A DNA stretch of 62,847 nucleotides, filler included, from Stramenopiles sp. TOSAG23-3 (taxonomy: Eukaryota): assembly GCA_900128585.1 (NCBI GenBank). It is 41 parts of 41 records of this genome, joined end to end, with 100 filler letters (N's around TTAATTAATTAA, not from the genome) between each part and the next. Parts side by side here need not be neighbours in the genome. Positions count along the whole stretch, not along the records: positions 1,550 to 2,998 come from LT645839.1; 40 more parts are not named here. The stretch is one strand, 5' to 3'. The notes under the pieces were generated by a model. That model saw only the letters and a program-made list of their open reading frames with translations, was not told where the DNA came from and did not search any database. This document shows, in pieces, positions 1 to 62,847 of this stretch. How positions within the stretch are numbered: position 1 is the stretch's first letter; each line of letters begins with the position of its first letter. The position numbers were made by a program, and so were the translations under genes.

Positions 1-1
1 A

Positions 2-643
2 AAAGCATCATCGAATAATTCACCAGGAAACAACAACCAAATTCCATCGCAGCACCGAGGGCGAAACAACCCGTCCAGTAACTCTCCCGGCAACGGAAAC
101 CTAGTCCCAACACAGCGTAACGGTGTCTACAAACAAAACGATTGGCCCCAGAATGTAAATTACCACAATCAACAGAGAAATGGAGCGAGGGCGCCAATGA
201 ACCAAATGGTTCATAGCCAAAGCCTGCCATTGCTTGTACACCAGCCTAATCCTGCACAAATATACTATCAAAACGGAGGGCCCAATTTTAATACAAACAG
301 TCAACCAGGTATGGTGCAACAGGCCGCCATTTATAATAGTCCAAATTATTTGCACTCAAGCCTTCCTCTGATCGAAACTCGTGGGGACAGGAACATTCTG
401 CAAGACGGGGTCATAATGGCCAGGAAGAACAAAACAATGGATCCTAACAGTAATATTTATCGGGCACATGCCCTGAAGAAAGGCCAATCTTTCCCGATCA
501 CGTCTTATAATTTATTGCAGGCAAGCTCGTTAAAGCAGATCGAAAATGACACTGATTCAATTGACCAAAACTGGGAATCCCTCCAAGAAATATCTTTTCA
601 CGAACTTGAGACGTCGGCCAACTCTCCTCAACAAAATTACTGA
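2..643 (+). CDS. 5'-partial N/Q/P-rich hypothetical protein
   Basis: Frame is open from base 2 to TGA at 643; low complexity, no recognised domain. Confidence 0.45.
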   Translation, partial: KASSNNSPGNNNQIPSQHRGRNNPSSNSPGNGNLVPTQRNGVYKQNDWPQNVNYHNQQRNGARAPMNQMVHSQSLPLLVHQPNPAQIYYQNGGPNFNTNSQPGMVQQAAIYNSPNYLHSSLPLIETRGDRNILQDGVIMARKNKTMDPNSNIYRAHALKKGQSFPITSYNLLQASSLKQIENDTDSIDQNWESLQEISFHELETSANSPQQNY

Positions 644-714
644 ACAAGATAAGTCTTTAAGATTAGAACGAAGCGCTCCCGAAGCCGGCAGACGGTTCTT
701 AATTCCGATCTTAC

Positions 715-792
715 AAACAAAAAATTGGCTGTTATTTAAGTAATTAAAAAACAAATTAATTAATAATTAATGTACTGCGAACTGAACTCTAC
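715..792 (+). mobile_element. Dispersed element copy 1 (head plus ATTAATGTACTGCGAACTGA module)
   Basis: AAACAAAAAATTGGCTGTTATTTAAGTAATTAAA...ATTAATGTACTGCGAACTGAACTCTAC matches the copies at 6016, 12662 and 59686. Confidence 0.85.
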
Positions 793-794
793 TG

Positions 795-850
795 GTGTGA
801 AAACAAATTATATAGTATGTGTGAAAAAACAAATTATATAGTATGTGTGA
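795..850. repeat. Short tandem duplication
   Basis: GTGTGAAAA(AA)CAAATTATATAGTAT occurs twice in tandem. Confidence 0.8.
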
Positions 851-1040
851 TATTAATATGTCTGATTTTATGTATTTTTTAGGGACGTAAACTTTAAAAA
901 AATCAAAAAAGAAGAATTTTTAATACTCAAATTGTACACATGCTTTGAAAATTTAATAGAAGCCCAATAAATTCTTGGGATTCATCAAAAAATAAAAAAC
1001 CTGGTCCTCGTAAAAATGAAAAACTGGCGCGTGCACTTTT

Positions 1041-1449
1041 TTACGCCGTTGTTTTTGACAGCCGACCTGCATCTGGTCTTATCAAACGACAGCAAGCAAG
1101 AATCTGTTCTGGCAATTCCGTCGCATTCCGCCCTTCAACTACCAAAGCGACATCCATAATCCAGCTTTTCATATACTGGTGCATATCATAATAATACGAC
1201 CGGGCGGTGTTTCCAAAAGTATGAATATTCATCGCTATTTGTACCACGTCTTTCGAAAATTTCAGGCAGTGCGACCTATTGCTAAGAAAAGGTTTGCCAT
1301 TATAGTTGTGAAGCAAAGCGTTGCCCACCATACCAACGTCCACCTCTTTTGTATTTGCTAATTGAACAATGGTCTTTGTGCGGTCGTGCAGCGGGTCTTG
1401 TTCTGATAGATATCTTTGTACCAACTTTACCCCGTTGCTAATAGGTTCT
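1041..1449 (-). CDS. 5'-partial hypothetical protein
   Basis: Open from the contig edge to TAA at 1041; protein-like composition, no recognised domain. Confidence 0.5.
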
Positions 1450-1549
1450 NNNNNNNNNNNNNNNNNNNNNNNNNNNNNNNNNNNNNNNNNNNNTTAATTA
1501 ATTAANNNNNNNNNNNNNNNNNNNNNNNNNNNNNNNNNNNNNNNNNNNN
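1450..1549. other. Artificial contig linker N44-TTAATTAATTAA-N44 (first of 40, recurring about every 1.5 kb; last at 61328-61427)
   Basis: Identical 100-bp spacer with a core giving stops in all frames; flanking contig lengths fall monotonically from 1449 to about 1420 bp. Confidence 0.99.
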
Positions 1550-1551
1550 AG

Positions 1552-2496
1552 TTCAAACCCAACACAATACAAAAACTGTTTCGCAAGAAGAGCAAACTAA
1601 ATATAGATCTCGAATTTCACATTAAAGAACCCAATGAAAACAAGGAGTTAGTTAAAATGCAATGCGAGCTTTCCAAACAAACTAAACGAGAAGACCAAGT
1701 TATTATTAACGCGACACTTTTGATTGAGAAAATAATTCACGGCCTAAAAGAGGGGCTGAGGTATGAAATATATCCTCAGGTTTTATTCTGTATGAATTTT
1801 ATATTGTGTGGTCGATCCAATGATTTAAACATTAAGAGAATCCGTGAAGACGGCACGCATTCATCCAAGGAGACTCATTTTGTATTGGAGAATTGTACGT
1901 ACAAAGAAGAAGAAATTATTGGGACAATTGTAAACTTGCTTACAAGTAAAAATCAGAACAAAAACCATGTCAAGGAGATTTCTCTACCTATGATTTGCAG
2001 TCCCGAAGATTACGGTCTTGTGAAGCAAGGTTTGGAGTTCTTAATGACGGAAGAAAAGGCCGACATGAAATGTTATTCTTCTGTTAAATTCTACAAGAAT
2101 AAAGACAAGTGCGGCGCACCTAAATTTAAAGACGGGCAAAGACAGAATGAATGGAAAAACATTCGTAAGGTGATGGTCCAGCACCTCGAATTGAGAGACG
2201 CAATTGTGAAATTACCTGAAACATGGACGTTCGATTTCCAAAATTGTACCGGTCGAGACTTTGTTGCTTCTTTTGTTGCAGATGGTTCCTTTGAGAAGGG
2301 AAGTTTAGGCAATAACGTGGTCCACGAAACGGTCCTCGGACATACGTACGAATCGTGTGCTAATGCAGCCTATGAGAAGATAAAACTACAGAACATGCCA
2401 ACTTACAACGTAATCCTCAAGAAAATAGACGAGCCTCTGAAAATCGGAGACCGCTCAATTTCAACAGGCCTTTACTTGACGAAGAAATCTGCGTAG
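1552..2496 (+). CDS. Protelomerase/telomere-resolvase-like tyrosine recombinase (5'-partial)
   Basis: Frame open from the contig edge; ordered catalytic-type motifs CGRSNDL (R), TSKN (K), TGRDF (R), VLGH (H), AAYEKIKL (Y). Confidence 0.65.
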   Translation, partial: FKPNTIQKLFRKKSKLNIDLEFHIKEPNENKELVKMQCELSKQTKREDQVIINATLLIEKIIHGLKEGLRYEIYPQVLFCMNFILCGRSNDLNIKRIREDGTHSSKETHFVLENCTYKEEEIIGTIVNLLTSKNQNKNHVKEISLPMICSPEDYGLVKQGLEFLMTEEKADMKCYSSVKFYKNKDKCGAPKFKDGQRQNEWKNIRKVMVQHLELRDAIVKLPETWTFDFQNCTGRDFVASFVADGSFEKGSLGNNVVHETVLGHTYESCANAAYEKIKLQNMPTYNVILKKIDEPLKIGDRSISTGLYLTKKSA

Positions 2497-2870
2497 AATT
2501 CAACCAAGCTTTGCTTTGGCTTAAGTTCCTCCAGAACTCCGCTTCCGAATTGCAGATCTTTACAATGTAGAAACTTGTATGGATAGAAGCGATCTTTAAA
2601 CCAGTCCCCTTTTTTTAACATCTTGGAGACGCGCCGTGCGTCAACCTTTAGCAAATCCTCCCCCTTTTTAAATATATAATATCCCTTATTTTTTACGAGG
2701 TATTCGTGGACGTCTTTCTGTAATCTATACTTGGGGGTTTTCTTAGACTCCCTTACTTCAAAAGGACGACCGTTTTGGTCTATTGCGTCGGCACCTTTCC
2801 CCCGTTTTTTTGCATTTAATAATTTGATTATCTTGTTTTCATTTACTGTATGGAATGATTTCGCCGCCAT
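2472..2870 (-). CDS. Small basic PD-(D/E)xK-like nuclease
   Basis: Complete 132-aa ORF with N-terminal helix E and GADAIDQNGRPFEVR (D...ExR); overlaps the recombinase 3' end by 25 bp. Confidence 0.55.
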   Translation of the reverse strand: MAAKSFHTVNENKIIKLLNAKKRGKGADAIDQNGRPFEVRESKKTPKYRLQKDVHEYLVKNKGYYIFKKGEDLLKVDARRVSKMLKKGDWFKDRFYPYKFLHCKDLQFGSGVLEELKPKQSLVEFYADFFVK

Positions 2871-3248
2871 GTTAGTATATGAAATTATTTTTCAGAGTTT
2901 ACGTATTGTTGCTCCTTGTAGTTTTGCAAAGAGGTTCTTCCCCTTCTCTCGATTTTGATTGAAATAGTCGTAGACAGAAAACTTGGAAATCCTTCGCCNN
3001 NNNNNNNNNNNNNNNNNNNNNNNNNNNNNNNNNNNNNNNNNNTTAATTAATTAANNNNNNNNNNNNNNNNNNNNNNNNNNNNNNNNNNNNNNNNNNNNAT
3101 TTCAAAGATTTACTAAACTTTTTAAAGATGCCCTCAGAAATCTTTCCATTGGTATCATAAAAGTTATCGCCCAGAATTGTTAAAAGAAACGGAAGATGAT
3201 GGAAAAAGTAATAAATACTTACATTGACACAACATTTGTATAATATAG

Positions 3249-3450
3249 TCACAGCGTTATGAATACTATTTTTGGAGTTTTGAACTTCAGCTCAGTATTT
3301 GGAACAATTTCTACGTTTTTCATTTTTTTTCCACAGACCTCATTGTACTCCAAAAAATGCACATCTTTGAATAACTCTGTCCAAATATACGCGGTAATAC
3401 CTGCACCATATGACATTTTACAGCCTAAACCAATTTCCAATATTGGATCC
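3249..3450 (-). pseudogene. Fragment of a class I SAM-dependent methyltransferase-like gene
   Basis: ILEIGLGCKMSYGAG...W..LF...FLEY resembles SAM motif I/II; frame is closed by stops on both sides. Confidence 0.45.
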
Positions 3451-5211
3451 CGGCTTTTTGGGAGAAGGGCCAGATTTATCAGAGCAATTCATTGTCAGTC
3501 CAGACGATGTTGTTTTCCCAAAACCACTGTCAATAGATCATTTTTTTAAGGACGTACAATCATAAACTATAGTAAAATTTATTATTTTAATCCCTGTGCT
3601 AAGCAATAAAGGCGTATATACATATATAATAGCCCCAAGAAATCCCAAAGACCGTTATCATCCTCTTGTGTACTCCATCGATATTCACTGCCGGTTCTTA
3701 CATTCCTTCGTTTGACTTCTTCTTCCCCACAGTCAACTTCTTCGTCCTCCCACACATGTCTGAAGTGGTTAATTGAACGGCGGTCTGTATTTCTTCTTTA
3801 AGGTGCTCGTTTTCTATTCGATGTATCCGTCAAGGTATGGCCAACAGAGGGCTCGGACCGTGCAGGAGTGTTGGTCGGGCCAGTCGTCAAAGCCGTCGAA
3901 GGCCAATCATGGTGTGGTGTAGGTGCGATGAGCGGTGGTGTAATTGTTTCCCCCGTTCCTGGTTCATTGTTTCGTTTGACCGACCTCTGTTGTGAGTATT
4001 CCTCTGTTCTTCGAAGATTGGCACGCATGATCTTCCTATTTCGTATGATTTTGATTAAAACATAAAAATATAAAGAGAGGCTGAATAGAAGCTGGCTGCA
4101 ATTTGAGCAGAATGTTCCTGGGGGAACTTGTATACAACACGGTCGCTCCTTGGACTCAGAATTTAACCATAACCGCAAAACAGCTTCAAAATGCTGCTGA
4201 TGGAATACACCATAGAGGCAGCTGTGAATTAGGCCAAGCCACCCGCAGCTGTTGCAAGAATGCGCAATGTCCAGTGGGAAGCGCGAAGGGGCGGGCGGAT
4301 CACAATTCCAATCGCGAACCAGAGGATGGACCCAAACACCCTCATCTCGTGGAAGCCAGCGTTGCGTAACGCGGCAAAAAACACGTCCTCGATTTCTATA
4401 CGGATTACAGCATGTAAAATATGTTTTGTTTTGTTTGCACGCCTTTTCTCACATCCCCGGTTGTATCGGTGTAGGGGGAGAAAACCCACCATATGGATTC
4501 CCAGACAATTTCGGTGATGGTGGTGGTGGTGGTGGGGGTGGGGGGGNNNNNNNNNNNNNNNNNNNNNNNNNNNNNNNNNNNNNNNNNNNNTTAATTAATT
4601 AANNNNNNNNNNNNNNNNNNNNNNNNNNNNNNNNNNNNNNNNNNNNAGTAGACGACAACAAACAAAAACGAGTAATAAGAAAACAGCAAGAAGATGGATG
4701 ATGAAAGAAAGACTAACTGAAGAAGACGACGATAATACACACTTTTATTATAGACTAATAAAAAGAAGAATCTCCCTCCTCTCTTCTAAAAAAAAAAAAA
4801 AATTTTTTTTAATAATTAAAATTATTAATTATTATTAATAATAAAATAGACGACTAATTATTATTGATTGAAGAAAAAAGTATTAACGACTAACTAACTA
4901 ACGAACTGACACTTTGTTTGCTTCGTAACATAATGCTTTGAATAAGAAGTGTAATTTTATATGTTTTTTGAAAACGATTATTGGGTAGTTGGAACAGTTT
5001 TATTCTCTGTATACGAATTGGTGTAGTGTTTATTATTTGTTGCCAATTCGAACGGACGTGGGGGAGAACAAGAAGAAGAACCGTCGTGTACTACAACGCG
5101 CCGTGGAACGGGAAGGGGAAAGGAAAGGGTTCTAGGGAACAACGCGGAAGGATTTTGTAGTCCGTGCGTGGGAAGTTTCATCGTCCATTTTTGAAAAATA
5201 TTGCGGGAAAA

Positions 5212-5976
5212 ATGTTTGTCCACAGTCGACCGGCTTGGTGCCTGTGCGCTCTTTTGCTTTTGTGCGTCCTGGACGCGTCGGGCGCGTACAACAGAACGGC
5301 AGCGTTGAAAAAAGCCCGTGACGAACTCAAACAAATTACGTGGGAAGTTCCTGTGAAAGTCGCTGGGGTAGAGAAGGTCGGAAGGCCCCCTAATTTGCCT
5401 TTACAGTTTCAGGTTAAAATGCTAGTAGACACTTGGTACCCAATCAAAGGCATGACCAAGGTCCTAGTCTTGTTCCATTACGACTACGTCAACCAAAGAA
5501 CACGGCAAGACCTGTACAGAATCGACAAGGAAACGAACAAGGCCAAACGTTATTTCACCATGATCAAACGCTTCGATGAAGGCGTAGTGTACATGGTGAT
5601 GCATAGAGTAAAAGAAGGGCCGCTCCCAAACCCTGCAGCGTGTTTGAGCGTACCAACCAAAGGTTCCATTTTTCACCCATCGCTGCTCCACTACCATGGC
5701 ATTTACACCGGGCCATCCAAAGTGGACGTGTACCTAAATTTAAAGGGCAAAAAATATCAAGATTTACCAACGGAAACTTGGGGGTTGAAATACAAAAAAC
5801 GATGGTACAAATACTTTGAGAGTCCCGTCAGCAGAAAGCCCGTGCGGCTTCAGTGGCACAATGCCAACGCCACAGTTGTGCACTTGGACGAAGGGCCCGA
5901 GACCGTTGAGCCAAACATATTTGATGTAAGAAGCGTGACCGCGATGGAGTGTGAACAATTCGCACGGCCGTTGTAA
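5212..5976 (+). CDS. Secreted ependymin-related (EPDR/LolA-fold) protein
   Basis: Signal peptide; LPLQF...HYDYVNQRTRQD...KRFDEGVVY...C...W...P..F...C pattern. Confidence 0.6.
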   Translation: MFVHSRPAWCLCALLLLCVLDASGAYNRTAALKKARDELKQITWEVPVKVAGVEKVGRPPNLPLQFQVKMLVDTWYPIKGMTKVLVLFHYDYVNQRTRQDLYRIDKETNKAKRYFTMIKRFDEGVVYMVMHRVKEGPLPNPAACLSVPTKGSIFHPSLLHYHGIYTGPSKVDVYLNLKGKKYQDLPTETWGLKYKKRWYKYFESPVSRKPVRLQWHNANATVVHLDEGPETVEPNIFDVRSVTAMECEQFARPL

Positions 5977-6015
5977 TTATTTAAAAAAAAACTAATGATA
6001 TATAGTATATATGTT

Positions 6016-6077
6016 AAAACAAGAAAATTGGCTGTTATTTAAGTAATTAAAATTAATGTACTGCGAACTGAAATCTA
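6016..6077 (+). mobile_element. Dispersed element copy 2
   Basis: AAAACAAGAAAATTGGCTGTTATTTAAGTAATTAAAATTAATGTACTGCGAACTGAAATCTA, 40 nt after the stop at 5976. Confidence 0.9.
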
Positions 6078-6568
6078 GATTTAGACATTCTANNNNNNNN
6101 NNNNNNNNNNNNNNNNNNNNNNNNNNNNNNNNNNNNTTAATTAATTAANNNNNNNNNNNNNNNNNNNNNNNNNNNNNNNNNNNNNNNNNNNNCACTCATA
6201 GGTGACTCAATCCTTGTGCGATTTTCCAAGCAGCGGCTTAATTGTTTTTGAGGTGCTCGTTGTCTGACTTGGAAATCGGTCAATAATAATTTAAACAATA
6301 ATAAAATATGGACAGAAGTATAGACGACTATAGACTATAAATAATATGAAGAAGAGAAATATAATAATATTATTATCTTTCTTTTTTTGTTGGTGAAGAA
6401 ATGCTATCATAATCTGCTCGCTTCTCCTTTCTCATCATTCATCACCATTTTTTTTTTAGATTTTATATAGAGGAGGATTTGCCTCATCTCTCCTACTCGT
6501 TTCAACCTGTTTTCTGATATGTTGTTTTTAAAAAGAGAACCTGTTAATTCCTTATATATTTATTTTGA

Positions 6569-7261
6569 CTATTGCTTTCCAGAAAGTGCAACAACATGCC
6601 CAAGGTGTTTTGGCGCCAATGCTTCGTCGGCAACAAACTCCGCCACGTCGATTTGAGGGATCACCCCAACGTCGTTCCACTTGTCGTTTGTTGCGATATA
6701 CCCTCCCGACGAGTCTGCATCGTTCGGCATGTACGCTGGGGCCACCCACGTAAAGTCAACCCCGCTGGACCTGACAACTTCCAGGCCTTTTTCGTGGTCC
6801 TCCGTCACGGGCTTCAACGTTGGGTACCAGCCCTCCTCGCTCTGCTTCTTCGACCCGTCTTCCATCAGCAGCTGGCCAGCGCCACCGACGCCCACAATTC
6901 GCTTTGTCGACGAGTCTTTTGCTGCCGCAACGAGTGCGGCGTACCCTTTGTGCCGCTCGTTTGCCGGCCCACTGCTGTGGCAGGCCACAATAACGTCGGC
7001 GCCGTCCAGGGTGGCAGACGTCACGGACGCCAGGTCGCCCTTTACAACCTTTACTTTGTCGCCGACATCTCCCATTTTTTCTGGGGAACGAACATATGCC
7101 GTCACGTTTGCCCCTTTCGCGAGCAAGTGCCGCATCACATGGCCACCCAACCCACCGGTCGCGCCTACTAAAAATACGTTCATGTTCCCGGAGTTGTTGT
7201 TTTTTCTGTTGAAGAGTGCGTATACGATTGCAATTGCCAAAATAACAAGGGATGCTTTCAT
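6569..7261 (-). CDS. NAD(P)H-binding atypical SDR (flavin/biliverdin reductase B-like) with N-terminal hydrophobic anchor
   Basis: VFLVGATGGLGG Rossmann motif, YVRSPEK, VGGAG, DFTWVAP, IPQIDVA. Confidence 0.85.
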   Translation of the reverse strand: MKASLVILAIAIVYALFNRKNNNSGNMNVFLVGATGGLGGHVMRHLLAKGANVTAYVRSPEKMGDVGDKVKVVKGDLASVTSATLDGADVIVACHSSGPANERHKGYAALVAAAKDSSTKRIVGVGGAGQLLMEDGSKKQSEEGWYPTLKPVTEDHEKGLEVVRSSGVDFTWVAPAYMPNDADSSGGYIATNDKWNDVGVIPQIDVAEFVADEALAPKHLGHVVALSGKQ

Positions 7262-7739
7262 TTTAATTTAAGTTTCAATCCTGCTGTTGGTACCTGAACC
7301 GCTATTTTTTTTCCAACATATTTCTCTTTGCCATTGTTACCGATGAGAAAGATCGTCAGAAGAAGGTGTTAAAAATAGAGCAGTTCCCTTCTTGTTGGTG
7401 GTGGGAGGACGGATGGTCGTACCTTGGTACTGCGCTGGCTTTCTCCCGGATGTAGAAAATCAGTGTTAGCTATTATAAGCTAAAGAGACGTACTAAGTCT
7501 AAAAGACTCTTTTCAGAAACACTTTGAAGGTTGACTATCTTTTGTCAGACACCTGTTCCATGCTCTGTCTATATTAAATATTTAGATTTATGATTCTAAT
7601 CAATAATAACCCACCACCTCCACATTTTTTTTATTCTANNNNNNNNNNNNNNNNNNNNNNNNNNNNNNNNNNNNNNNNNNNNTTAATTAATTAANNNNNN
7701 NNNNNNNNNNNNNNNNNNNNNNNNNNNNNNNNNNNNNNG

Positions 7740-9184
7740 GCGCAGCTGAAAGTGTACAAGCGCACATTTAAAGAGATGCATGGGAGGATGCCGCAGAAGG
7801 AAGACATTCAGCATAGGCCCAAGATTTTGCATTTATACAAACAATACAGTGCCCTGCAAAAGTCGACGGCAACGGTGACGGAAGGTGCCCCGCGCGTCAA
7901 AGAGCAAGAAAATAGGAGCACGTTTGAGGCAAATAGTAGCAGCAGCCACCCGGGAGAATCCACGAACTTATGGTTGACGCGGAAAGACCTTCCGGACGAC
8001 AGAGGCGGTAGCAAAAATCCAAGAAAGCGAAAGGGCTTGGGCGAATTCGACGGGGGGAGGCTCGATAAAGTGAGCAACACCGTTGCTCACGCGCACCTAA
8101 AGTCAAAAAATCGTGGAAAGCGCCTGCTTGGCGCTCTGGGCTTTCCTTTGCCGAAAAGCAAGCGGGCGGCGGCGCAGGTTGCGCGGCATTCGAAACGCGC
8201 GCCTTCTTCCGACGACGAGGACGCGGGGCTGTGGGGCGGTGAACCATCGTTGTTTATGAAGCGTGTGAAAATGAACCAGGTCTCAAAACAAGCGGCCAGA
8301 GCGCCGCCGCCGGCCGATGTGGCTCTCGGCACCACTCAGAGGACGAAGGCAACCCCAGCCCCTGGGACGGACGAAGTGGTGGCTAAAGGGCGGGCGGGCC
8401 AGCACGGTTTTCGCAACAACGAAGCTTCCCTCCGTCATTCACACTGCTTGTTGCTTCCAGTGAAACATGTGGCCAAGGCCGCGCCCCCCAAGGGGCCCAC
8501 AACTGTACATACACCGTCCGAAACGGAAGAAGCCCCGTGCCCCGCCGGTCCCGGCGGTGGTCTGGAAATCGGGCCCAGCGCCCCCGAATTCTACGCTCCC
8601 GCAAGGAAACCGCTGGTTAAACTTGGAGAAGCGGTTGATTTCCAAAAAATATCCGCCATTTCCCCTGAAACGACAGAAACTTGCAAAGGCTATGCAAAAA
8701 CGAAACCTGAGCTACCAGGTCCAAAACGAGCGCTCGCTCCCCAGACGGGCGAAAGCACTGAAAAACAAAAAGTTCAGAAATCGAAACATCGCCCTCCTAA
8801 GCCTGCCACGGACCGAAAGTCAGCCTCGAATTCAGGGCAAATCAGCGAAAATTACGTGCGCATAAATTTGAGAAAGCGCTGGAAGGGGAGGAGCAAATTG
8901 GGCAGCGGGAAATACAGAGCACACAAAGAGTTCATGAGCAAGCGAAACAGCAACAGGTCAAACAAGGGCGGCGCGGGCCGAAAGAAGAGTTATTCGATGA
9001 ATAGCGGCAGGGACATTATAGATTCCTTGATCGAGGCCGAAGATGTTGCCGGCAAGAGTGAGGAAGAAAACCTTGTGAAATGTGAGGGTCACGGCCTCGT
9101 GTGCAAAAAATTAGTGGTGAAAAAGAGTGGCGTGAACAAAGGCAGGCCATTCTTTGTGTGCCCGCTGGATCGTGCTCAGCAGTG
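7740..9184 (+). CDS. RECQL4: RecQ4/Sld2-like protein N-terminal part with GRF zinc finger (partial at both ends)
   Basis: Sld2-like F...HGRMPQKEDI...LYKQYSAL, ENYVRINL motif, GRF finger CEGH...VKKSGVNKGRPFFVCP. Confidence 0.7.
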
Positions 9185-9284
9185 NNNNNNNNNNNNNNNN
9201 NNNNNNNNNNNNNNNNNNNNNNNNNNNNTTAATTAATTAANNNNNNNNNNNNNNNNNNNNNNNNNNNNNNNNNNNNNNNNNNNN

Positions 9285-9542
9285 AACTGCCCGTAGGTTA
9301 TTTTCCGCTTGTTCGTTTATCAGACTTATACAGTTGTTGTGTGTCTGTAACTGGTATTCGCCCGCCTGTTGTCTCTGGAGCACTCCTAAATACCAATGAG
9401 TTGACTTCACATTGATAGGGATCAAGATCTTGTTGAAAACTTTTTTACTGGGCGACCGTTGTATCCTTTTTTTAATGGTTCTCAAGATCCTGTCGGTCGG
9501 AAGGTGGGACAACAGTACGTCTGCTAAGTATGAATCTAGTCC
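9285..9542 (-). CDS. Ulp1/C48 cysteine protease-like fragment
   Basis: KILIPINVKSTHWYLGVL catalytic-His motif; no clear start; runs off the contig. Confidence 0.55.
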
Positions 9543-9614
9543 TGTACGTATGTATTATAATAAGAGATAATAATCTTACAGCTTTTTTCATCTTAAATGG
9601 TTTCGTCTACCTCA

Positions 9615-10607
9615 TCATTTGTCGGCACTGTCACCTTTGCCGTTGTTAATGGCTTTAAACGGGGTCCACCCGCAATGCGCACAGCCAACGCAAACGGACG
9701 CTAGTTGTGGCTCTAGTTCATTTCGTTTCATGTGCATGTGGTTAATATTTTCTTGCGCAGTCAATATGTTAGTTTTCTGTTTTTTTGAAATGAATATGTT
9801 CCTCTGCGATATGGCAACGTTTATTTTTTCACTCAATTTAAAGTAGGAATATTGGGCATTCTCAATCTTTTTCCCTTCTCTTGCCAGCAAATGCCCGCTT
9901 CCCAATTCATAAACCATACCACAGGCTCCACACAACCCTCTAGATAGTAGTGGCCCGAGCTCACTTGACAATACATCCATTTTTTCCAAATTGACCATTC
10001 TACTGTTCATGTCTTCCTGTTTAAGCGTCACTTCCACGACATCCACCGCAGCCTCTGGGGCACTCATGTTGTGTGCAAAGCCATGGATAGAAATCTTCTC
10101 TTGGCCCTGGGATAAGACGACGGATGTTATAAAACCAACAAACTGCTCCATGGTCTTTTTCAATTTGAACTTTACAGGATCGCCCAGGCGAAGCCTCCTT
10201 TTTGCAAAATCTATCATCCAAAAACATCTTCGCAACAGCAGCCTGCTGCAATTGCTGCACCTAGGTGAAGCGGATTCATCGGGGGCTTTTCCAGAGTCGG
10301 CAGCACTTGCGGCTTCCAGCTCACAATCTAAAAGGTTCTTATGAAAGCAGAAGAGGCAAGTCATGTAGTCCTTGCCCGTTTCCGTTGTTAAAGCAATTCT
10401 AGCAAATGGCCCAGCGATTTTCATATGCCCAATTTTTGGAATGTAGCTCCCCTTTGGCCAAACTTTTTTGGGATACCACACTGGAGAATTAATGTTGAAC
10501 CTACCGCTATTGTCAACAATTTTTGCTATGTCATCGTTAGATTCAGCTTTGGGAGAGGACACCAATCCACCTACTCCGTTATCATTTCGCTCTTTAGTTT
10601 CCAATTC
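9615..10607 (-). CDS. Hypothetical protein with several CxxC pairs
   Basis: Long ORF; CLFC, CSNC, CGAC, CVGCAHC. Confidence 0.7.
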   Translation of the reverse strand, partial: ELETKERNDNGVGGLVSSPKAESNDDIAKIVDNSGRFNINSPVWYPKKVWPKGSYIPKIGHMKIAGPFARIALTTETGKDYMTCLFCFHKNLLDCELEAASAADSGKAPDESASPRCSNCSRLLLRRCFWMIDFAKRRLRLGDPVKFKLKKTMEQFVGFITSVVLSQGQEKISIHGFAHNMSAPEAAVDVVEVTLKQEDMNSRMVNLEKMDVLSSELGPLLSRGLCGACGMVYELGSGHLLAREGKKIENAQYSYFKLSEKINVAISQRNIFISKKQKTNILTAQENINHMHMKRNELEPQLASVCVGCAHCGWTPFKAINNGKGDSADK

Positions 10608-11573
10608 CATAGAGAGAGCACATGTGCACTTAGTTACAAAAACAATAAACTGCAATCGTCATATCATGAATGACCCTTCGTGTTCGATTTCTGATAAACA
10701 TGATCGAAAAGTGTTAAAAATTGAATAATNNNNNNNNNNNNNNNNNNNNNNNNNNNNNNNNNNNNNNNNNNNNTTAATTAATTAANNNNNNNNNNNNNNN
10801 NNNNNNNNNNNNNNNNNNNNNNNNNNNNNGGCGGATGTCCCAATACATTTGTACTCATAAACTTGAGTACCAGGAACAAGCTTGCGCCACATTTGAAATT
10901 TTCCCGGGCCATTCGCCTGATCACACCCACGCAGGCCATTATTTATTGATAGGTTTATGTACTTAATACATTACATTATTCTGGCCTGAGCGTGTAGAGT
11001 TATCAGCACAGCTTACATAAGGATGCTATTGTTGATATGAAGGCTTAGAATCTCTTCTACCGAATGGCTCCTCCCATTCTTCTCTATCGAGAATTAGGTA
11101 AATTCCCCCTGAACGAATATTTATTATATTTGTCTCGACATGAATTAAGGATGATGCGAAGTTGGCAATTATTTAGTTGAAAACAACAGAGTAGAGGCAA
11201 TAAAGGGTAGGGTATCTGAACATATCCTTAATTTCAAAAAGCTTAACTCGATCAAGAACAACTACCAACTCAGTTGGTAATAACAAAACAACAACAACAA
11301 ATACTGCCATTTTAAAATTTGCAAGAACAGTTCTTGTAGTCGTCCTTCTCTCCTCCCTAAAAAAAAAAAAGATAATACGTAACTACTACTACGGAAGAAA
11401 CAAACGTCATCACCAATAAAAAATATTGTCGACTAAAGGAGTTTTTAGTTGATAAACGCATTGTTATTTGTTATATAGCGTTTTAATCTTTTGTTGGTTG
11501 TTTTGTTTTAGTAATTTAACGGCAGTACGTTGGCAAAAGGGTGTCTGTGGAACCGTACCCCCTCCCTGCCGCG

Positions 11574-12137
11574 ATGAAATTGATACCGCAAGAAAACAGT
11601 TTGATGGAGCGGAAAAGTGTCATTTGCAAAGGTAGTACTATGGTAAAGAAGGGATTTGTACAGATTCTCTTCGATATTGTGAACGACGAACATAACAAAA
11701 CATATGTTGCTTGGCATGATAATGGGCTGAGTGTAGCAATCTGGAAGCCAAAGGCGTTCGCGGAAAATGTCCTTCCGGCCTACTACAACCATAAAAATTT
11801 CAACAGTTTTGAGCGTCAGCTAAACTTTTATGGCTTCAATAAAATGGGCATTAATGAATCGAAACCGAGCAAGAAACGTACCCGGCGAGGAGACTCTGTG
11901 AAATTCAAACATCCCCAGTTCCGAGCGTCCGACCCGAACTGCCCAAAAAAGATTGTTAGGAGGTCTCGGCCGAAGCAAAATAGGAAATTGGGGATCCGAA
12001 TCAAAGAGGTGAAAGCTGTAAAGGACACTCTGGAAAAGGAGAACCAAAGAATTCGCAATGAAGTTGCGAATTTGCTGAACTCAATACTCGAGTCACCGAA
12101 TTATGATTACACCGAAATTTTTGAATTGTTGGATTGA
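11574..12137 (+). CDS. Heat-shock factor (HSF) DNA-binding domain protein
   Basis: FVQILFDIV...VAW...F..NVLPAYYNHKNFNSFERQLNFYGFNK...FKHPQF, followed by a coiled coil. Confidence 0.92.
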   Translation: MKLIPQENSLMERKSVICKGSTMVKKGFVQILFDIVNDEHNKTYVAWHDNGLSVAIWKPKAFAENVLPAYYNHKNFNSFERQLNFYGFNKMGINESKPSKKRTRRGDSVKFKHPQFRASDPNCPKKIVRRSRPKQNRKLGIRIKEVKAVKDTLEKENQRIRNEVANLLNSILESPNYDYTEIFELLD

Positions 12138-12187
12138 ATGCAACACGCACAACCTTTCTTCTCGGATGAAACCTGAAACCATTTGAA

Positions 12188-12235
12188 CAAAGAAATAAGA
12201 CGACAAAGAAATAAGACGACAAAGAAATAAGACGA
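12188..12235. repeat. Tandem repeat (CAAAGAAATAAGACGA)x3
   Basis: Three exact 16-bp units. Confidence 0.9.
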
Positions 12236-12661
12236 CTAGACCTGACTTCTTCGCTGCTGGGGGGGGGGGGGGGGNNNNNNNNNNNNNNNNNNNNNNNNNN
12301 NNNNNNNNNNNNNNNNNNTTAATTAATTAANNNNNNNNNNNNNNNNNNNNNNNNNNNNNNNNNNNNNNNNNNNNGGCGGCGGAGGTAGTTTCCATGCGAG
12401 GGGGAGGGGAGGCCACTCCAGGAATTGGAGGTGACGCGGGATTGAATAGAAAAACGTGAAACGTGACGTGCGATACACTTCGCACAAGAACTTAAAAAAT
12501 GTTAAAACACACACTCATCCTGCTCATTTTTTGATTTGGAGAGTTTGTGTGGTGTAATTATAAGTAGAGAGTAAGACTTTTTTTTGACAAGAGATTTCAG
12601 CTCGTATGTTCGTGTATTCTTACGAAACTTTACTAAAAATTCGGAAGAGAGGTAAAGCTTT

Positions 12662-12728
12662 GTAGAGATCGGTTTGCAGTGTGTACATTTTAATTTTAAT
12701 TACTTAAACAACAGGCAATTTTTCGTTT
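12662..12728 (-). mobile_element. Dispersed element copy 3 (diverged)
   Basis: Reverse complement AAACGAAAAATTGCCTGTTGTTTAAGTAATTAAAATTAAAATGTACACACTGCAAACCGATCTCTAC. Confidence 0.8.
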
Positions 12729-12885
12729 CATTTAGCTTACAAAGTGTATCATAATTCTTCCAAATATCATCACCCTGATGAGAGTTTTAAAGCATTACTC
12801 TCTATAATATTAATTTGTTTTTTTACTATATAATTTTTTTCCCTTTTCATCACCCTTTGTGATTGAGGAATTAAACTCTCGTTTT

Positions 12886-13819
12886 TCACACCGCACGCCC
12901 CTTCTCCACCTTTTGCCTCTTCTGCCTGCTTCGGTCTGGCGCGCCGTTCCTATTTTTTCTGTGAACGTTGTCGTAATTTCTCCGAGAGTCGTGCAGGCCG
13001 TTTCTAGACATTTCGTTCCCATAGGTCCGCGGTCGGCCGTTCTGGCGATCACCATTGCCTCCTTTGATGGGGGGCGGGGGCGCCGACGGCGGCGGTGGGG
13101 GGCGGCGGCTCCGAGCGCCCGAGGGACGCGATTCCCCGGAAGGCCCCGCCCCCGAGGGTGGCTGGGAGGTCTGCTTCCTTTTGCTGCCAGCACCGGCACT
13201 TTCAGTGTTGGGCACGGGGCCGCAGAACTTTCCTCTAATGGTCGTCAGCAAACTTTCCTCCAGCAGGTCTTTGTCGTACCATATGCTGAGGACACGGCGG
13301 AAATCGCTCATTAGTTTCCTGTCAAGGCCCTTCCCACACTCTACCAAGAAATCGAGGATCAGGTGCTTCCATCGGGACCGGTAATCTCGGGAGCCCTTGG
13401 CGGCGGCGGTGTCTCCCCCCTCGGCGCGGGGGGGACGCTCCGTGTCTTTCTCTTTCTCTTCCCGTTTAAGTGCCCTCTGTTTGTCCCATTGAAACAGTTC
13501 GTTCAAAACGTACAGGCAGTTCATGCGGTCGACGGACTTTACAGGGGCATCATGCCGTCGAACGATTTTCCCCGTCCTAGGATCGATCATTTTCCCGCGA
13601 AGGTGGAGCAAGAACATCTTGCCAGTGGTCCTCTGATTTTTCCTGTTCTCTTTCTTGAGCAGCCAGTTTCTGACCGCCTTTATTCTGCTCTTGTTGATTG
13701 CCCTGCTGCTGGCGAGCGTGTTTAGCACGGGAAGAAAGTCCGCGGAGATCATGCTCCAGCGCTTTTCGTTCTCGTTCATATCTTCAACGTCGTGGGACAA
13801 CGCCCGGTTAATTTTTTCT
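12886..13819 (-). CDS. CID/RPR (Pol II CTD-interacting) domain protein, 5'-partial
   Basis: LNTL...SRIKAVRNWLL...RMNCLYVLNELFQ...RRVLSIW, then a Pro/Arg-rich tail. Confidence 0.65.
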
Positions 13820-13921
13820 NNNNNNNNNNNNNNNNNNNNNNNNNNNNNNNNNNNNNNNNNNNNTTAATTAATTAANNNNNNNNNNNNNNNNNNNNNNNNN
13901 NNNNNNNNNNNNNNNNNNNAT

Positions 13922-15362
13922 GTTCACGAGAAAATCACCACAATTCTTGAACCGCCGGGTGAAAGGGAAAGCATCCACTCAAAATTACGGATAATCCCTC
14001 GCAACGGTTGTTGTTGTTTCTTCCCAATCAACAACAAAAGAAGTGGAGACTCCAAGCGCGACTCTGTGACACTAACTTTGGATCGTGCCATTGTTACAGA
14101 AATACGAAAGGAGCCTTATGTAAATAAATATGTCCCAATAGGTTGGATGCAATTTGTGGACACTGTGCGGAATATTGGTAAATTCCGAACAAAATCGTAT
14201 GTAAAATATAAAGATCTAGAAAGGTTTGCATTATCCTACCAGATTGAACCGAACCAGTTCAATAACATGATGCTCTACCTTGATCAAATCGGGCTGTTTC
14301 TTCATTTTAGATTTTCACCCCTTGTGAAAACCTATATTATTTTGAACCCACAATGGCTAATTGACATGATTGGGGCTGTGATCCGTGAACATGACATTAC
14401 TCCTTTCAAGAATGAAGTAAAGTCAAGTCAACAAAAATCTCAAGTTTCCAACATGAAGTGGTTGAAAAAGGGCGTTCTAGCAAAAGAGCTTCTGGAACAT
14501 CTGCCAATTTGGAAGGAGAAAAATAACGATCAGACAGTGCGTGACGCTGTTGTCGAGTTGATGGTGAAGTTTGGTTTGCTTGCAAATCTTGATCAAGATG
14601 GCAAGTATTTTTTAGTTCCCAGTGTATTCATGGAAAAGGAAAGCGAAACTTTGGATTGCATGGAAGAAGAAGAGTTACACGGAGGTCTAAGTATGCACTT
14701 CAAAGTGGAACTCACATACGATGACGATCGTGACGCGTTTGTACCAGCCGGACTGCTTTCAAGAATAGTTCACAGTGTGCTTCAGCATAATTATCGCAAG
14801 CAGGGGGTGGCAAAAACATTGAAACAGAAATGTGACTATGACATGAAACTGGATTACATACGTATCAAAAAATTCAAAGCCCGATTGTCCCTTGAAACGG
14901 CTTCTTTCTGGATCGTAGAATCCATTGAATGCACTTGTTTGTACATTTACATCAAACCCTGCAAACTTTGTGTAAAAGCCATGGAAAAGATAGAAGAAAT
15001 TATACAAGAGATATCCATCCAATTCTATCGAAATCAGTTTGAGCCCACCATGCACTTGTGCAAAACGAACAATGGAACAAAAGAATATTTCCTGATTGGT
15101 AAAATGAAAAATTTAAAAGAATATGAACATTGGGAAAGCTCAGGGGGCTCGACCATCGCTACATCAACTATTCTGTCATGGTTAACTGATCGAACGGGGA
15201 TAGCTAACACTAAACCTTCCGTTGACAAAAATAGGTCATCAAAAGATCATGTCGCATCCAAAACCGCCAACCCAAGTGTATCGTGGTGGGCGCAAGCAAA
15301 AGCAGCAGGACAGAGAGCCATGAAAGTCAAATCAAACTTGACGGATGCGTACGACGGCGCAG
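13922..15362 (+). CDS. Roco protein, end of Roc plus COR domain (partial)
   Basis: FFPINN...VPIGW...MLYLDQIGLFLHF...IILNPQWLID...LMVKFGL...FLVPS...VPAGLLSRI. Confidence 0.8.
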
Positions 15363-16088
15363 NNNNNNNNNNNNNNNNNNNNNNNNNNNNNNNNNNNNNN
15401 NNNNNNTTAATTAATTAANNNNNNNNNNNNNNNNNNNNNNNNNNNNNNNNNNNNNNNNNNNNTTCTCTTTTTGTTGTGTTTTCAAAAATTCAACATTCAA
15501 CCAACAAAAAAAAACAAAAAAACAACCCACCACCTTTTTTCTAGATGGTGTGTTCTTCCTATTATTATTATTATAATTTCGCGAAGAATTCTTCCTGAAG
15601 AAAAGAAGAAGAAGAACAAAAGAGAAAGAAAGAAAAAAAAGAAGAAAAAATCCCATCATCATTTTTTATAATTTAATATCACGCACAACAGAAAGTATAT
15701 ATATGGAAATAGCATAGAGGAAAAAAGAAAGAAAGAAAGAAAAGAAGTGTGTTGTGTGATTGTGTGATGAATGAAGAAAGCAATCATCTTCTTCTCAATA
15801 TACCTTGGTAATATAAAATGCCTGCATGGATCGATAGAGGGATAGAGACCTCACCGACGACGGAGAGGTTCTTTAAATTTACACTCTACTGGAAACACAA
15901 GGTAGGAGAGATTATTAAAGTTTAGTGGTGCGTGTGTTTCAAATTATTTCTTCAATTTCAAAATGTAAGAGTGTCTTAATTTTGTTTTAATGTAAAACAT
16001 TAAAACCGCTTGGAGCGAGGGTAGATTTAATCAAAAAGTGAAAAAACTAATTTCACAAAAACGGGAAATGTCTCTCCCTTCTCACCAT

Positions 16089-16905
16089 TTACAACCGAGC
16101 AAGTCGGTTGGCCCTGTCGGTCGCGGCTCCGTTCATGTACTTGAACTGCTTCTTTCCTTCTATGGCACCACTATTGATCAGCCCTTGCCTGATCTTCGCC
16201 TTCTTCGCCTCTGCTGCAGCCTCTTGCAAAAGACGATTGACCAAGTCGTCGCTGTACCCGCTTGGGTTGGTGGGAGTTTTCTTGCCACCACTCGCTACCA
16301 GTTTCTCATCGGGGACCAACGCGAAATTCTTCGTGCTCTTCGCCACGTCGTCCACTGACGAATAAGCTCCTTTAACGACCGCCTTGCCTGGGTTATCGTT
16401 GACTTGGCGAATAAGCTGGGTCTTGTCGCCCCATGCCGGGTTCCAGTCTACCGGAAACCCATTCCCATCCAGCTTGCCCGTGTAGCCCTTGACCAGGTCG
16501 GCGATCTCGTCCGCCATCTTCCACCGGCTGCCCGGCGCGCCTGGCACGATGCTCTGCATCGGGGGCGTGACTCCTTTTTGCGCCTCTTTGATCAATAACT
16601 CCGTGGCACCGTCCCAGTCCGTGAGCTTCAACGCGTCGGGCTCGATGGCCCCCCAGTTCTTCATCTCCCGGTACTGCTGGTACTGCTTTTGGTACGCTTT
16701 GACTTCCTTTTGGACGCCGGCCCACTTCTTGCTTCGGACCCCGGCGGGGGGGTCGTACCGCAAAATGTTAGGGTTCAGGTCCTGGTTGGGGAACTTGGAG
16801 AAGTCCCCAAGGCCGTCGAACGCCTTGTTGGGCCCCCCTCGCCCCAGAAGGCGGTCGCGGGTGGCCCCGTCGTTGTAGTAGGTCTTCTCTTTGGCCACCT
16901 TGGTG
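16089..16905 (-). CDS. Hypothetical protein, 5'-partial
   Basis: 269-aa ORF with strong GC3 codon bias. Confidence 0.75.
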
Positions 16906-17006
16906 NNNNNNNNNNNNNNNNNNNNNNNNNNNNNNNNNNNNNNNNNNNNTTAATTAATTAANNNNNNNNNNNNNNNNNNNNNNNNNNNNNNNNNNNNNNN
17001 NNNNNG

Positions 17007-17300
17007 TCATTACTTGGTAACGGCAGCACGGCCGGAAACGCGACAAAAATGACCAGTGCGCAAGCGAAAGATAGAATGAGAGAAAACCACGAGACTATGA
17101 AGCGGTCGTCTGAACGCCTGAAGCAGGCGCAGAGTGTGTTGGCTGAAACCGAGGAGGTGGCGATGGGCACCATGCAGGACTTGCATCGAAACCGCCAAAC
17201 GATCGACAGGAACCTGCAGAGAAACAAAGACATAAAGAACAATCTGAAAAAGAGTGAGGGAATGGTTGAAAAAATGAGCAAGTGGTGGAAGAATCTGTAA
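17007..17300 (+). CDS. VTI1-like Qb-SNARE C-terminal part
   Basis: SSERLKQAQSVLAETEEVAMGTMQDLHRNRQTI heptad SNARE motif. Confidence 0.7.
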   Translation, partial: SLLGNGSTAGNATKMTSAQAKDRMRENHETMKRSSERLKQAQSVLAETEEVAMGTMQDLHRNRQTIDRNLQRNKDIKNNLKKSEGMVEKMSKWWKNL

Positions 17301-17381
17301 AAAGAAAGGAGAGAAAGAGTGTAATGACAAAAAAACCATTGTAACGTACGTACATGTATGCATTTAATGTCTTCGTCTACT

Positions 17382-17830
17382 TTACTTCTTTTTGTTCTCT
17401 TCCTCGCGCGGGCTTTGCACTAACCTCAAGAAGCACGCTCGGAACTCTTCGAAATCAATTGTTCCGCTTCCGTCTTTGTCGACTGTTGCAATGTATTGCT
17501 CGACTTCCTCCATGGACACTTCCGGCGCGTTCTGGTCTACCCGCTGCAACTCCTTCATGCAATTGAATACTTCTTCCTTGTCTAGTTCCTGGTCCCCGCT
17601 CTTATCGTATCGATTGAAGGAAACCCTCAGCAACTCGTCATTCCCCAGGAATGGTTTCAAATGCTTGCGTGCGTGCTCGCGCGATTCGTGCAGGCATTCG
17701 ATCTGTGTGGTCATTCCCTGCAACTTGCGGTCGAGCGTCCTCCCGTCCTTCTGTACAACGTGCACTTCTCTGGTCAAAGTGGCCAGCTTCATCTCGACCT
17801 GTTCTATTTCGATCGCATCGTTCATTTTCT
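17382..17830 (-). CDS. 3' half of a coiled-coil plus EF-hand protein (continues the CDS at 17846-18448 across an inversion)
   Basis: Two EF hands DKSGDQELDKEE and DKDGSGTIDFEEF; first 68 bp are the reverse complement of 18381-18448. Confidence 0.8.
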
Positions 17831-17845
17831 CTGTCTTGTACTATC

Positions 17846-18448
17846 ATGGCTGCCATACCGCAGGAGTTTGTTTACGATGAGCAGCAGTTGAGCGACAAAA
17901 TCGCAGAGTTGGAAGCTTCGCTGGAGCAGGAACGGGCGAAACGGGACAAAGTAGGCAGCAAGCTTGCAATTGCCCAAGAAAATTACGACCAGAGTGTGGA
18001 AGAGATGGAGGAAAACAAAGCAGACCTTCACCTGACCAATATCAGTGGCCTTGAAGGCAACCGGTCGGCTCGCCAAAAAACTTTAGATTTGTTGGAGTCC
18101 GACGACCTGTTCGCTCTTAGGGACCGTCTCTTGGAGCTGAAACTGTTAGACAAAGACTTGTCCACGAACATTAGCGATGCGAGGGTGAGCGCAGTGCACT
18201 GGAGAAAGGACGCCGAAGATCTAGAAAAAGTACTGGAAGAAAAGACAAACTCCATCAACGAGGTGCCCTCGCACGAAAGCGACAGTGTGCTGGAAGCGCA
18301 GACCAAGGCGTTGCGGGCGAAAGAGGAGCAGCGGAAGATGGAGTTGAAAATACAAGACCTTGAAGCAGAACTCAAGAAAAAGAAAATGAACGATGCGATC
18401 GAAATAGAACAGGTCGAGATGAAGCTGGCCACTTTGACCAGAGAAGTG
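17846..18448 (+). CDS. 5' half of the coiled-coil plus EF-hand protein
   Basis: ATG at 17846; heptad-rich; ends in the same MNDAIEIEQVEMKLATLTREV peptide. Confidence 0.8.
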
Positions 18449-18578
18449 NNNNNNNNNNNNNNNNNNNNNNNNNNNNNNNNNNNNNNNNNNNNTTAATTAA
18501 TTAANNNNNNNNNNNNNNNNNNNNNNNNNNNNNNNNNNNNNNNNNNNNGAGCGCCCTTGGCCTGTTTGTTTTCAGCGT

Positions 18579-19991
18579 TTGCTGTGGGCTGCTGCTGCTG
18601 CTGGGGAGATGGGGTTTAATCCAAGAACATTGTTGTTTTTGATGCATGTGGTGTTCTTGGACCACATCGTTGGCCATCGGGCTCTGGCGGTTTCTAACAA
18701 CAATCCCACCCTAACCTTTTGTGTCCCAAAGGGGCATCAGAATACGAATGCCCAGCGGTTTGGGTCTAAACTCCAGTTTGTGCAGCGGTGGTGGAACGGA
18801 GATTTTGGCACCCAGGAAGACCTTTCGGGACTTCACAACGTTTTTTTCTTTAATTGGAATCCTAGGGTGGGGTTTTCTTCGTGCGAATCCCTGGGAGCAG
18901 AGGTGGAATTAGTGAATTACATGAAAGGGAATCTTGTCCTTGGAGGAGTTTTTCGGCGCGGAAAGGTCCAGCTTACCCTAAGATCACCTGCGGCCAAGGA
19001 CAACGTAGTTGGTGTCGTTTCAGAGTTGGAAATTAAAGACGTGGTCCGGATATGCACGCACGGCAATGAGGGAGCAGGTGAGATGCGGGCGTTGTTCTCT
19101 GTTTTTGCGCATGACCACGAAAGCGTCGATAGTTTGTTGAAGCGTAAACAGCAGCGAGGAAGGAGCGAGCTTTTACGTTTGCCGTCGCCGCTGGATGCAA
19201 ATGGTCAATTCGGCCTGTATTCTAAAAGCAAGCGGGGCGGCAGCCTGATGCATATTTTTTCACGGGGGCATGCCCCCAGGCCGCTGCTGTGGCCCTTGCT
19301 TCTGTCAAAGCTACGCCGCGTGAAGATGTCGGCAACAACGCACTTGGGCTTTGCAGCCCACCGTTTTACACTCGCGATGACCCCAACTGGGCAGCGGGGG
19401 GACGCGGCATTCATGGACGACTATGCGTCACAAAAATTGGGGGTGATTACAGATATTTTGTATGGAAGTAACATTTTTGTGCATTCGAACATTACGTTTC
19501 TCGTGACCCCGGGACGTTCGCGCGCGTTTGGCAGGGAGTTTACCTCAGTAAAGAACAGCATAATAGACGACATTACTAACACCTTGTTGCAAGCCCGCAC
19601 CATTGAACTGGATGATACCGGTGGGATCGGCCATCCAGGTCTTGGCGCGTGCAGTTGGTCGAAGAAGGGGGGGGAGGGAGCGAAAATATTTGGCGAAGGT
19701 TCTCGCCGCGTCAATGTCTGCCCGCTGGACGCGTACAAGGACAAGTTGGGGAAATACCACGTGATTGATGAGGCACCACTCAGGGTGTTTCAAAAGCGCA
19801 ATCCATCCATAACGCTAGCGGCCTTGTTATGGCGAAAATTAGACGCCGATGACCAAGCCCACGTGTGGAGTAGACGAAACTGCGACCCCCTTTGCCACTC
19901 CATAATCAATTACACGGGTACACGCGGCGAAGACAGGAAAATGAGTTTGAGGGAGACCTATAGATTCCTTGCCCTTTGGCACGAGCGGGAT
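18579..19991 (+). CDS. Hypothetical, possibly secreted protein (3'-partial)
   Basis: More than 470 open codons; hydrophobic N-terminal stretch. Confidence 0.7.
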
Positions 19992-20091
19992 NNNNNNNNN
20001 NNNNNNNNNNNNNNNNNNNNNNNNNNNNNNNNNNNTTAATTAATTAANNNNNNNNNNNNNNNNNNNNNNNNNNNNNNNNNNNNNNNNNNNN

Positions 20092-20487
20092 CTCGAGCGG
20101 GGTGACGTGCTGCTTCTTTGCAACCTCGTCGCTAGGGTGCGATTTCCCTTTTCTGATATTAAAACTAACAACTTTGTTTGCTACGGTGGACATGGTATTC
20201 CCAAAGCAAATTTCATACTCCCCGCGGGAGGTGTACGGGATAGTATACTCCCCTTCCATTTGCCGATCTTTGGCGTACATTACGGTCCCTTGAGGATCTC
20301 GGACTTGAACATCAATATCTAAAAAACCACCCGCGGAAACTTCATACGACCCGACCAATCGCTCCCCCGCCTGGGTTGCTTCGTAATAACACTCCGTTGT
20401 TCCGGCATTGATGCTGGTCGTAACGGCGTTGACGGTGCCTACCACCGCTGCAACCGCCAACAAACAAATACTTGCGTTGAGTTTCAT
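20092..20487 (-). CDS. p24/emp24/TMED GOLD-domain protein (TMED2-like), 3'-partial
   Basis: Signal peptide; ECYYE...GSYEVSAGGFLDIDV...G.YEICFGNTMSTVANKVVSF. Confidence 0.92.
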
Positions 20488-21454
20488 GGTTTTCTCTCTC
20501 GTTGTACGTAGTTTGGTATGGAATAAAAAAGTGGAGGAAATACTCTATTGTATTTTACACTGGTCTTCCTATAGAAACATAAGCTGAGGTTGACTCTCAT
20601 TTCTTTCCGTACTCATTTCCAACATTTTCTTTCTTGATTAATTGTTCTACTCCGGATTATATAAAACTACTACTGTTAAACTACGACGGTCCATTTTTTT
20701 TTATTTTATTTTTTTTCAATATTATTATTATAAATAACATTAAATATACACAGCAGTAGTATAAAATATAACAACAACAACAGGAATAATAAGAACAATA
20801 ATAAAATTAAAAAACAAACAACATTTACTACAGCATCAACAGCTCGTGATGGTATCTCCATAGTAATAGCTTAGTACGTAATGAACAAAATAAGAAAGTC
20901 CGTCTATCCTGATGTTATTTACATATATATATACAAGTATACTATATATAACTATACAAGTATAATTATTGCATCAAAATTTGAATATTTTATTTATCGA
21001 TAGTTCCTCTTCCTCCCTCCCTCCCTCCCTCCCTCCCTTCACTACTCACTACGTACTTGTTATTAACAGTATATTTGGAAATCTTTCCTATTAATTTTTT
21101 CTTCACAGGGTACAGTATAGTACTAGTATAGTGTACACAGTATTCAGTGAAAAACACAGAAAAAAAATTTCATTCCTTTTTTGTTTTTGTTTTTTGTGGT
21201 GGGCACCCACCTGCTCTCTCCTCTCTGCTCTCCTCTGCTCTCTGCTTGGATGGTTCTCCTGAAAGAAAGAAAAAGCTGCTGAACACAACAACTAAAAAAA
21301 GGGAGCAATACATTTACAGAGCATCAGGTATAAATTATTTTATTAAGCTTTTATAGCTCGCGCCAAGCCAAAGCCAAGCCTACGTAGCCTACTCCTCGTA
21401 ACCTAGCCTAACCTAGCCTATAGAAAAGAAGGAGGAGGAGGGTGAGGTGAGCCC

Positions 21455-21455
<1 letters not shown>

Positions 21456-21529
<74 letters not shown>
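21456..21529. repeat. (AAAG)n microsatellite
   Basis: Perfect tetranucleotide run. Confidence 0.95.
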
Positions 21530-21530
<1 letters not shown>

Positions 21531-23239
21531 GTCNNNNNNNNNNNNNNNNNNNNNNNNNNNNNNNNNNNNNNNNNNNNTTAATTAATTAANNNNNNNNNNN
21601 NNNNNNNNNNNNNNNNNNNNNNNNNNNNNNNNNAACAACCGAAACAAATGCGTGCGTGGGAGTGACGTTAATCGAGACGTGACGCGTACCAAAATCTGTT
21701 ATTTTATTATTAACCAAGAGATAGAAGTATTATTTATTACCAAGGTATTATTATTTTAGTAGAGAGAGGAGAGAGACGATTATTAATTTATTTCGTCTTC
21801 TGCTAATTTAATACACACCACAGCATGAATTTATTTTCAATCAAAGTTGTTCTCTTCGCTCATCGTTGGTAAAATAATAATAAATAATAAAAATAGAAGA
21901 CGACCGATCGATCGATCGATCAATCATTTTTTACTAACGACTAGTTTGGTTGTATTTTATCGCTCCTCGTACTTTTCGTATCGTATGGTATCGTATGGTA
22001 TGGTACCCTACCGTCCAACTAAAAAAAATATTAATTCTCAATTTGGGTATAAAATAAGTATACATAAAATAATACTTATGTAAATAAAAAAGAAACCTAT
22101 CATTGAGATTGTGAATGCTTAAATACCTGTAGTACCAAGTGGAAAGAAAGCGAGTAAGTCGATGAAAATTAATTAATTTAGGACTCTGATGATGATGATA
22201 AATGGACATAACATAAAAAAGTAAAAATTGGATTGGATTCTGATTTTCTTTTGATCTAATATTATTATAGTCTAAGAAGCTGAAGCTGAAATAAAAATAA
22301 TTATTATTATCTGAAAAAAATCTGTTGTACGAACGCTGTGGTCCTGTACGAATCGTACACTTCGTACTGCTCTGAAAAGAGGTTCTTTTTTTCAACGTCT
22401 CGGAAGGCGCCGTGTGAGCCGTGTGAGCCGTAATTGATTTATACTTATTAGAATATATAAATATGATAGTATAATTAATGGTTTTTTATATAATTGGATA
22501 TAATTGATATAAATGTGTGTAATAGGTAAATTTGTTTAAATAAATATGATTTACATGTATAAAATATATCCCTTTGAACCTTGGCGTTAGTTTCAGTTTT
22601 TTCCAGAGATCATTGAAAAAAACTGAGAAGAAAAAATGTATTCTTTTTTTTCTCTTTTTCATGTCGCACCGTCGCAGCAGGCAGCAGGCGGTATTAATAA
22701 TAAGTAATTATAAAAGAGGAATCAATAATAATAAATTAAAAATAAAAAAAAAAATAAAAAAACAACAATTATTATTGCGTTTGCCTCATAATATATTAAA
22801 TACATAATCACAGCATCATCGAAATATGAGGCGTGGGTGGGAGGGAGGGGGGGGGGGCAGCAGCAGCACTCCTCCGTCCTTCCTTCTTTTTGTTTGATTC
22901 CCAATTCCCTTTTCTTCCGACACGTGTGAATGTGGGCATTCTTCATTACCTTTGACTTCAATTGTAGAAGAAGATAATTCTTTACGGACCAATGAGCGTA
23001 AACGATTGATTAATTCGGTCACACTCTTCTGTTGAAAAGGATTTTGTTGGTAGGTCATCTCTAACGCATGTCAGNNNNNNNNNNNNNNNNNNNNNNNNNN
23101 NNNNNNNNNNNNNNNNNNTTAATTAATTAANNNNNNNNNNNNNNNNNNNNNNNNNNNNNNNNNNNNNNNNNNNNGTCCCTTCCATCCCTTCCGTCCGCCC
23201 CCACACAGCAACCACTGTAATAGTCGTTGTTGCCGCGCC

Positions 23240-24614
23240 ATGGGGCAGAAAAACTCGAGATCAACCACCCCGTCCCCGCAAGCACCCAACTCGCTATCGC
23301 GTGGGTACTCGCAAACAAATTCCCAGGGCCAATACCCTGGCACAACCCAGCCGAATCCGTCTAGGGGCAGTGCCACGCAAAACCGTCAGCAAATGTTCGT
23401 TGTTACCGTGCCCCACGGTGTTCGCCCGGGCCAAAGGTTTGCCGTCTTGGTGAACGGGCAACGGCACGAGGTAGTTTGCCCTCAAACGGCGAGGGAAGGC
23501 TCCCAGATTCACTTGTCGTTCCCGTCCACAGGGGGTGGCCCCACGCAACAACCCTCGCACCAGCCCGCCCCGCCCCCGCCGAGGAACAGCATTCAGAGGA
23601 GGCCGTCGCAAGTGAACCCGAACCAGCAGCGGTACCGCGTTGTCGTCCCCCGGGGCGTGCAGCCCGGCCACAACTTTGCCGTCATAGTGAACGGGCAAAG
23701 GACCATCGTCCGCTGCCCCGAAAACGTAACCGCGGGGCAAACCATCGAGATCGTGCTTCAGCAGCAAGCCCAACACTCGTCGTCCCGGAACTTGCAGTTG
23801 AACAACCACACGGTGAACCGGACCCAGCGGTACCGCGTGAAAGTGCCGCCAGGGGTGCGGCCGGGGCAGCCGTTCCGCGTGAACGTCGGCGGGCGGTTGT
23901 TTCAAGTGGTCTGTCCCCCGAACACGAGCCCGGGGTCGCTGTTGGAGCTTGAGCTGCCGGCGCTGACCCAGGAAAGTTTTATCGAAGACAACAAGATCAG
24001 CTCGTTGGACAAGTTTGCCGCAGAGCGCAAGAAGAAGGCAGGGGACGACTCCAATGCGTTTTCGAGGGAAGTGAAGGACGGGAAGGTGGTCTGGGTCGCC
24101 CAAGCGACTGCGGTGGAGGACGGCGGGCCAAAGACGGCCGATGGGGTCCCAGTCGCAGCCGCCGCCCCGGTGAAAGGCTTGGTGCGGCAGATGAGCGAAG
24201 GCGGAACGGTGACGTTAGTGAATGCTGAGGACGCGGTCACCGACATGTCGTTTAGGTCCGGGAGGGGGCAGTTCCAGCTCTCGCCGCAGCAGCTGGTTGA
24301 TTCGCAACGGTTGCCGTTGAGCAAGAAAATAGCCTTCTTTTGGAGCGTGCTCTCCGAGAAAATGGCCATCCCGTGGGAGCAGGGGCATGTCAAGCTCCAG
24401 GTGCGCCGGGACAGAATACTAGACGACTCGTTGAATGAATTTCAAAAGCTTCAGAGCAACCAGTTTCACCAAACCTTCCGGTTCAAGTTCAAGGGGGAGG
24501 AGGGCTTGGACGCCGGGGGGCTGGCGCGCGAGTGGTTCACGCTCGTGGCCCAAGAGCTGTTCAACCCCGACTTTGGGCTCTTTCAGCCCGGGGGCGTGGG
24601 GGGCGAAGTCGTCG
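23240..24614 (+). CDS. HECT E3 ubiquitin ligase with three N-terminal VxVPxGVxPG repeats (3'-partial)
   Basis: VRRDRILDDS...FKGEEGLDAGGLAREWF...FNPDFGLF is the HECT start; MG N-terminus may be myristoylated. Confidence 0.92.
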
Positions 24615-25196
24615 NNNNNNNNNNNNNNNNNNNNNNNNNNNNNNNNNNNNNNNNNNNNTTAATTAATTAANNNNNNNNNNNNNNNNNNNNNNNNNNNNNN
24701 NNNNNNNNNNNNNNGGATTATAATCTGTTTGCCGTGCCATGCAAGTGCCATGTTGCAGCCAACCAAGCAATCTATCAATCGCTCGAGCCGATCAATCTAG
24801 AAATCGACGACCAATGGGTTGTTACAATGTTTGTTCCAATGTTTGTTCCACTCCGTCCTGTACACCGAAAACAATTCATCGGAAGTGTATAAAAAAGAAG
24901 AAGAAAAACAAACAAACAGACTTTTTAGTGTCATTTCCATTTCTATTTCTATAAAAACAACATTCCTCTTTTCTTTTTAACGATGATGAGTGAATTCTTT
25001 TATTTAATATATAATAAATTAATTAATTTTTTAATAACGGTTGAAGGGCTGCGGGTTGAGGTTGGGGTTGTAGTCATGGTTTTGTATTAGGGTTATTGAT
25101 TGAAAATTGAAAAAGCAAAAAGCAAAACGGTGTTTTTTAAGGAAAGTATATTGTTGAGCAAGATGAAGTAAGAGAGAAGAAGAATCACATGAGTTG

Positions 25197-25372
25197 TTTT
25201 CTTTTCTTCTTTCTTCTACCTTCCTTCTTCTTCCTTCCTTCTTCTTCTTTCTTTCTTTCTTCTTTTCTTTCTTCTTTCTTCTTCTTCTTTCTTTCTTTCT
25301 TCTTTTCTTTTCTTTTCTTTTCTTTCTTCTTTCTTCTTCTTCTTTCTTTCTTCTTTTCTTTTCTTTTTTTTT
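25197..25372. repeat. Pyrimidine (TTC/TTTC) low-complexity tract
   Basis: Almost purely C/T. Confidence 0.9.
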
Positions 25373-26087
25373 GGTATTATATTTATTAATTGAGGATTGA
25401 GGCTTGAGGCTTTAGTCCACCTTCCCTCTTTCCTTCTCCTGTTCACCTCCCAACTCCCAACTCCCAACTCCTGGATTAAATAGAATATTAATATTTCGAG
25501 GATACCTCCATAGTGGTCCTTGGTCCAAATAAATGTCCAAAAATAATAAGTTTAATAATTTAAAAGTTAAAAGAAATCGATACTTTTGACCTTCTTTGAC
25601 CTTTGACCTATTTTTGATCTTCTTCTTCTTTCTCTTCTTTCTTCTATTAAATTAATTAAGAAGAAGGAAAGAAGAAGAACTAATATAAAAGCAAGAAATA
25701 CTGGTTTTTTCCATATAATTTAATAAGGTTTAAATTATAAAAAAACCAATGAAAAAAAAAAGAATGAAGATTAGAAGCTTTATAATAATGATAACAATGT
25801 AAGTTAAGTAAAATTGAGTAATCATAACCTTAAAACACTTCGATTAGAAAAACCTTCTTTCTTTTTTTTCCTTCTTCTTCTTCCTTCTTCTTCTTTCTTC
25901 TTCTTCTTGTTGGGAAACATTTATGGTGGTGGTTGGTATTTTTTGCATGATGCGTATGATAGGAATGGCATAGATGAAGAGAAAGAAAAGAAATTTAAAT
26001 GGACTACCCGTGTATTAGTCGAACCAAGCAACCCAGCAGATTTCAAAACTGAAAGCTCAAATTCAGCTGCTTTTTCAACTTAAAACT

Positions 26088-26154
26088 ATGGGAGGCGCGG
26101 CGTCCATGATGACCGAGGAGGAGGTCCGAACGATGAAGCCTGCGCGGCTGGCAG
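26088..26154 (+). CDS. Gene start MGGAASMMTEEEVR (3'-partial)
   Basis: Abrupt AT-to-GC transition at the ATG; myristoylation-like MGxxxS. Confidence 0.55.
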
Positions 26155-27019
26155 NNNNNNNNNNNNNNNNNNNNNNNNNNNNNNNNNNNNNNNNNNNNTT
26201 AATTAATTAANNNNNNNNNNNNNNNNNNNNNNNNNNNNNNNNNNNNNNNNNNNNTCTCTTCTTCTTTTTTCTCTTTTTCTTCCCACGGGGTATCACATCT
26301 TCCTCAGTCCATCCCATCCCCCCTCCCTCCTCCCTCCTTCCGCCGCCAAACCATTCATAATTAATACAAGAATTTCTTTTGTATGGTTATAATAGGGTTG
26401 AATACAAATATAAATATGCACCTGTCCTGAATACTATTAATATTATATACAGTGACATAGTGAGAAGCATAATAAATAAAATGCAAATTATTTTTAAAAA
26501 CTCAGTTTTATTTTTCTTCATCTTTTGATATAATACTCCTCGTAGTCGTTCTACATTATACCAAGTATAATTTTAAACCGTCTTCTATTGTTATACCGGT
26601 ACGGTACTGCTATTATGACCTAATTATATCTCTAACAATCCTCTCATGCTGTACCGTTCGGTACGGGTACCGGTATCAGGTTGTTTCATTCAGTGGAGGA
26701 ACTACGGTCGGTACCACCTGGTATTAATACCTTTTCTCTAATTCCTTTGTACTTCGTACAACTACCTTGGTAACTACAAACAACACTAAACACAAAAAAA
26801 ATAATAATAACAAACAAACAATTATTATTAGCAACACTCAGTCCCGTAGTCCTCCAGAGGCCGACATTCCCATTCATCCATTAGGAGTAGTGTACATTAC
26901 GAGGAGGAGACATTTAATCCACATTTGTACAGACTTTTAGCGCAATAACGAGGGAGCATTTTATATATATACATATATATATATATTTGAGCTCCGCAAG
27001 CAAACGAACTACAGGCCAT

Positions 27020-27693
27020 ATGGAACACTCAGTTGTTATTTTTCTCTTGGGGTTGTTTCTGTTGTGCATCAGGGATGCTGTAGGAGACTGGTGTAGTGAG
27101 AGCCGTCCGATAAGCGGTTCGCACACTCTTGAAACAAACTGTACATTGACGGCGGCCATAGAGGTGACTGGCACTCTGAGCATTAATGGGATTATGGCTA
27201 ATGGGACACTCGTCCGAATTATTGCTGAGAGTGGTCGTATTTTCACTGTGGCCAACAATGGAAATTTGCGACTTTCCAACGTAATTTTGGAGGGGGGATC
27301 CCCGAGCGGAACCACAGTCATGCCGGAATGCACAGGCTGCGGTGGTGCAATTCACATCCGAGGTCCCAACACAACGCTTCTAGTTGAGAATAGCACGTTC
27401 CTAGACAACACAGCAAAGTGGGGAGGGGCGATCTATGCGGCGAGGGGGATTGTTGAGCTTGATAGAGTCACGGTGATAAATAGTGGTGGAACCATAGATG
27501 GTGAGCCTTTTCACATTTGCCATGGTCTCGTCTCCGCTGAGGTAGCCCCGTTGATATTTTGGGAAGGCACGGTGGAGACAAATAAGTTTTACACGTACGA
27601 AGGGTGGAAATGCAATGGTTCCGGTACTGACTCAAATGTATTGATGGGGTACACAAGGCCTTTTGTGAAGTATTTGTACTCTATTGACAGCAA
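27020..27693 (+). CDS. Secreted beta-helix protein with GGAI/FxxN (POMP-like) repeats (3'-partial)
   Basis: Signal peptide; GRIFTV, CGGAIHI, FLDNTAKWGGAIY. Confidence 0.75.
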
Positions 27694-28504
27694 NNNNNNN
27701 NNNNNNNNNNNNNNNNNNNNNNNNNNNNNNNNNNNNNTTAATTAATTAANNNNNNNNNNNNNNNNNNNNNNNNNNNNNNNNNNNNNNNNNNNNGTTTGTT
27801 CGTTCGTTTGTTGCCTTGAGTTTATTAATTTATTTATTTACCGCGCCGCAAAAGGAAGAAAAAAGGCGGGCGTTCGTGTTGGTTGGCGAATGGGTCGTGT
27901 GCCGTAACCCCCTTCCACCGTCTGTCTCTTGTTGAAAAGAGAGAGAGTGGGAGAAAGGCGTTGAGGGTGGTGAATGAATGCCAAAGTGTTGTGTGGCAGG
28001 TGAAAAACGAGTTAAACAATCACCCACGAATGGTATAAACTTGTAATTTCTGTGTATCTTTGTTTCTTTCTGTTTCTTTGTTGAACTAAAACTAAAAAAC
28101 TAAAAACGTGTAGTCAATAAATAAATCCTACGTTTTTTAAAATAATAATAATAATTATATAAGAATAGAAGAAGAAAACAAACAACAACATAATAACCCT
28201 CTTCTTATAATAATATAAATTAAAAGATCATCATCCCATCTTCTGCTTCTTCTTCTTCTTCTCTCATCGGTTATATAATTATAATTATTATTATTGAAAA
28301 TTATAATTAATTAAAATATTTAGTTATATTTCCATTCTATTTCTATATATTATTAATTAAATATTAATTAATTGATTGAAGAAGAAAGAAGAAGAAAGAG
28401 AAAGAAAGAAAGAGAAGAAGAAGAAAGAAAGAAAGAACGTTCTTTGTTTTTTGTTTTTTGTTTTTTGTTTTGTATTATAAAATATCCTTAATTATATTAA
28501 TACC

Positions 28505-28716
28505 TTAAATAAAAAGAAAAGAAAAGGAATGACCTTCGCGAAGGAAAAGAAAAGAAGAAAAGGAAAAGAAGAAAAGAAAAGAAGAAAAGAAGAAAGAGTA
28601 TTTCTTTCTTTCTCTCTTCTCTTCTCTCTTCTTTCTTTCTTTCTTTCTTCTCTTCTCGCTTTTCTCTTCTCTCTTCTCTCTTCTCTTCTTCTCTTCTCTC
28701 TTCTCTTCTCTCTTCC
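28505..28716. repeat. Purine tract followed by pyrimidine tract (GA/TC microsatellite)
   Basis: AAG/AAAAG-rich then TTC/TCTC-rich. Confidence 0.85.
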
Positions 28717-29332
28717 ACAAATTAATTAAAATATACGTTTCATTCTTCCTATTCCTATTTCAATACTATTCTATTCTATTCTATGCTTGAATCCTTCTTC
28801 TCTTTTTCTTTCTTTCTTTTTCTTTCAATTCTTCGCACTTTTCTCTTTTTAAGAATAAATATAATTTATATAATATAGGAATAAGGAAGGAATAATAAAT
28901 AAACATATCTCAATCACTTCTTCCTCCTTCTCTTCTTCTTCTTCTTCTTCTTCTTCCTTCTTTCTTCTTCTTCCTTCTTCCTTCTCTTCTTCTTCTTCCT
29001 TCTTCTTTCTTCTTCCTTCTCTTCTTTCTTCTTTCTTCTTTCCTATTCTAAGAACCACACATCTCATTCATTCTCATTCATTCATTCATTCTCATTCCAT
29101 CATTATTTATTATAATACTATGATCATGTATTTATAATAATAATAAATATCACATCTCATTCATTCATTCATTCATTCTTTCTTCTTTTCTTGTTTATTT
29201 ACCACTACCAAACAAACGAAACAACACCCGTCNNNNNNNNNNNNNNNNNNNNNNNNNNNNNNNNNNNNNNNNNNNNTTAATTAATTAANNNNNNNNNNNN
29301 NNNNNNNNNNNNNNNNNNNNNNNNNNNNNNNN

Positions 29333-29411
29333 TTTACTAATCGATATACCCTTGTCACTTGGTCTTGGCTATCAATCTCAGATGGACTCCATGCACGATC
29401 CGAATCGGTAG
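29333..29411 (+). mobile_element. 79-bp element core, copy A
   Basis: 74 of 79 nt identical to 39500-39578. Confidence 0.9.
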
Positions 29412-29484
29412 TATTTACAATGTATTTCCTTTTCTGACGCCTCGGACTGAATTATTTCTGCAGCCGATGCTACCTTTGCGCGGT

Positions 29485-30770
29485 TCACTGGTTGCCACCT
29501 CTCTCGGAAACTTCCCCCTTGTGCTTGAATGTGTTCTCTAATAAGTACTTCTGCGTGAACCCATCCATTAGCTGCGCTTTGTCTACTTTCCGTCGATCCC
29601 GAATAAACCTTTCTCGATCAGCCTTCCTCCTTGCTTGCATTTCATCCGCAGCAATACCACCAAGCCCGAACACTTCTATTACGTTTGGCGTGAATGTTTC
29701 GACTTCCCCGCCCGCCGCACCGATTGCTCCCATTTCGTACGTTAGTCCACTGGCCCTGCGCGTACAGCCAGCTGCAGACAGATCTGAAGACAGAAAGAGA
29801 CGTGTGTAGTCCAAATCACCACCGAACCCTAGCCCGTGGAGCATCCTCGGGTGACGGTCTTTATCACACAGGTATTGATAATTCTTGGATCCACCATGGC
29901 GAACTCGTAGAACACTGGCATATGGATAAAATGTAAAGATGAAGGAATCTTCGCCCCCATAAAACGATTTGCTAGTCTTCCATTCCGTTGAAGTAAATCC
30001 CCCAAAAATGTTCCCGTCTTCGTCTTTGATCACGATTAAGGTTGGGCCTGGATAGCCATGGACGGAGTCAACAAGTCTTCCAAAGCCCATGCCGTCATTG
30101 GTGCTATTGAAAAGTAACTTCATTGCAGCGTTCTGGCAGCCGATGTTTGCCCACAAAAAAAGTATCAGTTCGTTTGACTTAAAAATTGACGATTTGTACA
30201 CAGAACCCTCGGCAGTTACTATCTGAGGGATTTGAAAAGAGAAATCTCCGCCAGAAGCAATTGAAATTCTGTACTGTAAAAATGCGGACAGCGCGTTAAC
30301 CATTAGAGGAAACTCCTTTAACATCCATTCGTAAAGCTCGTCTTCATCACGAAATGTTTTGTTGACGGGGAGCATCTCTGGGGAGGCCGCCGGGACTAAT
30401 GGGGCTATCTCATGCAGCAGGAGTATGCCCGTGCGCAATAAATTTGATGCCGTTGTGTCGGATAAACCATTCCCTTCCTTTCTGTGCAAACAGACGCGGT
30501 TGTAAAACTTGCATCGGGAGCGTAGCCATGCGTTTGGGGCTATGGATTTTTCAATTAAACGACAAAAGAAGTAACAATCGGTGGGTTGGACTGGCTCGCC
30601 GCCGTTCATGGCCGGCGAACGGGTGCAGTCCAACAATTCTTCCCACAAACCACTTGCAATATTTTTCTTTAATTCACTGCTGCATGAAAAAAACTGCATG
30701 AATTCGCTTTTGAAAGTGGAATTGTTTGCCGCAATTTTTTCCTGGATCATAGCGTGGACTGCTTTCGCAC
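29485..30770 (-). CDS. TLDc-domain protein (5'-partial)
   Basis: LLFNSTNDGMGF...GYPGPTLIVIKD...IFGGF...FYGGEDSFIF...GLGFGG...IEVFGLGG. Confidence 0.92.
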
Positions 30771-31845
30771 NNNNNNNNNNNNNNNNNNNNNNNNNNNNNN
30801 NNNNNNNNNNNNNNTTAATTAATTAANNNNNNNNNNNNNNNNNNNNNNNNNNNNNNNNNNNNNNNNNNNNTTGTTTGTTTAATGAAATATATTCATTCGT
30901 ATAGTTGATTGTGTGATAATAATAATAATTATACTCTTCATACTACTACAACAAAAAACGACGGTATTATTATTAAATATTAATATTAGAGACGAGGAGG
31001 ACGACTGGGCTCTGAAGTGAAGTGAAGTGAAGGCTGGAGACTGGAGAGAGAAAGAGACGAAAAAATAAGAAGGACAGAATAGTGCCCAGTTATCTTCGCC
31101 AACTACAAGTACAGATTGGGGGTATGGTTTTCGAAATCCAACACCTATTGAATTAACGTAGATTGAGGATAAAGGCAAGACAGTAGGAAGAACGAATTAG
31201 ACTATTTAATTGCTGTACTTCGAGTCTTGCTCGATTGTGCTATGAAACTCTAAGTGCTCCAGTCTTCTTCAGACATACAAGTATAAATAATTGTATAGTT
31301 TGTAAAATATATTCTCTATCAAATGGACATAAATTGAGAGTAAAATCAACACAGTATGAAGAACGATATAGACTACTTGATTACTGTATTGAGAGACTTG
31401 GTTTTGCCTATACGAATTAGAGTTTTTATACAACACCACACAGCACCAGATGCTATACCATCTTACAAACGATCGAATTCTGCTGCATACACAAATCTGG
31501 GAAAGAAACGAGGAAGAACAGTCAAACACGCCGAAGTTCATTGGAGGATGGGGGGAGTCACAACAAACACGATTCAGCTGCGGCTTCTAGTAATATTGCC
31601 ATGGTATCTATTTATTATATATATAATTTATTATATAATACAATACTGTATATGATGTAACTTTATTATTATTACTACACCATAACACAACACTACTCGC
31701 TAGAACCGAGGGCTGGGGTTTCTCCTTTCCTTTGCTGCAAATCGAAACTAGCATATTTTTTGGAACGTGAATATTGATACGAGTGTAATGCTACGGTGGT
31801 TATTTGTATTAGATGACCAATTTACTACTTATTCAACAACTACCT

Positions 31846-32305
31846 TTAACAACTACCTTTACCATACACACTTAGTAATCTTCTTCTCCTCTGTCTCTTG
31901 TCCTCAATTTCATAACAAACCTTATCCCCTTTGCATTTAGACAATGTCACGGAACCAAGATCTGTTGCCTCAAAGGTTACGCTATCCCCAGTTGTTCCAA
32001 CATGATACATGCATTCCATCAAGGGCAACGCTTTTTTTGAAATATGAAATATCGATTCACCTCCCGTAACATGTTGAAATATCTCTTTTGCAATATAACC
32101 ACGACACGTTTCGTCACTTGATATTTTCACCGTTTCTTTAAATGTGTCAACGTCTTCCTTCGTGTACTCCAAGGCGTTTTTACTTGAGACCTGCAATAGA
32201 GAAGGCGCTGCCGGCACTTTACTGCTGCATTCTTTTAAGCCGTCGATGCAGCAATCTAGTGCCTTTTCAGCTGCACTTTTAGTTAGCTTATTCTTACTAA
32301 ACTTA
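31846..32305 (-). CDS. C-terminal part of a Cys-containing hypothetical protein
   Basis: Open to the contig edge; ends RRRRLLSVYGKGSC. Confidence 0.6.
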
Positions 32306-32405
32306 NNNNNNNNNNNNNNNNNNNNNNNNNNNNNNNNNNNNNNNNNNNNTTAATTAATTAANNNNNNNNNNNNNNNNNNNNNNNNNNNNNNNNNNNNNNN
32401 NNNNN

Positions 32406-33279
32406 AACATATTGCGCAACAGATGATGAACATGAAGGACACGTTCGCCGAGTCTTTTTTTGGAACAATTATGCCAAAGACTTCTCGGTGCTTTCGTATA
32501 CTAAAAAACGGAACGATTGTCATGATTATCGCATACACACAACCGACCCATAACCAAAGCAGGAACAGAAAAAAATATCGATAATTCCGAAAGCCGACCA
32601 CGTTGAACATCCACGGGCAATAGTGGTCCATGTTCAGGACCAATTTGTTCGTGACGCTGTCAAAATGGGAGCGCGGCGGCTTTGGCCCATTGCTTTTCCA
32701 GCAATAGGTCCATTCAAAAGGATCGAATTCGTCTTCCGAATCGTAGCCATCCCTGACCGCAGGTGAATTTATAGTCGTGACAGTTTTCCCGTGCACTTCC
32801 GCGTACTGGGGCGACGAGTCTATGGGACGTTTTCTAATTTTGGGTTCTGTATGCTTTTCGATATCGTCGGCACAACTGTCCTCTTCTCTTAGCTTGTCGT
32901 CATAGTAGCCTTGTATGTTACCATCTGATTTGGCCTTTTCAACCAGCTCCTTAAAATACTCCGAATCGTGACTTCCCGGATTAGTCGTGACACAAAGAAA
33001 GTAGTTAAACACAATATTGAACCCCAAAAACACCGTGAAGAGGGTCGAAAAAAGGAACACTGGGTTGAGCCTACCACCGTACAGTGGAAGGACGCACGTA
33101 GTACCCACGTAAAGAACAAACGAAATCAGATAAACAGCCAGCACTACAAGTAGTGGCCCCAGCGAGAGCATAAATGCACGAAACCCAAAGCGAGTGAGCT
33201 TCTGCAACATATCGGCATACTCCTCCTGCTGCGTCGGTGGCGGCCACGTGGGCTTCCCTGCCCCGCGTCGTTTCTGCAT
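32406..33279 (-). CDS. DHHC-type palmitoyltransferase (ZDHHC16-like), 3'-partial
   Basis: KPPRSH...VLNMDHYCPWMFNVVGFRNYRYFFLFL with flanking TM helices. Confidence 0.92.
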
Positions 33280-33779
33280 TTATTATTTTTCAGAAGAATA
33301 TCCCGGCAAAAACTGAACAAACGAGAATCGATGTGACATAAAACACAAGACAATTTTTCCCGCTCTCGTCATGCCCTCTCTTCTGTTCACCCTTACAATA
33401 TCTCTTTTACAGCAAGTCCTGTATTTGCAAAAGTAGTTTAAACAGTCATTTCCATGTGTGCTCCTGCCTTTATAAGAATATTTTTATTTAATAACTACTA
33501 AGAGAACAACACAGCAGAAGAATAAATAATTGGTGTGTGTGGTGTGTGTGTCTCTATTATTAAAAAAAAAAAGCAAAATTTATCTACTTCTCTCTCTCTT
33601 CATTCATATTCTTATAATTATTACTGCGAATGCGAATCTGCTCACCTTCTGTCCATTTACGTAGAAGTGGTTGTTTTACATTTTTATATTTACACACCAC
33701 AGTATATAACATTTCCTTAATAATATTTAGCTTATATTTCGTCCAGCTCTATTCTTTATAGTGTCTAATATTTATTCTA

Positions 33780-33809
33780 CCTTGGTAGTCTACTCGTAGA
33801 CTACCAAGG
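33780..33809. repeat. Perfect 14-bp inverted repeat with 2-nt spacer
   Basis: CCTTGGTAGTCTAC-TC-GTAGACTACCAAGG. Confidence 0.95.
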
Positions 33810-33939
33810 CCGCCAAACACTTTCGATACAAAGGCCCTGNNNNNNNNNNNNNNNNNNNNNNNNNNNNNNNNNNNNNNNNNNNNTTAATTAATTAANNNNN
33901 NNNNNNNNNNNNNNNNNNNNNNNNNNNNNNNNNNNNNNN

Positions 33940-34324
33940 AATCCGTTTCGTACAGCAGCCGGAGATCGGGACGCAGGTGGGCAAAACTTGTTTGTGCCCA
34001 TGCACTTGCGCTCCTTTTGTTTTCGACCGACATGGACGCAGGGGCATAATCATAGTCAAAAACCTGTTGAACGATACCTTCGTAGGTCATGACCAATAAC
34101 GCACTTTTCCGAATCCACTCCTCTGCCTCTTCGTCACTTTGCGCAATGTTTGTGTAAAGCGAAATCATGTACAACAGTCGGTTCTGATTTTCGGTCAGCC
34201 CAGTGTCGGAGGCATCATCCTCTTCCTCCGAAGACTCACTGAATTGGGACGATTCCTTGTCTTCCGAATCTTCTTCTTCAGAGTCCATTTCTTCCTCGTC
34301 TACTTCATATTTTTCAGCGGACAT
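33940..34324 (-). CDS. Hypothetical protein with acidic N-terminus (3'-partial)
   Basis: ATG at 34324; acidic tract then globular LLYMISLYT...WIR...YEGIV...DYDYAP. Confidence 0.7.
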
Positions 34325-35472
34325 GTTGTTTGAAGGGGGCGCCGTGTGTCGTTCGTTTGCGTAAAACCTGCACGGTTATTTGTAATGCTGTGGAAATATT
34401 TTATCTATCGTTTCAGCAACGTTTGCTTGGCAACTTTTAAATCGTCGGATCCATATAAATGGTTCTTTTTTATAATTCAAGTCCATGTACGTTAATATGG
34501 AGTCGTCATTGATCCTTTTTACCAATGCAAAATTAACGACTCTAAATGTTTTGTAGAATATAATAAATCGTCATTCTCTTTCTTCTTCTTCATCCATCAC
34601 TATTCCTTTTATTTTTCGCCTGTACCGTATTACTACTGTTATTTTTATATACTAGTAAGTATTTTTCTAACGGCATGTCACTCGTATAGGAGTATCAATA
34701 TGTACTTTAATAATAATTAGTTTATAGTCTATAGACTTTATATTAATAAAACAAAGTATATCGGAATAAAAGTATTGATTCGAATGCAATTTATATAGCA
34801 ATAGCAGGAGAAAATAATAAAATACTACCTAAATATTTTGCGAAGAAATAAATACTACTAACGTACAAAATACCGTTATAGTTAAAATCATTTTATTTGA
34901 TGCTCTGTAGTGAGAGTGTGATATAATTCATGTTGTTGTTGTTACTACATAGAAATTTGATTAAATTATACTCTTGTTTAGAGTACGCTATATCAGCTAA
35001 CCTAATATTCCAAGTAAGATTCTAAAAAACAATTAAAATGAGTGAACCACCAAAGCTGTTTTTAACGAAAAAAAAAAGACGATGTAAGAAGGAATGCTTT
35101 TGTAGGTATTAACCCTAATTTTAACATATACTTTATCCCAACTGGTTCCATGCTATTTGATGTACTTTCAACGATAATATAGGAGGACCATCAAAATGGT
35201 ATACGGTGAACGACGTGCTTTTTCGCAAACCCTCCCCTGTGAGTTCTTTATTAAATAATGGAATACCACACAGCATCAATTTCGCCAACAAAGGGAAACG
35301 GTGCTGCAAGGGGGGGATTCCAGATTTATAATAGCACTGTAGCAGCGGTTGCAATAATAAATAAAAAATTGTNNNNNNNNNNNNNNNNNNNNNNNNNNNN
35401 NNNNNNNNNNNNNNNNTTAATTAATTAANNNNNNNNNNNNNNNNNNNNNNNNNNNNNNNNNNNNNNNNNNNN

Positions 35473-36401
35473 CAATACTCTTATAATTTTTCTTCTTTAC
35501 TTTGAACATGTCTTGGTTAGACTCGAACGTGACCAAGGATCCTTCGGATGACAAAAGCATTTCTACGTCTTTGACCAGAGAATTTCGAGGCTCCTCGGGG
35601 AAGCCGAACTTCCTAAACAAAGTTTCACTGTTAACAGCAGCGCCCCGCTTTCCTGCGACAATATGGCGTACAACGTTTCCTAACACTTTGAAGTAAGCTT
35701 CTTTTGATAGCTCCTCGGGCAACTCTTTAGCAGCCACTGGGAGGTACTCCAATATATTTCGGGTGGTTTTGGTTATATCACCTTTCGTTGCTTCGTCACT
35801 GTGTTTTCCCGCCAAGTACGATTCTTTCATCATCAGAGCAGCCGAGGTGACCCCCAACAACTTAATAGATTTCTCTTCGACACCGCATTTGGAGGCAACA
35901 AAGAGGCCTTTTTGAAGAACGTTCAATATTTTTTGTACCAAACGCTTGTATCTTTCCTGAAGCTCTATTAGAGCTGAACTCATCTCTGCATTCTTCATTG
36001 TCGAACTGCTTGGCGATGTCGTTTTTTCCGTTCGTGATACCTGCTACGAAGGCTCCAAGGGCCTTTCCAACCTCTAGGTCCGTGTCTTTCTCGAAGAATA
36101 GATGAATAGCTTTTTTTCTCAGGCCATTTCCAAAGAGTCCTCGGCACTTGCACTCGTTCAAGCCCGTCAAGTCACAGGCACACTCACCTTTGCAACCACT
36201 TTCTTTTGGAACGCACTCCCCGTCTTTCCTGCACATTCCGGCTGCAACAGCAACGGCCTTAATTGCCCCCCATGTACTTCGTTTCTTAAGTTGGCACTCA
36301 CCATAGAAGGTTGCCTCTGTAGAGATGATTTTTTCGGCACTTACCAGGAGACACAACGTTAGGAGTGTAAACACAACTAAACTTCCCCGAAAAAGCTTCA
36401 T
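35473..36401 (-). CDS. Secreted Cys-rich protein with an apparent frameshift near 35990
   Basis: Signal-peptide ORF (36401-35862) overlaps a second same-strand ORF from 35998 to the contig edge. Confidence 0.6.
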
Positions 36402-37005
36402 GTTTGAAATACGTAGAAAACAAAAGTTCTAGTTTTTGTTCGAGAAAATCAGTTTAAGAAAAAGTGTAACTGAGAAGCAAGAAAATACCAAAAGAGTAAG
36501 TATTTTTCTGTTCGAATGGTTTTCGACCGGAACGCCTCGATTGTTATCTACAATTACGTGGAATCCAGCCTCTGTGTTGGGTGCACTTTTATTTAGAAGA
36601 GGTGGTAAAATAATATTTTTTGTTCTCTTCATTATTTCTATGTAATACTAAAAACTGTATTATCCATAGTATTTTAATGGTAGGGGTTTGTTAATAATGA
36701 CACAGCATTACATTAGATCAGATCCAGAATCCCCCCCCTTTTTTTCATCGTTTTTCTGACTTTTCCTTCTTTCGTTACTGTTAACAATTAGGATTTTCTT
36801 TATGACCAGAAGACTTTTTGTGACGATGATGGATGATGGAATTACAAGGCGATTATCCATCTCTATGGTATTACCTGTACGAAACATTTCCTCTTTTTTA
36901 TTTAANNNNNNNNNNNNNNNNNNNNNNNNNNNNNNNNNNNNNNNNNNNNTTAATTAATTAANNNNNNNNNNNNNNNNNNNNNNNNNNNNNNNNNNNNNNN
37001 NNNNN

Positions 37006-37262
37006 TTCAGCTCCCGCGCACCGTGTGTCTTGGTTTTCATCATCCCGGTGATCCAAAATTTCCACGTACTGTTGGGCATCATGGAGTACTCTTTGTTTCT
37101 TAAAATTGCCCGCACGAACTCGTCCTCTTCCAGCGCGTTGTTTTTGTCCATATCAAGCTTTGAGAAAAAAGACTTTGCTTTTCCTACACTATTTTTATTC
37201 AGGTTTGTTTCGAGGGTGAGAAATTCGTCAAAGGTTACGATGCCGTTGCGGTTTCGGTCAAG
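37006..37262 (-). CDS. EF-hand protein fragment
   Basis: DRNRNGIVTFDEF and DMDKNNALEEDEF; no 5' end. Confidence 0.7.
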
Positions 37263-37673
37263 GTGAAGAGCATAGCGTACAAAGGCGACAGCGCAAAAAA
37301 GGCCCGGCGGCGCGAAATAGCTGAAGGAAAAGCTGTCAAGGACATGACGGCCGACGAGAGGCGGGACATGGAACTGCTGCAGGCAGCTGAGCATCGGCAA
37401 AGGCAAGGGAAGATCAAAAAGAAGCACGATGACGCGAAGAAGGGAGGGCATGGAAAGTACGTTCACAGGCACAACGATGACCTGGAAATTAACTCGGAGG
37501 ACACAAACGCGGAAATAAATGTAAAGCTGAAGAAGAAGAGGGACATAGAGCACGAGCTACTTGCTAAAAAAATTGAAATGCATTCGAAGAAGGTGGCCGG
37601 CAAGCAGCGCAGGAGGCGAGGCGCAGATGACGACGACGAAATAGAGGCTTTGATACGTGGCAAGGTGCGGTAA
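37263..37673 (+). CDS. C-terminal fragment of a charged hypothetical protein
   Basis: K/E/D/R-rich frame ending TAA at 37673; no ATG start. Confidence 0.65.
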   Translation: MKSIAYKGDSAKKARRREIAEGKAVKDMTADERRDMELLQAAEHRQRQGKIKKKHDDAKKGGHGKYVHRHNDDLEINSEDTNAEINVKLKKKRDIEHELLAKKIEMHSKKVAGKQRRRRGADDDDEIEALIRGKVR

Positions 37674-37865
37674 AGCGTGGGAGAAAGAAATTTAAACACA
37701 CCAGGCAAGTTATCTCTTGCGTTATTCTTCAATTTGGTGTCGTGTAAATGTGGTTGTTCTACTGTAATGGGCCCTGTTAAATTGGATCATTGGCTAGTGT
37801 TTGGGAAAGTACCTCCTCCACTCAATAAACATTTACGCGTGTTAAGAAATTTATTAAAACACTCT

Positions 37866-37890
37866 AATAACAGCCAATTTTCTTGTTTTT
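37866..37890 (-). mobile_element. Dispersed element copy 4 with target-site duplication
   Basis: AATAACAGCCAATTTTCTTGTTTTT flanked by TTTATTAAAACACTCT at 37850-37865 and 37888-37903. Confidence 0.9.
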
Positions 37891-37904
37891 ATTAAAACAC
37901 TCTT

Positions 37905-38437
37905 TCATTTACCAAACCGCTTCTCCATGGCGGCCAACCGGGCGGCCCTCATTTCTTCCCTGGACTTCGCTTTGGATCCGCCGCCCAACGTGTTCGAGGT
38001 GGCCATCACCTGCCTCCGGGGTTTCTCGTTTACGACAGAGCTGCCACTTCCAAACTTTCCGCCTTGGTTTTGCTTGTTTGCTTGATACCGTTGGGACGCC
38101 GCGCTCGTGGCCCCCCCCATGGTGTTCACGACACCTTTCATTTGCCCGTACGACTGTGGCTCTTTTCGAAGACCTTTCATTTTTCCACCAGTGCTGCGGA
38201 CACTTTTCGTGCGACCGGCGACGCCGGTCTTTATGTTCGACCTCCGCTTCTGGTCGCCGTGAATGGGGTTCCCACCAAGGTCGCACGCTCCCGCGCCTCG
38301 GCGGTTGAATTTAGGGTTTCGCGCCAGCTTCTTTCGGTTGGGGTTTGCCATTTTCGTCGAAACGGTGTGGATGGTGGTGCCGCCCTGGCGGACCGCCTTG
38401 GTCGTGATCATCGAGCCTTTGTCGTTTTTGAAGGCCG
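37905..38437 (-). CDS. Basic G/K/R-rich hypothetical protein, 5'-partial
   Basis: Ends LGGG...REEMRAARLAAMEKRFGK. Confidence 0.7.
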
Positions 38438-38537
38438 NNNNNNNNNNNNNNNNNNNNNNNNNNNNNNNNNNNNNNNNNNNNTTAATTAATTAANNNNNNN
38501 NNNNNNNNNNNNNNNNNNNNNNNNNNNNNNNNNNNNN

Positions 38538-38648
38538 GGTGGCTACGGCTACGGTGCTCAGCCCCCCCAGCAGCAATCGTACGACCAACAAGGCGCGGCG
38601 CAGTATTACCAACAACCACCTGCGGGCCAGTACCCCCCGCAGTACTAA
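38538..38648 (+). CDS. C-terminal G/Y/Q/P-rich tail of a gene
   Basis: GGYGYGAQPPQQQSYDQQGAAQYYQQPPAGQYPPQY-stop, read manually from the contig edge. Confidence 0.65.
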   Translation, partial: GGYGYGAQPPQQQSYDQQGAAQYYQQPPAGQYPPQY

Positions 38649-39440
38649 GAAATCGCTTTTGCCCGTCTTTTGTAGCTTTTGTAGTACATGTCTTAAAACT
38701 CTTAGAGTGATATATTTAGAGCAAATTGGTTGAGGGATGGACGAATCACTCACTGCTCAAAATCTTGTTCGATGTAGCCCTTTGGCGCAAGCCTTGCACT
38801 ACATGTATTCGACCGACCAACGTTTCTATAGAACCGACCGATCACCCGTGTACACACAAATTCAAAAGCATCAAATTTCATCATCAGCCGTTTCAAACAC
38901 CAAATTTACACATATCATACGCCAGACGCGCCAGACTCATATGATACACATTATTTTTCAAACTTCGCAGTAAACCAAATTGAAAAAAGAAAAAAAAACA
39001 CCTAGTCTGCCGCTTATCGTGCCCACGGCCACGAAATTAAAAGCAAGCAGGACGTTCGGCGTTCACTTGTTAATAGCTACGTACGAAGTACGTACATTTT
39101 CATTTTACCTAAGATGCTCTTACTCTAAGATCTCTACATCTTGAAATATCATATCTTCTCGCTTTTCATTTCGTTCGCATGCGATGCAACTCTGTGAAAA
39201 GATAAAGATACACCTTCCAACCAAATATAGTCACAGCATTCAATAAAAACATTTTTTCTATCTCTCTCGCCGCCACCACATGAAGAAGAAGAAAGAGAGA
39301 TCTTTATTTTTATAATTTTTCTTCTTCTCTTCTTCTTCTTCTTTTCTTCTTCTTTTCTTCTTCTTTTCTTCTTCTTTTTTCTCTCGTTTCTATTTTTTCT
39401 TCTTCTTCCTCCTCTTTTAAAAAAAAAAAAAAAAAAAAAA

Positions 39441-39578
39441 AGAAAATTGGCTGTTATTTTATATAGATAGAAATTAAAACTTGTCTTTGCTCTTGTGGTT
39501 TTACTAATCGATATACCCTTTTCACTTAGTCTTGGCTATCAATCGGAGATGGACTCCATGCACAATCCGAATCGGTAG
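39441..39578 (+). mobile_element. Dispersed element copy 5: head joined to the 79-bp core (copy B)
   Basis: A-run, then AGAAAATTGGCTGTTATTT, then the core matching 29333-29411. Confidence 0.85.
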
Positions 39579-40069
39579 CTTCCTTTTTTTTCAATCAAGT
39601 TTTCACCTTTTACAAGTAGTCACGTCACGAATACTCGTCGTTCGTACTTGCCAGTTTGTACGATTACACGGTCAAAACATTCAGGTTTTATGTTGTGTCA
39701 CAAAGTAGAAATAGTAATTATCAAGAGATCACCTGGAACAGCGGACTATGCCGTCAAAGTTGAAGACCTCGCTGGCAGTTGTAGCCTCGGCGACTTCCCT
39801 GTATTTGGCGTTGGAGAAGCTGTCAAAGTATGACTTAAAATGGAACGGAAAATTTTTGCTGCTAAAGACCATTTTTATAACGTTGTTGAAAGGGGGGCTC
39901 AGAAAAATATGGCGCCTTATTGATAAACTCTTTCTCTCATCAATAATGTACTCCAAAGAACAGCTTTTTNNNNNNNNNNNNNNNNNNNNNNNNNNNNNNN
40001 NNNNNNNNNNNNNTTAATTAATTAANNNNNNNNNNNNNNNNNNNNNNNNNNNNNNNNNNNNNNNNNNNN

Positions 40070-40528
40070 GCACACGAACTGCACCAGCTCGGTCTGCCCT
40101 TGCTGATGTCTGATATTCCGACCTTTCGAAACTTTGTTCATGGCCGGCAAGTGCTCAAATGGCAGCACAACGACACCATGTCCCTTGTCTCAATTTTAAA
40201 CGACGCAGTCACGAAGGACGATTTGATAAAGAAGCTTTCGATGTCCCCTCGAATGACGTACAAAAATGCCGGCACCCCCTATAAGGAAATCATCGAGAAC
40301 GGCCCTTTGCGAAATCGGCTTGAGTCCAACCGTGGCTTCATGACGAAAGCAATGTGCGAAGCGCACCAAAAATTTACGAATGAGTTTTTTGACCAGAACA
40401 TGCAGCGAAAGTTGATGTCGTTGTCGTCAAAGAAGGAAGAAGACCGCGGATTGGTCGGGATCCTTCCCTCTTATCTTCTTAAGACCGATCCATCATCCGG
40501 TGGTGATGGGGAAGAAGAATTGGAGTGA
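40070..40528 (+). CDS. C-terminal part of a hypothetical protein
   Basis: Open from the contig edge to TGA at 40528. Confidence 0.7.
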   Translation, partial: AHELHQLGLPLLMSDIPTFRNFVHGRQVLKWQHNDTMSLVSILNDAVTKDDLIKKLSMSPRMTYKNAGTPYKEIIENGPLRNRLESNRGFMTKAMCEAHQKFTNEFFDQNMQRKLMSLSSKKEEDRGLVGILPSYLLKTDPSSGGDGEEELE

Positions 40529-40752
40529 TGGATGGAAATATCTGAAGTATGATACAGGTAATAGACGAAGTTAAAAAGAAGACTCTAGAAAGAACAAACT
40601 TGGCAGCGAAATCTTACCAAAGCGGGGGGTATATTTTAAGAATAGAAGAGTGTTAGAATATTTTATCACAATATGGGAAGAACGAAGATGATCTTAATTT
40701 TAAATTAATGTACTTTATAAATAACAGAGCCAATGTTCTTGAGTTCAATAAA

Positions 40753-40795
40753 AAAACAAGAAAATTGGCTGTTATTTAAGTAATTAAATTTAGCT
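40753..40795 (+). mobile_element. Dispersed element copy 6 (TTTAGCT variant), with a degenerate inverted copy at 40718-40741
   Basis: AAAACAAGAAAATTGGCTGTTATTTAAGTAATTAAATTTAGCT, identical to 62771-62813. Confidence 0.9.
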
Positions 40796-41601
40796 ATATC
40801 TTTGTCCTCATATTATTCTTGTCACCCGAAGAAGTGATTACTCGCAGGAGTCTCCAAAGAGGGGCGAAACTTTCAGGAACTTTGACTGGGAGAAGAATCG
40901 GTTTGTTGAATACATATCACCCTCCATAAAAATAAAAAAACATTATTACTTTCGAAAGCAATCTTAAGATTTCGAAGAATCAATGACTGAATAATAAAAT
41001 TTCTCGCCGAACCCTAACCCTAACCTAACCTGAATTGGGATTCTTCTAGCGGTATATAATAGTAATAGTCTCCTATATAATCCCTAATATAGTATGCATT
41101 TGTTGTATAGTCCGAATACATCATGGTAAGCGAAGTCTGATTACTCTGTGACATGACAAGAGCAAATTTTATAAAAATAAAGCTTTAATATAAATAATAT
41201 GTTCCAAATTGAATAATTAATGAAATTTGAATATAATAGCAGATAGCATAGAGTTTAAGAATTTTTAAAAATGTTTCTTACCTTCAATTATACTAATATT
41301 TATACAAGTACATTATCATTTCTATATAATATAATAGAACAGACTACCTCCATTCTTTTCTTTTCTTTCAATTTATTAGCTGGACAAAATAAGTCATTAT
41401 TAAGGATATATTCTTTCAGTATTATATATGTTGTGTGTATATAAATATATATATTTTATCCCTTTTTTTTAATTCTATTTAGTTATGATTATGATTAATA
41501 TNNNNNNNNNNNNNNNNNNNNNNNNNNNNNNNNNNNNNNNNNNNNTTAATTAATTAANNNNNNNNNNNNNNNNNNNNNNNNNNNNNNNNNNNNNNNNNNN
41601 N

Positions 41602-41821
41602 CCCTCTTTTCTTTCTTCAATTTTTCATCAAACACCGTTCCTTTCATCCACTCTTTTTGCGGCTTATCACTATCTTCACCCCCACCATCGATATTGCTGT
41701 CCGATTTGGAAGCAGAGAAGCACTTCACATTGAACGCCAGGCTGGACAAGGCAGGATGCCTCCGCCCACAACTGCGCGGAACACCCGCACGAACGGCCCG
41801 GGCCATTGGACGAAGAAACAT
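41602..41821 (-). CDS. N-terminus of a probable mitochondrial protein
   Basis: MFLRPMARAVRAGVPRSCGRR...KCFSA presequence-like. Confidence 0.6.
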
Positions 41822-42960
41822 GGTTGGAAAATGTAAGGAAATTTTGATCACAATTCGAAGCAATTGTTCCCCTCGTTTATACAACGCCTTTTACCCAGGA
41901 CAAGGAATTTGTAGAACGAACAAGTCGTCAAACACCCACCACTTCTTATCATTCGTCGATTTAAAATCATAGAATCGCCGGCAGCCGGACGACGGTCGTC
42001 CACCAAAAAAAAATATAATAATAATAATAAATAATAAAAAAATAATAATAATAATAATATTTTTTGGGGAGGAGTATTAGTATTATAATATAATAATACC
42101 ATGTACGGTACTACCTGTACAAAATTCGAAGATTGTAATAATAATACGAGGAGGAGGTCTAATCCAAAATAAATAACAAATAATGGAGAGAAGATAACTA
42201 AATTGTATTGTCCATAATAATAATAACTAACTAATAATGAGGAGGACTATGATAAAAAACAAACAAAGAAAGAAAAAGAAGAGGAGATGAAGAAGAAAGA
42301 AGAAGAACGAACTGGTTATTATTAGACGACGACTATTAATATTATACGTACCTACCGGTACCAGGTAAAATACCAAACGGGTGGGATTGCAAAGAAAACT
42401 TCAATGTTTTCTTCTGTTCTCTTCTTTCTTCTTATTAGTTATAAATATTTAAATATTAATTGATAAATAATTATAAAAATATATTCAGTGTCTATGTTTA
42501 TCCGATGGTACTTATATGTTAGTCTATTAATAAAATCCAATAATAATAATATTTTTTTTTCTGTTGTTTTTTTTTTTTTTTTGATGAACGAACAACACGA
42601 AGAAGAAGAATCCAAATTATAATAATTATGTATACATTGAATAGCATGAAAATATGTCCTAAAAAAAGAAGAAAAAAAAAGTTCGACGAATAATATTTTT
42701 TTATTATTATTACCTTCCTTATTATATTTTACAATATTGCATTATTTATTACCAACAACGGGTACTTCTTGGTGGTATTTTAACTATCTATCCTTGCAAC
42801 AGTTGTGATACAAGCATATCTTGTAGAGTCTTGGATCAGTCGCTAACTTGATTAAAAAGTACACATCGAAAATATTGCACACATCTCAGTTTGGCAATAT
42901 CGATTGACGGAAAACCACACTTGCAAGCGTGAATAAAGCACCTTTCCCTGCACGGAATAA

Positions 42961-43032
42961 ATGAGAGCGTTTGCCTTGCTTCTTTTAGTTGCCACGGCTA
43001 CTCGTGGACTTTCTGCCGAGTTTTCTTACAAT
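42961..43032 (+). CDS. Signal-peptide start of a secreted protein
   Basis: MRAFALLLLVATATRGLSAEFSYN running into the contig edge. Confidence 0.55.
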
Positions 43033-43372
43033 NNNNNNNNNNNNNNNNNNNNNNNNNNNNNNNNNNNNNNNNNNNNTTAATTAATTAANNNNNNNNNNNN
43101 NNNNNNNNNNNNNNNNNNNNNNNNNNNNNNNNTGACGATGCAACAGCACCGGCACTTCCTGCCTTGCGCACGCAGACCTGCGATTTACCGCCGTGGCCAT
43201 GTCGTACTGCAGGTCCGTTTTAACCATCGCCTCCCCACAACTCGCCCCACCTGTCGTTCCAATTGGTCCAACTGCTTTGGCAGATCAAATGTTATTGTTC
43301 GTCTTCTTTTTTGATTGTTCTGTACGCATGTTTTTTTTGCGCTTCATCCTGTCGGAAAACAATTAAAAGAAA

Positions 43373-44563
43373 ATGATCAAAACTATTGTTGTGACACTTG
43401 CGGCCATTGCGTTCGTCGCCAATGGCGAATCGAATCTTCGATCCAACACCGCCGCTGAAGTCGAAGGGAATCGTTGCAAGAGATCGGATCTCTCCAAGGA
43501 CAAAAATTTGCTCAACAATTACTGCCGGGACCGCACATATCTCTGGAACAATCAATACTGTATGTTGAAATGCCCAGATAACAGCAAAGTCAAGGTCAAG
43601 TGCAAAGGATCCCAATGGGAGCCACAGCGTTGCGCTCCCACCGCTCCCAGCGCTCCCACGGGAGACAAATTTTACGCAGTCATGGGCAAGATTTCAGGGC
43701 GCAAGAAGCCACTGGCACCCGCTATCGGCGTGCACTGCCTCAGTCGCGGCACGACAAAAGCCACGGAAGCCCCGTACAACAACAAAATTTGGGGCCAAAA
43801 GCATGGTGCGTTGTCCGTGCAATGCTGTGGCGCAGAGAACTTCCGTTCCAACACCGACAACAATAAAAAGTGGGTGGTCAAGGAACAGCAGGGCGTTTTT
43901 GCCACCCGCTTCACTCGCAACGTTGTCCCGGGCGGTCAGTGGAATCTGGACGCCTGTAAGAGTGGTAAGACTTTCGACGAGGCATTTGATATTTGTGCGA
44001 AGAATGGTCTCCGTCTGTGTACCAAGGACGAAGTGATGGCGAACGAGCAAAACGTAGGCTGCAATACAGGTTCAAACTTGCAGTGGACTGGCACACCATG
44101 CGACGGAGCAGTCGGTGGAACCCCGAATAAGGACGTCTCGAAGGAACTCAATGAAATTCGTGACCAGTTCAAAAATCTCATCGCCGCAGAGGAACCGGCG
44201 ACCAAAGAGGAGGAGCAAAGGGATGATAAATTTGAGTGCACCACAGACAAGAACTTCATCATAGGCAGCTACAGCCAAATCGAGGTGGTCCTTAACGGCC
44301 AGCCGAGTCGCAAAATTTTCGATGAATACGAAGCAGTAGCGTTCTGCAGAAACGAGTGCGACAAGAGAGAGGCATCCGGAGAAGGCTGCAAAGCCTTTTG
44401 GTACCAGCGCCACAGACCAAATCCAAACGAACGTCGTGGAACCCACGGGTACAAAGTGTGTGCTTTTTACAAGAAAAACGGACGTGCAGTACGACATGGC
44501 CACGGCGGTAAATCGCAGGTCTGCGTGCGCAAGGCAGGAAGTGCCGGTGCTGTTGCATCGTCA
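43373..44563 (+). CDS. Secreted multi-domain Cys-rich protein with a PAN/apple-like module (3'-partial)
   Basis: Signal peptide; KTFDEAFDICAKNGLRLCT module; C...C...GCKAFWY...C PAN-like pattern. Confidence 0.75.
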
Positions 44564-44746
44564 NNNNNNNNNNNNNNNNNNNNNNNNNNNNNNNNNNNNN
44601 NNNNNNNTTAATTAATTAANNNNNNNNNNNNNNNNNNNNNNNNNNNNNNNNNNNNNNNNNNNNATGGGTTTATATAGGTATGGATGTCTACTTAAACAGT
44701 ACGTGCTCCGTCTGCCCAAAACAAATACACAACGTTTCAAAATACT

Positions 44747-46039
44747 TTAAACAATGGTACAAGAACGACAGCACACACTGACACCATGAATCTTTGTGCT
44801 TTTTGGTAGTGAACGAAGGGGGCTCGTGTCCACGATTGGATTTCTATCGAGGTAGAGATTCCAGAGATTAACGAGCGTTGCCAGTGGTGCCACGTCCACT
44901 ATTTTATTGTCTTGGAGGCGGAGCCACCTGAGATTAACGAGCGTTGCCAGTGGTGCCACGTCCACGATTTGATTGTCCTGGAGGTCGAGCGACGTGAGAT
45001 TAACGAGCGTTGCCAGTGGTGCCACGTCCACGATTTGATTTCTACCGAGGTCGAGCCGCGTGAGATTAACGAGCGTTGCCAGTGGTGCCACGTCCTGGAT
45101 TTTATTATTATCGAGCCCGAGCCCCGTGAGATTAACGAGCGATGCCAGTGGTCCCACGTCCACGATTTGATTACTATAGAGCCAGAGCTCCGTGAGTTCC
45201 TTACCGAGCGTTGTCAAGTCCTCTGATATTCGATGATTCCGAACTATCTGGCATCGAATTGGATACAGCGTTAGTGGTGTCACGTCCACGATTTTATTGT
45301 TACAGAGGTCGAGCCGACTCGAGTGTGGCGGTGTGAAGCGCCAGAGCCACTTGAGATTAACGAACGTTGCCAGTGGTGCCACGTTCGCGATGTGATTATA
45401 TTGGAGCTTGAGCTCCCTGAGATCAACGAGCGTTGCCAGTGGTGCCACGTCCACGATTTTATTAAACCTGAGGTCGAGCGTGGTGAGATGAACGAGCCCT
45501 GCCAGTGGTGCCACGTCCTGGATTTTATTTTTATCGAGCCTGAGCTGCGTGAGATGAACGAGCCCTCCCAGTGGTGCCACGTTCACGATTTGATTGTTAC
45601 AGAGCCAGAGCGTCTTGAGATTAACGAGCGTTGCCAGTGGCGTCACGTCCACGATTTTATTTCCATAGAGGTAGAGCGTCTTGAGATTAACGAGCGGTGC
45701 CAGTGGTCCCACGTCCGCGATTTTAGTATGCTTGAGGTTGAGCTTCTTCACCTTCAGCAGGTCCTTTCCCACCATCTCACGGAGCTCCGCCTCGGCGATG
45801 TCCAGATTGAAAAAACAAGTTTGACATGCCCTATGTCTCCACTCTTGGCATGTCTCCATAAGCTTCTTGATTATAGGACCATACTGTGGAAACTTTCTGA
45901 TGAACGTCTCCTCACCGTCGTGATGAAAAATGACCATCGCTTCAAACAACGTGTCGTTGGTTAGGTTGACTGAAACATCCTTCGCAGCAGCAGCAGCACC
46001 AGAGCTTCCCCCCCCGCATGCTTTCGTCAACTCCGTCAT
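44747..46039 (-). CDS. Internalin/SDS22-type LRR protein with C-terminal CaaX
   Basis: About 14 repeats of LxxLxLxxN(K/Q)IVDVAPLATLVN (66-bp units); ends CCRSCTIV. Confidence 0.92.
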   Translation of the reverse strand: MTELTKACGGGSSGAAAAAKDVSVNLTNDTLFEAMVIFHHDGEETFIRKFPQYGPIIKKLMETCQEWRHRACQTCFFNLDIAEAELREMVGKDLLKVKKLNLKHTKIADVGPLAPLVNLKTLYLYGNKIVDVTPLATLVNLKTLWLCNNQIVNVAPLGGLVHLTQLRLDKNKIQDVAPLAGLVHLTTLDLRFNKIVDVAPLATLVDLRELKLQYNHIANVAPLATFVNLKWLWRFTPPHSSRLDLCNNKIVDVTPLTLYPIRCQIVRNHRISEDLTTLGKELTELWLYSNQIVDVGPLASLVNLTGLGLDNNKIQDVAPLATLVNLTRLDLGRNQIVDVAPLATLVNLTSLDLQDNQIVDVAPLATLVNLRWLRLQDNKIVDVAPLATLVNLWNLYLDRNPIVDTSPLRSLPKSTKIHGVSVCCRSCTIV

Positions 46040-47078
46040 CGTGCATGCCGACGAAGCGTAAAAAAATATCTGTAAAAATGCTTCGTTTGAAGAANNNNNN
46101 NNNNNNNNNNNNNNNNNNNNNNNNNNNNNNNNNNNNNNTTAATTAATTAANNNNNNNNNNNNNNNNNNNNNNNNNNNNNNNNNNNNNNNNNNNNATCCTA
46201 TGGGATGCCCTGGTCGTCGTCGACCCGGCAGAGTTCGTGTAGAGCCGGCGAAAGAAGAAAGGGCGTGTACATATATAGAAGCAAGGAGAAGCAAGCGGGG
46301 GCGGCGGTTAAATCGGTATCGGTCACTGCTCGGCGTTTAGTGGACCATCTGTGGTGGCAGGACCAGGAACTGATGGGGAAGGGTCGAACGGTTCAACAGA
46401 TTCGCAATTTCAGAGAAAGCAGGTTGGGTCTTTCGACGGACTAGGGTCGTTTTCTGTTCAATACTATCATTCAAGGTAGGATATAATCTAAATAGAACGA
46501 TTTTTAATAGTATAGTAGTAGGATCATCATGTATAATAATAATATTAATAATAATTTAAACTATTTCCTGTATGTACTACTCTTCTATAATACCTACCGT
46601 ACCGTAGTGGTCTGACGGTGGTGGGGTATTATTTAATGTACACTCTTCCTGTATAAAAATGTTGTGTATTATTGTCAGTTTTGCTCCTATCGGTACAGCA
46701 GGTACGGTACAGGTATTAATATTAATACGAACAATGGAGCAAACTTCGCGTAGGAGATCTTAAGCTAAGGTAACATTTAACTATGAGTCATGTGTTCTTC
46801 ATTCTTCTCGCTCCATCGTACCAAGGTATCTCTTCTTTCTTCTTTCTTCTTCTCTTGCTTCTCTCTGCTGATTATTGTTTTTGATTTTGATTTTGATTTT
46901 TGTTTATTGGTATATATATTATAATTATACCCGTCTCCCAAAGGCAATGAAAAAATTTCATCTATGAGTAGTTCGTAATGAAAATTCAATCGGTAGACAC
47001 CACAGTTTAAATTATAAGACGTTTGCAGTTTGCGTCATTAGTATAAATATTCATCGAAGCACTGCTTAAAACTCGAAT

Positions 47079-47624
47079 ATGTCTGCTTACCACATCGGCA
47101 CTGAGGGTGCGCCATGGGGCGACAAAGAGAGGGGGGAATGGCGTAACGAAGTGAATCGTGTCAAACGCAGCTACCAGGACGAGGTGGTGGCCAAACTAGA
47201 TATTTTGGACAAAAGTATATATGAAGTCTCGCAATATGGTTCTCTTGGGTACATTGAGGGGGGATCAGACAGGTACAAGCTTTTCTATGTCAAATCAAAA
47301 AACTGGGATGCCGCCAAGCCAACTGTGCTAGTTACGGGAGGCGTCCACGGGTACGAGACATCTGGTGTGCAAGGAGCATTATTGTTTCTTTCGACTGTAG
47401 GCGCTGAGACGTATTCGAAGCACTTCAACATTGTCTGCTGCCCATGCGTTTCGCCTTGGGGGTATGAGTGCATACAGCGGTGGAATTACAACGCGGAAGA
47501 TCCCAACCGAGGTTTCTTTCCGGAGAGCAGCCGGGAGGAGTGCGCTTCCGTCATGGCGCTAATCGATACGCTCGGCGGAGCCGATAAATTCATCATGCAT
47601 ATCGACCTCCACGAGACGACGGAC
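47079..47624 (+). CDS. M14-family metallocarboxypeptidase (AstE/AspA-like), 3'-partial
   Basis: VLVTGGVHGYETSG (HxxE), DPNR, HIDLHET zinc-binding motifs. Confidence 0.88.
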
Positions 47625-47724
47625 NNNNNNNNNNNNNNNNNNNNNNNNNNNNNNNNNNNNNNNNNNNNTTAATTAATTAANNNNNNNNNNNNNNNNNNNN
47701 NNNNNNNNNNNNNNNNNNNNNNNN

Positions 47725-48368
47725 AGGTTTGCGAGCCGTGCGGTCTCGTTCGATGCAGTCATGTCCGCCGTGTCGTCCCTGCCTCCGCCCAGGTGGGCGT
47801 TCGTGTCTCCGGCCCCCATTGCCGCAACGTCGAGCATGGTGGAACCCGCGGTCGCATCGTCCGCGCCGGGAACCGTCGCCCCGTCCCAGAGGTGCTCGAG
47901 CGACCGGATATCTATCGTGTCCTCCCCGGCGGGGGGCGTGGCGGAGGCTGCGGCGGCCCCTGGGGGGGTAGTCCCCTGGGCGGTCGCCTGCTGCCCGTCC
48001 ATGGCGGCGGTGTTCGTATGCTCGTCGGATCCAAAGGACGCGCTGCTGTTCTCGTCGGTCTCGTTGCTCTCCTCCAAGAGGTCCGACATGTTGCCGCTGG
48101 ACTGGTCCGCGAGCAAGGACGTCGCCAGGGACCCAGGGATGAGGCCGAGGAAGGTGTGCCGGCGCTTCTTTCGCGAAGACGAGAACTCGGACCGGGCCTG
48201 GTGGTGGCCGCTCCCGGACATGCTCTTTCTCGATTTTTTCCCTCGGCGCTTCACGACACCCCCCGAGGAGGAGGCCGCAGGCTTGGACGCGAACTGGGAG
48301 AATTCGGATGGGGACACGTTCTCATCGTTTCCTACTGCACCGCCCAGAGACATGCGTCGGCGGGGCAT
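47725..48368 (-). CDS. Disordered N-terminus of a large protein (3'-partial)
   Basis: GC-rich ORF; RRMSL, DENVSP, RKSM and RRHTF short motifs. Confidence 0.65.
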
Positions 48369-48995
48369 GACTGGGGTGGTGGACGAACGGTGGCGTTTGA
48401 AATGAACGAAAGGAATGTGGGTGGAAAGAAAGAAAGAGTGGCAGAAACTCTTGCGTTGGAAATGTACACGCAAACAATCGCTGCTTTTTTCTTCTACTAA
48501 CGTGTTAAAAAGTACGGCAGGTAGAGAAGGGTTGAGATTTCGTGTTTTTCTTTCTTCTAAGTGTGTGTGTGTTTATTACAAGGAAAGGAAACTAAGTGTG
48601 TACAATAATTATTTACATCAAAGAAGTTCTTCTTCTTCGTTCGTACGTGTAGTAGTAGTGTAGTAGTATAAAGTAGAAATAGCACTCACTGAATTTAAGA
48701 AATAATTGTTTAAGTATATAAATCATAACTATTTTGACTAAGATAAACATAGCAGTGAATATTTTATTTTCATCCGTAACTGTCATTGTGAAGAAAAAAA
48801 AGAAGAAGAGGAAGAAGAAGAATGAAGAAGAAAAGAAAATGTCAATCCAATCAAAGAAGAAGTTGAATTATATATAATACTATACATTACATACCAAAGA
48901 CCAGGGACCAAATAATCCACCTATTATCTTAATTATACTTAAACTAGCATTTCGTATTGTCTTCCCTATCTTGAAAATAGAGCAGAATCATCATA

Positions 48996-49089
48996 AAAGA
49001 AAGAAAGAAAGAGTCGAAAGAAAGAAAGAGTCGAAAGAAAGAAAGAGTCGAAAGAAAGAAAGAGTCGAAAAAAAGAAAGAAAGAGTCGA

Positions 49090-49149
<60 letters not shown>

Positions 49150-49150
49150 A
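48996..49150. repeat. (AAAG)n microsatellite with AGTCG interruptions
   Basis: Direct inspection. Confidence 0.9.
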
Positions 49151-50907
49151 NNNNNNNNNNNNNNNNNNNNNNNNNNNNNNNNNNNNNNNNNNNNTTAATT
49201 AATTAANNNNNNNNNNNNNNNNNNNNNNNNNNNNNNNNNNNNNNNNNNNNATCCTTATCCTCAGGATCAACCTCCTCTTCGTCTTTTGTTTGGGCGTTCC
49301 AACTCATGGACAACTGAGCTGGCGACGTCGCTACTCAAACAATCGACTTTTGTCACAGGAGCAAATTTGTTCATTCTTTTACTGCTACTTGCAGATACAG
49401 TAACCTTCACGTTTACACTACGCCTATCGCTGGCACTAGTAGAAGCACGCTTCTTGCGTTTCTTTGATGCGCGAGTTACCATCAGTCAACGGTAGTTTAA
49501 TCTCTTTCGAATTTGGGTTGTGGTTATCAGGAGTGAGTTGAATTGAACAGGGTGTTTGTAAGCTTTTTCGTTGTACAAAAGGACAATAATAATTCGTCAT
49601 AAGAGCGTCAGAACCTTTTGTATTGCAATTGAAAGATTTTACACTATAAAACAAAGACCGTAAGCTCCTACACGTTAGAGAACAAAAGTTGTTGATTCTT
49701 TGAATTCAATCCTTTCTTTGAATTCGACGAAGAAGATGATGATGAAGAAATATTTCTTTTTTTTGTTAAAATGAACGTTATTAGCTGTTATTCAATGTTA
49801 TTTTGTGTAACAGTAACTCCCTGCTAGGAATTAAATAAAATTTTTAAAAAATTTCTCTCTTCTCTCTCCACACCCCCCGTGTCACTAACTCTGAGATCAA
49901 CAATATCATGATTAATTTATATACACACAGCAGCATATATTTAAAAAAATAAGCATTTCTCTTCGTTAGTCTAAGAATATATTTCGACACAAACTAACAA
50001 CAAAAAACAAATACACAGCATTAAAAAAACAATAAACGGTACCAACAACAATTGTTCTTTTGCAATTTTTATGTTTTTTTGTTTTGTTTTTACAATGAGT
50101 AGTTTATATAAACACAGCATATCTTCAAGCATATTTACATTTCTGTTCGCTATAAATATGAATAAAATATATTTCAACACAAACTTACAACAAAAAATAA
50201 CAAAATTCCCATTTTCTAAAAAAAATAGAAAAGACGACCGTCGTTGTTTTATTTTAAGTAAAATTCCATCGTAGACAGCTGTTTAATAAAGTGTTCAGTG
50301 TCCTTGGCGCGAAAAAAAATCCGACTCGATTTTTAAAGTACGGAAGCGTTCCGGCCTAAAACGATAAATGAAAGCAGTGGGAATACCTATCTGCATAAGT
50401 TTATATCATGCAATCGTTCCGTTTTCCATGTGTGACCGTCAACGAACGTTTATAAATTGTTTGCCCTCTAATGACTTGGAATTACGGTTCCTAGGGACAA
50501 TTTTTTGTGAAATTGGCGATTTAGACCAAACGCCACCCTAACAAACACTTATTCCTTTATTCGCGTTACAAAAATGAACCCTTCTGGCATACTTTTGTAT
50601 ATTAGAAAGCACTTTTGGCTGTTTAAATTTATAAAAATTATCCTTTTTTCATAAAGATCTCTTCGTTTGAAATAGTNNNNNNNNNNNNNNNNNNNNNNNN
50701 NNNNNNNNNNNNNNNNNNNNTTAATTAATTAANNNNNNNNNNNNNNNNNNNNNNNNNNNNNNNNNNNNNNNNNNNNTCAAGGGCAGAACAACGGTAGCCG
50801 TTTGTGATAGATTTGTTTTGGTTCGTGCGCAAAAAAATATGAATTTATATAAACAAAAAAAATATATGATATTTTAAAAATATTACATCATTATTTAAAT
50901 AATTTTT

Positions 50908-51696
50908 TTACTTTTTAAAAAACGCTGCAAACTTTTCTTGAACTGGTTGACTGCTAAACTGCCCCCACATGTAGTCAACAGATTCTTTATTAAACAATTT
51001 TGCGATATTTTTATGTTGATTTTCCTTTACAGTTGCACTAGCAATCGTCCATAATTTCCCCATTCTTTTTGCCTCTTGTATAGCAAGCGATTTTACTCCA
51101 TCGTAATCTTCTGCCACTTTGTCCACCAAACCAATTTGCAATGCTTGCTCAGCTGTCATCATTGGCCCTAATTGCAACATCCTTTCTGCATTTTTCCCAC
51201 CAACAATACGCTCAGCATTTGTAAGTAACCATGAAGGAAGTGCAATATTTAATTGAGCCTCATTGAAACCAATACTAGCATTTTTCGAAGCATAACGATA
51301 ATCACAGTGGAGAGAGAGAACGGCTGAAGCCGCTGGTGCTTTGCCACTAATAGCCACAATGGTAGGTTTATTGAAGGTATACAAACGTTTTGTCGTATCC
51401 TCAAATGCTTCCCAAAGCTCTCTAAATTCAGCTTCTACCGGTTCATACATAACATTTAAGTCCATACCTCCTGACATTACTTTTGGATTTTTCGACATAA
51501 GTACAATAGCTTTAACACGTTCATCTCTTTGCAAAGCTTGAATTGCTGTACTGAGTGATCTAGCCATTTCTACATCAAATGTATTAACAGGTGGTTTTGA
51601 TAAAAGAAGTACGGCAACGCCACCATCTTGGTGCTCAATCTCTACACATGAATCACCACCGTCGGTTTTATTCGGTTTTAAAAATACTTTTGACAT
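50908..51696 (-). CDS. ECI1: Enoyl-CoA delta-isomerase (crotonase family)
   Basis: KPPVNTF, MSGGMDL, PTIVAISGKAPA, CDYR, IGFNE, ALQIGLVD. Confidence 0.85.
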   Translation of the reverse strand: MSKVFLKPNKTDGGDSCVEIEHQDGGVAVLLLSKPPVNTFDVEMARSLSTAIQALQRDERVKAIVLMSKNPKVMSGGMDLNVMYEPVEAEFRELWEAFEDTTKRLYTFNKPTIVAISGKAPAASAVLSLHCDYRYASKNASIGFNEAQLNIALPSWLLTNAERIVGGKNAERMLQLGPMMTAEQALQIGLVDKVAEDYDGVKSLAIQEAKRMGKLWTIASATVKENQHKNIAKLFNKESVDYMWGQFSSQPVQEKFAAFFKK

Positions 51697-52302
51697 GCTT
51701 GTTGGTCACTGTTGTTACGCAACAGTAATACGAGTGTGATACGCACTATTTGTATCCAAACAATACTTTTTTGTCTCGACGTTAGACATAAATTTACGTG
51801 TTTTTATAAATAAAAAAAGCTTGTGTTGTTATTGTTATTGTGCCAGTGTGCTTCTTTGCACCTTTGTTGTTGTTCTTTTTTTTGTTGTTCGTTCTTGTTG
51901 TTTTTTTTGTGTATTATATTCAGACAGATTAGAATAATAAGGTAAAAAGGAGAGGACAAAAGCTCCTATTTTCAAAGAGCTTCTCTTTGCTATTTTTAAT
52001 ATAAGATTTGTTTTTTTAGATTTTTTTTACACCTAACGACACACCTTTCACATATTGAAATGCTTTACTTGGTATACATTGTACATTTCATTTTAATAAC
52101 GGTTTGGATAATACACCCCCCCCGTTACGACTGGTTCGTCATCCATGCAGGCTTATTGTCTCTCCTCCCTTGTTGTTGTTGTTGTGAATTGCCCCAACTT
52201 TGNNNNNNNNNNNNNNNNNNNNNNNNNNNNNNNNNNNNNNNNNNNNTTAATTAATTAANNNNNNNNNNNNNNNNNNNNNNNNNNNNNNNNNNNNNNNNNN
52301 NN

Positions 52303-52879
52303 TGAGTTAGACTTGGATGACATGGGGATGCAGGAAATTGAACAGCTGGAGAAGTTGCGAATGATGGAAATTGAGGAGTGTGAGCGAAAATGCGAAAAGA
52401 GCTGGGAGGAGCGTGAGCGAAAACAGCGTAATAAATGGAAGATCAAGTCTCGCCGAGAGGCCAAGGTCAAAAAGCTTGGTTCAAAACTGTCGGGAATGGC
52501 CGATAAAGAGCCGCTTAGGATTGACCAAGTGCAAACCATTTCGCATTTGAAACGCGATCGCGCCAGGCGCCATCAACTGCAGAAGAGAAAGCAGAAATCT
52601 TTGGAACAAGCGCTGCTGGAGAAGCAAACTGTAAGACAGAATGGCGAACTCAACACGAAGATTCGCGATGCGTACGACGAGATTGTTACGGGCGTCAACG
52701 GCCTTTTGCAGGACTTTTCGTACGACATGCGACGGCCGAAAGATGACATTCGCGCGAACAAGAGCGTGTTTTGTGACCGGTGCGGCCGGGTATTGTGCAC
52801 TTGCAACAGTGGTGCCGCGGCTTCCGACTCAGAGGCGCAGGATTCGGACTACTGGAGCTCCAGCGAAGATGAGTGGTAA
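52303..52879 (+). CDS. C-terminal part of a coiled-coil protein with a CxxC-x4-CxC tail
   Basis: Open frame; FCDRCGRVLCTC. Confidence 0.65.
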
Positions 52880-53039
52880 CCATAAAATATAAGAATTATA
52901 AAAAAACATAAGAATTATATATCGATTCACATTATACAATTTGTTTTTTTTTTTAATTTTCTAGAAGTAAGAATACCTAACATACTGGTTTGAAGTGTGC
53001 GCACAGGCTCACTTAAGTCGGTTAATTCTTCCGGTGCTC

Positions 53040-53483
53040 TCATTTGTTCTTGCTTGAGACCATTTGCCTCACTGCACTTTCCGACCAGCCTCTTACAGAA
53101 TTAACTTCCGCCTCATTTATGTACGCTTTAAACGTCGGCATGGCAGAAATTTTGTTCAGTTGCGAGACAGCGGGGACTTCGTCCACGTTCACTTTCAGAA
53201 AGATTACTTCTGGGTTGTCAATGCTGAGTTGGCCGTAAATTGGAGCAGCAGCTCGGCACGGAGGGCACCACGTTGCGAAGAAGTCAGCCATAACCAATTT
53301 GCCCTCGTCTTTGCCCTTCTTTAACTGCTCTTTCCACTGCGCCAAACCTTTTACTTCAATGACTTTGCTTCCTGTTACTTTCGGGAACGGTTGCTTCGAT
53401 TGCCACAACTTGTAGATCCAAAACACAACGACAAAGAACAGGATAGGGTGGCCTGTAACAAAGGCCGAAATGGACTCAATCAT
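53040..53483 (-). CDS. Thioredoxin with N-terminal membrane anchor
   Basis: DFFATWCPPC, FLKVNVDE, AMPTF; hydrophobic ILFFVVVFWIY. Confidence 0.92.
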   Translation of the reverse strand: MIESISAFVTGHPILFFVVVFWIYKLWQSKQPFPKVTGSKVIEVKGLAQWKEQLKKGKDEGKLVMADFFATWCPPCRAAAPIYGQLSIDNPEVIFLKVNVDEVPAVSQLNKISAMPTFKAYINEAEVNSVRGWSESAVRQMVSSKNK

Positions 53484-54055
53484 CCCTGTTTTCAATAAAT
53501 TCTGATGTTGGTCTGTGTATTTGTTAATAATTGAAGTAGTCTTGAATTCACGGTGTAATTTCTGTGAATTTTTCGTTTCTTTTTTAAGAATCAATTGTTT
53601 TACAAACGAAATGTCATATTGACTCTACTACCTCGTATATATTATTAGAAAGTATTGTGTTGTAAATAATAATCTTCTTCTACTATTTTTTTTATTATTA
53701 ATAATAGATCTAATATTTTATTATTNNNNNNNNNNNNNNNNNNNNNNNNNNNNNNNNNNNNNNNNNNNNTTAATTAATTAANNNNNNNNNNNNNNNNNNN
53801 NNNNNNNNNNNNNNNNNNNNNNNNNCTTGGCAAAGGCTCTCTTTGTCTATGTGCATTTTAGGTGTGACAGCCTGACATGGCTTTTTCGTTAAGAGCTGCA
53901 TTCTACGCACCAGTGCAAGAGCAGAATCATTTAAAAATGAAACATCATGACGATGATTATATTATTAAACGTAGATAATAGAAGATTTTCAAGTATTATT
54001 ATTGTTCTTTCTTGTTTTGTGCTGGGTCAGTCGAAAGATTTTAGCAAACGCAAAG

Positions 54056-54628
54056 ATGTGCTCTACACAGGCTAGTCTGTTCCTGCTGAATTACGAAGAA
54101 AAGGTTTTCCGTAGAATCAAAAGACGGAAACATGAGGAAAAATCGAAAGCGGCTACAATGATACAAAAGTACACTCGCCGCTTCTTAGAATTGACACGAT
54201 TCAAACGAATATGCTTTCACATACTCAGGCTCCAGTGCATATGTCGCGGGAGGCATGGTCGATTGGAGGCTCGGCGGCGGCGCCTTCTCTTGGAACGCAA
54301 GCGGGAAAAGCTGGAAAAGTTCAGCAAGAGAAACAATAATCCAACAGGCGAGTTTGGTTATGGAAACGTCTCTGCTGTTCTCCGGGATGCATACATGGCG
54401 GTATGCAACGAGGGGAAATATTCTTGGCAGGAGAAGAATGTCCCCATGTGGAAGTGCTTGAGTTGTTCGTTTGAAAACGAATCCAACTCTACCCGTTGTG
54501 AATTGTGCTTGAGGAAACCATCCGTATCTAACAAATTGTTACAGCTCGGACGACTAGCTGTGCAAAGAACCTTTCAGCCCAAAAAAAGCAAAAAAGCAGT
54601 TGTCAAGAGACACACATTTTTTGGGTGA
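54056..54628 (+). CDS. IQ-motif plus RanBP2-type zinc finger protein
   Basis: AATMIQKYTRR, LQCICRG, WKCLSCSFEN...CELC. Confidence 0.75.
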   Translation: MCSTQASLFLLNYEEKVFRRIKRRKHEEKSKAATMIQKYTRRFLELTRFKRICFHILRLQCICRGRHGRLEARRRRLLLERKREKLEKFSKRNNNPTGEFGYGNVSAVLRDAYMAVCNEGKYSWQEKNVPMWKCLSCSFENESNSTRCELCLRKPSVSNKLLQLGRLAVQRTFQPKKSKKAVVKRHTFFG

Positions 54629-54647
54629 ACTAAAAATGTGTAGCCTT

Positions 54648-54675
54648 AAAAACAAGAAAATTGGCTGTTATTTGT
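54648..54675 (+). mobile_element. Dispersed element copy 7 with 11-bp target-site duplication
   Basis: TGTGTAGCCTT at 54637-54647 and 54676-54686. Confidence 0.92.
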
Positions 54676-54833
54676 TGTGTAGCCTTTATTTTATTTTTAA
54701 GAGTAGGTATTCTGGAACAAAAAGGAGTTTTGGTTCTTGAATGGTTTACCTTCTTTTTTTTTGAGCGTCTTAAAGCATACTCTATATGTTTTAGTATAAT
54801 TTTTTTTATGAAGTAAGTTAGGAATTCTTTTCG

Positions 54834-55246
54834 CTACTGTTCAGGGGGCTTTTTCAAGCCTACGTCAGACAAAAGCCTGTCGCCATGGTTCAAAATTTTC
54901 TTCGCCCCTGCAATTTTTGGAGTGTCTGGCGCGTCGATGGGGGGCAGTGTCAATAGCGCCTGCTTGGCCCTATTGGCCACTGTTTGAGGGCTTGCAGCAA
55001 CACCTTGCTTGCCTATCGCGGTGTCAATTTCAATAGAGACTTGGCGCCGTTGGCCCAAATCCCCCCGTTTAGGGGATGGGGTGGTCGTTGGGCCAAAGCT
55101 CAAAGGAGACCGCCGCCGACCACCAGATCCTGGGGAAGACCCTGGTGATTTTGAACCTGGGGAGAATCCCATGGGGCTTAGTTTATCATTAAAAGACTTG
55201 TTTCGTTTCAGCGGTGACGGGGTTTTCTCTCCATGACTTGGTCTAG
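54834..55246 (-). CDS. S/P-rich C-terminal fragment
   Basis: Open to the contig edge; SP-rich. Confidence 0.6.
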
Positions 55247-55348
55247 NNNNNNNNNNNNNNNNNNNNNNNNNNNNNNNNNNNNNNNNNNNNTTAATTAATT
55301 AANNNNNNNNNNNNNNNNNNNNNNNNNNNNNNNNNNNNNNNNNNNNAT

Positions 55349-56311
55349 TTGCTGCACACGCACATCTGGTACGATGCGTTGGCCCCGAGCGTTCACGAAA
55401 TGTCGAGCCAGGGCTCTGTCATTTTGATGTTGGTGATTGTTTTAATGATGGAAGGTCCAAAACGCGGCCTCTTCGTAGGAAACCCTGGCTATGTGTGGAG
55501 TCTCGAAGCCGTTGAAGTTGCCAAGCGGTATCACGGATACGTCTTTTCGTGGGCAGTCATCTATACATTTTGGTACCACCCCATGGAGTCCTACCTGGGC
55601 CACCTGTTCGGGTTCTTTCACGTGTTCATTGTAATGCTCCAAGGTTCGCTGATTTACACAACTGCCCATGTAAACCGTTATTGGCGCATGGTGTGCGAGG
55701 CGTGGGTTTTCCTGCACGGGATGGTTATCTCCATGCAAACGCTATCGTCGAACAGTTGGCCAATGTTTACGTTTGGGTTTGGTGCAATTTTCGCGTTGAC
55801 CCAACTTCCAGGTTTGCCATGTTTGCAGAATAAGCATTTACTGGTACGGTGCATTCCCGCTATCATTTATGCCATCGTTTATGTTTCTGTATACGTCAGC
55901 GTAGTGCAGTGGACTAAACCGTATGTGATAGTGTTTATTCCTATGGCAGAGTACTTAGGGGCAATATTTTTGAACGTTGCCATGTATGGTTTAATCCGGT
56001 GTATGCGCGCCACCTCCTTGTGGAAGAAGAGAAGTCAAACGGCTGGCCTTGCTGTCGTCCTATCATTTACGGTCATTACCATAATTTTTTCTATTATGGC
56101 ACAAGTGCTGGATAGATCTGGGGGCAACGGGGCACTGGTAGTATATATACCAATGTGCACACTCATGCCCTTGATAATGTTTGGGGTGCGGTTGGCCATA
56201 CCATTTGAGAAAGAAAAACTACAAAAAGGTAACATAATAGACCCAGGTATTGAAGACAATCCGCCACGCATCCCTTCAACTGGGTGGACGAAATGCTGCG
56301 AACGACTGTAG
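55349..56311 (+). CDS. Uncharacterised His-rich multipass membrane protein (5'-partial)
   Basis: HTHIWYD, SSQGSVI, YHGY, YTFWYHPME; many TM helices. Confidence 0.8.
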   Translation: MLHTHIWYDALAPSVHEMSSQGSVILMLVIVLMMEGPKRGLFVGNPGYVWSLEAVEVAKRYHGYVFSWAVIYTFWYHPMESYLGHLFGFFHVFIVMLQGSLIYTTAHVNRYWRMVCEAWVFLHGMVISMQTLSSNSWPMFTFGFGAIFALTQLPGLPCLQNKHLLVRCIPAIIYAIVYVSVYVSVVQWTKPYVIVFIPMAEYLGAIFLNVAMYGLIRCMRATSLWKKRSQTAGLAVVLSFTVITIIFSIMAQVLDRSGGNGALVVYIPMCTLMPLIMFGVRLAIPFEKEKLQKGNIIDPGIEDNPPRIPSTGWTKCCERL

Positions 56312-56417
56312 AAGGTTCGTAGAAGTTTTGTTGCAGAGATGGTCGTGATAACACATAACCATTAGCTTCGAGTAATTTAAATTATCTTCAGTATCATGAA
56401 ATAACCTGAACTAACAT

Positions 56418-56488
56418 AAAACAAAAAATTAGCTGATATACATTAATTTAAAAACAAGAACAGTAATTAAAAAAAACAAGAAAATTGG
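56418..56488 (+). mobile_element. Cluster of three truncated element heads (copy 8)
   Basis: AAAACAAAAAATTAGCTG, AAAAACAAGAA, AAAACAAGAAAATTGG. Confidence 0.65.
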
Positions 56489-57072
56489 GGCATATTAATT
56501 TTAGTTAAATTTTTTTCTTTCTTCTTTCTTGGTACGAGACTCGTAATGGATAAGGTATCTTGTACGTAAGAATTAATCTCTAATCACAAGAATCTTACAC
56601 GTAAAATAAATCTTACTCCTTATATCTTCCAATTTTTTAGTAACGCGTCTAACGCGTCTGACGACCCGTTGGAGAGTTTTGCTTCGACAGTATCGTGTAA
56701 GCCTCGCTAACATTCTTGAACACGTCCTCGGCTCCTGCACTTTGACTTTTGTCTGGGTGGTACTTCANNNNNNNNNNNNNNNNNNNNNNNNNNNNNNNNN
56801 NNNNNNNNNNNTTAATTAATTAANNNNNNNNNNNNNNNNNNNNNNNNNNNNNNNNNNNNNNNNNNNNTGCATTGTGTTGCGAACTCCACAGGCCGTTACT
56901 GGGACGGTGGAGGGGGCGAGGAAATGCGAGTGTGGAGAATGCGAATCTTACTCGACGGAAGATGTTTCGAAAGACTTTTACCCTAGTTATTTTTCGTCTG
57001 GAGACACCGTCATGGGGATTGGGATGGAGGTGAACGGGACCCGATTGTCACGGAAAGGTATTCGGGCGGGGG

Positions 57073-57750
57073 GTGAATGCTGCAATGCAAATTCTGCCTA
57101 ATCTTTTGAATAGTGCTAGAACCAAGAAGGCTGATGGGTGCCTAATATTTTTTTCCAACGCAATTGCAAGTTCGTTTTTAAGACCATGTGAACAGTCGTG
57201 TACTGCATCGAAATTAAGCATGTCATCTTGCCAACGTTTAGTGCAAGGCTGCGATCTAGCGTCTGTCCAAGGGGCTGATTTGGAGATAAAAGAATCTGAT
57301 TGGGATAGGCTTACCAGCATATTTTCGGGTATGAACTTTTTTGGAGACGCTGCAGAGACTGCAATAGGGCTCGATTTGTTAAAGCAAGGGATAAACAACC
57401 TGATACTTATGCTACGAAACAAGGGCTCGTTTTGTGCCTCCCCATTGATGTTTACGGACAATTACAACGTTTTCAGCTGCACCGAAAGTGGGGCTTCGAC
57501 AGAACTCACGTCCTTTTCCCACATTCCCGCGAAAGCAAGTTGGACGTTTATATCCATTTTTGTGTGGGCGCTTCTTGCACGGTTCAAACCACAGTACAAG
57601 ACCAGAAAAGGAACGTACAGTAGGGGAGACATGCTCCAGCTGATGCTCTGCTTCTTTTTCTTAACCACCTTGGCTGGTGTTCTAGTTCATAAACTGAGCA
57701 TTTTTGGGGAGGCTGCAGGGCATGGACTTGGTATTGTCCTGCTGGTCGTG
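57073..57750 (+). CDS. Membrane protein fragment, apparently truncated at a junction with the CTL gene
   Basis: Cys-rich luminal part then TM helices; true 5' part unclear (frame break near 57050). Confidence 0.5.
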
Positions 57751-58073
57751 TCGTACATGTATTGTTTTGTCTCCATCTGGGTGATCACATCCTCCGTCAT
57801 TCGCGGGTACACAATAAATTTCCTTTTCGTGAGATCCTTTTTCGTGTCGCCCTTGTTCAGGTTTAATCCCCCACATGTATTTCCTTCATGATCTGTGCCG
57901 TACATCATAGAGTCTGGATCACCCATCGACAAACCAACGTACCCGAGCACAATCACAGTGAATAAGAATGCTATGAATATAACCAAGCATAAAATATCAG
58001 TGCATCCTCGGTCGCGTTTGATATCTTTCAAGCCTGCTTCTTTTTTGCCTTTGCAGCAGCCACAGAGTTTCAT
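57751..58073 (-). CDS. Choline transporter-like (CTL/SLC44) N-terminus
   Basis: RGCTDILCLVIF...GDP...YGTDHEGNTCG signature; similarity lost near 57750. Confidence 0.85.
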
Positions 58074-58215
58074 TTGTTACGTTTCTGTTTTGGCGTTTGT
58101 TTTCCTCTCGAATGTTTCTGATCGTTTGAAGTTAAAGGCAAAACTAAGATGAAGTTAAGATAGTTTGAACGGAAAAAATGGATCCCATATCCCGTGATGA
58201 AAATATGGAAACTGG

Positions 58216-58287
58216 ATGTCTAACGACGATGAATTCGGCGGCAAAGACGTATCCTACGTGGCCAAGCAAATCCAAGAAGACCACAAG
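58216..58287 (+). CDS. Gene start MSNDDEFGGKDVSYVAKQ (3'-partial)
   Basis: Divergent from CTL; runs into the contig edge. Confidence 0.4.
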
Positions 58288-58387
58288 NNNNNNNNNNNNN
58301 NNNNNNNNNNNNNNNNNNNNNNNNNNNNNNNTTAATTAATTAANNNNNNNNNNNNNNNNNNNNNNNNNNNNNNNNNNNNNNNNNNNN

Positions 58388-58962
58388 GGAATACTTCTAC
58401 GAAATTGTCGATTGCCACCAATTTCTACCATAGTTTCTTTCACTTGGGCGATGCTCGCCCGCAACAGATTTCTTTTGCGGTAAAACTTAATACAATTACC
58501 CATTGCAATTTTTTTTCTTAGATATTTTTCCGCTTCATCGAAACGCACTTTTGCGTCTCTGAAATTTCGCATCCGGCAATGGAGCGCCCCGCAACAAGCA
58601 AACCAACTGGCCGTGCACAATGAAACGGAATGCAACTTGCGAAACGAAGCAGTCTTTTTCACTAATTTTCGTTTTCGCACTACGATTCGGAGCATGTTTT
58701 CCAAACTGATCGTCGCGTCACTAATGGCGTTTTGTTCTTTCTGGTAGTAAAATGCTCGCTCGTAAAACAGCACAGCTTTTTCATAGTCTTGTGCCCACGT
58801 CTGCTTGCTTCCCGATACCGCTAGTGCTTCCTTTTCTTCTTCTATGATTTTTCCTATTTCCCACCAGTTTCCCGTTTCTAGGTCTACTTCTGGTCCACTC
58901 CTTGCTTTAACAGCGTACTTGCTGCTGCTTACCGAGCTGTCACCAGCAATTTCAACCGACAT
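58388..58962 (-). CDS. TPR-like helical protein (3'-partial)
   Basis: DYEKAVLFYERA and GALH.RMRNFRDAKVRFDEA TPR-like helices. Confidence 0.55.
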
Positions 58963-59661
58963 AATAATATCCAATGACTCGAAACGATGAAAAATGAAAC
59001 GGGTTTCTCCAATTTCTGTCGATATCGTTGAAAAAAACTCTCTGCTTCTGGCAATTTAGAATTCTGCTGTAAAAATGCACGCAAATCCAATTAGACTTCA
59101 AGAACGAACGACGGCTTTGACAATAGAATGCAAAATTCATCTTATTGCTTATTGGTTATATATCCAGTGATGTATTATATTCGGTTCGAACATATTATAC
59201 GCAACAGCGTGCAGCATGATGAAATGAGATACCGTACCGGTACGAGGATGAGTGAGAAAACAACAAATGATTGGTGCACTTATAATCGAATTTTCAATAT
59301 AAATACTTCTTCTTTGTTGTACCAGTATTGGATTGTACGAAGAAGACTAGGAGATTGCGCATTCGTAGTAGAGCCAGACGACTATCATATTAATAATACG
59401 GGTAGGTGGTATTGTAAGAGTAGATAATACCTGGTCTTATAATATATTATAACCGATAGATACCCTGGTAAGATTTTAAGTAACCTTTTTAATAATCTTC
59501 TCAAAAGTCTAAAAATATATCTTTTTTTTAAAGATAGTATAATATTAGAACGTGAATAGTAGGAGTAGTAGTGTCTTAAGAAAACATGAAATACGTGTAC
59601 GCGATTGGAATCATACCGATAGCCTCTGTGGAAGTTCAAAATTTTACGAAAATTTAAATTT

Positions 59662-59752
59662 ATATTGATTACTAAAATCCCAACAGTAGAGATCAGTTCG
59701 TACCACATTAATTTTGATTACTTTTAAACAGTGCAGCCAATTTTTCGTTTTT
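59662..59752 (-). mobile_element. Dispersed element copy 9 (91 bp, diverged) with candidate target-site duplication
   Basis: GTAGAGATCAGTTCGTACCACATTAATTTTGATTAC...CAGCCAATTTTTCGTTTTT flanked by AATTTAAATTT at 59651-59661 and 59753-59763. Confidence 0.8.
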
Positions 59753-59907
59753 AATTTAAATTTTTCTCTTTTTAAAATGTGTGTGTGCTGTATTTTCCTC
59801 CGCCCCTNNNNNNNNNNNNNNNNNNNNNNNNNNNNNNNNNNNNNNNNNNNNTTAATTAATTAANNNNNNNNNNNNNNNNNNNNNNNNNNNNNNNNNNNNN
59901 NNNNNNN

Positions 59908-61327
59908 CATGAGGAATGGATAAATGATTCTACCAAAGAACACGAGGCCGTCATTCGAATCGCTAAAGATCAGCATGAAACATGGTCGGCGGACACCAAG
60001 AGCAAGATTAACGAGAGCATGACTGTAGAAATGTCAAAGAGAATCCAGGCTCACGAAAAGTACATAGAAAGGGAACAAAAGCTGCACGCCGAGAAACTGA
60101 AGAAACTGCAAGAAGAGCACGAGAAAAGAATAGCACTTGAATACGAAGACCACACGATGAAAATAATGCAGAATGAAGACAGTGCACAGAAAAGGATTGA
60201 AGAATCTGTCGTAAAGCACAGAGAATTCATCGAAGAGTCTTTGAAAAACCACAACGAGACGTTGAACACCCAGGCCGACGCGCACGCAGGCGCTTTGAGC
60301 GAAGTAACCGAAGAGCACGCAAAATCCCTCGACGAAGAGAAAGCACAATTTTACGCGGAAATAGAGCGCGCAAAGGAGGCGCACATAAGGGCTCTGGAAG
60401 AAGCGTCGGAAGAAAAGCAAAAGGAATTGCACAGCCAAATTTTGGACAAGTTAGAGGAGAACGAAAACTTGATTAAGAAAGCCAAAGGCGATACTGCGAA
60501 GGAACTCCTTGCCTTGAGGCAAGCGGCAGAAGAAGAGATAGCTCGCGAGAGAGAGAAATGGAAAAGCGAATTAGAAGGAAGCCGCGAGGTGCATGCTGCA
60601 TGGATTCAGAGAGAAACGCATTCCCACACGGCAGCCCTCCAAGAAGAATCAGACAAGCACAAAGAGGCGTTAAGTGAGGATTTCGAAGCAGAGCGCCTTA
60701 AACTGAAGCTAGAAATTGAGGCCACCAAGAAAGAGCACGAAGAGTGGGTGGAGCAAAGAACCGCGGAGCATAATTTGTGGGTCGAAGGTGCTCGAAATAC
60801 TGTAGAACAAAATTTGTTGGTGCGGCAAAACGTACACAACGACAAGTTGCAAGAAGAGCGTAAACTGCACATTCGTGAACTCAACATTGAAAAAGAAGAG
60901 CACAGAAAACTGTTGGAATCCATTCAGATTATGACGTACAAAAACTTAGAATTAGAGAGAACTAGGCAACGGGAGTCATTTGTACCACAAAGTAGTGCAA
61001 TTAGAGAGCCCGCATCGGGCAATGCCGGGGGCCAGTTGAGTTTGTCATCCTTTGCATCCGGTGTGTCCGTTCAAAATGAAAAGAAGGGGGATGGCTACCA
61101 GACGAGTCCAATATCAACGTCAACCCAAATATCAGCACTGGAAAGGTTGTCAAAAAGATACACCCCCAAACGTCCCGCGCAAGCCACACAACGCCCGCCT
61201 GCCCCGCCTCCGTCCCCACCCCCACCGCTTGCACAAATTGACATCACGTCGTCTCCTGATATGGAAACCAGGCAGGTCGGTAGTCCAGGCAGAAGCCCTT
61301 TCAAAAGCTACCAAGGGGAAGACGCTC
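59908..61327 (+). CDS. Long E/K/H-rich coiled-coil protein (partial at both ends)
   Basis: Whole contig open in one frame. Confidence 0.85.
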
Positions 61328-61841
61328 NNNNNNNNNNNNNNNNNNNNNNNNNNNNNNNNNNNNNNNNNNNNTTAATTAATTAANNNNNNNNNNNNNNNNN
61401 NNNNNNNNNNNNNNNNNNNNNNNNNNNTTACAATGTGTGTAGTGCTAGTTGTCTTTTTATACTACCTACCGTTATTTCATGTAGAAAATAGATACCGTGC
61501 TTGTACACGGTGTTATACCGGTACAGTACAGGTATGAAAAACCTCAAGGGGGCCCTAAAGTGTCGCTGATTATTAGGTACAGCAGAAAGCCCATGCTAAT
61601 TTTTGAGATTTTTTTTTGCCATAATAGGATTTAGAATTCCTATTTTATTACATTGGATTGAAGCGCGTGATTTCGCGCGCCACCACCACTACTTTTTTTA
61701 ATACTCCCTCTCTCTTTCCTCTTCTACCCTGGTATTAATATTATACCCCGGTACTACTGTAATAATAAGAAGACAACAAAAAAAATAAATATATAAATAA
61801 TAATAATAAAATATATTAGACGACTATTATCAATAGTCGTG

Positions 61842-61880
61842 CCATTCATGATTAAAGAATCCATTCATGATTAAAGAATC
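61842..61880. repeat. Tandem duplication CCATTCATGATTAAAGAAT x2
   Basis: Direct inspection. Confidence 0.85.
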
Positions 61881-61959
61881 AAGAAAAAGTTACGATAAAC
61901 CAACCAATTGAGCGCAGTAAAAAACACCGTCGAAGGCAAAGGTTTCGTATCAACGCACC

Positions 61960-62658
61960 ATGACAGAAAGGACAGTTGCGGGGGGGGCTTTGCCGATGCT
62001 CATGGCGCTGGTGTTGCGACAACAGAGGGGCGTAGAAAGATCGAATAAGAAATCATACAATCTATTGTCCCGGTCATTTGTAAATGCTTCAGGGGTATCA
62101 TGGGGGGCGTGGTATATGGACATGCTATCCCGCAGGCCATATTTGACAAAAGGGATCACAGGCGCCTCTTTAAAGGTTGCTTCGGACGTCACTGGGCAAC
62201 TACTAGACAAGGGGCATATTTACAACTACCGTTCGATCAAGTCTTTTGCTATTTTCGGCATGTTTATGGACACCCCACTGATGCATGTATGGTACACCTG
62301 GCTGTATACGCAGGCGCCGAAGTACTGCGGCAAGTCCAAGTTTCTGCAAACCTGCTTCCTGACATTAGCCGACCAAATTGTGTTTAACCCCTTCTATTAT
62401 ATATTTTGGTTTGTCTGCCTGGGGACTTTGAATGGGGAGCGTACGACGATAGAGGAACATGTGGCCTACCTGAAGAAAGTACTGGTCCCTACGTTGCTCG
62501 ATGCACTGCGGGTCTGGCCACTGTACACATTTTTATCCGCTTACTTTCTTCCCGAAGCACTTGTTATGCCGGCGGGTAGTTTTGCTGCCTATCTTTTCAA
62601 CACATATTTGAAAATCCAATCAATTCGACGTGACAAATCGGAGGGAAGAAAAGAGTAA
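61960..62658 (+). CDS. Mpv17/PMP22 family membrane protein
   Basis: Y...L.RRPYLTKGIT...SDVTGQ...P.MHVWY...DQIVFNP...WP. Confidence 0.9.
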   Translation: MTERTVAGGALPMLMALVLRQQRGVERSNKKSYNLLSRSFVNASGVSWGAWYMDMLSRRPYLTKGITGASLKVASDVTGQLLDKGHIYNYRSIKSFAIFGMFMDTPLMHVWYTWLYTQAPKYCGKSKFLQTCFLTLADQIVFNPFYYIFWFVCLGTLNGERTTIEEHVAYLKKVLVPTLLDALRVWPLYTFLSAYFLPEALVMPAGSFAAYLFNTYLKIQSIRRDKSEGRKE

Positions 62659-62770
62659 ATGCTGACGGTAGTAGAGTCGTCTACTGACTACTCGTCGTAA
62701 TTAAATCCGAATACAAGTACACAAGTTCGCTAATTATAATTGCGTTTGCAAGAGAGTATTATTACACATT

Positions 62771-62813
62771 AAAACAAGAAAATTGGCTGTTATTTAAGTA
62801 ATTAAATTTAGCT
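62771..62813 (+). mobile_element. Dispersed element copy 10 (TTTAGCT variant)
   Basis: 43-nt exact match to 40753-40795; 113 nt after the Mpv17 stop. Confidence 0.9.
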
Positions 62814-62847
62814 TCGTCGTACCCTAATCCTAACTTGGTTCTGTAAT

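Follow-up and report, generated by a model that had tools for sequence, protein, structure and literature searches.

Hairpin telomere resolvases have been described in bacteria, in phages, and in giant viruses of algae. TelA of Agrobacterium tumefaciens (PDB 4dwp, 4e0p, 4e10, 4f41, and 4f43) belongs to a bacterial linear chromosome, ResT (PDB 8vs5, catalytic domain) is the Borrelia enzyme, and TelN of phage N15, TelK of phage phiKO2 (PDB 2v6e), and the other phage protelomerases are proteins of 520–690 aa with long C-terminal extensions. Telomere resolvases are presented as core genes of the coccolithoviruses (PMC10222054), and phaeoviruses (EsV-1, FsV-158, and Ectocarpus endogenous viruses) are reported to have them as well, with fold-back reads at a palindromic site that fit hairpin formation (PMC13236599). 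Only recently have long reads linked the enzymes of these two virus groups to their cut site. To our knowledge, little has been established about how linear genomes of protist viruses are copied and their ends completed. Another set of tyrosine recombinases, OLV11-like Yrec, occurs both in small viruses of protists (Polinton-like viruses, Organic Lake virophage, and PgVV) and in one giant virus, AaV; PMC4642659 describes these proteins as divergent and hard to recognize by sequence, and reads the Polinton-like virus enzymes as integrases. The family reported below is also divergent and hard to recognize, a likeness to OLV11-like Yrec that is one of description.

The gene under study lies in a window of 62,847 nucleotides, by which we mean the whole stretch of DNA that was analyzed. 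The window joins 41 unrelated short contigs of a protist assembly, in pieces of 1449 to 1420 bases with a GC content of 0.29–0.62, separated by N runs around TTAATTAATTAA, so that only 1449 bases of local context accompany the gene. This joining went unremarked in the first-pass annotation, and it rules out extending the contig inside the window. The frame that the first-pass annotation had assigned to a protelomerase-like recombinase is present and ends in a stop codon (Table 1), and the protist origin of the assembly agrees with the eukaryotic domains carried by other pieces of the window. The frame is open from the first bases of its contig and has no start codon of its own, its 5′ end being cut by the contig edge. 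Because full-length relatives (357–360 aa) start 43 residues upstream, the ATG at 1657 is internal, and about 43 codons are missing. The dN/dS values lie at 0.09–0.24, those against two relatives at 0.09–0.10, which indicates purifying selection. The frame is a genuine gene that selection has kept.

Table 1. Features of the recombinase contig, in window coordinates; residue numbers are given for the partial protein and then for full-length P0002.
Feature	Position	Strand	Remarks
Contig with recombinase gene	1550..2998	.	1449 bases; bounded by N-TTAATTAATTAA-N linkers
Telomere-resolvase-like tyrosine recombinase gene	1552..2496	+	314 residues; stop codon 2494-2496
First catalytic Arg, CGRSND	1813..1815	+	R88/R131; motif R-x-N-D-L-N; aligns with TelN R275
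Catalytic Lys, TSKN	1948..1950	+	K133/K176; P-S-K motif, beta-hairpin loop; aligns with TelN K300
Second catalytic Arg, GRDF	2254..2256	+	R235/R278; motif G-R-x-F; aligns with TelN R383
Catalytic His, VLGH	2341..2343	+	H264/H307; motif L-G-H; aligns with TelN H416
Nucleophile Tyr, AYEKIKL	2371..2373	+	Y274/Y317; motif Y-E-K-I-K-L; aligns with TelN Y425
Convergent 132-aa gene	2472..2870	-	conserved neighbor; overlaps recombinase 3′ end by 25 bases
Homologue of a 91-aa ORF of locus L002, last 34 codons	2895..2996	-	cut by contig end; tblastn 85% identity over 34 residues

Members of the tyrosine recombinase/type IB topoisomerase superfamily share an ordered catalytic set of Arg, Lys on a beta hairpin, Arg, His or Trp, and Tyr, and the window protein has this set in this order. 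The six motifs quoted for it at the outset (CGRSND, TSKN, GRDF, VLGH, AYEKIKL, and ISLPMIC) are all found in frame. In an alignment of 31 family sequences, which are 23–32% identical outside the close clade, three of the seven invariant columns are R131, K176, and R278, and the H307 and Y317 columns are conserved at 90% or more; the proposed R, K, R, H, and Y thus all fall on invariant or highly conserved positions. In the AlphaFold2 model, K176 lies between strands 168–171 and 186–189, and Y317 sits at the end of a helix. Conservation of the full catalytic set argues for real strand cleavage and joining. The protelomerase signatures cited in the first-pass annotation also hold: in the LGH-x8-Y-x2-F-x-L motif, L414, G415, H416, Y425, and F428 are invariant in eight phage protelomerases, the I-x-x-L-C stretch is present in TelN, and the spacing in the window protein is LGH-x9-Y, as had been claimed. 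The phage protelomerases and the present family have in common an LGH...Y-x-x-[F/I]-x-L tail and an I-x-x-L/I-C strand after the Lys, and their five catalytic residues are in register. They differ in size, the present family being compact at about 357 aa, in the spacing from R to K (25 in phage protelomerases, 45 here), and in the spacing from H to Y (x8 there, x9 in the window protein).

The AlphaFold2 model of the recombinase (pLDDT 88.9, pTM 0.86) has the catalytic-domain fold of the superfamily. In a Foldseek search against the PDB, ranks 1–7 are all TelA or TelK (E 9e-5 to 1.3e-3, probability 1.00), and the best match that is not a telomere resolvase is the Tn1549 integrase (E 0.31). VIA-align comparison of the model with 48,161 chains gives the same ranking, with Z 16.8 for TelA (276 residues aligned) and 13.9 for TelK; the ResT catalytic domain superposes at Z 10.8 over 153 of its 173 residues (rmsd 3.8 Å), and the other recombinases follow at 8.1 (XerA), 7.9 (Tn1549 Int), 7.5 (IntI), 7.1 (P2 Int), and 6.1 (Cre). 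In the viral library BFVD, the ResT/TelK-domain protein of Emiliania huxleyi virus 86 (EhV-86) is the only match at E ≤ 0.001 (5.1e-6), followed by ORF1 of Vibrio phage VHML, a protelomerase (E 1.7e-3). Below the telomere resolvases, the next matches in the Foldseek PDB and VIA-align searches are mostly tyrosine recombinases and type IB topoisomerases. The outcomes that the first-pass annotation named as refuting its reading, lack of the tyrosine-recombinase fold or grouping with ordinary DIRS/Crypton or phage integrases, are not borne out, since the fold is present and the model matches TelA, TelK, and ResT far better than it does phage integrases, Xer, Cre, or Flp. In both domains the predicted structure is nearer to telomere resolvases than to other tyrosine recombinases, and this is a property of a model rather than of a solved structure. 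Whole-chain TM-scores are modest (0.45–0.51) and the rmsd is high (6.8–8.4 Å), partly because the two domains are posed differently. Such a ranking of a predicted fold does not prove hairpin-forming activity.

TelA, the best structural match (Foldseek E 9e-5), aligns over 276 of its 319 chain residues; the alignment takes in the helical N-domain as well as the catalytic domain, and TelA is of similarly compact size without large extra domains. The two proteins are only 12% identical, with no match at the sequence level; the window protein model has a small C-terminal beta region (320–354) outside the range aligned to TelA, and its gene belongs to a eukaryotic-virus context rather than to a bacterial chromosome. 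The EhV-86 enzyme (ehv387; UniProt Q4A292) is of similar length, at 378 aa, and likewise comes from an algal giant-virus setting. It is 13% identical to the window protein, a relationship seen through predicted structures, and the Pfam family recognizes it (UniProt name; PMC10222054) whereas the present family goes unrecognized.

Membership in the Pfam telomere-resolvase family did not hold at the sequence level. None of the 31 family members matches ResT-TelK_cat (PF16684) at E ≤ 1, and neither of two giant-virus bins has a match at E ≤ 10. The protein matches no Pfam model and no PDB sequence, and nothing useful came from Pfam, PHROGs, or PDB when close relatives or the family profile served as sequence queries; PHROGs searched with the protein was equally unhelpful; tblastn against a phage collection gave no match; and in a word-indexed search with the 31-sequence profile, the matches listed are known members alone. 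With hhalign, the family aligns to eight phage protelomerases over 211 columns with a score of 36.7 (E 1.1e-3, probability 19.9%), and all five catalytic residues pair with their TelN counterparts (Table 1). Not one of 60 column shuffles reaches this score (maximum 20.1), the reversed alignment gives 18.3, and eight lambda-type integrases give 22.6 over 62 N-terminal columns only. The profile similarity to protelomerases is above these controls, but at a probability of only 19.9% it is supportive, not decisive. As a further lead, 7 of 30 Atlas hits of a protein-language-model search fall in a ResT-TelK_cat cluster.

Judged from the model and from profile comparison, the nearest structural and profile relatives of this unnamed two-domain tyrosine recombinase family appear to be the hairpin telomere resolvases. 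The fold ranking, the profile comparison, and the giant-virus relatives described below together favor the first-pass view of a divergent, hairpin-telomere-resolvase-like recombinase of a virus. With slightly better than even confidence, we assign the locus to a double-stranded DNA virus or element of eukaryotes, as a gene that encodes a member of an unnamed family nearest to hairpin telomere resolvases and acting by a hairpin-forming mechanism. In such a mechanism, a dimer would bind a palindromic junction in replicated or circularized viral DNA, and Y317, assisted by R131, K176, R278, and H307, would attack each strand a few bases apart to give 3′-phosphotyrosyl links. Each freed 5′-OH would then join the opposite strand, leaving two covalently closed hairpin ends.

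Phage protelomerase genes adjoin an annotated telRL palindrome, and no counterpart was found at the window gene. Neither the window contig nor four loci with relatives (L001–L004) has a long palindrome adjoining the gene, the ones present being short and AT-rich; near the gene in the window contig, L001, and L002, all of them fragments, no palindrome has at least 16 nt per arm. L004 does have one 32-bp imperfect palindrome about 580 bp downstream of the gene, and L003 has one of 30 bp inside a gene. No hairpin end is seen in the 1449-base contig, and reads on the contig show no joints. Because target palindrome and hairpin end were not found, the function of the recombinase is something that we infer, as we do its ability to form hairpins, the site on which it would act, and the virus that carries it, which may be a giant virus or a small Polinton-like virus or virophage.

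Clustered at 50% identity, the family has 56 representatives, whose sources are marine metagenomes, giant-virus bins, and the transcriptome of a protist. The cluster of near-identical proteins has members on public contigs of 21,033 and 48,343 bases, and relatives are found on contigs of 14.8–18 kb. Distant relatives occur as one copy in each of two giant-virus bins, which also carry VLTF3, an SNF2 helicase, an NCLDV capsid protein, and Pox_A22. The proposed viral association is strengthened by these relatives and by a relative of the neighboring gene in a third giant-virus contig. When viral contigs were scanned, one subgroup alignment led to L003 and L004; scans with the close-clade alignment and three subgroup alignments gave no loci. 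A quick tree places both giant-virus members in the other half of the family from the branch of the window protein, so that the carrier of that branch cannot be read from the bins. We place the gene in a virus or viral element of eukaryotes with double-stranded DNA, most likely a relative of the giant viruses, whose DNA would have been sequenced along with that of the protist.

The immediate surroundings consist of densely packed short intron-free ORFs with AT-rich spacers, and no tRNA genes were found in L001–L004. The convergent 132-aa gene is 78% identical to an ORF at the same position in L002, and part of it is also present in L001; in the third giant-virus-like contig (L015), a relative with 53% identity makes up the C-terminal part of a 405-aa ORF. 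The PHROG and Pfam hits of the 132-aa gene are weak only, and those of a PDB profile search are spurious, falling on designed repeat proteins. From its motifs we suspect a PD-(D/E)xK-type nuclease. In L002, a 270-aa ORF adjoins the close recombinase relative and leads to Atlas clusters from both Preplasmiviricota and Nucleocytoviricota, which we treat as a lead only. This ORF was suspected to be a capsid penton and was set aside, there being no Pfam or PHROG hit; its AlphaFold2 model has a pLDDT of 40.1, no relatives were found in viral contigs or in the two giant-virus bins, and a full-text literature search on DUF5901, made in connection with it, returned no paper.

A conventional site-specific integrase or excisionase, one by which a Polinton-like virus, virophage, or giant virus would insert its circularized genome into the DNA of its host or of a helper virus, would share the superfamily fold and the catalytic set described above, and we consider it somewhat unlikely. 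Polinton-like viruses, virophages, and AaV carry a divergent tyrosine recombinase that is read in this way (PMC4642659; bioRxiv 10.1101/2022.07.28.501842), the contig belongs to a protist assembly, a source-like DNA run has at least two sequence variants of it, as expected of multi-copy insertions, and the 270-aa ORF beside the close relative resembles clusters of Preplasmiviricota as well as of Nucleocytoviricota (again a lead). However, in three fold searches telomere resolvases outrank ordinary integrases by a wide margin, and the lambda-type integrase profile does not align to the catalytic domain. The 1449 bases contain no att-like repeat or host junction, and the gene order is unlike that given for PgVV in a figure legend of bioRxiv 10.1101/2022.07.28.501842. 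Among the 50 BFVD matches listed, none is labeled as a protein of PgVV or OLV.

We give only a slight chance to a genome-processing or regulatory relative, such as baculovirus VLF-1 or an Xer-type resolvase of concatemers or dimers, whose role would lie outside integration and telomere resolution alike. VLF-1 proteins and nudivirus integrases are among the BFVD matches at E 0.07–1, and XerA is the best VIA-align match outside the telomere resolvases, but TelA, TelK, ResT, and the EhV-86 protein all match far better. Pox_A22, a Holliday-junction resolvase, offers an alternative way to resolve hairpin-ended concatemers, a point against the telomere-resolvase reading. It is present in giant-virus bin G001 as well, so the family enzyme may serve another step there. 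A loss of the catalytic Tyr in many members, which would point to a purely regulatory role, is not seen among the 31 sequences, in which the full catalytic set is conserved.

A non-viral recombinase of a cellular Crypton or DIRS transposon in the protist genome is highly improbable: the assembly is eukaryotic, a family member occurs as a protist transcript, and the Atlas cluster at rank 25 combines ALOG and Phage_integrase domains as Cryptons do (a lead), yet the contig and L001/L002 are free of transposon domains, reverse transcriptase, RNase H, and ALOG included (Pfam finds neither reverse transcriptase/RNase H nor ALOG/GCR1-type domains in the protein, in its 31 relatives, or in the neighboring ORFs of L001/L002), the gene sits among dense short intron-free ORFs, its relatives sit inside giant-virus bins, and its neighbor genes have viral relatives.

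Returning to the telomere-resolvase reading, we read these proteins as an unannotated family that stands beside the telomere resolvases already described in coccolithoviruses and phaeoviruses. A second family would widen that picture. The present one, invisible to standard annotation and with a fold closest to those enzymes, occurs both in giant-virus bins from the sea and in virus-like contigs linked to a protist, which suggests that hairpin telomeres may be commoner among marine eukaryotic viruses than current annotation shows. A wider claim, that the family forms a separate eukaryotic-virus branch of hairpin telomere resolvases present in Polinton-like and virophage-type viruses as well as in giant viruses, seems to us quite unlikely. 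If true, telomere resolvases would include at least some of the proteins now called "tyrosine recombinase integrases" in small protist viruses, and hairpin ends together with a resolvase would solve the end-replication problem that other lineages solve by protein priming. Such a branch would also explain the association of tyrosine recombinases with non-protein-primed (PolA/AEP) replicases in linear genomes, which is noted and left unexplained in bioRxiv 10.64898/2026.10.13.758929. Confirmation of the link to the Polinton-like virus recombinases would change how the "integrases" of small viruses are read. At about 357 aa, the family also provides a compact candidate enzyme for biochemical study.

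In two poly(A) RNA runs labeled with the same species, 0 reads matched, an outcome of no value as a test. Small word shares were found with marine metatranscriptome and metagenome runs, to which we attach no evidential weight. In a marine protist transcriptome collection, a member of the family is seen as a transcript.

The window consists of 41 separate pieces, each from a contig unrelated to the others; they are ordered from the longest (1449 bases) to the shortest (1420 bases), span 0.29 to 0.62 in GC, and are linked by runs of N flanking the linker TTAATTAATTAA. Open frames that cross a linker, with runs of X in their translations, are artefacts. Because the recombinase gene lies within the second piece, its true context is 1449 bases only. 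Among the ten longest ORFs of the other pieces, five matched Pfam, each time through domains of eukaryotic type (Sld2/Drc1 together with a GRF zinc finger, COR-A, TLDc, and leucine-rich repeats), in agreement with a protist assembly.

Features of the window and of related contigs
Feature	Location	Strand	Remark
Low-complexity open frame (Asn, Gln, Pro, Ser-rich)	window 1-643	+	first contig; enters from window start; unrelated to recombinase
Second piece	window 1550-2998		holds recombinase gene
Recombinase open frame	window 1552-2496	+	contig edge to stop, 314 residues
Convergent 132-aa gene	window 2472-2870	-	next to recombinase; metagenome-contig counterpart 78% identical
91-aa gene	window 2895-2996		last 34 codons only; follows 132-aa gene in metagenome contigs
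Sld2/Drc1 replication-protein domain plus GRF zinc finger ORF	window 7752-9182	+	GC-rich (0.55) contig; ordinary eukaryotic gene fragment
270-aa ORF	L002 (metagenome contig) 1780-2592	+	two genes downstream of close recombinase relative
405-aa ORF with fused relative of 132-aa gene	L015 (viral, giant-virus-like contig, 80 kb) 9125-10342	+	
Imperfect palindrome, 32 bp	L004 (giant-virus-bin locus) 11551-11582		16-nt arms, 81% complementary, no spacer

The frame read by the first-pass annotation as a protelomerase-like tyrosine recombinase is a real gene, and every motif quoted from it is present. In public metagenomes, three close relatives of 357-360 aa (95, 82, and 72% identical) begin 43 residues before the window frame, so that the window copy was cut by the assembly and not by mutation. 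The dN/dS ratio of the window gene against two metagenome relatives is 0.09-0.10, indicating purifying selection; the two relatives compared with each other give 0.24. Searching 1.84 billion representative proteins with a profile returned 56 matches at E <= 0.001, 45 of them reaching E <= 1e-10 and 11 reaching E <= 1e-30. We aligned 31 near-full-length sequences, 29 of these 56 together with two other close relatives, leaving out 27 matches that were mostly fragments of <280 aa; sequences beyond the close clade are 23-32% identical to the reference. Seven columns are invariant in the 31 sequences (P118, R131, R141, S175, K176, R278, and F280), and H307 and Y317 are conserved at >=90%. As judged from this alignment, the conserved core of the family corresponds exactly to the R-K-R-H-Y residues picked out in the first pass. 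Members P0018 (586 aa), P0020 (532 aa), and P0037 (491 aa) are extended at the N- or C-terminus by long stretches that are acidic or of low complexity. A marine protist transcriptome collection lists P0020 as a transcript, which means that at least one family member is expressed.

Searches by sequence gave the family no name. At E <= 1, none of the 31 members matches Phage_integrase or ResT-TelK_cat, the Pfam model of the known telomere resolvases, which thus misses the family. A search of PHROGs gave nothing useful, sequence and profile searches of the PDB found no relevant match to the protein or the family, and no member carries a functional name in the database sources. From the 31-sequence alignment, AlphaFold2 gave a confident model (pLDDT 88.9, pTM 0.86) of the full-length relative P0002. 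When this model was compared with the PDB by Foldseek, the top seven chains were all protelomerases, six of TelA and one of TelK (E 9e-5 to 1.3e-3, probability 1.00), followed by the Tn1549 integrase at E 0.31 and then by XerA, lambda Int, Cre, P2 Int, and XerH. VIA-align, which is independent of Foldseek and was run against 48,161 representative chains, gave Z scores of 16.8 for TelA (276 residues aligned, both domains), 13.9 for TelK, and 10.8 for the ResT catalytic domain (153 of 173 residues, rmsd 3.8 A), against 8.1 for XerA, 7.9 for Tn1549 Int, 7.5 for IntI, 7.1 for P2 Int, and 6.1 for Cre. The structural comparison called for in the first pass thus came out as anticipated for the predicted fold, with TelA, TelK, and ResT ranking above Xer, integrases, and Cre. 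Among predicted viral structures (BFVD), the sole match at E <= 0.001 is a ResT/TelK-domain protein of Emiliania huxleyi virus 86 (5.1e-6), with the protelomerase-like ORF1 of Vibrio phage VHML second (1.7e-3). A protein-language-model search placed 7 of its 30 matches in a ResT-TelK_cat cluster, which we take as a lead only. Like TelA, the family protein is compact; its C-terminus is predicted to form a small beta-rich region (residues 320-354) beyond the range aligned to telomere resolvases.

We then compared the family with eight annotated phage protelomerases (N15, phiKO2, PY54, VP882, phiHAP-1, Valp1, HY01, and MAR). Their invariant columns include R275, K300, R383, L414-G415-H416, Y425, and F428 (TelN numbering), which bears out the C-terminal motif given in the first-pass annotation. 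With hhalign, the two alignments score 36.7 (E 1.1e-3, with a probability of only 19.9%) over 211 columns across the catalytic domain, and the pairs R131/R275, K176/K300, R278/R383, H307/H416, and Y317/Y425 fall in register. None of 60 column-shuffled protelomerase alignments reached this score (maximum 20.1, mean 14.3, sd 2.2), and the reversed alignment scored 18.3. Eight lambda-type integrases of similar diversity scored 22.6 against the family, over 62 N-terminal columns only, and 28.3 against the protelomerases. At the profile level, the family is closer to protelomerases than to lambda-type integrases. The spacing differs: Arg and Lys are 45 residues apart in the family versus 25 in the phage enzymes, and the His-to-Tyr interval is one residue longer.

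The local gene order of the window is matched in two metagenome contigs with close relatives, one of which, L002, runs on into ORFs of 270 and 138 aa. The 270-aa protein, for which the AlphaFold2 model is poor (pLDDT 40), shows similarity, a lead only, to viral protein clusters with the labels Nucleocytoviricota and Preplasmiviricota, with DUF5901 in 13% of one cluster; it is possibly a penton protein of the capsid. The motifs E...GxD...E-x-R/K suggest a putative PD-(D/E)xK-type nuclease for the 132-aa neighbour, whose 53% identical relative is the C-terminal part, about a third, of the 405-aa ORF on a contig that also carries VLTF3 and ribonucleotide reductase. A subgroup alignment search found more distant family relatives, with ~30% identity to the window clade, once in each of two giant-virus bins. 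VLTF3, an SNF2-type helicase, a lipase, and glycosyltransferases are encoded in these bins; the NCLDV major capsid protein is present in bin G002. In a quick tree of 30 rows (truncated row P0031 dropped), the family divides into two halves (SH-aLRT support 95). Both giant-virus-bin members lie in the half without the window clade, so the carrier of the window branch may be a giant virus or a smaller virus.

From the fold ranking, profile score, and viral relatives, the proposal of a divergent telomere-resolvase-like enzyme of a viral element is essentially right, and the best-supported reading is that a protist virus encodes an enzyme of the telomere-resolvase type. In such an enzyme, Tyr317 would cleave the two strands of a palindromic junction, and each cut strand would be resealed onto its complement to give hairpin ends. 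Three results count against this reading: the family falls outside the telomere-resolvase family at the sequence level; bin G001 encodes the Pox_A22 resolvase, an alternative pathway in that one bin; and the search for a palindromic target beside the gene, suggested in the first pass, found none in five loci, which are fragments. The L004 palindrome lies in an intergenic gap of G001, ~580 bases downstream of the family gene, and is too weak to call as a target site. The main rival is an ordinary integrase, the role that one study proposes for the OLV11-like recombinases carried by Polinton-like viruses and virophages (PMC4642659); conventional integrases such as Tn1549 Int and P2 Int rank below the telomere resolvases in both structural comparisons with the PDB.

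The telomere resolvase is described as a core gene of coccolithoviruses (PMC10222054) and as conserved in phaeoviruses, with long reads folding back at a palindrome like N15 telRL (PMC13236599). In our full-text literature search, 'protelomerase' and 'polinton' co-occurred in no paper found, and 'telomere resolvase' and 'virophage' appeared together only in an Ectocarpus study, in two versions. The family is an unnamed, Pfam-invisible variant of an enzyme kind already known in algal giant viruses; it would gain in interest if the 'integrase' of small protist viruses turned out to belong to it, or if it were shown to form hairpins.

Four small DNA runs of one organism, possibly the source of the assembly, contain 86-91% of the contig's sampled words, and marine metagenomes 18-33%. 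Two poly(A) RNA runs under the same species label gave 0 reads, a count that carries no weight. Contigs compared with the region showed no joints in either the organism's run or a seawater metagenome, the latter holding related contigs of 90-99% identity. The organism's DNA run X2, the best match to the contig, has the region in two or more sequence variants, with contigs showing 0 differences and others 9-20 differences over the same stretches. One X2 contig extends 896 bases past the right end of the window contig.

What the first reader, a model, noticed from the sequence alone, without database searches (positions are those of the whole stretch)
37850..37903. Second TSD-flanked micro-insertion, 13-16 bp duplication, abutting a stop codon
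Seen: TTTATTAAAACACTCT at 37850-37865 and 37888-37903 encloses the reverse-strand head (about 22-25 nt). The duplication ends immediately next to the stop codon of the minus-strand gene (37905) and lies between convergent genes. The T-run of the element overlaps the TSD by 3 nt, as expected from priming microhomology. Established: variable TSD length (11 versus 13-16 here) favours non-LTR-type insertion over DDE transposases, which give fixed TSD lengths.
Basis: partly seen in the sequence, partly recalled or inferred. Interest (0 to 1): 0.72.

Follow-up and report, generated by a model that had tools for sequence, protein, structure and literature searches.

The report
Polymorphic LINE tail stub behind gene
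The tiny insert is the last 22-25 bases of a LINE-type jumping gene, sitting between duplicated target DNA just behind a gene's stop codon and missing from the same spot in four ocean samples; it was likely pasted by the ordinary copy-and-paste route and cut short, one of hundreds of such stubs that pile up where genes end facing each other.

Summary
A 16-nt direct repeat (37850-37865, 37888-37903) encloses a 22-nt insert whose core has 894 exact copies genome-wide. The empty site, with one repeat copy, is seen in 4 of 4 runs laid (3 exact, 1 with a nearby variant). The insert is not a reverse-strand 'head'. It is the + strand 3' tail, ending in T4-5, of a single-ORF LINE (RT, CCHC, restriction-like endonuclease). 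One contig (L382) carries the open RT-to-C-terminus frame, a 114-nt UTR and this exact tail; the best PDB matches are R2 proteins. Duplication lengths run 7-16 nt, so they are not fixed. Copies are mostly stubs (median 40 nt). In 400 kb not chosen for the element, 18 tails lay in convergent spacers, 2 in tandem, 0 in divergent and 0 in ORFs, at equal A+T. The host is likely a marine stramenopile (MAST-4 label on a relative). This scan found the same family earlier on other DNA of this genome. Verdict: new member of a known kind; the gene-end bias is the interesting part.

The parts
37850..37865 (+). Left copy of the target-site duplication (the single copy in the empty allele)
   Evidence: empty allele
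37866..37887 (+). Inserted 3' terminal stub of the LINE (22 nt; its T run reaches 37890, overlapping the right repeat by 3 nt)
   Evidence: 894 exact copies of the 24-mer 37866-37889; same letters end the 3' UTR of the RT ORF in L382 at 3667-3691
37888..37903 (+). Right copy of the target-site duplication
37905..38411 (-). Host ORF whose stop codon (37905-37907) lies 1 nt from the duplication; no Pfam family
37263..37673 (+). 3' part of the convergent host ORF (lysine/arginine-rich, no Pfam family)

Best explanation
The 38 extra bases are a 13-16 nt target duplication plus the last 22-25 nt of a T-tailed, single-ORF LINE (RT + CCHC + restriction-like endonuclease), likely inserted by target-primed reverse transcription that stopped after about 25 nt. 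Shown: identity with the LINE's 3' end, the empty allele, variable TSDs in the family, A after the T run in 232 of 253 copies, stub-dominated lengths, and the bias to convergent spacers. Inferred steps: the endonuclease nicks the bottom strand at an A+T-rich site centred on T^A; the freed 3' end (AAA here) primes on the RNA's U-rich tail, probably pairing with it; RT leaves the template almost at once; a second nick 13-16 nt away is filled in and makes the duplication. The copy is probably recent, since it is absent from all 4 runs laid.
For: L382 holds one open frame of 1191 aa from the RT motifs to the C-terminus, then 114 nt ending in the exact tail. A profile of 11 relatives hits R2 proteins best (9dou, E 5e-21), with aligned RT and, weakly, CCHC/RLE stretches. 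G000 holds the RT at 97% and 88% to P0037, and its pieces cover 1287 of 1689 residues of P0032 at 75% identity or more; L134 joins the CCHC/RLE part, broken by stops near its end, to the tail. Empty site in 4 of 4 runs; a second filled/empty pair, L214 vs L379. TSD of 7 nt or more: 27 of 116 G000 copies (control 0.8%) and 34 of 124 collection copies (control 1.4%). Copies share the 3' end and vary at the 5' end. Summed contig depth falls from the tail bin (9,153-40,533) to 16-497 in the upstream coding part (L134:1431-2658) in 4 of 4 runs (not a copy number).
Against: 89 of 116 G000 copies and 90 of 124 collection copies have no exact adjacent duplication of 7 nt or more. The filled allele at this exact site was seen in none of the 4 runs laid on it, so it rests on this assembly alone, whose contig also carries an inversion not seen in 3 runs. 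No single G000 stretch that I fetched holds a whole element. Pfam RVT_1 does not hit the full-length proteins P0032, P0022, P0046. Length figures come from fragmented assemblies, which lose long copies.
Confidence: 0.92

Rival explanations
1. The stub is copied from a short non-coding RNA (a SINE or micro-element) that borrows the LINE's protein, not from the LINE mRNA itself.
For: Two 3' UTR types (A, B) share only the last ~35 nt, most copies are 24-70 nt, and none of 103 exceeds 300 nt. Read-through of host genes into stubs could supply short templates.
Against: Walking upstream from the tail leads without a break into the LINE ORF in both types. 5' ends are scattered, with no common start.
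Confidence: 0.12
2. Endonuclease-independent capture: the LINE's cDNA tail patches double-strand breaks or stalled forks in A+T-rich spacers, and the duplication comes from staggered breaks.
For: Most copies lack a clean TSD, and many carry nested, inverted or extra letters at the 5' junction.
Against: 3' ends are intact with a fixed T4-5 run in 213 of 253 copies and A follows in 232 of 253; the search pattern demanded an intact tail, so the first count is partly built in. The protein keeps CCHC and PD-(D/E)xK-like residues.
Confidence: 0.08
3. Amplification or assembly artefact at this one site.
For: Filled allele absent from 4 of 4 runs; the same contig has an inversion of 37006-37269 relative to X1, X2 and X4.
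Against: An artefact would need two template switches and an exact 13-16 nt duplication. Other stubs are shared, filled, between G000 and other assemblies at 14 of 15 orthologous sites, including tail-only L268/L058 (some of those assemblies may share source material with G000).
Confidence: 0.04
4. Footprint or miniature copy of a DNA transposon (DDE).
For: Some copies stand as inverted pairs (C7).
Against: TSD length is variable, only one end is conserved, and that end belongs to an RT-encoding ORF.
Confidence: 0.01

Closest known systems
Entamoeba histolytica EhLINE1/EhSINE1 (PMC1635306, passages read)
   Same: Restriction-like endonuclease, no fixed target gene, intergenic insertion only, T-rich 3' tail proposed to pair with the A-rich bottom strand, a target duplication (22 bp in their example).
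   Different: Their nuclease prefers GCATT; here the site is T^A in A+T-rich DNA. TSDs here are 7-16 nt and copies are mostly 24-70 nt stubs. The passages I read report no bias to convergent spacers.
R2 retrotransposons (PMC4838377 and PMC7650587, passages read; PDB 9dou, 9nl3, 8gh6)
   Same: One ORF with RT, then CCHC, then a PD-(D/E)xK-type endonuclease with RH- and K..KY-like motifs; target-primed insertion; frequent 5' truncation.
   Different: R2 targets 28S rDNA; this family is dispersed over at least 894 sites. RH reads PH here. No N-terminal zinc finger or Myb was seen by Pfam. Truncation is far more extreme.
CRE clade (CRE/SLACS/CZAR and relatives)
   Same: RLE type, single ORF; RT motif spelling resembles CRE-like elements (recalled, from no call).
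   Different: CRE members insert in spliced-leader genes (PMC1635306 passage); this one does not show a repeated-gene target. Clade membership was not tested with named references.

Membership tests
RLE-type non-LTR retrotransposon | RT domain of non-LTR type in the element's ORF | tested here: met
   Profile hits R2 RT at E 5e-21, L1-type and group II RTs weaker; motifs at P0032 397-712; Pfam RVT_1 misses these three proteins but marks 5 of 8 relatives
RLE-type non-LTR retrotransposon | CCHC motif followed by PD-(D/E)xK endonuclease, C-terminal to RT | tested here: met
   Invariant C1235, H1254, C1258, H1268, D1391, near-invariant E1406, K1409 in 11 sequences; aligns to the R2Tg C-terminal domain, but only at 9.8 bits on its own
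RLE-type non-LTR retrotransposon | Shared 3' end, variable 5' truncation, no terminal repeats | tested here: met
   128 copies; depth gradient
RLE-type non-LTR retrotransposon | Variable-length target-site duplication | tested here: met
   7-16 nt in 61 copies; absent by the strict rule in 179 of 240 usable copies
RLE-type non-LTR retrotransposon | Target-primed reverse transcription as the biochemical route | not testable with these tools
   Needs purified protein and RNA
R2 clade | Site-specific insertion into 28S rDNA | tested here: not met
   Copies dispersed in intergenic spacers
CRE clade | Grouping with named CRE elements in an RT tree | not tested
   No named CRE reference came back or 67
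SINE | Non-coding body with a defined 5' end | tested here: not met
   5' ends scattered; longer copies run into the LINE ORF
DDE transposon / MITE | Terminal inverted repeats and fixed TSD length | tested here: not met

The most novel reading that the evidence does not exclude
This LINE is actively steered to transcription-termination zones, above all where two genes converge, and its RT aborts after a few dozen bases as the usual outcome. It would then be a non-site-specific RLE retrotransposon with a terminator-targeting rule, whose stubs keep rewriting the 3' spacers of an abundant marine protist. The alternative not excluded is plain purifying selection against promoter and coding insertions.
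Probability: 0.3. Interest if true: 0.65.

Novelty: new member of a known kind. Interest (0 to 1): 0.33.

Why it matters
The single insertion is an ordinary non-LTR event. The family is useful in three ways. It is an RLE LINE that Pfam RVT_1 misses, so standard scans undercount it. Its stubs are present/absent among populations, which makes them markers for an uncultured marine protist. Their near-confinement to convergent spacers, at equal A+T content, poses a testable question: targeting to gene ends or selection.

Tried and rejected
Pfam RVT_1 search of G000 gave 8 hits whose ORFs look like LTR-type and DIRS-like elements (my reading of motifs, recalled), none ending in the tail; this first suggested that no LINE was present, wrongly. 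A single-sequence PDB search with P0032 found nothing; the profile did. The idea that the duplicated minus-strand AATAAA is a poly(A) signal got no support: 22 sense vs 13 antisense in 158 post-stop stretches, but 24 vs 16 in 234 pre-start stretches. No relative in viral contigs. Searches for named clade members returned unnamed proteins. One search was swamped by repeat matches and was redone by alignment; 2 of its 17 pairs (L278, L279) were dropped as paralogous matches. One search stopped on an index error after the TSD tables; the remaining counts were run. Literature: searches (extreme truncation; convergent-gene insertion; poly(A)-only insertions) returned no paper; one returned one unrelated listing; two listed MAST papers, of which I read passages of PMC13724720 only (no occurrence of 'retrotransposon' in its main text); supplements were not read and may list repeats.

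Full report
Setting. The window is a string of 41 unrelated contigs of about 1.4 kb joined by N spacers, from a 28.4-Mb assembly in 7088 contigs. The finding lies on the piece 37006-38437, which is held by marine metagenome runs. A cluster of LINE relatives contains a protein labelled Stramenopile MAST-4 (that cluster is 47% identical to the query), so a MAST-4-like host is inferred, not shown.

Observation. The 16-nt repeat and the 22-nt enclosed piece are at the stated coordinates. One base separates the repeat from the TGA of the minus-strand ORF, and the plus-strand ORF ends at 37673, so the spacer is convergent. The enclosed 24-mer has 894 exact copies in the genome and its reversed control has 0; 280 copies carry 11 more shared bases upstream.

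Empty site. In contigs of 4 runs from 4 studies laid on this piece, X1, X2 and X8 skip exactly 38 bases with 16 letters fitting either side, and X4 is empty with a small variant. None showed the filled allele. Thus the 38 bases are an insertion plus a duplication, and the allele is rare or private. The same call shows 37006-37269 inverted against X1, X2 and X4, which looks like an amplification chimera (inference), so an artefact at this one site cannot be fully excluded. Against that, 14 of 15 orthologous sites found between collection loci and G000 stretches are filled in both, including a tail-only stub, and one (L214 vs L379) is filled there and empty in G000 (2 of 17 pairs dropped as paralogous; some assemblies may share source material with G000).

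What the insert is. Copies share the 3' end and extend upstream to different lengths, in two UTR types. Walking upstream led into coding sequence with a cysteine-histidine motif. Relatives of that protein are single ORFs of 1422-1689 aa. A profile of 11 relatives matches R2 retrotransposon structures best (E 5e-21), over the RT and weakly over the CCHC/endonuclease part, the layout described for R2Bm in PMC4838377 (passages read). G000 holds the RT at 97% and 88% identity and pieces covering 1287 of 1689 residues. L382, a contig filed in a bacterial bin, has one open frame of 1191 aa from the RT motifs to the stop, 114 nt of UTR and the exact tail ending in five T's. So the insert is the LINE's extreme 3' end on the + strand. 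Pfam RVT_1 misses the full-length proteins, which is why the first RT search showed no LINE.

TSD distribution. Of 128 exact copies in fetched G000 DNA, 116 had an intact 5' flank; 36 had 6 or more, 27 had 7 or more and 18 had 8 or more duplicated letters beyond the T run (swapped-flank control 2.7%, 0.8%, 0.4%). Of 134 copies from a metagenome collection scan, 124 were usable and 34 had 7 or more (control 1.4%). Over these 61, maximal lengths run 7-16 nt, most often 11-12; this site's 16 is at the top. The lower bound is my threshold. The other 179 of 240 have no such repeat: short TSDs cannot be told from chance, and nesting, age or target deletion may explain others (inference). A follows the T run in 232 of 253 copies. 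43 of 61 TSDs start with 1-3 T's (flank T 0.35), and the T run stays mostly 4-5. This fits pairing of the U tail with the nicked strand, as proposed for EhLINE1 (PMC1635306, passages read), but also a cut at T^A without pairing.

Truncation. In 103 copies from loci picked by the tail alone, the median length is 40 nt, 36 are 30 nt or less and none exceeds 300; the collection set has the same median. Assemblies lose long copies, but summed contig depth along L134 drops from 9,153-40,533 at the tail to 16-497 in the upstream coding part in 4 of 4 runs. That figure is not a copy number and both UTR types share the tail. 5' truncation is normal for R2 (PMC7650587, passages read); this degree is unusual by my recollection, and searches found no paper to compare.

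Position. Prompted by earlier notes of this scan, I tested location with a rough ORF caller. In 400 kb fetched without regard to the element, 25 tails were found: 18 in convergent spacers (11 of 40 occupied), 2 in tandem (2 of 41), 0 in divergent (0 of 36, 42.6 kb), 0 in called ORFs and 5 unplaced. Tail-free spacers have equal A+T (0.65-0.66) and no fewer T^A sites in divergent ones; Fisher p 5e-4 for convergent vs divergent. Tail-selected loci gave 65, 8 and 0. In convergent spacers the median distance to a stop is 136 nt and 64 of 96 are antisense to the nearer gene, as here (neighbours are not independent). Abutting a stop is thus the near end of a general bias. Targeting and selection are not separated by these data.

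Verdict. Observation confirmed; interpretation right on mechanism class, wrong on orientation, unsettled on microhomology. It works like an EhLINE/R2-type target-primed insertion and belongs to the RLE non-LTR retrotransposons; it is not R2 proper, and CRE membership is untested. I found no description of the family in searches, and supplements were not read. The scan had noted the same family on other DNA of this genome.

Noticed in passing
window 37006-37269: This EF-hand-like coding stretch is inverted relative to contigs of runs X1, X2 and X4, with 37256-37269 present twice there; it looks like an amplification chimera in this assembly.
   Followed up: partly
   Followed up: yes
window 715, 6018, 39437, 40755, 56475, 62773: Further copies or variants of the same tail, with longer upstream parts in most.
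   Followed up: partly
L012, L073, L113, L312 and others: A second recurring T-ended repeat of about 45 nt lies in the same spacers, often nested with this tail; possibly the tail of another LINE family such as that of P0046 or L172.
   Followed up: no
L382 (CALGTL010000157.1); P0032, P0046: This eukaryotic LINE sits in records labelled as bacterial MAGs (Dehalococcoidia, Gammaproteobacteria), likely binning contamination.
   Followed up: no
L059-L065, L036: LTR-type and DIRS-like retroelements with long open frames are also present in G000.
   Followed up: no
window 43133-44563: The contig's two ends are long inverted copies of each other, possibly another fold-back chimera.
   Followed up: no
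L098, L099, L137, L150, L205: Many spacers hold nested and inverted patches from different parts of the LINE's 3' region, suggesting repeated insertion into earlier stubs or template jumping.
   Followed up: no

Follow-up and report, generated by a model that had tools for sequence, protein, structure and literature searches.

A 28-nucleotide insert between 11-nucleotide repeats behind a stramenopile gene is probably the truncated tail of an abundant mobile-element family

A 28-nt segment located just behind a protein-coding gene of Stramenopiles sp. TOSAG23-3 probably derives from the 3' tail of a high-copy repeat family of retroelement-like character, as a copy that was severely truncated at its 5' end and inserted by target-primed synthesis. 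On the + strand, positions 54637-54686 read TGTGTAGCCTT, then the 28 nt AAAAACAAGAAAATTGGCTGTTATTTGT, then TGTGTAGCCTT again. All positions refer to the window, by which we mean the whole stretch of DNA that was analysed (62,847 nucleotides, filler included). The insertion of DNA at this site is well supported, whereas an RNA intermediate, the nick order, and the origin of a reverse transcriptase (RT) are inferred.

The first-pass annotation had described an 11-bp duplication around a 28-nt motif copy lying 20 nt past a stop codon, and this description is exact in sequence. The 11-mer TGTGTAGCCTT is unique to these two places, with exactly two occurrences in the window and none elsewhere in the 903,366 nt that comprise the window and the fetched loci. 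The count of the 11-mer alone is not significant (at least two matches with up to one mismatch occur in 18 of 100 shuffles). An anchored repeat of at least 11 nt at the fixed end of the motif arises by chance in a mean of 1.87 of 133 flank-swapped pairs among the matches listed. The insert itself is highly repeated. The 28-mer has six window matches with up to three mismatches (expected 0), and its 19-nt core AAGAAAATTGGCTGTTATT has seven (expected 0.09), in addition to a diverged eighth copy.

Matching to about 100 other copies in the window and fetched loci, among the matches listed, starts at 54646-54649 and stops at 54673. Because similarity stops there, we assign 26 nt of the 28-nt insert to the element (A5 followed by CAAGAAAATTGGCTGTTATTT on the + strand). 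The two bases that follow, GT, are either filler or microhomology with the subsequent TGTGT, or else junction sequence. The upstream ORF (53975..54628, + strand) has its stop codon at 54626-54628, and the 28-mer begins 20 nt past this stop. Its label as an IQ/RanBP2 gene is reasonable but weak because both Pfam matches are below threshold (Zn_ribbon_RanBP, E 0.0025; IQ, E 0.13). The remainder of the 205-nt spacer between this ORF and its convergent neighbor is also repeat-derived. This second family, at 54700-54795, ends in ...TGAGCGTCTTAAAGCATACTCTATATGTTTT on the + strand and shows a depth of 12-110 versus ~4 in the flanks. Among the matches listed, 26 of its relatives occur in the fetched loci, and they end in TTTGTTTTTT, resembling the tail of the first family.

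Coordinates of the insertion at 54637-54686 and of other family copies in the window
Feature	Position	Strand	Basis
Target-site duplication, left copy, 11 nt TGTGTAGCCTT	54637..54647	+	exact match, window search
Element-derived insert, 26 nt, probable extreme 3' tail of the repeat family	54648..54673	- (element sense)	copy similarity, boundary logo, ORF orientation
GT at the variable (5') junction; matches neither family nor duplication	54674..54675	.	sequence; in the family, TTATT is followed by consensus T A A G T
Target-site duplication, right copy, 11 nt TGTGTAGCCTT	54676..54686	+	exact match, window search
Second tail-only copy; 22-nt insert AATAACAGCCAATTTTCTTGTT at 37866-37887 between perfect 16-nt repeats TTTATTAAAACACTCT	37850..37903	+ (element sense)	sequence
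Longer copy, ~80 nt, core with 2 mismatches	712..791	-	sequence similarity
Long copy across N masks; tail 6014-6092, body match resumes at 6193-6283	6014..6283	-	sequence similarity
Diverged eighth copy, similarity at 12683-12728	12661..12731	+ (element sense)	sequence similarity
Internally deleted variant after a 23-A run; body matches the long subfamily	39419..39585	-	sequence similarity
Tail-to-tail pair: diverged copy 40700-40743 (sense +), 46-nt copy 40750-40795 (sense -)	40700..40795	.	sequence similarity
Member of the second 3'-UTR subfamily, cut off at the window end	62769..62847	-	sequence similarity
Element-body fragment, 93.7% identical to 39500-39578; tail would lie under the N mask 29289-29332	29333..29411	.	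sequence similarity

Metagenome contigs were scanned for the 19-mer core, which yielded at least 120 loci. Together with the window, these loci provide at least 154 exact-core copies in at least 150 distinct contexts. A few copies that lack the A-run and are seemingly unrelated (for example, L060/L081, L084, L099/L054, and L104) were kept in all counts. The motif is the fixed end (A4-5 followed by CAAGAAAATTGGCTGTTATT) of repeats whose other end varies from ~22 to ~530 nt away. A sequence logo of 142 copies among the matches listed has C at position -1 in 93% and A at positions -2 to -5 in 82-89%; the A-run is mostly 4 or 5 nt long, and the two or three bases ahead of it are T-rich (50-60%). 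On the variable side of the same logo, conservation fades gradually. No common terminus was found at the variable end of the aligned longest copies, and none of the ~150 copies among the matches listed reaches farther than ~530 nt from the tail. The family therefore shows a fixed 3' end with variable 5' truncation, as non-LTR retrotransposons do.

The second non-LTR feature, duplication of the target site to variable lengths, was assessed by counting exact flanking repeats whose left copy ends no more than 8 nt from the core. The 133 distinct copies from the window and loci were compared with 300 flank swaps. Among the matches listed, repeats of at least 10 nt are present in 31 of the 133 copies (control mean 3.8, maximum 9), of at least 11 nt in 22 (control mean 1.9, maximum 7), and of at least 12 nt in 11 (control 0.9). 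Because anchored repeats exceed the flank-swapped controls, target-site duplication of variable length is a property of the whole family. Repeat lengths among the matches listed range from 8 to 16 nt, and this spread is the pattern of nick-primed insertion, not of a transposase. Inspection by eye also revealed that long copies have their own flanking repeats (12 nt in L037, 11 nt in L068, and 15 nt in L028). The duplication of many copies terminates in A residues.

Two subfamilies are distinguished by an internal segment of ~100-140 nt, beyond which the body is the same, and a further repeat type (D) has only the tail in common with the family. One locus (L029) carries a nested insertion, in which a ~21-nt inverted tail with a 4-6-nt duplication sits inside another copy. 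The many uninterrupted copies of the same subfamily serve as empty sites for this nested insertion. Clustering is common, with about one-fifth of copies among the matches listed having another copy within 100 nt. For 136 copies, again among the matches listed, the neighbors are 13 direct downstream, 9 direct upstream, 6 tail-to-tail, and 4 head-to-head. On the minus strand of L022 (~4297-4324), three successive target copies (…CTACCTCTTAAA…) are separated by two tail copies, which looks like repeated insertion at one site. No RNA structure that might be used as a recognition signal was predicted for the tail (z-scores of 0.02 to 1.32 in four folds).

The second tail-only copy, whose 16-nt repeats TTTATTAAAACACTCT occupy 37850-37865 and 37888-37903, lies directly past the stop codon (37905-37907) of a minus-strand ORF. 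The short copies at 54648 and 37866 have one end in common (A-run, C, AAGAAAATTGG...), whereas their opposite ends are not alike. Positions 40753-40795 are identical to 62771-62813. The inverted pair at 40700-40795 could be read as the terminal inverted repeats of a MITE, a reading we reject since such pairs are tail-to-tail neighbors (6 of 136) and not element ends. At 39419-39441, 23 A residues replace the usual A4-5-C before the core, and this run follows a long CTT-rich tract (39316-39418). A telomere-like interstitial run, AACCCTAACCCTAACCTAACC, is present at 41010-41031 and again in a copy body at 62815-62835, and one element subfamily carries CCCTAATCCTAAC ~50 nt from its tail.

The body of the repeat, on the strand opposite the motif, ends in an ORF whose stop codon is ~105 nt before the tail (L023:1400-1825, 141 aa). 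Because the ORF lies on the opposite strand, we take the motif to mark the 3' end of the element's sense strand, which ends ...CCAATTTTCTTG followed by T4-5. The two subfamilies converge on this same ORF, and therefore they are UTR variants of one element and not SINEs. The L023 ORF piece matches a 776-aa protein (P0002, from a cluster of 116 members) and three others, and an exhaustive HMMER scan of 1.84 billion representatives recovered 265 mostly short fragments. A search of all loci with P0002 and P0005 using tblastn returned only fragments and a frameshifted divergent copy in L056. The protein reaching furthest toward the N terminus, P0155 (851 aa), has the same start Met as P0081, and thus the ~850-aa ORF may be complete without an RT. 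One 419-aa protein, P0077, joins an N-terminal part resembling FAE1/type III polyketide synthase (Pfam E 4.9e-80) to ~90 residues of the element ORF, which reflects either insertion of the element at the end of a gene or a fusion produced in gene calling.

Conserved in the protein family are a CxC...HxxxC motif, then Q-[AP]-D-G and W-D-V-H-F, and ~250-370 residues follow the nuclease domain. There is moderate support for classifying this putative domain as an RLE-type nuclease. AlphaFold modeled P0002 poorly overall (mean pLDDT of 51.5) but well at residues ~350-600. Neither Foldseek against the PDB (no match at E 0.001 or better) nor a PDB sequence-profile search (no match) identified a relative. 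A second structural comparison, using VIA, places proteins of R2 retrotransposons in its first six rows (Z 6.2-7.4, 198-220 residues aligned), and residues 243-605 of the low-confidence P0002 model align to the R2 thumb-to-endonuclease region. The next rows contain the Prp8 endonuclease-like domain and viral cap-snatching nucleases (Z 5.4-6.1). We also compared a model of the domain (P0004 first, mean pLDDT of 60.4) with 48,161 representative chains, without Foldseek. Only endonuclease regions of R2 match it over the whole domain (Z 6.5, 142 residues aligned, rmsd 3.4; Z 6.0, 131 residues aligned, rmsd 3.0), and the remaining top rows hold helical hairpins 50-80 residues long. All of the structural Z scores for R2 proteins are below 8, which is a middling range.

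A Pfam search found an RT domain in none of eight proteins (P0002, P0005, P0008, P0023, P0077, P0081, P0090, and P0155). Searches for longer proteins yielded only P0155 and no RT-bearing form, and a viral_contigs scan likewise gave none. These results bear on a rival explanation in which an RT-less element, whose protein consists of the Cys/His motif and the nuclease, moves as DNA, perhaps by one-ended or abortive copying that sets out from a fixed end, and leaves tails with duplicated flanks. Such a route accords with the two longest ORFs (776 and 851 aa), both without an RT domain, and with the start shared by two relatives. However, the contigs behind the proteins, including those for the longest ORFs, are shorter than 3 kb, and thus an upstream RT could be missing from view. 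The ESM Atlas offers only weak leads, at a score of 0.84, to clusters in which 15% of the members have RVT_1 and 17% have zf-RVT. Furthermore, the element lacks terminal inverted repeats, its duplications are not fixed in length (8-16 nt), its copies form a continuous truncation series from one end only, and the best structural relatives of its nuclease are retrotransposon proteins. We consider movement as DNA unlikely on the short contigs available.

Among known systems, R2-type elements provide the closest comparison. RLE (R2-type) non-LTR elements are said to combine a precise 3' boundary with a variable 5' boundary and with duplications of 0 to 20 bp, and to be mostly target-specific (PMC4640811). 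The family described here shares with the R2, NeSL, R4, CRE, Hero, and Utopia clades a Cys/His motif followed by what appears to be a PD-(D/E)xK-type nuclease near the C terminus of the ORF. It also shares with them a precise 3' end, variable 5' ends, duplications of variable length, and the absence of poly(A). In contrast to these clades, its available ORFs carry no RT domain and have ~250-370 residues past the nuclease domain, and its copies are dispersed in AT-rich gene 3' flanks (~1000-2600 copy-equivalents) rather than in rDNA, snRNA genes, or microsatellites. Site-specific insertion of the latter kind was not found in the at least 150 distinct contexts, which share only the T-rich/A-run junction preference and the bias toward gene 3' flanks. 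Overall, the family works like a 5'-truncated non-LTR insertion, and the closest resemblance of its protein is to the C-terminal part of R2-type elements. A place in the R2 clade is not established, as no RT domain was seen and the copies are not site-specific.

L1-type 5'-truncated insertions have 7-20-bp target-site duplications at TT|AAAA-like sites. The present family is like them in its variable-length duplications, T-then-A primed junction, heavy 5' truncation, and nested or tandem insertions, but its tail is U-rich and not poly(A), its nuclease appears RLE-like and not APE-like, and tail-only copies of 22-30 nt are common. SINE and LINE families can share a 3' tail (“stringent” recognition), and similarly the subfamilies with different 3'-UTR segments and type D end in the same 25-35 nt. 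Unlike in SINEs, no head derived from tRNA, 5S, or 7SL was found in the family, nor was a defined 5' end, as the 5' ends of the aligned copies are all different. ARAGORN found no tRNA genes in the window, and Rfam gave no window match at the gathering score and none in six loci at E values up to 1. In being short, non-coding, and very abundant, and in populating a compact genome, the copies are reminiscent of MITEs and of introner-type DNA transposons of marine protists. However, the aligned long copies lack inverted termini, one end is variable, and duplication lengths are not fixed (8-16 nt), which rules out a MITE or other cut-and-paste DNA transposon, and none of the aligned copies behaves as an intron. 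Helitrons insert between A and T without target-site duplication, and they are ruled out by the presence of duplications.

Our preferred reading, target-primed insertion of a truncated tail, suggests the following sequence of events at 54637-54686. The element's sense strand would correspond to the minus strand of the window, which gives the element's transcript a 3' terminus of ...CCAAUUUUCUUG plus 4-5 U. An element-encoded nuclease would nick the + strand after ...GCCTT at an AT-rich site behind the gene. The freed 3' end could then prime copying of the element RNA from its U-ended terminus, which would place A5-CAAGAAAATTGGCTGTTATTT on the + strand, and copying would arrest after ~26 nt. 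The cDNA would be joined to the other side with two extra unmatched bases (GT), and a second nick in the other strand, 11 nt upstream, together with fill-in, would generate the 11-nt duplication. Those duplications that end in A's suggest that an A-rich primer can pair with the U-tail. The primer at 54637-54686 cannot do so because it ends in TT. The U-rich rather than A-rich tail counts against target-primed insertion since it is unusual for elements favoring TT|AAAA-like sites. Also weighing against this reading are the lack of an RT domain, the middling structural matches, and the absence of an empty allele, of any copy longer than ~530 nt, and of tail RNA structure. The first-pass proposal of very early abortive reverse transcription is right in substance, as the insert is probably a very short copy of a longer element with one fixed and one variable end, and this element carries an ORF with an apparently R2-like nuclease domain. 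In naming reverse transcription itself, the proposal goes further than the evidence: no RT domain was found in the eight proteins.

The very short insert and the two unmatched bases at one junction also suit a different origin, in which a double-strand break behind the gene was filled with abundant RNA, cDNA, or DNA of the element, and the 11-nt repeat arose by fill-in of staggered ends. Of the 31 copies that have repeats of at least 10 nt among the matches listed, about 12, as judged by eye, have inserts of no more than 30 nt, as such patches might. However, random capture would start anywhere, whereas the copies always begin at one and the same end of the element (position -1 is C in 93% of 142, among the matches listed), and the T-rich target preference beside this fixed end also disfavors repair. 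We regard a repair patch as quite unlikely.

Distances to genes were measured using stop-to-stop ORFs as gene proxies (at least 200 aa for counts within 300 nt, at least 150 aa for counts within 1000 nt). Gene 3' ends that face the motif from no more than 300 nt away number 139 among the matches listed, compared to only 5 gene 5' ends. The stop-facing ORFs comprise 83 on the same strand and 56 on the opposite strand, and those facing with their 5' ends comprise 4 and 1, respectively (same set). Seven copies among the matches listed lie inside long ORFs. With ORFs of at least 150 aa and a limit of 1000 nt, the matches listed include 59 copies in convergent context, 22 in tandem context (17 antisense and 5 sense), and 6 in divergent context; adjacent ORF pairs in the same loci, among the matches listed, number 101 convergent, 144 tandem, and 53 divergent. 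All window copies are sense to the upstream gene. An orientation bias is ruled out by the larger set, in which 92 copies are sense and 91 antisense to a gene within 1000 nt (among the matches listed), and thus the all-sense pattern in the window is due to chance. The element inserts into, or survives only in, gene 3' flanks without a preferred orientation.

This concentration behind genes (139 versus 5), together with the RNA-library contig that covers the site, is what might be anticipated if the motif were a functional 3'-end or regulatory element that evolved or was conserved in place, with the flanking repeat arising by slippage or chance. The equal orientations (92 versus 91) and the motif-to-stop distances of 3-277 nt, both among the matches listed, are at odds with this idea, and they rule out a conserved 3'-end processing signal in particular. 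Moreover, the motif is the end of longer, ORF-carrying repeats, and the excess of flanking repeats is family-wide. Slippage would double a contiguous unit and not 11 nt across a foreign 28-mer. A functional motif that arose in place is thus largely refuted and in our judgment very improbable. The earlier claim that the motif was actively inserted rather than evolved in place can be retained regarding inserted DNA, given the family-wide anchored repeats, the 16-nt case, and the nesting in L029, whereas “actively” goes beyond the evidence, as the site is filled in four of four runs.

At least half of the sampled words from positions 53826-55246 are present in 14 sequencing runs, of which 11 are labeled marine or seawater metagenomes, 1 is labeled organism A, and 2 have no label. 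Contigs from four runs of four studies (X16, X9, X12, and X14) were compared over this stretch. A DNA contig from X12 (54395-54761) crosses both 11-mers and the insert with one other letter and no gap, and a contig from the oligo-dT RNA library X16 (54547-54760) likewise crosses both 11-mers and the insert. Those of X9 and X14 come in from the left flank and end inside the motif. The filled form of the site is real and is the main form in these four runs. That the insert is transcribed is only hinted at by the X16 contig.

An assembly artefact is scarcely conceivable: the motif is highly repeated, short-read graphs break there, and the X9 and X14 contigs end inside it, but those contigs do run into the motif from the left flank, and the independent X12 and X16 contigs span the whole arrangement, which is not a misassembly. 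The empty form anticipated by the first-pass annotation, a single TGTGTAGCCTT without the insert, did not appear. At the contig level, at which rare variants are dropped, none of the four runs (X16, X9, X12, and X14) has the 39-nt skip at 54637-54686 that would mark an empty allele. One contig that joins 54669 to 54759, with 24 letters on the shorter side, fits a different locus of this repeat and is rejected as an allele of the site. Among the fetched loci, no empty alleles were found, and left flanks that recur in a second contig carry the motif in 12 of 12 allelic matches among the matches listed. Three “no motif” flank matches proved to be repeats and not alleles.

Read depth reflects the abundance of the family. 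Summed depth at 54642-54689 is 11,145 (X9), 7,806 (X12), and 3,181 (X14), and neighboring unique bins have depths of ~4.3, ~4.1, and ~3.1, respectively. Copy-equivalents of the motif come to ~1000-2600 in these three marine metagenomes, with other organisms included.

The window has additional features that we record here. Pfam matches for 10 window ORFs are to ordinary eukaryotic domains, and one ORF is enoyl-CoA hydratase/isomerase-like. Tandem repeats with a 66-nt period (77-86% identity) occupy 44828-45748 inside a long minus-strand ORF (44747..46138). Two near-identical inverted pairs, 17763-17838 versus 18373-18448 (97%) and 43133-43221 versus 44475-44563 (98.9%), have arms that end beside N masks. 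Such masks occur as pairs of 44 N's, 12 nt apart, every ~1.54 kb (80 runs, 3,520 N), and they hide parts of several copies. Purine/pyrimidine-rich low-complexity tracts of the CTT/GAA type at 21455-21530, 25198-25372, 28378-29050, 39316-39418, and 48995-49150 cross-match on both strands.

Four short strings of the motif, in either orientation, are absent from ~8.4 million papers and preprints, and the element family seems undescribed. The mechanism class, 5'-truncated nick-primed insertion with target duplication, is textbook. The family could represent an RLE-nuclease element of a new kind. Its ~850-aa ORF would be truly RT-less, and it would spread via a 25-nt U-ended tail using an RT in trans or another copying route. 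It would reside in the 3' flank of about one-fifth of the genes of an abundant marine protist, where the 22-30-nt tails might be kept for acting on transcript 3' ends. We offer this picture as speculation that is improbable.

The recurring 19-28-nt motif is a mobile-element tail, so masking or repeat annotation is appropriate and a reading of it as a regulatory signal is not. The family is very abundant in a marine planktonic eukaryote. In addition to an R2-like nuclease, as the structural models suggest, it is characterized by a tail rich in U, by insertions that are dispersed and confined to gene 3' flanks, and by unusually many tail-only copies. Population studies in metagenomes gain hundreds of dated insertion markers from these tail-only copies.
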